Under the pieces are notes generated by a model. The model saw nothing but the letters and a program-made list of their open reading frames with translations, ran no database searches and was not told the DNA's origin. A stretch of 53,689 nucleotides of DNA, counting the filler, from Dirinaria sp. TL-2023a (taxonomy: Eukaryota): assembly GCA_051941275.1 (NCBI GenBank). It is 2 parts of 2 records of this genome, joined end to end, with 100 filler letters (N's around TTAATTAATTAA, not from the genome) between each part and the next. Parts side by side here need not be neighbours in the genome. Positions count along the whole stretch, not along the records: positions 26,896 to 53,689 come from JAVEBF010000156.1; 1 more part is not named here. The stretch is one strand, 5' to 3'. Of the stretch, positions 1 through 53,689 are shown one piece after another (within the stretch, counting starts at the first letter, position 1; each line of letters starts with the position of its first letter). The position numbers and the translations under genes are program-made.

Positions 1-10774: not shown

Positions 10775-13700
10775 TTAGATACGGCCCCCCTCCACGACCT
10801 CCCGGCCCAAAACCTCCACGACGCCACCTTGGCCGATTTTCCGCTTCTCCAATACCCATCGATCTCCCTCCTCATCGCGCTCGTGCACGTAGCTGACGCT
10901 TTCCCCGTCCTTGCTGGCGTTCCGACTGTGCTGTCCTCCTCCGCCGCCCTTGCTGGCGATCGCTTTCCCCTTGCCGTTGCTGAACAGTGAGCTCCGGGGT
11001 CGGATCTGGGTGGGACTGCCCTCGCTGCCGCTTCTGCTGTGGGACGGTGGAGGCAAGTAAGGAGCGTTCATGGCCGGGTTGCTGGGTGGTAATGAAACAG
11101 TCGTCGGCAGCGTGATCGTGTGGCTGGTGTCTGAAGCAGGGGAGTCTTCCGTTGTGCTCGAGTTGAGGCTGTAAGTGCTTGCGCCTATGTTGGTGTTGAG
11201 CATTGGATATGCTTGGCCTTGTTGCTGCTGCGGCTGGATTTGCGCGCCTGTGGCGCTGTTTGCCGGCATACCAGGGAGGGTATATGTCAATGGCGATCCG
11301 CTGCTATTGCCTGAGCTGCTGTGTAAGCTCGTGGTGCTACTGCTGCCCCAGGCTCCGCGGCGCAGTTTCATCAGCGCGGAGAGCGACATGTCGTTTTCGT
11401 TCGACTCTTCAAGGGTCATCATGTCCGCGAGCTGGGCTAGCCCGGGGCTGGGTTGCGAGAGTGCAGAAGTAGGATAGCCGTGCATGGCAAGGGAGATGGC
11501 GGAATTGCGATTCGACCACTCACTGCGTTCAGTAATGGGCGTGAGAGCAGGTTCAACGTTCCGTCCACTATGAGTGCGATTGACGCCAGGACCGAAGTAG
11601 CCACCGTTGGTATATTCGTCAGAACCGCCAGTCTTCCGAGCATAGAAACCGAACTCTTGGCCATAGAAGTCTTCATCATCGTTTTCGAGTGCTTCCGCGT
11701 TTGCAGCGGCAATGATAGCATCGTCTGACGCAGCGTCATCGAAGTCGTATTCGTCTGAGCCAGAGACGTTGGGGAGAGGGTAGCCATTGATTTCAAGGCT
11801 CGGACTCTCGCCAACGGGTGGGAAAGGGTCCAGATGCTTGCTTTCGGGGCTAAGCGGGTCGTTGGATTGATCGGATTGCAGGCTTGCTCGACGCATGAAT
11901 TTACCGTTCATTGCTGCCTGGTTGGCTGCTATTGCTAATGCGTCGTGATAAGCTGCGAGGTTGTCCTGGGTCAGGCCTGCTGTGTGGCTGAATACTGGAC
12001 GAGATGCTTGGGTGAGATCAGGTAATGAGTCTCGCAGCTCAGCTGCAATATTCTCGTCGCCCACTCCATCGCTATCTTCGGTCAAAGCGACTTCTGGATA
12101 TAGTCCCCGCTGCCCTTCAGGATTTAGTGCTGAGGTTTCCCCATTCATATCTGAAAGCTGAGATTTTGGTTGGTCTCTGATTGGTAGCCCATATACTCTG
12201 CTTGTTTCATCATCGAATACCGACTCATCAAAAATCTGCTCATTGGTACCATCAAGATCCTCAATCATTCCATCATCAAAATACATGTCATCCTCGGGAT
12301 ACTCGTCGCTTCGAAGATGAGCAGTTAGGGCCCCCTCAAGAGGTTTAGCAGGCAGCTGGTCGTTAGATGGTATCTCAAAATCATTGTCGATCGTAGTTCC
12401 TGACTCTCGTTGTGACCGATGATCTTCGTCCGAGTATTCATGCGACACTGGGGAGTCTTCATCCTTTGCAGTGTTTGGAGACGACTCGGGTACTGCAAGT
12501 TTTGCAGGCTGATTGTGGACGTCCTGCGGTGAAATAGGCGAAAAGCCCTCACTGACCGGGCTCATTTGACTGGCGAAAATGGGCTTCGAGGCTGGCTCAA
12601 ATCGAGGAGGTTCCATGGCAGGCATACCCGGACCCGAGAGTGGTATGTCCTCTACCTCATCGGCATTGACGCCTGGTATCCTTTCTTCAAGCCCATCGTC
12701 GTCAAAATCCTCAAGATCAGGATCTTGCTCATCATCTGACTCGTACCTATGGAAGGACTTGCGAGATCCCGTACTTGTTCGCGCCTTTTCTTTCGCCTTC
12801 TGCCTATGTTTCTCTTCCAAGAGCTTCTCCTGAGCAGCGGACCCTACGCCAGCAAGATCGAAGCTAAACCGTGAGGCACGCGAAGCATTGCTCTTGAAGT
12901 GAGTAGGTAGACCTGCTGGAGTGAATGAGGCATCCGTATCAGATGACGCCCTTGAGCGTGCTTTTGATGGCGGCGAAGTCGGTGGAGAAGGAACGGGAGA
13001 TAAATCTTTTGGTAGAATGCCTGACGTTGCGGTCTCTGCCACGACTTCCAAAGGAGCTCGCGGTGGTGACGCTATCCGCTGGATGGGCTCTGGATCCCCT
13101 GGAAAATCCGCAGGGAGGTTTCTAGCAAATGCGGGCAAAGAAGAACGATCCGGTTCAGTATAGGGTTCTTGAACAGCAACTTTGTACATGAATGCAGACT
13201 TTTGTCTTTTGCTTGATCCTTCTCTACCATCCTGCCAAGGTTCAGCATCGTCATCAAAATTCTCTTTGAATACCGGAGTATGCTCCTTCTCAGTACTACT
13301 AGGAGACCGTTCATAAGGTACTGGAGCGGAATCGGAACCCTGCCGTGAGCCATGGCTTGATTTTGGCGGGCTTTGATTGCTCTGTGCCGATCGAGGAACA
13401 CTGAAGTCATGAACGCCCTTGCCACGTATTCTGGGATCGTAGTCGTCGGGAAGCCGCAGGGCTGGAATAGCGGCATCGTTCAACTTGGAGTATTTCTCTG
13501 ATGCTTCCACTACCCTCTGAGATGAACGCCTTCTGGCGAGCAAAGACATGGGGTTCAGAAGGTTAAGCTTATTCTTGCCTGAACGTGAGGTATTTGCATA
13601 CGGTCTCCGATGAGGTGGAGATTTGGGAGGTGGAGGTGGCACTGCTAGCTGCTGGAAATGCGGAGGCATAAGAGGGCCGTGCATAGGTCCTGGAACGTCC

Positions 13701-14233
13701 TGTGGATGGGACGCAGGCGAAGGTCGTGTAGGATCGTAGAGCTCGCCAGCGAGCCTGACCGGATTACTCTGAGGAGGTCGAGGTTTCCATTCAGGAGCCT
13801 CCGGGGGAGAATCTGCTACTCGATCTTTCGAGATTCTACGTCGATGGTCCTTGAGACCGAGTCCTGGTGGCCGTATGCCTCTCAATTCTGAGGTTTGGGA
13901 TGCCGATCTCGGCCTTTGCATGCTATTTTCCGTGGATTTTCCTGGCTGAAACGAGTCGGCCTCTTCCATCTGTAGCTTCGGCTCTTCCTCTTTTTCATGC
14001 TCAGAACGGGAGGCAACGCGAGGTATCGGCGGTAGTATTGGAGGGACGGGGGACACAGGCGAGGGACTGTTGGCGTCAAGTATCGCTTGTGGAGCGGGAA
14101 GGTGAGAGGATTGCAATTGAGGTAGAGGAGCATCGTGGTAGGATCTTGCCGATGTGGCATCGTGTGGAGTAGTCACTGGAGGAATGGCCGATCTTCGGCT
14201 GTTGGGACGAATGCCATGAAGGTAGGAGAACAT
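10775..14233 (-). CDS. Large Ser/Pro/acidic disordered hypothetical protein (1152 aa)
   Basis: Intact 1152-codon ORF with protein-like islands (LNPMSLLARRRSSQ, LPDDYDPRIRGKGVHDFS, EPALTPITERSEWSNRNS, SLSALMKLRRGAWG, EVVEGGRI). No catalytic domain recognised. Confidence 0.85.
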   Translation of the reverse strand: MFSYLHGIRPNSRRSAIPPVTTPHDATSARSYHDAPLPQLQSSHLPAPQAILDANSPSPVSPVPPILPPIPRVASRSEHEKEEEPKLQMEEADSFQPGKSTENSMQRPRSASQTSELRGIRPPGLGLKDHRRRISKDRVADSPPEAPEWKPRPPQSNPVRLAGELYDPTRPSPASHPQDVPGPMHGPLMPPHFQQLAVPPPPPKSPPHRRPYANTSRSGKNKLNLLNPMSLLARRRSSQRVVEASEKYSKLNDAAIPALRLPDDYDPRIRGKGVHDFSVPRSAQSNQSPPKSSHGSRQGSDSAPVPYERSPSSTEKEHTPVFKENFDDDAEPWQDGREGSSKRQKSAFMYKVAVQEPYTEPDRSSLPAFARNLPADFPGDPEPIQRIASPPRAPLEVVAETATSGILPKDLSPVPSPPTSPPSKARSRASSDTDASFTPAGLPTHFKSNASRASRFSFDLAGVGSAAQEKLLEEKHRQKAKEKARTSTGSRKSFHRYESDDEQDPDLEDFDDDGLEERIPGVNADEVEDIPLSGPGMPAMEPPRFEPASKPIFASQMSPVSEGFSPISPQDVHNQPAKLAVPESSPNTAKDEDSPVSHEYSDEDHRSQRESGTTIDNDFEIPSNDQLPAKPLEGALTAHLRSDEYPEDDMYFDDGMIEDLDGTNEQIFDESVFDDETSRVYGLPIRDQPKSQLSDMNGETSALNPEGQRGLYPEVALTEDSDGVGDENIAAELRDSLPDLTQASRPVFSHTAGLTQDNLAAYHDALAIAANQAAMNGKFMRRASLQSDQSNDPLSPESKHLDPFPPVGESPSLEINGYPLPNVSGSDEYDFDDAASDDAIIAAANAEALENDDEDFYGQEFGFYARKTGGSDEYTNGGYFGPGVNRTHSGRNVEPALTPITERSEWSNRNSAISLAMHGYPTSALSQPSPGLAQLADMMTLEESNENDMSLSALMKLRRGAWGSSSTTSLHSSSGNSSGSPLTYTLPGMPANSATGAQIQPQQQQGQAYPMLNTNIGASTYSLNSSTTEDSPASDTSHTITLPTTVSLPPSNPAMNAPYLPPPSHSRSGSEGSPTQIRPRSSLFSNGKGKAIASKGGGGGQHSRNASKDGESVSYVHERDEEGDRWVLEKRKIGQGGVVEVLGREVVEGGRI

Positions 14234-14423
14234 GGTGAATGTTGGTAGCGAAGGACAAGAGGAGAGCAGTAGAAGGAGGAGGATGACGAGAGAACAAGGA
14301 TGATCTTAGGGATTGGCCATGACGGAGGAGCCAGCAATTGTCAGTCAAGGTGCCAATACCTTGATGAACGTGGCTGATGGGACGTTTGCACAGATAGAAG
14401 ATACGAAGCAAGGTGAGGTCGAC

Positions 14424-14495
14424 TAAGGTAAGGTAGGTAGGGAAGGTATCTAAGGTAAGGCAAGGTAAGGTAAGGTATCGAGTGTAAGGTAAAGG
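14424..14495. repeat. Degenerate (TAAGG/TAGG)n tandem repeat
   Basis: taaggtaaggtaggtagggaaggtatctaaggtaaggcaaggtaaggtaaggt read directly from the sequence. Confidence 0.8.
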
Positions 14496-15547
14496 CAGTA
14501 TCAGAGTATCTGATTATGCAGGCTCAGGTTGCTGATTGGATGCGGGCAAGAGCTAAGAAATTACTCAAATTGCAGTTTCGCATGTGAAGTCATCACCAAA
14601 AAAAAGTCCAGGGTCGTCATCAATGCAAATCTCGTCATCTTGACCATAAGGTAGCTAAGACCCTTAATCTCCGACCGAGGGACCTTATCATCATCTATCA
14701 AAATCTACTCGGTTTTACAGTATCATACATTAATCTAAATTAACATCTAGAGAGACTCGTACCAGGTTCAAAGTATCTTACATGCAGAATTCCACTTTAC
14801 TCCCCCAGGTGATACTATTTATTTTCCCTCGATAATGATTATTGTCTAGCTTCTACCGAGCGCGACACAGAAGTCTGAAAGCATCATGCGTGTTTATGGA
14901 AAGGGTATTGCGAAGCGACGCGGAGGCTCTGGACCCATGGACCACGGCCCACATACATCAGCCCATCGCTAAACCGTCCACAAAGCGAACCATGGAAAGA
15001 ATAATTTGTCCCGGAAAGCATGGACTGCCGTGGAGCAAGTCCTGGCTGTATTTGCCTTTTTTTTTCTATCCTACCTGTTGAGGCTAATCCGAACGCTATC
15101 TAATTCGGGCTTCCCCCGCATCCCCGAAAACGTTGCAGTGGAAAAAAAAAAAGAAGAAAAAAGTAAAGGATGGAAAACGGCATTGGTGGAAATTCTGCAG
15201 AGAGTGGCTGCGCAGAGTACAGGTAAGGTAAGGTAGGACGAGGCTGAGCGCCCATGCATGTCCCGACTGGCGCTTCCTACCTTGCCTTACCGTACCTGAC
15301 CCAAGAGTTACGTTTGCGCGTGACATCGCATTGGATCAAGGTTCATGGTGGCTAACACGCTGCAATACGAGTCCAGCTGAGTAGACTTCGGCACCCCGGC
15401 CAAGGATCCTGATCTTGGACGACCGTGTTGGAATGTAGAGCTTGTTATAAGAGTACGGTAGGTCCTCCTTCTTCCTAAGATTCAATTGCGCTCGCCATCT
15501 CTCTCAATCCCTACTTCTTTGCCGTGTTGAGTGTAATCATAATCATA

Positions 15548-17212
15548 ATGGCCTTAATTCTGTCAATTTTGCTTGCCTTTCAAGCCGTCTCCTTCATTTC
15601 AGCCTCTCCTACATCATCACCTAAAAGAGCAACAACTCTTTATGATTACATCGTGGTCGGCTCCGGTCCAGCAGGCATCATCACAGCAGTCCGACTCAGC
15701 GAGAATAGTGCAAAGAATGTACTTCTGCTCGAAGGCGGTGGGCCATCCTACGGGGTCACCGGCGGCACCGAGAGACCGGCATGGCTATCGGGCACCAACC
15801 TTAGCCGAGTTGATGTCCCTGGACTCTATCTGTCTATTTTCTCTACCCCTAGCAAAATGACTTGCGGCAGTCAGGTCAACGCATTCGGTGGATGCACCAT
15901 CGGCGGTAACAGTGCGATCAATGCCGGCCTTTTCTTCGAACCACCAGCTTCAGATTTCGATAATTACATGCCTACTGGATGGAAGCACGCAGACCTCGTC
16001 CCCTCGATTAACCGGCTATATGCGACGCAGCCATCGAGCAACACTCCTTCCGTGGACAAGATGGAATACCTACAATCCGGCTACATCGCGGCGAAGAAGT
16101 GGCTTGTTACCAATGCCGGCTATACAGAAACGGACATCAACGCCAATGCCGCCAAAAAGACAAAGGTGTTCGGTCACCCGGTCTATGACTACAACAACGG
16201 CCAGCGTGGTGGGCCTACGATCAGCTACATGCAGACCGCGCTCACGCGCAGCAACTTCCATCTCCAAAGTGGTGCCTGGGTGCAGCGCGTTGTCCGTAAT
16301 GGCAACACCGCTACAGGGGTTGTAGCAACCGTAAACGGCGCCTCCACCACCTTCTCCCTCAAACCCACAGGCCGAGTCATCGTCAGCGGCGGGGCTTTGA
16401 AATCTCCGGAACTGCTCATGAAATCCGGCATCGGCGATCCCGCCGTCCTCACGCGTCTCTCCCAAGCCAACAAACTCGGCGGCCTGCCTTCAACGCAATG
16501 GATCAACAACACCGCCGTGGGCGCGGGCCTGTTCGACAACCCAAATACATTCATCGAGCTCTCCGGCGCATCGGTCCAGTCCTACACCTACGTCTACGAC
16601 AATCCGCCCGCGGCCGACGAAGCTGCCTACCTGCAGCACCGCTCCGGACCATACAGCTTCGCAAGCGAGATCAGTGTTTTCTGGGACACGGTTACCCGCA
16701 GTGACGGCAGCGTTGCAGGCATGCAGGGCACCATCGGCTCCGCGGGCTACAGCGGATACACCTCGAACACCACCGTCACACTCAACATCTACGGCACCAG
16801 CGGGCTCAAATCAGTCGGCAAAGTCGTTCTCGACGGTAATTTCGTCCCGGGCCCCCAGGGTGTCTACTACTCCAACCCCCAAGATGCGCAGGACATTGCT
16901 ACTTTCATCCACCGCATCTTCGCCGCCCTGCCCGGCACAGGTCTCACGCCGCTTAACCTGGCCCAGTCATCCTCCCAAGCAGACATCGTGAAATACATTA
17001 CCACGTCGAGCCCTTATGCCGAGGGCGAGGTGAATCACTGGAGTTCCTCGTGCAGGATCGGGTCATGTGTTGATGTCAATACGACGGTTATCGGCATGAA
17101 GAATCTCCATGTGGTGGATGCTAGTATTGTAGCACCGTTAACGGTGAACCCACAATTTGGAGTCATGGTTGCAGCGGAGAGGGCGAGCGAATTGATTAAG
17201 AAACTGGGTTAG
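15548..17212 (+). CDS. Secreted GMC oxidoreductase, cellobiose dehydrogenase-type flavodomain (AA3_1) without cytochrome domain
   Basis: Signal peptide MALILSILLAFQAVSFISA and propeptide ending KR. FAD motif YDYIVVGSGPAG, CDH-like LSRVDVPGL and GCTIGGNSAINAGLFF, catalytic His/Asn pair VNHWSSSC ... TVNPQ. Intronless. Confidence 0.85.
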   Translation: MALILSILLAFQAVSFISASPTSSPKRATTLYDYIVVGSGPAGIITAVRLSENSAKNVLLLEGGGPSYGVTGGTERPAWLSGTNLSRVDVPGLYLSIFSTPSKMTCGSQVNAFGGCTIGGNSAINAGLFFEPPASDFDNYMPTGWKHADLVPSINRLYATQPSSNTPSVDKMEYLQSGYIAAKKWLVTNAGYTETDINANAAKKTKVFGHPVYDYNNGQRGGPTISYMQTALTRSNFHLQSGAWVQRVVRNGNTATGVVATVNGASTTFSLKPTGRVIVSGGALKSPELLMKSGIGDPAVLTRLSQANKLGGLPSTQWINNTAVGAGLFDNPNTFIELSGASVQSYTYVYDNPPAADEAAYLQHRSGPYSFASEISVFWDTVTRSDGSVAGMQGTIGSAGYSGYTSNTTVTLNIYGTSGLKSVGKVVLDGNFVPGPQGVYYSNPQDAQDIATFIHRIFAALPGTGLTPLNLAQSSSQADIVKYITTSSPYAEGEVNHWSSSCRIGSCVDVNTTVIGMKNLHVVDASIVAPLTVNPQFGVMVAAERASELIKKLG

Positions 17213-18435
17213 AAAAGTACACTGTACTTTACCTTGACTTTTTTCTCCTTCTCCCCGCTTTCGTTCTACCGGTTTTGCTGGTTTACCTAAGGTACTTAAG
17301 GTACCTCAGGAATACCTTAATAGAGGAAGGACGAAAAGAGGGCTGAAGTCTTGGCTACTTGGCACCATCTGGACTGCACATTCTGGCTCCATCAAGAATT
17401 TCTTCAAATCTTGCACCTGAGGTACAAACCACAACATGCCATCTATATAAATTCATGCACAAATTCTCGACACATGTGATATGATCTTTACAATCCTCAA
17501 GAGTTACCTCAGTTCATCAAGACCCATTGTCCAGCAAGGCAAACGGATGGTCTGGCAATGTTGACTGATAAGCCTGAGGGCCGGGGAAATCCGGAGAGGG
17601 AAGAGTGCGTAGCAAGAACGCTGTACGTTGTAGATGCCAATACGCCGGAGAAGGCGATGAAAGAGAGAACAAGGATAAAGTAGTCATGAATAGATTTGAA
17701 GGTGCCTCGGGTGCGCCTTCCGTTCGGAAACAGCCGTCCGTGAAGATGATCCGCCTTGGTGAGCCTTCCGAGCGCGCCGAAGGAGATTTATGGAAAGCTA
17801 CCTTATCATACGAGAAATGATGCTAAGAATTCGGGTGTTGCAGAACCATAATATCTTAGCCTCTTCAAGGTTTCTACTGGTCCTGGTGCCTGGCTCTGTA
17901 GCCAAGCGATGATCATTGTACTGTAGGCTGCGAAGTCGAGGGTAGAGGACTGGATGGTGCTTTCGGGTTTGTAGGAGAGCTTCTCATTAAATCATGGAGT
18001 AGCAAGCTAAGTACTATCTTTACAGCAATTGTCTATCATACCTAGATTGAATCCGCAGTCTAGGCATACAGTAGTTTTAGTAAAAAACGACTACCTAGAG
18101 CATTGGCAGTCCTTCTGTACTCTCTTTGATTTATTAATACCAAGTCTATAACCTGGGTCATCACAGATTGATGAAGGGATACGCAGTTCTTGATGAGAGT
18201 TGTCTCTACGAACATACCTGCCAGAGATGGGGAAGCTGCCTCCTACCGTTGGCAGTATATTCGTGACTGTTCTGAAGGTATATTGAACCTGTAATCTCGA
18301 TCTCGGAGGCCTTTCTTTGATGCCTGCTGTATCTTGACACATGCATCTGAGTAATGTCCCCACTCCAGCATCCGAAGCCGGCCTCGCCGTACCCGGGCGT
18401 AGTGTGAATCTGGAGGAAAAATGACTCCCACTGGA

Positions 18436-18443
18436 TATAAAAA
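18436..18443 (+). promoter_or_regulatory. TATA box of the small secreted protein gene
   Basis: TATAAAAA ~115 nt upstream of ATG 18552. Confidence 0.55.
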
Positions 18444-18551
18444 AGGGTCGACATTCCCTCCACCTCACTTCCTCACTCAGAGACCGATTATCGCCCAGTC
18501 CCTACGCAACAGCAACCGTCTTCCTAATCTAAAGGTAACCATCTCGAAAAA

Positions 18552-19067
18552 ATGAAGTCTACTGTCTTAGCACTTGTTGTCCCTCTCCTTGCAAATATCG
18601 TACCTGCTACCATCGCCGCGTGCCAAGGCGATGCCTCCATCGTCCTTGGGAAGTTCTTTCTCGGTCAAAAAGTCACCAGAGCTTACTACGCCGCTTGGCC
18701 ATCCCAAGAGGATCCATGCACCTCCCAACACATAGAAACGATCCAAAACCTCGTAGTACCGAACGAATGGAACCCGTGCGGAGTCTCCTTCACCGTACCA
18801 GGCACCAGCCCCAACTTCACCAATGTTGAGGCCGAAAATTGTCAAAACGGACCTGGGAACACAATAATCGTGCCAGTCGAGAATGGAGCAAGCCCAACCC
18901 AGCGATGTATCTCCCTAGGACCGAGGAACAAAACATGCTCCCTGGGGTACATCTACGAGGCTGATGCGCTCTGTGGAGGGCCGTTGAATGAGGGGAGTAT
19001 TTCTAAGCAGAGACGGAGTTTGGCTGATTGCGGTGGTCTGTCTTGCGCTGAAGCGCCGGCGCCATAA
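18552..19067 (+). CDS. Small secreted cysteine-rich protein (171 aa, 9 Cys)
   Basis: AAAAATG start context, hydrophobic signal peptide MKSTVLALVVPLLANIVPATIAA, nine Cys and an upstream TATA box. Confidence 0.75.
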   Translation: MKSTVLALVVPLLANIVPATIAACQGDASIVLGKFFLGQKVTRAYYAAWPSQEDPCTSQHIETIQNLVVPNEWNPCGVSFTVPGTSPNFTNVEAENCQNGPGNTIIVPVENGASPTQRCISLGPRNKTCSLGYIYEADALCGGPLNEGSISKQRRSLADCGGLSCAEAPAP

Positions 19068-20016
19068 CTCGTGAGTCTCAATTTCCCAACTTCGAAAAGA
19101 AGAAAGCTCTCCCAGCACACACACTCTCGTTATCATATTGTCAAAATCTCGAGCCAGAACCATCAATCGTGTCTGGTGAGCTTACGTTGCTGACGATGCG
19201 AATGTCCGGTATGACTACGAGCGGAAACCCTCGTCATAGATGCTGATAGTTACTACGACTCCATCGGTGGAGATGGAGGTTATCAAGACAACTCAACTTC
19301 GACGGCTCCATTTGTGACGATTCCTCCGACGAATTGCCGTTCTCGAGACGTTGAAAAGATGGATGACTCCTACAGTCCATTGCCTTAAACATAGGAGAGA
19401 ATTTGCAATTTGATAGGCGCTTGGAGCATAGATGTATCAATTTGCACTCATTGCAACCACTCAACAGTAATACCCACCTTTCCCCGCCTAGTTTTCGAAG
19501 CAATCAATCGTTTCACGTGATAATAGATGTTTCTGCCCTCTTCGCTAACCTCTCAAATATTGATTCGATTTGCCCACGACACTCCGTTGCTGTTTCATAC
19601 TTCCCGGTGCGTTACATTATCTGCATCTACGCTAGGCACTGGCAAACACTAGGCACCTTTCGCCACCGACAATTCCGCCGTCGAATCGCTCTTCTTGAAA
19701 TACATTAACGAGACTATTGCTGCTCCCTATCTGATTTAAACATCTCTATCCGCCCCTCGGAACAATCATGCCCTGCAACCTATGGTCTACCTTTAAGAAG
19801 ACACAGCTGCCTACATACTCCCATCTCTAAGCATAGAAGCGCAATCACCTGTTCTCGCCTGCCATACTGTGCAAATGCTTTTCAAAGGACAATTCTGTCA
19901 GCTCTCTTCCTTTTGAGCTCGGCTCTGCCTATATACTCCGACACCATTGCAAGGAATCCTCCTTGATGTTAAATGAACCACCTCCAATCCCCATCACCTC
20001 CTATGCAAAAGATGAT

Positions 20017-20389
20017 TCATTTTTTCCCCTTTGTCGGCCCCTTAATCTTCGGATACAGCCTCGCCAGATGTTCATTGATATCGTTCTTCTTCTGGGTCTT
20101 TTTTTTCGGCTGGTCCATGCAAGTCTTGAGTGCTAGTTCAAGCTTCAGGCAGCCTTCGGCGCTGATACCGGCAGAGGCCCAGCAATCTATATCGCACATC
20201 AATCAGCGTCCGTTCCCGAAATTGATATTCTCACTCCCTCATGAAACATGGATTGTTCATACTGAGGACTGAAGACATGATGTCCACGCAGGGTCTTGGC
20301 TCGGGTTTGGTGGGATGGCGCACACGGAGTCGAGGAAGAGGTGGGAGGCGAGGCGGCGCGAGGGTTTTCGCGGTGGATTTTGGAGGCAT
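20017..20389 (-). CDS. MRP10: Mitochondrial small-subunit ribosomal protein mS37 (Mrp10, twin CX9C)
   Basis: Exons 20389-20263 and 20186-20017 (76-nt GT-AG intron) give MPPKSTAKTLAPPRLPPLPRLRVRHP...PCVDIMSSVLNCWASAG...CLKLELALKTCMD...INEHLARLYP. Confidence 0.88.
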
Positions 20390-20693
20390 GGTTTGTATGC
20401 AAGCTATGGCGGGTTATCGATGGGGTATAGCTGGTCTAGACATGCCTGGTCTTTGGAGCAAACTTCAATATAACGGCTGGGCTTGATTGAGGAAGTCGTT
20501 CTTGCGATGGGATCGACCGAATCGGGATTGGTGGATGAATGCCAAGACTATCGAACGCCAAGCCAACCGCTGCAGGGTCCAACTTCTGTTTACACTTTCA
20601 TCTTCTTGCGCTCCTCCGCCAAACGCTCCTTCTCGCTCATTACTATTGCTCGACGGCGAAGGCCAGCAACACGTCCCGTAGCTCAGAGCAAGG

Positions 20694-23012
20694 ATGGAAG
20701 GTGCCAGCCAGGGCAATCAATTTCATTTTGCAGTGGTGGTTCCAGACCGGCGACCAAGGGCATGGGAACGCGCACCAAGAGCATCATTTGCAAGTCGGCA
20801 TCGCGGGAGGAAAGTTTGGAAGCGTTATGAACTGCGACAGATTGATGGTCCGCCTCGAAAGGCTGAACCAAATCCACAACCTCTCTCCGAAAACACAGAA
20901 AGCATCGTGGGCACGCCAAACCGAAGACCAGTGAAGCGGCTGCGCAATGCGCCCCGATCCGGAAAGAAGGAAGGAGCGCCCGACGCCACACAATATATTG
21001 CTACTCTGTGTGAGAAGGCACCCGCAACACCTAAAAGTACTGTATACCCTCAGACCTTCGCATTTTGACAGAGACAATGTAGCCAAAGAAGGAGAAGCCT
21101 AACAATGTGGTGCTTTCTAGGAAAATGCGCAAGGCGCAAGAGTTTGAAACCGGATCTCTTCAGGAAAGCAGTGGCTAAGCAAAGCCCAACCAAGCAACAT
21201 TCCACTGGTCCTACGACACCGGTCTCTGCCCACCATTGCGATGCGCCATCGCCTCTGCTACAATTGAACTCCAAATCTCAGCCTGAGCTGGCTGATGAAC
21301 CTACGTCGCCGACACGCAAGGAAGTGGAAGAGGATGCGCTTAAGGCAGAAGAAGGGCCTTCTTGGGAAGACGTGGAGATCGCATTGGGAGTCGCAGTGTC
21401 CACCGATCTGGCAAACATTGGGCTCGCCGTTCAGCTAGAGCATCAGCATGTTTCGGCCAAGGCGCAAGTCATCGAAATTGTCTCCAGTGACACTGCAGAT
21501 GGAGGCCTGCCAACATATGAGGTTGCTACTGCACAGTCCAGACCTGATGAGCCTTTTGAGACGAGTCAAGAGCCATTCATTGAGGATGAAGAGATTACTA
21601 TCTGTTTGCCCGAAGAGATTCGAACTCCTTCTCCAAGATTCTGCAAGGACTCAACTCCTCCATCGTCGAAACGCGTAGTTTCGATCACGACACGAGAAAT
21701 CACACTACCCAAGTATGAACAAGTTGATAAGCCGAGAGTAGTGCAACCCGCTTCCGACCATGAAAGCGTGCCAACCAAGAATGCCGATTACCTATCTCCT
21801 ACTTTGAGTCCGGAACGAACGTCTGACGCACAAGGAGAGGGAAATGTTTCCATCAATGATCCTACAATACTTTCAAGTGTCCAGGAAGCTCCGGTCACGC
21901 CTAATACTGAAGGTGACACAATCTCGCAGTCGGACGAATTGAGTCAAAACGACAAAAATCACGCCATACCAGATGAAAATGGCTTCAATGATTTATCCCA
22001 TCCGGTCGGAGACGAGTCCGCTCACCCGTCTGTGGCAGTGGCCTATGTGAATCTTAGTCCCCAATTGGAAGACTCAAACTTTATCCCTCAGCAGAACGAG
22101 GGCGATGTATCACAGGGTTCAACTGAAAGCGCTGTTGATCTATCGCAACCCATAGATGACGCAATTGCTTCTCAAGCCATGCCTGCTAAGACGACTCGCT
22201 CGGGAGCTCGTTTTAGCGACGACACGAATCTGCTGAAAGACTTCTTGAACCGAGCACAAGCCAAGAAGCTCACAAAGGATCTCGGCATGCCGGAGAACGA
22301 GCTATCTGCCATGTCCCCACGACGCTCCCCACGGAAAGCCCTCGCCGAATGTACAATCAATTCTCCATCCCCACGGAAAATGCCGGATCTCGCCGGTCGA
22401 CCCGGCACGCCTCCGGGAATGCAGCGACTGGATGCATTCACCTTGGATGACGCTGATGAGCTTAGTGGGGAGCCGATGTCGTGTCGACGCAGCACACGAA
22501 TCCGTTTGCCCGCACCACCACGGCTCCCTCCAGGCGCTCCCAGCTTTATCCCTGTGCGGAGAGCCGATAGGACAGAGCCTGTGGTGCTGCTGCAGAAATC
22601 GGTGGCCCAAGACCTGGCGGTGCAGACCCGCGCAAATACTCGGCGCAACAAAGGGCAGTCGAAGCCGCCTAGCGTAGCGCTGCAGCATCTGACAGCGGAA
22701 ACGGTGGAGACGATATGCTCCCATGCGCAGGCCAATGAAAAGGCGAAGTCGGTAGGCTGGGATGAGCGGCTGGTGTACTACTACTGTCGAGACTCACAAG
22801 ATGGCCCAGCGCCGACACCGGCACCGGCACCGGCACCGGCACCGTCATCGGTGGTAGCAGAAGAGGGGAGGGATTCTGAAAAGCGACCCAAAGTGCGCAG
22901 ACTACGTGGATTGGGAGCTGCGAACGGCACGCCAGCGCCCAAGAAGATAATGGCCAACGTCTCTGCTCCTGCTGGGACGCCGGCGCCAAAACGACGAGGA
23001 CGGCCGCGGTGA
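20694..23012 (+). CDS. Hypothetical disordered protein (~744 aa), 2 exons
   Basis: Exon 20694-21036, 84-nt intron (GTACTG...CTAAC...TTCTAG), exon 21121-23012 in matching phase. Islands RRPRAWERAP, DDTNLLKDFLNRAQAKK, TRANTRRNKG, KSVGWDERLVYY. Confidence 0.78.
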
Positions 23013-24526
23013 AAAATGACGCTTAATTCGGGGGTTTTAGGAAGGTTTGGGTCCAATTGCCAATTGCAGGGGGACTTTCTACAGAATTCCATCATTTCCA
23101 TGGGCGACCGTTCCGGCGCTACAAGTAGTTTTTTGCGGGGAAAGAGAGATCTGGGGTAGTGGGGACGCATTGACAACGGTAGTGCAGGCGACTTGTTCCA
23201 TGCCGGTTCTATGCGGTCCTATCCACTGGGTCCGATATAAGGCCAAGCCTGCTGGTTCCAAATGGGATCGCACAGTAGCCGCTCAGGATTGGAAATTGGG
23301 GAATAATATGGGGGGATTTTGGGGGAGAGTGGGGAAGATGAAGAGTGATGAAGAGAGTGGCCAGGCTAGAAGAATCATTTGCAGTTTCCAGCCAAAAAGC
23401 TCTGCACTACTCCTTGCACTATGCTAGACCAAGCTCTCTCTCTCTCTCTCTCTGGCTTCTTTTCCATCTTGGGCCAGGTCGGGAGGTCGGCAAGCACAGC
23501 TACGTTACCTACTGTACTTACCTACCTTAGTGGGGTCTGAGCGCACAGAAGGCGGCGCGATAATATTCCCTTACCTAGGGTGAGGTATCTTCCGTTCATC
23601 ATGACTGGCTTAGGATTCACACACATTTGTGCAATGGGGTTTAGTCAGGTACGGAGAGTGAGATGAATGGAAAAGGCAAAAAAAAGCAAGCAGAGATTTT
23701 TCTGAGGGCGTAACAGTACGAGTTCCGGTTTGATGACAAGCGAACGAATGAGGGACATGTGATTTTTCCATTTCTCCCTAGCGTCGTTGATGTGCCAGCC
23801 TTGGCATCATCTGGACGATCATCAAACCGTAAACACAATGATAATGATACCTGCCTCTCAACACACTTACTGATAGAGCATCCGAAGACCTTCACCCCGG
23901 AATCCCGTATGATTATTGTGAGTCCATCTCATCCACAACACCAGTGCCATGCCAAGATGGAATAATGCTGTCATCGAGGGAGGACTATTAGTCACAGGCA
24001 GCACGTGGATGGAGGAGGCGATGACGCTATTACCCCATAAGAACCCGAGGAACCCTTTATGGATGCCTTATTATTCAGTCATTCCTGTTCAACAGTCGCC
24101 ATCGTCCAGTTGAAAGGAACCCAAAATAGCGTCAAGCTGAACCAGATGATGCAATTCAAGCAACGTCTCTGCTTCATCACCCAAAGCACATGTCCTTGGC
24201 TGACTCAAACCCCCGACTCTGCTGTTATATCCCGGATGTTCCTGCTCGGATGAGCCAATCCTCTTTCTCTATCCTAGCCTACAATACCTGACCTTACTTT
24301 CCTACCATTCTTGAGTTACTGAATACTGTAGCCCCTCCCTCAGTAACCGTGTTTCTCTTACCCTATCGTGCTGTCGACACAGACTGCATCTCAAGGTCCT
24401 CTCGCCAACACCGCTCAATCCTCCCTGCTTCTCATATTTCTTCTCTTATCTCACCCTTCCACGCCTCCCATCATCCGCCACTGATCTTTTCGCGCTCTGT
24501 ATCCCAATTCTCAGGTATACGCGATC

Positions 24527-26687
24527 ATGCCTTCATTCTGCGACGCACGAGTCACAAGCTCGTCCATGCGTTATCGTGCAGAAGACTACCACACGCTAAC
24601 CAATCGAAGAGCCTCATCTCCACCTTCCCCAGATCTCCAAACTACTGCGGTGCAAGCTGATGCGCAGCCCAACTACCGGCGGCCCGTCATCACTTCACCC
24701 GACAAGCGCGTCTCTTCTACCTCCACGCACACTGCACCGTGCACTTTGCAGGGTTCTAGCGGAAGGGATCAAATAAGACACACGCCCAGGGCATGTGTGA
24801 AGGAGGATTCCTCTTGTAAGAAATTCCTCGACTGGTCCTCATCCCTTGGCCCCGTTCACGCCGCTAACGACTCATGATGCGACCAGCAACCGCGCAATCC
24901 TTCCTCGAGTCGATCAACACCAACATCTCGCCAGTCAGAGAGTCGAGTCAGGATGGTCTCTTTGAGCAGATCGACGCCAACGAGTCTTGTACGTGTGCGT
25001 GTCGCTGTGGCAGGTCGCCGACATGGAGGCCGAAGGGGAAGAGAAGGAGTCGGAGCTACACCGGCATGAGAACTGGAATATCAGAGCTGACCGCGTGGGA
25101 CTGGGAACCTCGTCATGAGCCGGTCAGCATCGAACCAACGAAACCGAACGGTCCCGGCGAGGCGCCTCTGGAGAGGTTACCGGCGGAGATCTTGGGTACG
25201 CCTCTCATGCAGGTTCCCGCCCTCGGTGCAGGACTAACCTCTGAGCAGATGAGATTATCGCGCAGCTGGCTCTATCGTTGCCCCCGGCCACCTACGCCCC
25301 GAGGAATGTCGACCTTATCTCATGCCTCCTCACATCCCGCACGATCCACGTCGCCACCATCAACACGCTGTACAACCACATCACCATCCCGCACTCTCAT
25401 ATCTTCAGCAAATTCATGGCCCATATCTGCGAGTGCCCAGGGTTAGGCACTCTCGTGCGAAGATTAGACCTATCACACTTTACTTCGGTAGGACTCGGTC
25501 GAACGCGCCAGATGAATACCGAGATCCAAAACATGACATCGCGTACGCTTCTGAAATGCCTCCAGCTGACACCCTACCTCAAAGAAGTGCTTGTACAGGA
25601 GCACCTCGACGAAGACATCGACGAGTCGGTCATCCGCAAGCTCTTCTTCGGTCTTCCCAAACTCCAAGCCGTGGACTTCTGCGCCGCCGCATCGTCCTCA
25701 TTCGTGGAGTCCATCTCAGCAGTCATCCGAACCTTGAACGGGCCCGCGGGAAGCGAGCTTGGCCTTCGTCGACTGGGCTTGCACGAATGCTTCACCCTGC
25801 AGTCTTCCGCATTTGAAGGCCTTCTCCCTCATCTCCCGAACCTCACACACCTCGACGTTGCACATACGCGCGTCACCGATCGAGCCCTCGCCTCGATCCC
25901 TCACTCGGCGAAGCTGACGCATCTCAACCTCGGCCGCTGCCACCAAATCACCGGTCCCGGCGTTGTTGATTTTCTGACCAAACACCCCGCCGTGACCGAT
26001 CTTGTCTATCTCAGCCTCGCATGCGACGTGGCGTCTTATCGTCTACTATCTGAGCGGGATGTCGAGCTCCTAGTCCCTACCCTGCCTTCGACTCTTCGTT
26101 CGTTGAACCTCAATGGCGCGAGGATCCGCTCAGAACACATGCCCCTCCTCCTGCCTTTGACAAAACATCTGGAAGAACTCTCTCTTGCACACAGCAGACT
26201 CACCCTCCAGGACATTAACTCAATATTCCGGCCACACCCGGCTCCCTCCGATCCAGGGCCTTGCACCACGCCGCATCGCGACCAAGCCGAGCATACGCAA
26301 TGGACACGCCCATCCTTGCACTACCTCGACCTCAGCCATATCGCCTCCATTACCCAACCTACGCTCTTCTCGTCCGCATGCACGCTCCTCAGCCTCGCAG
26401 CGCAACCTTTAGAAGTCCTCGAGCTGGGCGACAAGGTCATCTCTTCGCTCCGAGAATGCCGCAACACGAATAAGCGGCTGGGGTGGTGCGTCAAGGAACT
26501 GGGGCGGCGGGGTTGGTACGTGCGCGAGCCTGTGATGCCCGCCGCTGGGCAGGAAGGCGCAGGCACGGGCAATGGCAGCGGCAGGAGGAGTTGGAAGATG
26601 GGCGCCATGTGGTGGGGGATGCGCAAAGTGCCTGTGGCGGTCGGCGAGGTGGGAGGGTTGTATGGGCATTATATGTTTAAAAAATGA
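24527..26687 (+). CDS. F-box / leucine-rich-repeat protein, 3 exons
   Basis: Exons 24527-24815, 24887-25195, 25249-26687 with in-phase GT-AG introns and CTAAC branch points. F-box-like LERLPAEILDEIIAQL spans intron 2; LRRs include LRRLGLHEC, LTHLDVAHT, LTHLNLGRC, LRSLNLNG. Start codon is less certain. Confidence 0.85.
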
Positions 26688-26794
26688 GGGGAAAGAAAGA
26701 CATTGACATTATTCGGCTTTCCACTGCTTCTAATTATGATGTTACGAAGAAAAGAAAGACGAGGGCATAGGTAAGGTAGGAAGGAGGATGAAAA

Positions 26795-26895
26795 ANNNNN
26801 NNNNNNNNNNNNNNNNNNNNNNNNNNNNNNNNNNNNNNNTTAATTAATTAANNNNNNNNNNNNNNNNNNNNNNNNNNNNNNNNNNNNNNNNNNNN
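26795..26895. other. Assembly gap with artificial six-frame-stop linker
   Basis: N-run, then TTAATTAATTAA at 26840-26851, then N-run. Confidence 0.95.
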
Positions 26896-29800
26896 CTTAT
26901 GCCACCACCACCACCACCACCTCCTAGGAGGTCATCATCATCATCATCATCAACCATATTATTCACAGGCACATCCTCGATATACTTGCCGAACAGCAAG
27001 GAATGGATGACGCCCGCCACGCCCCAGTAATCGACCTGGTACGTCCAGGGCCGCATCTCGCGCATCTCGGCGCAGTCAGCCTTGCCCGTTTTCCAGTCGG
27101 CGATGAACCGGACGTCGGGGCGGAAGGCGCGGAGGTCGATCCCGCGGCCGAAGTCGATCAGGGTGAGGCCCTTGGAACTCCAGCCGCGGGAGCCGTCGGC
27201 GTGGTATTGGCTGTCCCAGCTGTTGTCCTCTGCGCCGCTGCTGGTGCTGCTGGCAGTGTGAGTAGTGGGAGGAGGAGGAGGGAGCAGCCGCACGAGGCAG
27301 TTGTCGGCTTTCAAGTCCCCGTGTAATACCCCTGCGGCGTGCATCGCTTCGACGGTGCGTAGCAGTTCGATGGTGAAGAACATGGCGACGCTCTCTTCGA
27401 GCACGGCGTACGCGTCCGTTTTGGCCGTGTTGACCAGGTCGAGCAGAGTGCCTTGGTCGAGGTATCGTTCGAGGAGGTAGCCTTCGTCTGCGAAGAGGTG
27501 GATCGAGTACGGGATCAGGATCGAGGAGGCGGCGCGGGAGTGTGCGAGTCGGGTTCGCAGAGTGGACATGATGTAAAACTCCCATGGCGTCGGCGGGTGC
27601 TCGCATTTTACGGCGACGACTTGGGTTGCCGTTTGTGGCTCCTCGTCGGTTTCCGAGCTGGAAGATGGGCTCTGCTGCTCCGCAAGGTAAACGGGGGCGA
27701 AGGCGCCCTTGCCGAGTTCACGTTTGATGGTATATGTATCGCTGGCAGAATCTGGGAAGGTGATCTTCGGAGGCAAGGAGAGGTTGGTTGTGGTCTTGTC
27801 CGAGTTGTTCTTCGAAATCTTAGCAAGCGCCTTGACATACTTGCGGATTTCTGGACCTTTGCTGAAGGTGGTTGGCCTATGGTCGTGGAAGCCGGCATAT
27901 GCTGAAAGTGGCGGTTCGAGGCTCTCGATGATAGTTTCCCGTATAGACTCATCGCATGGGTTACATTGGGCGTCCTTGATGGCAGGCTCTGAGGCCCGGG
28001 CTGTTGGTGGAGTGATCTTCTTTGATGTGGAGTCGACACTCTTCGTAGATTTGACGGGTGAGCGCTCTGTGATCCTCTGACGATTTGTGTTTGCCTCATT
28101 GATGATCTCTTGGAAAGGGCTGCTGAGAAGTTCATCCTCAATGTGAAGGCCGACGGACCCATCCCCATGCTGACGAGAAGGTGTTTTAGAGTTAAAGTAG
28201 TCTTTCTCTTCACGTATAGTGAGCGCACCCATCGAAGACTCGGTTTTCTCAACGATCGGAGTCATGAACGGTAGTCTGCTCTGGAAAGCTTGTGCAGGAT
28301 CTCGATAAGGGTGAGTGGGAGCCTCGCAATCTTCTGGAGGTAATGGGATAAATTTCTCTCGAAGTCGATCCGTCTCCAGCTCTGGCAATACTGGTGTTAC
28401 CAATTCCTCAATCTCCTGCTGCTGCTGCTCTTCGGCTGCAGTGTCCTCGTAGACGACAAATTCTCCATCTACAGATTTGTGAGATTCATGGCTTTCCTTC
28501 TCCAACAGGTTGTCGACTTTGGGCACATGCTTGCTTTTGGTAAAATCTGACCAAGGACTGCCACTGGTGCCAGTAGCTTCGTCTCTGTCAGCTAAACTTC
28601 TGCTGTCAGTGTCTGCATCACCAAATTCGCTCGTGCCTGATATCCTTCCTGTACCTGTGCTTTCACCAGCACTAGTGTAGTCATCATCATCGTAGTCACT
28701 TTCGCAGATACTCTCCGCCTGGCTCTCCATCGGTCCCATATTTCGCAGCGGCTGATTGAAAATGTCGAGTATATCCTCGGTAGCAGCTTTGGTATGCAGC
28801 GTCATCGTCGGCTCCGCAGACGTTTTACGTCGAAGCTTTGGTGGCCCAGTGGGCGATGCAAGATTTGTTTTGACTTGGACACGTTAGTGTATCGGTGTTC
28901 GAATAAACGGCATCGCTTACTGGTCTGGGTCTCTCCTTTGACTTCCCTGATTTTCATCTTCTTAGGCCGCGCTACTTTGACCTCTCGAGTCACATCTTTT
29001 GTGCTTGTCAACTCGTCCTTGTCATCCCTCTGCTCGACGGCGCTAGGGGTCTGTTTGCTTTCTTGTGTATTGCTAGTCTCTACTTCGATTGCGGTTGTGG
29101 GAGATACGACGGACTGGACGGCTGGCTGAGCAGTGATCTGGTCCTGTCTCGGCTTCTCGTGCTCCGCTGTCCAAACTCTATCAAGCCAGCCTCTGGAACG
29201 TGCTCGCAGCTCTTCAAAACTCATCTCTTCGTTAGGATCATTAGCATTAGGATATACAGCTGCAAGGTTTACGAAAACGCGCTCCACTTTCCCCGTCTTG
29301 GGATTTACTGCTTGCTGCTGCTCAGAATATCGTGAAGCATGCGATTGACTTGTATTTGGTAATTGAGAATTCGTCTAAAATTATGAGAACGCCAAACAGC
29401 CACCAATTAGTCCTGTGATCGTAAACATATAGACCAAGTGGCTACATATAAATCAACGTACCTCATCCTTGAATATCAACATCTTGGGAGGACCGCCGAT
29501 CTTCTTCCCTCCCTTCAACGTCTCTCCTACCCAAGGTCTTGCTTCTATAGTGTTCTCCTTCTTTCGTTCAGAAACCGACCCGATGTTCTCCCAGCCTTTC
29601 GATTCGTTCAGGTTTGGCCTTGATACGGATGCCGGCGTATCCGCATCATTGAAAATGGCGAGCTTTTGTCTCCCAGCCTTTGATGTCGAAAATCCAGCAA
29701 TGCCTGCTGATCGTTGCGCTTGCGGATCTGCAGGTCTAGGCGTTGATGCAAAAGGGTCCATCTTAGCCACTAGAGCTGGTCGTACGGTAGGTAGTGCAGG

Positions 29801-30442
29801 TGATGTTGGCTCGTCGCCGCTCCTTACTCGGTGCTCATATCTATGCTGAAATTCTCCGAATTTGCGGATAAGCCGCTCCGTCGGCCGTGCTTCTCGTTCT
29901 ATACCAAGCTTGTATACCTCATCCGCCTGAGTCCATCTCCCTGCGGTTTCCAGCCATGCAGCAAATTCTTCGAAAAAGAGAGCAAGGCCGTCGCCGATAT
30001 TGTGTCTTGCAAGGTATGCGAATGTCTCTCGTGGAGCGTCGGAGAAAAAGCGAATGTAGTTGAGCCATAGCTTCAGATATCGAGGGTCATTCTTGTAATG
30101 TGGTGTTGCCTGAAATGCCTTCGTTGCGCGCTCGAGTAATGGTCGCAGCTGCGATTCTGGAGTCGCTTGCGCAGATGGATATGCGCCCAGTGTCCATTTC
30201 ACGTAGCGATCGTAAACGTCCAAGGGATCGTCGCTGTCAGCTATGGCGAGCACTTCCAATTCGTATTCATGTCGTATAGCGTCGTTGAGATTTCTTGTGT
30301 CTCCAGGAGTGGGCGCATGCCTTGACGAAGGTGCGAATGTGGAGGCCAAGGCTTTAGCTGAGCGGCCACCAGGAAGTGATTGGATGTTTTCCTTCTGCGT
30401 CTCGATAATGTCGAAATTGATTAAATCCTCTGTCACGGACAT
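26896..30442 (-). CDS. BUB1: Spindle checkpoint kinase Bub1/Mad3 (MadBub type); 3' end cut by the gap
   Basis: Exons 30442-29462, 29374-28921, 28873-gap. KEN box QKENIQ, TPR region (YKNDPRYLKLW), second KEN (KKENT), GLEBS-like EEMSFEELRA, kinase motifs LGKGAFAPVY, HGDLKADN, IDFGRGID. Confidence 0.93.
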
Positions 30443-30831
30443 ACTTACAACCCGTGAAAGAACGCAGCGAGGGATGTCGATGGGGAAAAGGGCACGAGGC
30501 TTTGAAATAGAGAAACCCTGAGTACCTTAGTGCAATGCTACGTGTAGAAGAAGTCAACATCGCTCGGTTGCCCGGCGCAACCTAACGAAATCACGGAGCA
30601 AGGCTACGGTGGGCGCTTAGTCACAAGAGTGCAAACGCCTCGGAATTAAATGAGCGCCTCTAGCGCGCCTGCGCGTCATGCTGCACATCGCTTGAGTCAG
30701 TTCAAGTAGGAGAAAGGAGAAAGATAGTACTTTCGTACTCTCTTGATTTAAATTTGCCGTTCTAGCGCTACTCTCAAGAATTGAATGTGGGCGGCAATCG
30801 TTTGACCTGGAAATGTTCAAGTCTCACTGTC

Positions 30832-32913
30832 ATGCCTCCAGCAGCGTCTAGTAACCAATCACCACGCAAAAGCCCCAGGAGTCGCAAGTCCCACGCTGGC
30901 AAGGCAGAAGTGTCCGTGCGGGCCGGCGACCCAGCAACTGGATCAGTCCAAGTGGCTGATGGAGAGGGTCGAGGAAACTTTCCCCCCCACAAGACAGCAA
31001 GCATCAAAAGAGCAAAGGCCATTACCGGTGCGAATGTAAACGGCGTAGAGACGGTACCAGAGTCTGGCGGTACGAAACGCAAGAGGAAGATAGTTGAGGA
31101 GCGAGAGGTACAGGTAGACGGCAGCACACCGAAGAAGGCAAAAGGAAGCAAGAGAGTCAAGGAAGAAGATCATAGCGTTCAACAGGACGGGACAATATCA
31201 CCAACGCGCAAAGGGTCAATCAAGACAGAAGTAAAAGAAGAAAAGAGAGAGGTAGATACTCTGCCAACTAAACCCCCGAAGAAGAAGACTAAGGCTCAAA
31301 CTAAGACGCCCGTGAATCAAGAGGCTGCGGAAGAAAGTGCAGTTGTCGACGGTTCAGAGACAACGAAGAAAAGCAAGGTAAATAAAACGGCGAAGGTCAA
31401 GCCGGAAGCCGCAGAGGGTGACGAAGAAGGGGACGGAGAAGGAGAGACCCCCAAAAAACCCATACGCAAGAGGAAGACAAAAGAGGAGAAGGAAGCGGAA
31501 GCGATGCCTCTAGCTGCGCGCACGGTTGGCTTGAATATGTTCGTCGGGGCCCATGTTAGCTGCGCAAAAGGTCCGTCAGTTGCCCGTCTTGGTATTGCCA
31601 ATGTACATAGCATCTATGAAAGCTAAACCGTTCGCATTGGTACAGGAGTGCATAATACTGTGACCAATTGCCTTCATATCGGGTGACCATCCACGGATCC
31701 CAAGCGTTGCTCCCGAAACATCATATGCTTATTATTGGTCACAGCGGCAACGCCTTCGCGATGTTCCTCAAGTCGCAGCGGAAATGGGAGAACCCGCCCT
31801 TGCAGGACGAACATCGAGACCGGTTCCGCCATCTCTGCGGCCAGCACACATACGACGCGGCAAGCCACGTGCTCCCTCATGGCTCCTATCTGGTCAATCT
31901 TGCACAAGAAGATCCCGGCAAGCATGCTCAGGCGTATGATACCTTCTTGGACGATCTTCACCGCTGCGAAGCCCTCGGTATCAAGCTCTATAACTTCCAG
32001 TAAGCTATTCGCCGAACATTCGAACTTGTATTAAACGAGTAGCTCGAGCTGACCTTGGATTTCTCAAAGCCCCGGCTGGACCGGTCCCACAGCGACTCGA
32101 TCTTCCGCTCTGACACGCATCGCCGCGTCCCTCAACCGTGCAATCTCCGCTACCAGCACCGTGACCCCCGTTTTGGAAACCATGGCGGGGTCCGGCTCCG
32201 TCATCGGCTCCACCTTCTCCGATCTGGCTTCTATCATCGAACAAATCAAAGACAAATCTCGCGTTGGCGTCTGTATCGACACTTGCCATATCTTTGCTGC
32301 AGGCTACGATCTCCGTACACCTGCATCCTTCAGTCAGGTGATGGACGAGTTCGGACAGACCGTAGGCTTTAACTACCTGAAGGCCCTGCATCTGAATGAT
32401 TCAAAGGCGCCGTTTGGTAGTCATAGAGATTTGCACGCTAATATTGGTACTGGCTTCCTGGGTTTGAGGGCTTTTCACAACGTGATGAATGAGAAGCGCT
32501 TCGAAGGACTGCCAATGGTACTTGAGACTCCTATTGACCAGAAAGATCCCGAAAACCCCAGCAAGACGATCGAAGATAAGACTGTGTGGGCGAAGGAGAT
32601 CAAAATGTTGGAATCACTGATAGGGATGGACATCGAAAGCCAAGCTTTCAGGAGTGTGGAGGCGGAGTTGAATGAGGTCGGTAGGTTGGAGCGAGAAAAG
32701 CACTTGGAGCAGTACGAAAGGAAGCTAGAGAAAGAAGCCAAGGCGGCGGAGAAGGCTGCGGGCAAAGGCAAGAAGAAGATGAACAAGGAAGCCGGTCAAG
32801 GAAAGCAGACGACGCTAACGTGGCGTAGTGCTAAGGTCGTCGAGGGAGAAAGGCGAGCAGTGATGGATGAGAGCAGTGGAAGCGAGCTGTCTTCTGTAGG
32901 GCCTTCTGACTAA
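30832..32913 (+). CDS. APN1: Apurinic/apyrimidinic endonuclease (endonuclease IV family), 4 exons
   Basis: Exons 30832-31570, 31646-31682, 31745-31999, 32070-32913. Motifs VGAHVS, PHGSYLVNL, NFHPG, LETMAG, CIDTCHIFAAGYD, HLNDSK, DLHANIG, LETP; long Lys/Glu-rich N-terminal extension. Confidence 0.93.
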
Positions 32914-33273
32914 GTTGCAATCGAAAGCGCTCTTTGGTTTCGCTGAGTGAAAGCAAGACCCGCATCAATATAAACCCAAAGACATTCGCGTTGTAAAGGC
33001 AGAAATATCGCGTCTGTGTGCCAAAGGTAGCGGACGGAATCTTGAATTCTGCTTAGCTGCATTCTCGGGTCGGCATGCTGTCTGAGATATTGTGACTCTC
33101 GAGCCCAAGCATAGCAAAGACAGGGCTCGTATCGTCTCATGCATGCACATCCTTTGCGACGACGCAGATACTCGCACCTAGCCGAGAACCTGCGACGCCG
33201 CGCAGCTTATTCAGTGTCAAAGGGATCTACCAGCCAGCTCAATATGAGGTCTTGCGTAAATAAGTTGACATGA

Positions 33274-34156
33274 TCAGCCTCCTTTCCGTTGACCTCCAGC
33301 AAGCACAGCTGGCATCGCAGGCACAGCAGGCACGACCTTATTCAACCTCTCGGCCAGTTTCCTACGCTCATTTTCCAGCTTCAATCGATCAGTATTTTGA
33401 TACTCGCCACGTTCACGCAATAGCCTACTCACCACTTTCTTTACCCTAGCGAGCATACCCGCCTGCTGTCCTGCGCCTAGTCTGCAATCTTCTACCCGGT
33501 ATGGCGCGCTAATTATCACAGCGTCATTGACCACGATATTTGTGCCGTCCCAACGTGTCGGCAGCGTACGAATCAAAGCATCGAAAAGATCCTGCGCTTC
33601 TCTGCTAACAGACTTGTTCTTGCGGGCTGCGGCCTCCTTGAGACGGGCGACTGCGGCGTCTGCACGCTTTGTAAGGGCCACTGGGTCAACCGGGGCAATT
33701 GGTGGTAAAGCGGAGGTGAAGGATGGAGGCGCAGGGGAAGAGGGCGGCGAAAGAAGGGTGAAATTGTTGATAGAGGATATCGGGAAAACATGGTGGGTTG
33801 GTGGTGTCGAGGGGATGGAGATGGCGACCAGGTTAGTAATAGGACAGGCCGTGAAAAGAGTCCCTTCAAGCGTAGGATGGGCAGCGAGCTTAGTCTCAAG
33901 ACGGATGCTAGATAGTGGACAGGTTAGTTTGTACTCAATATGTGTTAAGAAATTACAAGGCCGTCGTGTTGCAACAATCAGCAAGTCCGGCGCGACAAAT
34001 TTTTGAGAGCATGGACAAGATGAAATTGATCAGAGCTTACCGGGCTCCAATGACTGCGCTCAAGGCATTTTCATGAGACACCACACCCGAAGAGCCGATG
34101 TTCGGAGTTGCAATAGGATATTTCCCGCTAGCGTTCTGACGCTTGGCGTCCGCCAT
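33274..34156 (-). CDS. LSM12: Lsm12-like protein (LSm fold plus anticodon-binding domain), 3 exons
   Basis: Exons 34156-34041 (MADAKRQ...AVIGAR), 33907-33433, 33378-33274. Motifs LEGTLFTACPITNLVAI and VSREAQDLFDALIRTLPTRWDGTNIVVNDAVIISAPYRVEDC...RVKKVLENER. Confidence 0.78.
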
Positions 34157-34611
34157 CAGAGATTTTGCCTGAGGATGTTTCAGTAATCGGCGGCACTTTC
34201 CAACGCGCCTGGCAACATGGATATTCTAGCCTCAGGCAGTGAAGCCTAAGGAATCCACGAGCACAGCAGAGATGGATGATGCAAAGGAGTGACAAGAAGC
34301 AAAGAAAGGGTAGATTCAGGCAGAAGCAGTGAATACTACCACATGCACCGATCAGCACTCGTGTACTGCGATGCGAAATGTACAACGAGGAATGAATAGG
34401 GCGGAGGGTTCACTCAAGTAATGTACTCAAGTGCCGACTGAAACACAGAACAGAAAGAAACTAGAAAGCTCAGGGTCGCGGGGGTTAGTTGATGCTGGCT
34501 GGCTACCGGCATGAGCGGGCCGTCCCTATGCCAAGACATCCCGGCTGGATAAAACTTTAATCCGACTCTACTTACCTCACCTTTACTCCTGGGTTTCTCT
34601 GAGCCTCTGTA

Positions 34612-34614
<3 letters not shown>

Positions 34615-34670
<56 letters not shown>
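34615..34670. repeat. (TC)28 microsatellite
   Basis: Perfect dinucleotide run. Confidence 0.97.
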
Positions 34671-34674
<4 letters not shown>

Positions 34675-35040
34675 ATATTTGCAGACTCTCTCATCATCTT
34701 GTACGCCATGGCCAACTCCGTTTTTTTGTCGAAAAAGTCAACGGTCTAAGCATTTGGTTCTTGTTTCAAAGAGTCTTATTTTTGGTTTAGTCGAAATCTC
34801 CTCGTTGTCATGCTCTTCCAAGTTGATGCATGTGTCTTGCGGTATTTGAAGGTTTAGAAGGCTACAAAGCCTTTTCATTATCGCCATATGATCGATGCTC
34901 ATTTCATTGGTTTTTCTACCATTACCAATGTAACCTTCTATGATCATTTTCTCCCGTACCAGCCAATCATGAGGTAACACCATGCAGCTAGATCTGTGGA
35001 AACCACTGGAGCTCAATAAAAGTACATTGACCCAATCCAC

Positions 35041-36844
35041 TTATGCTGTTCCCTTCGTTGGAGAGTTGGGTCCTGATTCATACAAAGGTGGCTCCGCCGC
35101 GTGCGATCCTTCGTCAAGGTCCGGCTCGTGAAGCATTGGCTCTGCAGCTTCTCCATCAGCTGCCGCCGATTTCGCAGCATCCAACTCGGCCATCTTCCGC
35201 ATCTTGGTGATCTTGATGTAATTATAAGTCGCAATGCTCGCAATAGTGACCAGTAACCCACTGATGTTGATCGGAGTCAGCGGGTCGTGAAATACAATGC
35301 CGGCAGCGGAGATCGTGACGACTTCCTTGAATATTCCACATATGCTGAGCGTGACGACTGAAGTACGTTTTAGCAGCGCAAACTCCGATGCCGTCATCAG
35401 AAAAGCGAGGAGCCCGGGGAGAAGCAAGATTACGACGGTTTGGAAGGTGCCTTTTTTCTCTGCTAGGATTCTTAAACCTACTTCGAGCTGGCCAAAGCGT
35501 TCAACTGGTATAGCAATTATTGCGAGAGAAACAAACATGACTGGAGCAAGGAAAAAGATGCTGCTGAATGGATTGCTGGTTGCCGGATTTCGTAGCAGAA
35601 GGATCTGTGTCAATGCCCAACGGAATCCAGAGAAGAATGATGATGAGATGATCAGCGCGAAGCCAAGGGCGTCGAATGCGGTTTCGCCAGCGACCATCAT
35701 AATGACACCGACGGTCATGGTCGCAATGATCAGTACAAGCTTCCAAGATGGCTGCTCAAGGCGAAATAGAAAAGCAAACATGAGGACAAACGCTAAAGCT
35801 GAGGATTTACACATCGCTGGACGCATGATCAGTATGCCTTTTTTAGAAGTCTCAGGGGGCTCTTACTGAAAAAGGTCAGGGAGATAAACTTAAGACTCAT
35901 GTTTCCAAGGCCAATATCAAGACCGGTAGCTACTCCACAAGGACCTATGCGTGTGAGATAGAATAACCGAGTCATTAGGGGTTTTGCGGTATCAGTTCGA
36001 GGTTCCTGGGCGCTGTCATGATTATGTGGATTTGTAATACTATCCACCCGAGGGCGAAGGCGCGGTACGAAGTAGAGGACCAATGAGGCCAAAGTGAACT
36101 GAACAAGCATATGCATGCATGTGGTGAACAAAGGGAAGTGAAAATCAAGGTATTTGGGCGAGAACATCCACTTATTGTACTGGAGCTAGTTTCAGCTGGT
36201 GTTCGTCTTGGGATGGAAGGCAGATCTGAGCTTACGATCGATATTGATAGTGAGAAAGCGTACCAAGCTGCAATTAGCAGGGCATTAATAAGTAACGCCT
36301 TGAGAACACTCTTATCTGCCGCTTGTCGTTCTTGCTCAGTTATGTCGCGCGTGCCCATTACACTTTCATCCACTCGGTGGTGTTTTCTTCTCCGTTTTCT
36401 CCTTCTGCCGAGAGCATTCTTGGTCAACCCGGTGTCTTCATTGTCGCTTGGTTCATTGTCTGATGCAAACCGTTCCAACTCAACATCATCACTCATGGAC
36501 GCAGAAGAGAGATCGGAACCATGAGCATTGTCCGCATGCATGGCTGGGTTTGGAGATGCCTCCGCTTTGAGATAACGCTTGGGGCTACTCTTGTCTTCGT
36601 GCTTATGCGCGGTGCTCCCTTGGGAGTGGTTCATCAGCGGTGCTCTTCTCCTTGTATCGCTTGCTTCGTCCATATCAGGCGCCGGCGGATGCACATGTTT
36701 AGTGAGGTCCCCGTCGTGGTTATCGTAGCTCGATACGCTAGATAGGCGGGATGGGCTTATGGTGGGTTGAGGAAAGTGGTCAGCGGACGAGGTATGCTTA
36801 GATCCATGGTCGTGCCGAGCATCATAAGCATTGTTGTCGTCCAT
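35041..36844 (-). CDS. Triose-phosphate transporter family nucleotide-sugar transporter (Ymd8/SLC35C2-like), 3 exons
   Basis: Exons 36844-36236, 36179-35867, 35816-35041. Motifs WYAFSLSISIYNKWMF, FPLFTTCMHMLVQF, DIGLGNMSLKFISLTFFTMCKSS, RTSVVTLSICGIFKE; multiple TM helices. Confidence 0.9.
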
Positions 36845-37766
36845 AGTCAAGGCGCCGATTCTTTCGAGGTCTCCAATTTGTAGCTCAGAACATATACTAC
36901 CGTAGCGATTTAAAGGATCCTTGCCCAAAGGTGTAGCTTCTGAGACTGTAAGAGCTTTGGCTTGCAGCAGAGCTTGCCCGAGCTGCAACCATCGAGACTA
37001 AGGTGACCTTTGATGACGATAGGTGGTCTCGAAACGCTGGCATGCTCTCAACTTCATTCACATCTTGTACGATTGGACCGGCAATTGTACTGAGTCAAGA
37101 ACACGACCATGAAAGGTGGCCGCCAAGCAGTTGGATCGGCCTGAGGTTAGGGTCGAGAGCGCCAAAGGCCGCGGCGGGCCGCCTCGGCACACCTTACATT
37201 ATCAGGGGGGTTTTAGGGTTGAACCCCAGGACCCTAGGTAAGGTACGGTGAGTAAATATCAGAATAAGGTAGGTAAGAAATGCAAACCAAGCCTAATGAC
37301 GAGTCTCGAACTATGAAGCTCGGACCGTGTTTGATAATCTTCGTACTGACATCAAACATGATTTTGCACAGATCATGAAAGTTTGGCGGTCACGAACGAG
37401 CGTATGTTATGTAAACCTCTGTAGGGTTAAAATCAAAAACTCCGAAACAAGAGACATTGCCTCACTATCTGTTCGGAGAAGGTAACGTAAATCGCTGATT
37501 CAGCTGATTAATTGAGGCCAATGGACGTGTCAAAAACTGTACTCCATTACTTGGCAGACTCACTCACGGCTCAAGGATCGCTAATACAGTATTCTGGTTG
37601 TACAAAAGCCATACTTTACTTTCATGTGCTTCTCTATGCGACCTCAAAACCCTTTCCATTTTTCCGAGGGCGCGAGTTTGGCAAGAACTCATGTATGTAA
37701 AAAGGAGCCATGCAGCCCCACGGGCCCACATCGCCTCATACGCGTACACAGTACCTAACCTATACC

Positions 37767-39605
37767 CTATGCTTGGTACGTTGATGCCGAAACATTGCCT
37801 CCTCGGCCTGTCCAGTTGACGTGGTTGTCCTTTCCTTCTGGATATTTCGCACTCGCGAATTCAGGCTTAATCTTAAAAGTGTGCGCACCAAAGTAATCTC
37901 TCTGTGCCTGTAGAAGGTTGGCGGGTAAATCCTTGGTGCGATAGCCGTCGTAGAAACTGAGGGCCGTGCTGAAGGCTGGAGTCGGAATTCCCCACAAAGC
38001 ACCCTTGCTCACAATGTCCCTCCATCCAGGCTGTGCTTTGTGGATCGCTTTATTGAAAAAGTCATCGAACAGCAGATTTTCCAGTTGAGGATCTTTGCGA
38101 TAGGCTGAGGTGATGTCTTTGAGGAAGACTGATCGGATTATACAACCACCTCGCCACATGAGGGCGATGGATGGCTTGTTTAATTTCCATCCGTATTCCT
38201 TGGCAGCCTATACGCCAGTCAGAAGATAAGTCCTTGTACGTCACGGCAAGACTCACATTTTGAATGAGCATAAAACCTTGGGCGTATGAGATGATTTTCG
38301 ACGCGTACAAAGCTTGTTCAAGGTTTGCAAGGAATTCGTCTTTATTCCCAGAGAACTCTGGCTTAGGACCGTCCAGTACCTTGGAAGCACGGGTACGCTC
38401 TTCTTTGATCGAGCTCAGGCATCTAGCAAAAACAGCCTCGCCGATCAAAGTCACGGGCATACCGAGATCCAAAGCATTGATCGCGGTCCATTTGCCGGTC
38501 CCTTTCTGGCCTGCCGAGTCGAGGATCTTCTCTACCAATGGCTTGCCATCATCATCATCGTATCTGAGCACATCACGGGTGATCTCGATCAAAAAGGAAT
38601 CGAGAACTCCCTGGTTCCATTTGTCAAAAACATCCGCCATCTCCTTCCCAGAGAGGCCCAGTCCACGTTTCATGATGTCGTACGCCTAGCATAAATCAGC
38701 ATTACTTCCCTTTTTAGTACGTCGATTAGAAAGAGCTGTACTTCGCATATTAGTTGCATGTCACCATATTCTATGCCGTTGTGCACCATCTTAACATAGT
38801 GACCGGCGCCTTCGTCACCGACCCAGTCGCAGCATGCCTCCCCGTCGCTCTTTGCGGCAATTGACTGGAAGACGTCTTTGATGTACGGCCAAGCCTCCTC
38901 GTTACCGCCAGGCATAAGACTCGGGCCATAGCGAGCACCTTCCTCTCCGCCTGAGACACCGGTTCCAACGAAGCGGAGCCCTTTTTCCGCTAACATCTTC
39001 GTCCGACGATTGGTGTCTGGGAAGTGGGAGTTGCCTCCGTCGATGATGATGTCACCTTTCTCGACAAAGGGTAGAAGCGCGTTGATGAAGTCGTCGACGG
39101 GTTTCCCAGCCATTACCAGCAACATGATGCGGCGTGGTTTCTTGAGCTTCAAGACGAATTCTTGCATGGAATGAGCGCCAATGATTGATTTTCCTAATGA
39201 TGGAAAACGTCAGACTTGGCCTCCTTTCAATGACCGAGTATACCAGCCTTTCGCCTCATTTTCCAAGAATCTGTCGACCTTAGACACGGTGCGGTTGAAA
39301 GCTACCACCTGAAATCCATGGTCTGCCGCGTTCATGATCAGGTTTTGGCCCATGACGGCCAGACCAATGAGGCCGAAGTCACCACTGGGACCAGTCTGCG
39401 CAGGTCCGCCGACATTGATGCCGGCAAGACGGGCGCTATAGTCAGCCAACCAATCTCATCAACAGAGTCCAGAACATATAGCTTGCTTTCCAAGATACGA
39501 AGAGAGAGAGAAGAGCACCATGCAGGATCAAAGCATAATGGTAGAGGGTGTGGATGGTGGGGTAGAAGGAAAGTAGAGCCAAACATACACTGCTTTCTCA
39601 GTCAT
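37767..39605 (-). CDS. GND1: 6-phosphogluconate dehydrogenase, decarboxylating, 5 exons
   Basis: Exons 39605-39589 (MTEKAV), 39435-39248, 39193-38742, 38685-38257, 38207-37767. Motifs GLIGLAVMGQN, IDGGNSHF, KMVHNGIEYGDMQ, GQKGTGKW, QAQRDYFGAH. Confidence 0.96.
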
Positions 39606-41990
39606 ATTGATGATCGGCACTGGTGTTCAAGATGTCGTTTATGATTCAACGACTTTGGGGGAAAGGGATCGAGCGTTTGGATGAGAATGTGAAAAGTTTG
39701 GGAGATGTTATTCGGGGACATAAAACCCTCATCTGCTGGTGTTAAAAGTCTGCCCCCCACTTGGGCCGGATGAATAAGCCAGCACTCAGTGGATAATCGC
39801 TCGAGTGATTACAGCTTCCGCCGGCAAGACGGGCCGGCATTTTGGGGCACAAAGGAAGGGGGGGTTCTGCTTGGCAACACCCAAGCCCTAGAGCACTCAC
39901 GGGTCGCAGTGAACTAGTAGAGTCTTGCTTCATTATTAAGGTAAGGCAAGGTCATCCGCCTGGCAACATGCTGTTACAGTTTCGTTACATTACCGTTCGG
40001 GTAACGCCAAGCGCGTATGCCAAGCAATCATAGGATTTTAGTGTGATGAAACAAGACGATCTCACACGCAGGCAGGTTTTCCGGGTACGAACGGGTCGGA
40101 GGTTTCTTCTGTACGAAGTATCACCATGCCCACTTGAGCTAGTAGCTTGACATGCTTGGCACACTAAGCTATGTACGCTTGGCATGTACTGAATACTTGG
40201 TAGCAAACATGTATTGGCGGTATGAAGGCTTCCATCAATGAGGAAAACTCCATCACTCTTATGCCTACTAGCTGCGAATACTGACACTGTGGGCTAATCC
40301 CCTCTCTGGCCGCTTTTCAATATCGCATCCTTCTTTGGGACATTGGTACTCATAAATGATGGCTTCCAAAAAAAGGGGCCGAATTAGGCCCAGATCACTG
40401 CAGTACTGCCTACCTACACCTATAACCACCGCTCGCTCACGACAATAATATGCAAGACAAGCATTTTACCTAGCCAACGAACCAGAATACCCTCTCACCG
40501 ACCAGCAAAATTAAACCACATACACTAATCAGTCGAGCAATAGTACATAGTTCTTTTGAAAAACTCAAAAGTCATCGGACCTGTGTGTGGAAGATAGCAG
40601 CCATTTTTGTCACCGATGAATCCTCCACATATTAAAAGCCTGCCGTAACATTTTTCATGAAACACACTATTCACACAGCTTCCGACGATTATCGGGCCTC
40701 GGTCGAGACCGCGCGGGCACCGCAAAATGCTGGCACCCTCGGACATTTATTTACTTTGCTCACACGCGTGTTGATTATACAGTTTTCTGCAATTTTGGAA
40801 AATTTCGACATTCAACCAGTGTGGAACACCGACGGCCCTTTTTTTCGTACTAATTACAACGTCTGTCACGAGAAATGATTTGGGGTTTGCAGAAGATTGG
40901 AAATAGGGGGACTTTGGTATGCTGAGAATTGTGATGTTTGTGGGATGGATCTCAAAAGACGTTGGCGTCGAGGAGTGTCAAATCCGCGCAGGGACGCAGT
41001 ATTGAGACCGGGGCCACGCGACTCGAGCGGCAGTTTTTGGGTATATAAAAGAGAGGACTATGGATGATTTTGCTGAAGTACATGGAAAGCGAGGTCTACA
41101 CAGAATGGATAATAGAGCTAAGGAGCATGCTGCACGATCGAGGAGGCTCCCCTTGATATTCCTGGACCGTTTCCAGCACGGGAGAAGATTTGGGGAAGAA
41201 GAGCTTAGGGCTTATGCGAACTAAGCAGGAGACTAGAATCGACTCTTGCGAATCATGAAGCAAAGCTGACGGTGCTGCAGGAAGTCTCGATCTTGCCTTG
41301 TGGCTGAATTTAAAGTGCTTTTCTACGATTGAGCTAGCTTTAGTACTCTTTTTTTTTTTTTGCATCTATCCTATATCCCCACCTCAAAATGGTGCTCGCT
41401 CCTCAACGTTTCTATTCGTGCCTTATGTGGGTTTTGTTCTTTATCTTTCTTTCAAATCCTCTTGTTGTTGCACTGAGGTAAGATGAACGCTTTAACAGTT
41501 TGTCTATTCGACGGTGGTCTTGCATTGATGACCTGATCCATCGACATATCATTAATGTCTTCTATCATGGTCGCTCTGACTTAATTGAGTCGCCGGTTTG
41601 CTTGATAGGTCCCCAAAGGAGCCCTCTGGAAGGGCATGGTCCACTCTAATGGGGAGATTGCAAATCTGCATTTTACAACCTCACCAACCTTGTTCACTGG
41701 CTTGACTTTACTGAGTCATGTCCAATTTCTTAAATGCCTTCCTCGTGTCGCTTGCTATTTCATTGGCATTTTTGCCCATCATGAAATTTGCTGTGAAAGA
41801 AGAGAGGGGTTTCGTGGAGTTGGAATGAACAAAAATCTGTGTATTGTTACCGCCCCCTAGCTTAGTGCCGCGGTACTGTGACATCAGGATCTCGGGAGCG
41901 AAATGCACAGATCAACAATTTGCCACAGAATGTTTTCGGATGTACAACAACGGCGCGAGTGAAAAAAAAAAAAAAAAAAAAAAAAAGACC

Positions 41991-42965
41991 ATGAAGGTCA
42001 CTAAATGCCAGAGAAGGTCTTGCTCGACAGCCTCCTTGCAGACCATTATTCGACCATTCGGAACCCTGATCTCGAAACCCGGGAAACCCTTTCCTGCTGG
42101 GTCTCCTCAGCTGAAGATCCCTTCTTCTGCTGCAAAGTTATGCACGATCGAAGAGCGAAAAGTGGAAGATATATGGATCTACGATATCTCCGCCAAGTCG
42201 TCATCGGTCAAGCCAAAGTCGGTTCCGAGAGACGAAATCCGTTCCACAAAGCGGAGGGTCTACTATATTGCCGGTGGCAGCTTCTGCATGCCTCCTTCAT
42301 CTGACCACTGGAAGTTCGTCACTGAACTCAGTCAGAGAATACCTGAAGTGCACATTAGTCTTCTCAGTCCACCGCTCGCGCCTCATAGCCCAGCGCCATT
42401 GACGTACCCCCAGTTAATGCAGTTGTATCAGGTCTTATTGACTCAATCAAGGGAAACCAACGAATCTGTTTGTTTTGCTGGAGATTCATCGGGCGCAAAT
42501 TTGGCTTTAAGTCTCGTGCTCCAAGGACTCCAAGATTTTCCAACGGTCGAGCCCCCAGAAAACATTCTCTTGATATCGCCAGTGGTCGATCTCAGCTTCA
42601 CGAACCCTAGTATCCGGGAGGTCGAAAAATATGATCCCGTCCTACGGCTGCCAATTGAGATCGAAACCGGTAAATCATGGGCGGCATCCTGGAGACTTGA
42701 CGATCTCAGGCTTTCCCCGCTCTTCGCCAATCTCACCAATTTGAGGACGAACGGGGTCAAAGTACACGGTGTAGTCGGAACCAACGATCTTCTTACGCCT
42801 GACGCGATCAGGTTCAGAGAAATGTGCCAAGAGGAAGGCGTTGAAGGCGAATGGCTAGAGTGGGAGAAGCAAATGCATTGCTTTCCTCTCGCCTGGCATT
42901 ACCATCTTCCAGAGAGTATAGAAGGTAAACACTGGATAGTCGACCTGCTAGACCAGAATATGTAA
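41991..42965 (+). CDS. Alpha/beta hydrolase, hormone-sensitive-lipase-like (abhydrolase_3) esterase
   Basis: Nucleophile elbow AGDSSGANLA, PPLAP motif, LISPVVD, catalytic Asp/His region GTNDLL ... QMHCF. ATG with ACCATG context after a poly-A tract. Confidence 0.85.
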   Translation: MKVTKCQRRSCSTASLQTIIRPFGTLISKPGKPFPAGSPQLKIPSSAAKLCTIEERKVEDIWIYDISAKSSSVKPKSVPRDEIRSTKRRVYYIAGGSFCMPPSSDHWKFVTELSQRIPEVHISLLSPPLAPHSPAPLTYPQLMQLYQVLLTQSRETNESVCFAGDSSGANLALSLVLQGLQDFPTVEPPENILLISPVVDLSFTNPSIREVEKYDPVLRLPIEIETGKSWAASWRLDDLRLSPLFANLTNLRTNGVKVHGVVGTNDLLTPDAIRFREMCQEEGVEGEWLEWEKQMHCFPLAWHYHLPESIEGKHWIVDLLDQNM

Positions 42966-43972
42966 CCTTGACGGGAGCCTCTGTGACTGCCTGGTGGGTT
43001 TGTCAGGATGCGATATGCGCTTTTACCACGCAGTTTATGTGTACTGAAGGGGCCAAATCGTCCTAGCAACTCCATCCTCAGTGTCACCACATCAGTTGAT
43101 TTCCAATAGACTATGAGCCCGGGTTCCCGCTGTGTATACGCACGAACGATGACACTCTCATGCAAAGCGGAAGATTGTTGGCATGATGTATTAATTCTTG
43201 ACATGTCTCGCACACATTGCGCTTCAGACACATCTGAGTCAACCATCTTTCGCATTGACTAAAAATATCGAGGTTTTCGCGTGCGGTTCTTGAAGTCACA
43301 AGGCTTCTAATTGGGTCAAGATCCATGTGTTGAGGCTTGAAGACAACGCTTGGGATCAAGAGGATCAATTTTTTTTCTTCTTCTTTTTTTTCTTTTCTTT
43401 TGTGAGTTAGTCAAACTACGACATCTTTCTAAAGTCCTGCATCGAGCAGATCATTTCTTAGTGCTCTATATCTACAGGCACATTTCTGAAGTCGATCCTG
43501 ACGACGTTCAATCTCGAGTCACTGCGGCAATAAAGGTCTGCATCGAGCAGGCGATGACAACGTGCTCAATACTCTTCCCAGTTTCCGTAGTATACGAACG
43601 AGGTTTGCGAGGTTAAGGTGAGTTTTGGTGTAAAATAGGGGTTGGACGTAGACTTATGCGGAGGTACTTCAGAGCTCTTGTTCGTGCAGGACAATCATAC
43701 TCGAATTGCCCCTTAAATGGTTGGTTCAATACGTGATCCATATCTTGGATTCTACATATTCACCTAGCCTTCGAGAACCATTCTTAATTGGCGTAAGACA
43801 GGAAGCAAACCGTCGGGTGCTTACCTAGGCAAAGAAGAGCTTTAAGGTATGCTCAAGATCCACGGGATTGCGCTACGTAACGTCGATCAAGCATAGACAG
43901 TCTGTTACCACTAGCTACCCATCTCCATCTATTCAACCTACTGACACTGATGCTCAGATATTCGCTCTAATA

Positions 43973-44907
43973 TCAGGTTGAACGAATTACGGAAAATTGC
44001 AGTAACATATTCTCAGGTCTCATCCATGCGACATCTTCCTTTTCTAGCCCAAAAATCTTGAAATCGCCAAGTTCGGCCTTGACGTTCCAGCGCGTACCTG
44101 TTTCCTCACCAACCTGCCGCCACAATTCTCCGAAGCTCTCGACGTTGTGCATGTACATCATGCTCCCGCCTTCCCACTTGGTCTCCACTTCCTCACCAAC
44201 ATCCCCACCCATTTGGCCGCCTAGTACCAGGGTACCGACTTTTGACATGCGGACTATGCGCTTGCACGCCTGAACCTGCTTCTCCCATCCGAACAAATGC
44301 AGTAGGGATCCAGCATACACGGCGTCAATACTACCGTCTAAAGCATTCAGCGCTGATTCATCGTCCAGAACATCTGCCTTTATGAATTGAGCGTTTAGGG
44401 TATCCCGATCTCGGAAGAGATCGTACCCGACTTCCCAAAAATCTGATACGACATCTGTGGCGTACATGTTCTCGGTTGGAGCACCGTCAGCTGCTAATCT
44501 GCGCAGATCTTGCGCCATAGCGCATCCGAGATCGAGAAATGATTGTCCGGACTTTAGTCGGTCCAGCACGTCGCCGTAGTCGCTAGACTGTGAGATTCCA
44601 GGTACCAAGAAACCCCACTGACCAACACATGGATACTGCCGAATTTTCCAGGCTTGCTCACGCTTCCTCAAAAGTCAACAGAGACCGTTCCACTTTCGCT
44701 ACTTCCCCAAGGATTACACTAGCTTACGATTGAGTATAGATGGCGTTCCAGCTCTGAGTCTGACAGACCGCAATACTTCTCGAACAGTTCCCGAGTCGCT
44801 GGTCTTAGCCTTGGCCCGATCTCATCGCGATACCATGGCGCAGAGAAGCCCAGGTCCTCACGAAGAGCAATTTCCGGGCGCTCAAGGCTTTGCTGCGTAG
44901 TGTTCAT
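43973..44907 (-). CDS. SAM-dependent methyltransferase of the fungal secondary-metabolism type (AusD/Trt5-like), 2 exons
   Basis: Exons 44907-44728 and 44662-43973. Motifs RELFEKYCGL...REQAWKIRQYPCVGQWGFL, SAM motif FLDLGCAMAQDLRRL, GYDLFRD, LHLFGWEKQ. Confidence 0.85.
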
Positions 44908-46235
44908 GCTTTATCCAGAGAGTATCCAAATGAATTGAGCGGTAAGGAGGGCTCGATGTATGAGGACTCGAAGATCGATGGCTTTCGGTGAGATAGATTA
45001 TCTATGGTAAATTTGGTGACATAGAAAAAGGATGGTAATAGTAATATGATAGGAAAGAGGATGAAGCTCCAAGGTGCTAGGCGGCTTGCTTATATAGACA
45101 GAGACGGCAAGCCGCAAGCACGGAAGTACGGAAGGGAGAAAGCATACACAAAACTATGCTTTCTGGTAATTGCGTCCTGGAATCCTTAGTGAAAGATATT
45201 CAGTCTTGGAGTAAAGAGACGATCTGCAGATATCCCATTATCAGCCGTAAACAGACGGCAATAACCGCTGCGAACCGACGACGAGGATCTGATGCTATCT
45301 CACAACTGAGAGATATACTGCAGATGGTGCAGTAGCTCAGTATTTACCTCTTTGCACAGGGAACCCATAGGTGGATCAGTGTATGGCATCGCTAATCACA
45401 TACGCCGTGGTAGGCACACATGGTTTCCACTTGGAACAGAAGCGTATTCCATCCTGAGAACGTGGAAGTGGTTTAGATGTCCTTGCATTGCTCCTTCGGG
45501 AATGATTGCAGTGCCGAGTTCCGGGTATCAAGTATGCTCTGGCCGAGATACCCCCACGAACCAGTGGATTTATGTTCCCTGCACAAGGTGAACACGGTTA
45601 TTGTACAGGGGTATGCCTGACATAGATATGAAATCTCGCTAGTGTCGGGCGCACCAGGTGCGAGCTTTGCAATACGGAGGTCAATAGCACGCATACCTAT
45701 TGATTGTACATACTTTTTAGTAGGTGATGAAGTGATCTCAATGATGTCGCTTAAACGACGCGCTAGCGGCTTGATAAGGCTGACTCCGAGGTTCCGCCGA
45801 AGTACTACCGAAAGTAAAGTAGTACTCCAATTTCCCAATTTGCCTCCTTTTATTCACATATGAGAGCAGGCATCCACCAGATGACACCAACAAAGATGAC
45901 GTACGAAGAGCTCTGTTACATATGTTGAGACAGCTTTGCAGCGGGCACAGAGTCGTGGAACGACTTGAGGCCGTGGATGCAGAGAGAATATGAGCCCGGT
46001 TTCAGAGAATTAGATCGTATCGGAGTGTACGCCTACCCTCCTATGAGAATCTCTTTGTTCTGCTCAAAGAATGGCACAACACTCTACTCTCGAAATCAAT
46101 GTTCAACCTTTCATTCACGTCCCAACGTGATTTGAGTAGCACTTAGAAGCCTTTAGGCTACTGTGGAAAGTAGCGTCGCGCTGCCCGAGTTTCACGAGAT
46201 CAGGGTCCACTTTTGGTTGGTTTAGTTGCCTGCCC

Positions 46236-47585
46236 TCATACGCTCTCGGCAGCAGTCTCTCCATTTGCTCGCCAATGTTCAAGAGCAACGAATTCCGAGG
46301 CTATGTGAGAATCCGAAGGTCTACGTGCTCGAGACTTGCTCTCAGTTGGCTTCGTGACCTGAATATCTTGTACAGGCACTAAGTGATCAAAATCGCTACC
46401 TTTTTCGGTGGTCCTCAGATTGCGATTATTTACCAAAGGCCGACGGCTGATAGTTTTGTTGATCCTGGCGACTCTTCGCCGCAGGGGTGGGATTGAGGCG
46501 ATGATAATACCGAGACTTTCCTCAAGGCTCGACCAAAGTCAGTTCCTCAAACTCTTGCTTGTAACTTAGCTCCAGAGACTTACCTAGCCCATATCTCGAC
46601 TGGAACCAGTTCCCCTATGGTCTCATCAATTGCCACGATCTGGGATGCAAGATTGAAGTAAGGTATACATACAAGTCATGTCTTGACTTCTTACTTTAAT
46701 GAGTACCGTCTTCGCGATCGAGCATGCAGCAGTACTTATGCTCCGGTCAGTAAGGCCCTGACGAGGAAGAGCTTCCAATGACAAGTTCTCACAATGTGCC
46801 TAATCCTAAGACCACCCCAATCGCCACTTTAGTTCTTGGATTCATTCGTACCCCACGGATAATGAATAGTGGCAGCAACACACAAAGAAAATCTGTAACG
46901 ACACCGAAAGCTGTCGGAGATTTAGTCGTCTGATGTACTCTTGATTCGGTGCAATTTACCACTGAAGGCTTTAGAGATCTTTTCAACGTCTGATGGCTTA
47001 ATACAATGAGCCTTAATTTCGGGATCCCAAAAACCCTGTATCGGAATGCACTGAAGACACAAGAGTAGCACATTGGCTACCGTCAAGAAGCTCAGTGTGA
47101 TCATGAAGCCCACAAAGATTTGTCGGATAGCTTTATTTGTCCCTGCGATCATTCGAAGAACGAAGAAGCATACAGAAATCTTGACGAAACAAACGCCAAT
47201 GACAACGTGGATTTCCGACGATGCAGTCCATTTCGCAGTCTCTACCAATTGGGCTTTGCTCAAGTAATAGACGTGTCGGCCGTACCCAGCACGAACTTGA
47301 AGCGTAATCAAGGACGAGCCGACAGTGTTTGATGCCTGATGGGCAACAGAGTCAGTGTCAGTCCATGGGAGTTGCGGATTTTCACCGGATCCTAAGTATC
47401 TAGCGTACAAGGGCAGCCAAAATCGTATAATCATCCCATCCCAGGACAACTGAAGGGATTGTGCGGAAAGATATACGCAAAGCAACAACGACCACAGCTA
47501 TGCAGGTTTCTGTCCACACTATGCAAAGTACTAAAGGTCCTCGACTGGTATTCGGGGGTAGCGGAGATGGTAGCTGGCTTGACAT
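46236..47585 (-). CDS. PTH11-like / rhodopsin-domain integral membrane protein without CFEM domain, 6 exons
   Basis: Exons 47585-47409, 47335-46960, 46910-46793, 46734-46673, 46614-46584, 46527-46236. Motifs GWDDYTI, GYGRH, KISVCFFVLR, QCIPIQGFWD, TDFLCVLLP, EESLGIIIASIPPLR. Confidence 0.85.
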
Positions 47586-49392
47586 ATGGGCTCTGTCGCC
47601 GTAGATTGGTCCTTGGGGTCAAAAAAGAGAAAAACATCGCATCAACAAATTGTGGTAAAGAAGGTTCATAGATGCCCAGTAAGAATGGGCAGAAGGCCTG
47701 CATTGGTCGACACTCCGAGTCCCTGGGAGTTCGGTGTTTGTCCGCTTTAAGACACGGCCGCCTCCACGCACACCAGTTGTGGACGTGTACTGGTGGAACA
47801 GGGTACACGATCCCCCAGATATAAGTGTTGAATGGGAGCAGCCATTGAGGATCACGACGCCGGACAACGCCGAGACATTATCATCTGTCTGCATGGCAGG
47901 ATCAGATGTCAGGCAAACTATGATTTTGGCAGCTAACCCTGCGCCGGAAGACATGCTGAGGTGTGGTAGCGGTACGGAGGACCCTATCATGAGTTCTGGC
48001 TAGCGTGATCACCGCCACTGATCCGGCGATTAATTGGTAATCGCCCCGGGGACCAGTCAGAACCCAGCTACAGGCGCCTTACAGTACACTCGCGCTGATC
48101 GCGGACTTCGGGTGTGGTTCTCCGTACAATGCACGGCCAATCTTGACACAATCTCACATTGCCAAACTAGGTCACCTGCATGACGTATATACTACAGCTG
48201 TGCGAATAATTTGATCGGAGTGCGGTTGGGAAGTTTGTCTAGTCATGCTGGCAGCAGAAGAGCCCAGCGTACTTTGAATCGAAGACAATGTCGGTGTGTC
48301 TCGTGTGTTGAGGTCTGTTCATCCTAAACTAGGAAAAAAAGAAAGAGACGAACAATGATGGCTTGTTCTGATGGTTAGCTGATGTTCATCGATAGTTGGA
48401 GACATGGTCCGACCGAGCTGTTCCGCAAGGGACGGGGAGACGGGCTACACTCTCCACAAAGCAACACCATCATCCATTTCCCGCGCTGCAGGAAACGTTC
48501 AATCGTCGATCTACTCTAATGGAGGCCCAGCATTAAATTAGGCAGTTAAGAAATCCTGCTCAAACGACATCCTCCAAGGTTCGCAAATAACGTCATCAGG
48601 CCACGCGGTGAGCATCTAAGCAAACGTACTAGCGATGATTTGTAACAAGCCGATCAGAGGCAACTGCGGTCCTCATATTTGTGTACCCAGTATCACCATT
48701 TAATGGACGGTACTAAGAAATACCCAGCTAGGTAACATGGAGAGAAAAGTTTGGCTGGCTCTTTGACAAGATTCTGCCTACGGCCCACAATGTGCATCAT
48801 CAGCTCCACCCATAAAACTTCTAGGTCCAGTACCATGATTGTATTTCTCTCTCAAATCCCATTTCATCTCGAGTGCCCACTTCTCCTGATCACTTAGCTC
48901 TCCGATCTGCCACCGCTTTCCCAACCGAAGCTTGCTACTTCTACTCTTTTCCACCTACTGAATATGAACATTCCATTCTCCTCACCTTGACAGGTTTTCC
49001 CTGAGTGGACTTCACTTCACTATCGAAACAGAAGACCAGATCACTTTCTACAATTTATTTGAGATCGCTTGGTCTCTTATAAGTCGACTTCATTGATCTG
49101 ACCAGACTCGAATCCAGATACCAACCAAGTGCCAATCCACATTTCCTGCTGATTCCATCATGAAGTATGGGATCTGAGCTGTTCAGGAACCAGGATTCCT
49201 AGTTTCTGCCAGATGTCATGGGATTCAGCAGTTACAGTAAGTAGCAGATGAAATCCAATTGATAAACAGTGATGGTGGGAAAAAACATCTGAATATATGT
49301 TGCAGCATGTAAATCAATGTCAGTCAAAGTGAATTGTGACCATCACTTTCAACAACTCTATTTTTTTTTTCTCTTTTCTTCCTGGCTGTGAA

Positions 49393-49419
49393 TGTTTGTT
49401 TGTTTGTTTGTTTGTTTGT
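49393..49419. repeat. (TGTT)6 microsatellite
   Basis: Tetranucleotide run read directly. Confidence 0.9.
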
Positions 49420-50397
49420 ACACTGCACAGCCATGTGATCGGAGTGTGATGCATAGTTCACCTGCACATTCCTAGTGCATACCTAGCCAGAACACCACAA
49501 AAATTAACATATAAAGAACTTTTTCCGTCCTTCCCATCCATTTGAAACCCCCCACACCTATGTCAAAATAATACACTTTCGCTTCACTATTCCATCATCA
49601 AAGTCCACTATTATCCTCTTTTAAAGTAATCTGTCGCGATAAATAAACCCCTAACTCGCTCACACTTACATTACAACTCGCAATCCACAGACCGAATTTC
49701 TCCTGCACTTTATAAATGAATATAGTACTATATTACTGCTGCTTAACAGATCCTCTATTTCCTTTATCTCTATCTAAAAAATCGATCTTCACTCGCTCGC
49801 CCACTCATTATACTGACTGACTGACGGAATGAATATATATCCTTGACTTTATACAACATAACCCTTCCTTCGACCTCGCCGTGACGCAACTATTGATCTG
49901 AACTGAATATTTTTTCGATTCGCTATGAATATACATACTCGGAAAAAAGGAAGGGGGGGTTTCGAGGTATTTAAGGATGGGGGCTTCGAGGGCAGAAACA
50001 TTCTCTTATTTTTTCTTCGTTTCCTTGCTTCAGCTTTCTCGGCTTTCTTCTTTGGTATACCACTTGGGATTTTGGTATATCATTGCGAACTCTTGATGAG
50101 CTTTTGGTTTTGGGAGAGCTCCTCGACTTGGGTCGAGCTTTGATTCGATTCTTCAAGTCTCTGCTTCAGCATCTTGAATCGTACCATTCTTGCTCTGGGA
50201 AAAAAAACCGGTCTTGCATTGGTTTCGTACGGTCACGCTTTGGTATATCGTGAATCACTTCCACACTCCTGGCTTCGGATCTCTCTGGCTGGATCTTGGT
50301 TGGGGATTTGCACAGTCGATTGTCAAGTCTTTATTGCTTTTCCCTGGAAACTCGGTCTTCCCCTCATATCTGCTCGAGCAATTTACCTCCTTTCACA

Positions 50398-51797
50398 ATG
50401 GCACCCTCCCAGGATCGCAAGCTTGTGCAGACCCAACTGCCGGAAGCTTTTAGGAAGATCAGCAAGGGCTTCCGAGTGGAGAAGTCCAAAGCTCACGTCA
50501 ACAAGTCCTCCCAGCTTGCTCGCTCAAGGAAGGAAAGACCAGTCGCGGCAATCTCAACAGCTGGTCCAGTTCTGGTTGACGGGGGAGAAGAAACAATTGG
50601 TGATGGAGCTCACCAGGCGGTATGCTCGGTGAGAGTGCTTCAGACCGAGTCATCGGCCTTCTTCGAAGGTCCGATCAAGGAAGTCACGAAGACGAAGGAA
50701 GCTGCCGATAAGTATCGGTCAGATGCAGCCGAGTATCCCGTTGTCCGAGACAGCACGGTCGTCAAATGTCAAGACGGACGACCGCTCCTATACATAATCA
50801 AAGGCGGGATGTTTGCAGGGCTGTCTGCCGATGAGCAGCAACATCTGAGCATGCAATCAACGAAAGCGATTCAGGACCTCGTGGAAGCCTACGAACCGCC
50901 TGCGCCAACGGCTTCTGATCCTCGTGCAAGACAGGATCGAGAAGAGCAGAGCGCGAAGTGGAAAGCGAGAGGGAAACCGTGGGGTCGATACGTGAGTTTG
51001 CAATTCTACTGATGCATACGCAGTACTAACCACTCATGTAGTATTTCGCATACTAGTATGGAACAGGCCAAAGAGGTGTCCGACCACCTGTGATATCCAC
51101 CCACAGCAAGCCACAACGGAAAGAAGGAGTGCAGAGTGTCGCCGACTACATGCGGGCCACGGCTTGGGAGCACACGCAAGTCGCCAGATGGCTCTCGGTC
51201 ATAGACTCTGAAAGGCACCTGGAGCTACACAGCCGTTACCAGGGACTAGGGCAAGAAGAGCTAAAGCATCTCTATCAGGGAGAGCATGCGTGCCATTCCG
51301 GTCTTGCTTTCCTCGTGAATCTGTCTGTGGAGCCACACAAAGACTCCAACGATGCCAAGGATAGTTGGACCAGCACGAATGTCTGGGGAGAGTTTCGGGG
51401 TGGGCATGTAGTCTTCCCGGACCTGGGCCTTCGAGTTGCTCAAGAGCCCGGCGACTTGATCCTCAGCCATGCAGCCATCCCGACGCATTTGGTCGAGGAT
51501 GTGGAGGACGGAGAGCGCTTCTGCAATGTTCGCTTCACAAAAGAAGATATCTTGCGACCTCCACCTTCGAAGCCGGACCTTGCTATCCCGTGCCCAGTCG
51601 CAGGCTGCGCTAGGCTTTGTCGCTCCTGGTCTGCTCTCGCGAAGCATATCAGAGGCCCCCCGGGAAAGCTTCGTGACAAGGCAAGCAAAGGCCACTATCA
51701 CCTCCTCGACAGACAAGAAGCAAGGGAGAAAATGGTGCAAGCTCGGGCAGCATACAATGCTGATAGTACGGGTCTACAGGAAGCCCCTTCGGCATGA
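50398..51797 (+). CDS. TET/JBP-family-like 2OG-Fe(II) dioxygenase with C-terminal C2H2-like zinc finger; possible pseudogene
   Basis: Exon 50398-50991, intron GTGAGT...CTAAC...TAG (50992-51041), exon 51042-51797. Motifs N-x5-HKDxxD, GEFRGGHVVFPDLG...PGDLIL, distal His, R-x5-F, then C-x4-C-x12-H. In-frame TAG at 51054-51056. Confidence 0.75.
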
Positions 51798-53199
51798 GGC
51801 CGGCGAAACGCTATTGGCTCCGGGGAAGATTTGGAAAAGAGATTGAAGAAAGCTTAACGTTTGGAATATAAGGGTTAGTTATTGGGCATGGCTTTGACTT
51901 AACGAGATGTTTTATGATATTGCTTTGATTAAGTGCCAACTTGAACTGCACAGTGGCAGCTTTTAATGAAGTAATTTGACGAAAGAAGCAAGCACTTACC
52001 GAATAAACACTTTGAGAATGGCTGGTCTCAGGTTGCTGGTCTCTACAGCGGTGCTGCATGCCTGATTCAGCTAGATCTCGTTTTAGTAACGTAAGTCACC
52101 TCTTTTCCCTTGAGAGCGGCATTCCTCAAACGTGTTAGAACCTTCGAATGAGATATATGGAGGGAAATCTTCTTGTTACTAGATCATGATATCTTTGGGC
52201 TCACGGCATTTGTGGGACTGTACCGCCAAAAGGAAAAGGAAAGGCATGTCCACAAAAAACTCCAAAAAAAAAAAAAAAAAAACTCACCTTTTGGCCTATT
52301 GGGGAACTGGACAAGTTCGGTCGCTCGATGCGGAGAAGGTCCCCTACTGCCACGCCTCACCGGGCTAATTTGAGACTATCACTTTTTGACTCTTCGCGGA
52401 TTTCACATTCGTGGCGGAGGACTCCTGTTTCAGTTCCAAATTTTGTTCTTGGGAAACTGCTCGGAATCGAGGACCTCCCGAACCTTAGGTTTCGGTTTTA
52501 GAGGCCTGTCCAGAGTGCAGTTTCGATGCTTCCGATTCAGCCAAGTCTACTCGGGCAGCTAGTTGGGGAATTTTCTCTTATTTTCGTAGATGTTCAGTAT
52601 TTGAAGATATGTATGAATGCTTTTTTCTATCTGCACACAGGCGTAGTAGATTATGACCTGGTTCTGCAAAGTAGCTTTATTTTTTCTTTCTGGGAGGCAA
52701 TTAAGCATACACAGTGACACAATCTCGGACTGGCTTGGAGCGGATAAACTGTGCTTTTCATTCTGGGTGCACTGAGATATGAGGATACATTCTTCAGTAA
52801 AGCTCCCAATAGTTAGTGCAGCCTTTTAGTCTCAAGCGGTTGCCGCTTTCGGTGGAAAGACGGGCCGATATCTGGAGAAGACATCGACACATTATTATTT
52901 GGGCGCACCGACAGACCTCATGGATTAACATTACCCTTTTCGTATCTTGCTCGACCAGAGCTATACAGAACCTCTTTTGAATCATCGATATTAATCTACC
53001 GCAGCGGTTTCCTACAGGAGCAGCAAAAGCGTGTTCATAGCGAGCACCAAACTCTTCCCGCTCGTCCTGCTCCGGTCTTCTCACAACTTACAACAGCACT
53101 AAGACCGTGATATCTACGAGGGTGCATCATCGCTGCGTCTTACAGGCGCAAGGTACGTTCCCATACCACACCTGAGGCATCCAAGCACAGACGTTCATC

Positions 53200-53689
53200 A
53201 TGTCGTACCCGCCACCACCAGGTCTCAAGCAGAACCAGACTCCACCATCCTCCTCTACCCCTCCAGCCCATGCGTCCTTGCCTCCTCGCCCGCCCCCAGC
53301 AGCAGGGCCACCGCCTTCCTTCAAACCCGCCTTCAGCAATCCACCATCATTTTCTTCCGGCGCGCCAGGCACCAAGGGCTATGATGGCGGCTCCAACAAA
53401 GGCGCTGGCCCGCTATCGAGCGGCTTCGGCGGCTTCACAGGTTTCCAACCACGTTCTGTAGCAGCAAACGCTCAGCCATTCCGTACCCACAGTCCCGTGG
53501 TCTCCGCTCCACCTGCACCGCCTACCGGCTTTTCGGGACCCCATACCAATTACGCGAATGGCGTCTCCTACCAAGCCCAACCCTCGTACCCACAACCGCC
53601 CACACCTTCCTACTATCAACAAACGCAGGACCAAGCCTACCCCGAACCCACCCCCCCACAAATCCGTAACCCATTCCCTCTCCCAGATC
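53200..53689 (+). CDS. 5' part of a Pro-rich protein, truncated by the window end (N-terminus resembles fungal RBM42-like RRM proteins)
   Basis: ATCATG start, open frame to the end: MSYPPPPGLKQ...SLPPRPP...FKPAF...FTGFQPRSVA...QIRNPF. The RRM itself is not visible, so the family call is tentative. Confidence 0.65.
   Translation, partial: MSYPPPPGLKQNQTPPSSSTPPAHASLPPRPPPAAGPPPSFKPAFSNPPSFSSGAPGTKGYDGGSNKGAGPLSSGFGGFTGFQPRSVAANAQPFRTHSPVVSAPPAPPTGFSGPHTNYANGVSYQAQPSYPQPPTPSYYQQTQDQAYPEPTPPQIRNPFPLPD

Follow-up and report, generated by a model that had tools for sequence, protein, structure and literature searches.

Fungal TET/JBP dioxygenases are known from basidiomycetes and Pezizomycetes, nearly always as transposon cargo, according to the available parts of two recent papers (PMC12730594, PMC13297926). 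In the portion of Kojima 2025 (PMC12730594) at hand, transposon-borne TET/JBP genes are described in Pucciniomycetes and Agaricomycetes. Within Ascomycota they are placed in Pezizomycetes only, and there they are of the HxE type. The excerpts of a 2026 review (PMC13297926) give the same taxonomic range, and neither of these partial texts names a TET-type demethylase in Pezizomycotina outside Pezizomycetes. Literature searches on TET/JBP in lichens or Lecanoromycetes returned nothing relevant among the matches listed (12 of 5,602 and 10 of 50 in the last two). The first surveys of fungal TET/JBP proteins are reportedly found in papers of the Aravind group, which may mention ascomycete members. 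The TET/JBP signature, an HxD...H iron triad with an Rx5-aromatic 2OG/base motif, is said to go back to Iyer and colleagues in 2009.

The closest described system is CcTet of Coprinopsis cinerea (PDB 7VPN, 7W5P and 8JKK; AG type), the best match of the protein studied here in both sequence and structure. CcTet is bifunctional and acts on 5mC and 6mA (PMC11040006, available text); its relatives are transposon-borne (PMC12730594, available text). CcTet showed no zinc-finger tail, and the term 'zinc finger' is never used in the accessible text of PMC11040006. NgTet1 (4LT5) and the catalytic domain of human TET2 (4NM6) come next, with structural Z scores of 20.8 and 20.0. Both use a C-terminal helix in DNA binding, as stated in the same excerpts (PMC11040006).

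The gene described here lies in a window of 53,689 nucleotides, which is the whole stretch of DNA that was analysed. It comes from a metagenome-assembled genome (MAG) of Dirinaria sp., a lichen-forming fungus of the Lecanoromycetes (order Caliciales). A preliminary description of this DNA had named a filamentous ascomycete as the host, which agrees with this placement. Sequence and translation put the gene at 50398–51797 in two exons, with the start ATG at 50398 and the stop TGA at 51795–51797; the gene and its parts described below are on the plus strand. When the exons are joined at 50991|51057, they give a protein of 444 aa (P0001), which is identical to the NCBI gene model and is listed there as a hypothetical protein.

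Exon 1 (50398–50991) comprises 198 codons, corresponding to residues 1–198. It encodes a basic, disordered N-terminus (residues ~1–55), which is followed by the strands and helices that make up the N-terminal part of the TET fold (residues ~60–198). Exon 1 by itself had zero Pfam matches. It ends in ...WGRY and is followed by a GTGAGT donor at 50992; G[RK]Y plus GT also closes the exon-1 ORFs of two relatives (P0007 and P0010). Exon 2 as annotated (51057–51797; 246 codons plus TGA) encodes the double-stranded beta-helix catalytic core, a zinc-finger-like element and a C-terminal helix.

The active-site residues fall into two blocks of exon 2. The first block (51336–51371) contains H292-K-D294 at 51336–51344, which are the predicted iron ligands, together with D297 and T303; it was assigned from the CcTet alignment and the available text of PMC11040006. 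The second block (51486–51542) contains H342, the distal histidine and predicted third iron ligand, at 51486, then R352-FCNV-R-F358 (the Rx5-aromatic motif) at 51516–51536, and K360. The motif coordinates in the preliminary description (HKD, H342, R352...F358, C377 and GHYH) all match the sequence and its translation. Its GEFRGGHVVFPDLG motif followed by PGDLIL is also there (...PDLG, then PGDLIL), but the spacing given earlier was off by one: six residues (LRVAQE) lie between the two parts, not seven.

Tet_JBP (PF12851) was the sole Pfam family matched by the protein (E 5e-5). The score was 21.6 bits for the whole protein and 22.9 bits for exon 2 and did not reach the curated cut-off of 34.9, which is an operational threshold and not a biochemical feature. 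CcTet was the top sequence match among solved structures (E 0.004), at an identity of only 13–15%. An exhaustive phmmer search yielded 257 database cluster representatives with E≤1e-3, of which 94 reached E≤1e-10 and 32 reached E≤1e-30. Some relatives already carry the PF12851 tag in databases. The organism names among them are Dirinaria, Pyrenodesmia and, distantly, Sporobolomyces roseus.

Three alignments were used. A1 consists of 38 longer relatives chosen from 150 listed of the 257 representatives, A3 of 15 close relatives, and A4 of the protein itself plus the first 149 listed homologues. Within A1, every sequence has D294, H342 and R352, and the conservation of H292 is at least 90%. Tet_JBP was matched by 36 of the 38 A1 relatives at E≤0.01, the best at 3.8e-15. 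When the A1 profile was compared with solved structures, it found CcTet (2.1e-14) and NgTet from Naegleria (5.4e-13); the next match was PiuC at 0.076. The HxD...H triad and the Rx5-aromatic motif (H292, D294, H342, R352 and F358) are thus present and conserved, also in the wider A4 set: H292 was found in 101/114 sequences, D294 in 106/114, D297 in 98/112, H342 in 102/107, R352 in 103/109 and F358 in 87/114. The profile comparison with Tet_JBP that had been proposed in the preliminary description came out in favour of this family, with a score below the cut-off for the single protein. With Tet_JBP as the sole family match, CcTet as the top match among structures and 257 representatives, the motifs exceed chance at the sequence level.

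The predicted structure points in the same direction. An AlphaFold2 model built from A4 had a pLDDT of 88.1 and a pTM of 0.82. In Foldseek, the best matches were CcTet (1.4e-13), NgTet (6.5e-10), CMD1 (4.4e-8) and TET2 (8.6e-6), and the first match outside the TET family followed at 1.2e-4. VIA-align gave a Z score of 23.8 for CcTet (267 residues, rmsd 3.0, model residues 68–368), 20.8 for NgTet, 20.0 for TET2 and 18.2 for CMD1. The Z scores of ABH3, FTO, PHD and AlkB were at most 13.3 (ABH3 and FTO at 13.3). Residues 60–368 of the model align with CcTet 30–401, so that the whole core aligns, with the same HxD...H triad, 2OG-binding arginine and stacking phenylalanine. An ESM Atlas search, with 0.77 and 0.76 as its best scores, was uninformative. 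Judged by sequence and predicted structure, the protein is TET/JBP-like.

A 2OG oxygenase of small molecules or protein side chains that merely resembles TET would be compatible with the Tet_JBP score under the Pfam cut-off and with the P450 and multicopper oxidase genes near the relatives. The structural matches speak against it, as there is a clear step from the TET family (Z 17–24) to all others (≤13.3), and the best matches outside the TET family are themselves nucleic-acid enzymes (ABH3 and FTO). Moreover, the TET-specific base-contact positions are conserved. We consider this explanation very unlikely, and a small-molecule oxygenase was rejected on the VIA-align structure ranking. The preliminary description had called the protein TET/JBP-like rather than a small-molecule oxygenase and had asked for a structural comparison with CcTet and NgTet. 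Both turned out to be the top matches. In profile and structure comparisons alike, CcTet, NgTet, TET2 and CMD1 came out well ahead of AlkB, FTO, PHD and the small-molecule enzymes, so a better fit to small-molecule 2OG oxygenases was not seen.

TET2 has a Cys-rich domain and a low-complexity insert. The Dirinaria protein has neither a TET2-like Cys-rich domain nor such an insert. What it has in common with TET2 is the pattern H-x-D-x2-[D/N]-x5-[T/S], in which N1387 and T1393 are the TET2 residues.

Individual residues were mapped through a HMMER alignment to CcTet, with residue roles taken from the available text of PMC11040006. H292 and D294 correspond to the iron ligands H326 and D328 of CcTet. 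R352 corresponds to R385, which forms a salt bridge with the C1 carboxylate of 2OG, and F358 to F391, which stacks on the flipped base. K360 is at the place of CcTet R393 and TET2 His1904. D297 is found where CcTet has G331, at the position of NgTet1 Asp234, CMD1 Asp350 and TET2 Asn1387, and T303 is found where CcTet has D337 and TET2 has Thr1393. According to the excerpts of PMC11040006, the Asp or Asn of NgTet1, CMD1 and TET2 forms a hydrogen bond with N4 of 5mC, whereas the N6-methyl group of 6mA clashes with it.

On the basis of one aligned loop residue, D297, we infer that the pocket is of the conventional 5mC type rather than of the 6mA-tolerant CcTet type. As D297 occupies the Asp/Asn position that bonds N4 of 5mC, 5mC in DNA would be the most likely substrate. 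A CcTet-like 6mA capacity is not expected because D297 and T303 replace Gly331 and Asp337. Such an enzyme would flip a methylated base out of the nucleic acid into its active site, and the methyl group of the flipped base would then be hydroxylated, with 5-methylcytosine in DNA as the likeliest substrate.

The same fold could also serve another DNA substrate, as a thymine hydroxylase of the JBP kind (T to 5hmU) or as a CcTet-like 6mA demethylase, since the fold does not reveal the substrate. CcTet, the best structural match, acts on both 5mC and 6mA, and phage relatives of TET/JBP (5mYOX enzymes) act on T and on 5mC to a comparable extent (PMC13229309, available text). However, the 6mA variant is at odds with D297 in the place of Gly331, given the clash with the N6-methyl group described in the available part of PMC11040006, and D297 is kept in 98/112 family members. 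We regard another DNA substrate as unlikely overall; for the Dirinaria enzyme, oxidation of T and a substrate in RNA are both possible.

The C-terminal part distinguishes the protein from the described enzymes. A zinc-binding element is predicted at 51591–51701 with the arrangement C377-x4-C382-x12-H395-x17-H413, and it is followed by a long alpha-helix at 51711–51776 (residues 417–438), which AlphaFold predicted at a pLDDT of 94–96 in the full model. The Dirinaria protein differs from NgTet1 and TET2 in having a C2H2-derived element ahead of the C-terminal helix. In the 15 close relatives of A3, C377, P378, C382, S388, L392, H395, Y412 and H413 are invariant. The tail pattern CPxxGC-x12-H…YH is conserved. 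The two cysteines and the histidine are aligned in 40/60 of the A4 sequences that have at least 30 tail residues. The preliminary description had recognised a C-terminal Cys2-His element with a possible fourth ligand, and the conservation of C377, C382 and H395 across the close relatives confirms that the element exists.

The fourth ligand is less regular. The next conserved histidine after H395 is H413, 17 residues further on, and the classical C2H2 spacing of H-x3-5-H is not found here; more distant members have an ordinary H-x3-7-H spacing. H413 is the last residue of GHYH (G410–H413). It is most likely the fourth ligand because Y412 and H413 are invariant in the 15 close relatives, which makes the delayed histidine in GHYH that had been suggested earlier a probable one.

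With classical C2H2 fingers (zf-C2H2, zf-C2H2_4 and zf-met), the tail has in common the C-x4-C-x12-H spacing and the predicted strand-strand-helix, which AlphaFold gave at a pLDDT of 87–95. The segments of relatives with H-x3-7-H match these Pfam families: among the tails of 49 relatives, 11 matched zf-C2H2_4 (best 1.9e-5), 10 zf-C2H2 and 7 zf-met. The tail of the Dirinaria protein itself had 0 Pfam zinc-finger matches. Unlike the classical arrangement, there is a single finger, and in the close subgroup 17 residues separate the presumed histidine ligands. When the tail was modelled alone (pLDDT 85.3), it formed a strand-strand-helix, a short helix and the long terminal helix. A Foldseek search with the tail only gave no match at E≤0.001, and the best Z score of a tail-only VIA-align fold search was 4.2. 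From sequence and model, we regard the tail as derived from a C2H2 finger whose His-His loop has expanded, rather than as a canonical finger.

The zinc element could be an RNA-binding finger, and the substrate could be RNA (e.g. m5C in tRNA or mRNA). This would fit the fingers of relatives that match zf-met (7/49) or zf-C2H2_jaz (2/49; in Pfam a double-stranded-RNA-binding zinc finger) and the oxidation of m5C in RNA by animal TETs (10.1101/2025.03.07.641893, available text). The matches to zf-met and zf-C2H2_jaz are weak, though (best 5e-4 and 3e-3), and overlap with general C2H2 matches, and the close structural matches are all DNA enzymes that were solved with duplex DNA. An RNA substrate is therefore rated as quite improbable. 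The preliminary description had also spoken of a sequence-targeted enzyme, for which a single finger is weak ground. From the model, we infer a function for the C-terminal helix (residues 417–438); beside the core, the zinc element and this helix would probably supply extra contacts to the nucleic acid.

With a probability of about 60%, the gene would encode an Fe(II)/2OG dioxygenase of the TET/JBP clade that belongs to a fungal subfamily with a zinc element and a long helix, is host-resident and likely has 5mC as its substrate. By sequence and predicted structure, the gene is a genuine member of the TET/JBP dioxygenase clade, and its C2H2-derived tail is conserved. It represents a variant, in architecture and in taxonomic occurrence, of an enzyme kind that is already known.

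The surroundings of the gene had been described as an accessory region, and the gene itself as possible mobile-element cargo. The content of the window lends no support to the former, as the neighbours are housekeeping genes. Among the 20 largest of the 48 window ORFs of at least 150 aa that were scanned, there are a GCFC/G-patch protein, a GMC oxidoreductase, a kinase and Mad3/BUB1. Also found were a sugar-phosphate transporter, 6-phosphogluconate dehydrogenase (6PGD), an LSM12-type AD domain and an AP-endonuclease-type TIM barrel. Further scanned ORFs encode an alpha/beta hydrolase, a methyltransferase and a protein with a fungal rhodopsin domain. With GCFC/G-patch, BUB1/Mad3, 6PGD, AP endonuclease and others, the label of an accessory region is unsupported. 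The GC content is 0.44–0.55 throughout the window.

No transposase was found in the 20 largest of the 48 window ORFs of at least 150 aa, in keeping with the earlier remark that none is visible in the window. There are no direct or inverted repeats in 46000–53689. As for the proposed check of copy number, no second copy of the gene was found in the window. A scan of metagenome contigs with A3 found seven related loci (L001–L007) with 50–56% protein identity; with the single protein as query, the scan found no loci. Synteny among the seven extends over 16–21 kb, and their flanks contain a multicopper oxidase, a P450 and a DUF7730 protein and no transposase. Synteny between the window and the seven loci was not found.

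A role as cargo of a Starship or of a DNA transposon such as KDZ or Helitron, which would counter methylation or RIP, has a precedent in the literature: TET/JBP genes of Pucciniomycetes, Agaricomycetes and Pezizomycetes are as a rule carried by transposons (Kojima 2025, PMC12730594, available text). Against it stand the lack of a transposase in the 20 of 48 ORFs scanned, the lack of repeats in 46000–53689, the one copy in the window and the mutual synteny of the seven related loci over 16–21 kb with flanks free of transposases. The ascomycete transposon type does not fit either. The PE type of Pezizomycetes, which was compared by description only (PMC12730594, available text), has HxE and is located in Helitron or IS3EU elements, whereas the zinc-tailed Dirinaria subfamily has HxD (D294 in 106/114) and no transposon context. 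We give this explanation hardly any credence, and the earlier idea of mobile-element cargo is unsupported. On window-scale evidence, the gene appears to reside in the host genome as a single copy rather than to be carried by a transposon.

The intron deserves attention, as the annotated protein depends on how it is spliced. The ancestral intron is 50 nt long (50992–51041), with the GTGAGT donor, a TACTAAC branch motif at 51024–51030 and the first AG at 51040–51041. The ancestral start of exon 2 (51042–51056) comprises five codons, YFAY-TAG, which the NCBI model counts as intron. After splicing at the first AG, there is an in-frame TAG at 51054–51056, which the preliminary description does not mention, and exon 2 would read YFAY-TAG-YGTGQ. 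In the NCBI model, the AG of the TAG itself (51056) serves as acceptor; this gives an intron of 65 nt and drops five codons in frame.

Relatives indicate what the ancestral exon looked like. After the end of exon 1, they show HFxxWxxxG (A1) and MLAFWH... or MFTYWH... (A3), and the TAG codon is Trp (TGG) or Gln (CAG) in relatives. In related loci, the intron follows G-R-Y/L. The homologous intron of L001 is 49 nt long and ends in ACTAAC, 11 nt and TAG; exon 2 starts with HLMYQRIPG there and with HLMLQYVKG in L004. In both other clean introns of the window (6PGD and BUB1), the AG that keeps the frame is the first one downstream of the branch motif, while the annotated acceptor here is the second AG; this comparison comes from a simple frame-based intron search with two clean comparators and is a hint only.

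If the conserved acceptor at 51041 is used, translation ends at codon 203, ahead of the catalytic core. With the TAG-created acceptor at 51056, five codons are skipped and the 444-aa protein results. We lean somewhat towards a main use of the proximal acceptor at 51041, which would mean that this allele was disabled recently or is strongly weakened. Somewhat less likely is a working enzyme that is five residues shorter and is produced through the acceptor at 51056. The TAG could also be an assembly error in the MAG. The Dirinaria copy is thus possibly damaged: the stop codon may have broken it, or the shifted acceptor may rescue it. For annotation, this is a warning: the database protein owes its existence to a shifted acceptor of the gene finder, which masks a stop codon.

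A lichen-metagenome RNA library contains contigs of 87–93% identity over 50110–50439, 50604–50976 and 51324–51787, and none that spans 50977–51323. When exon 2 was compared with the RNA contigs of ~90% identity, 16 of the 20 listed differences were at third codon positions (33 further differences exist beyond these), an excess over one third with a binomial p of 2.5e-5 for the 20 listed. Of the changed exon-2 codons in the listed differences, 16/18 were synonymous. This third-position and synonymous bias argues for purifying selection on the frame for most of the time since both sequences split. Therefore, any inactivation would be recent, or the shorter protein works.

A more speculative extension, which we consider doubtful, is that lichen-forming Lecanoromycetes, and probably other fungi known only from metagenomes, have retained a TET-C2H2 enzyme that is host-resident and single-copy and serves targeted 5mC oxidation (active DNA demethylation) in Pezizomycotina outside Pezizomycetes, and that the nonsense mutation in Dirinaria created a 3' splice site that removes the mutation itself. 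If true, a conserved, syntenic TET lineage outside transposons in lichen fungi, with a zinc-finger tail of its own, would point to host-controlled removal or rewriting of cytosine methylation in filamentous ascomycetes, and a compact two-domain enzyme would be offered for testing.

At highly conserved columns, the Dirinaria protein has 8 deviations, compared with 1–9 in the 14 other A3 sequences. Decay in the form of excess changes at such columns gave no signal apart from L340P. Here, P340 replaces a leucine that is at least 90% conserved in close homologues and is also present in the relative represented by the RNA contig; the position is two residues before H342. As a minor observation, the TAG is one transition away from TGG or CAG.

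The exon that encodes the catalytic core of the TET-like gene is overlapped on the minus strand by an open frame of 170 codons (51261–51773). Matches to this antisense frame in the related loci mirrored the conservation of the sense frame. Judged from this pattern in the sequences, the antisense frame is therefore probably not a gene.

Within the sense frame, residue 340 (51480–51482) is Pro in the window and Leu in close relatives and in a ~90%-identical RNA-library contig. This position lies two residues N-terminal of the iron-binding H342. At the ancestral start of the exon, the in-frame TAG (51054–51056) was bypassed in P0001, the public protein model of the gene, which uses the AG of the same TAG as its 3′ splice site. 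Other broken genes of the Dirinaria MAG may be hidden likewise by ab initio models.

In the homologous intron, locus L006 differed from locus L004 by a 79 bp AT-rich insertion (L006 ~10738–10816). This was almost the sole structural difference between the two loci, which were otherwise 99% identical.

Upstream of the ATG, positions 50110–50439 matched contigs of the lichen-metagenome RNA library at ~88–90%, with small indels. A long 5′ UTR would fit these matches, and DNA carry-over would be an alternative source. The gene sits where GC content is at its minimum for the window (0.44), and this stretch also holds a (GTTT)n microsatellite (49388–49420) upstream of the gene and a long A-run (52255–52283) downstream.

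Elsewhere in the window, a Pfam search at E≤0.001 assigned no family to three long open frames: 4149–7373 (minus strand, 1074 aa), 10775–14305 (minus strand, 1176 aa) and 21069–23012 (plus strand, 647 aa).
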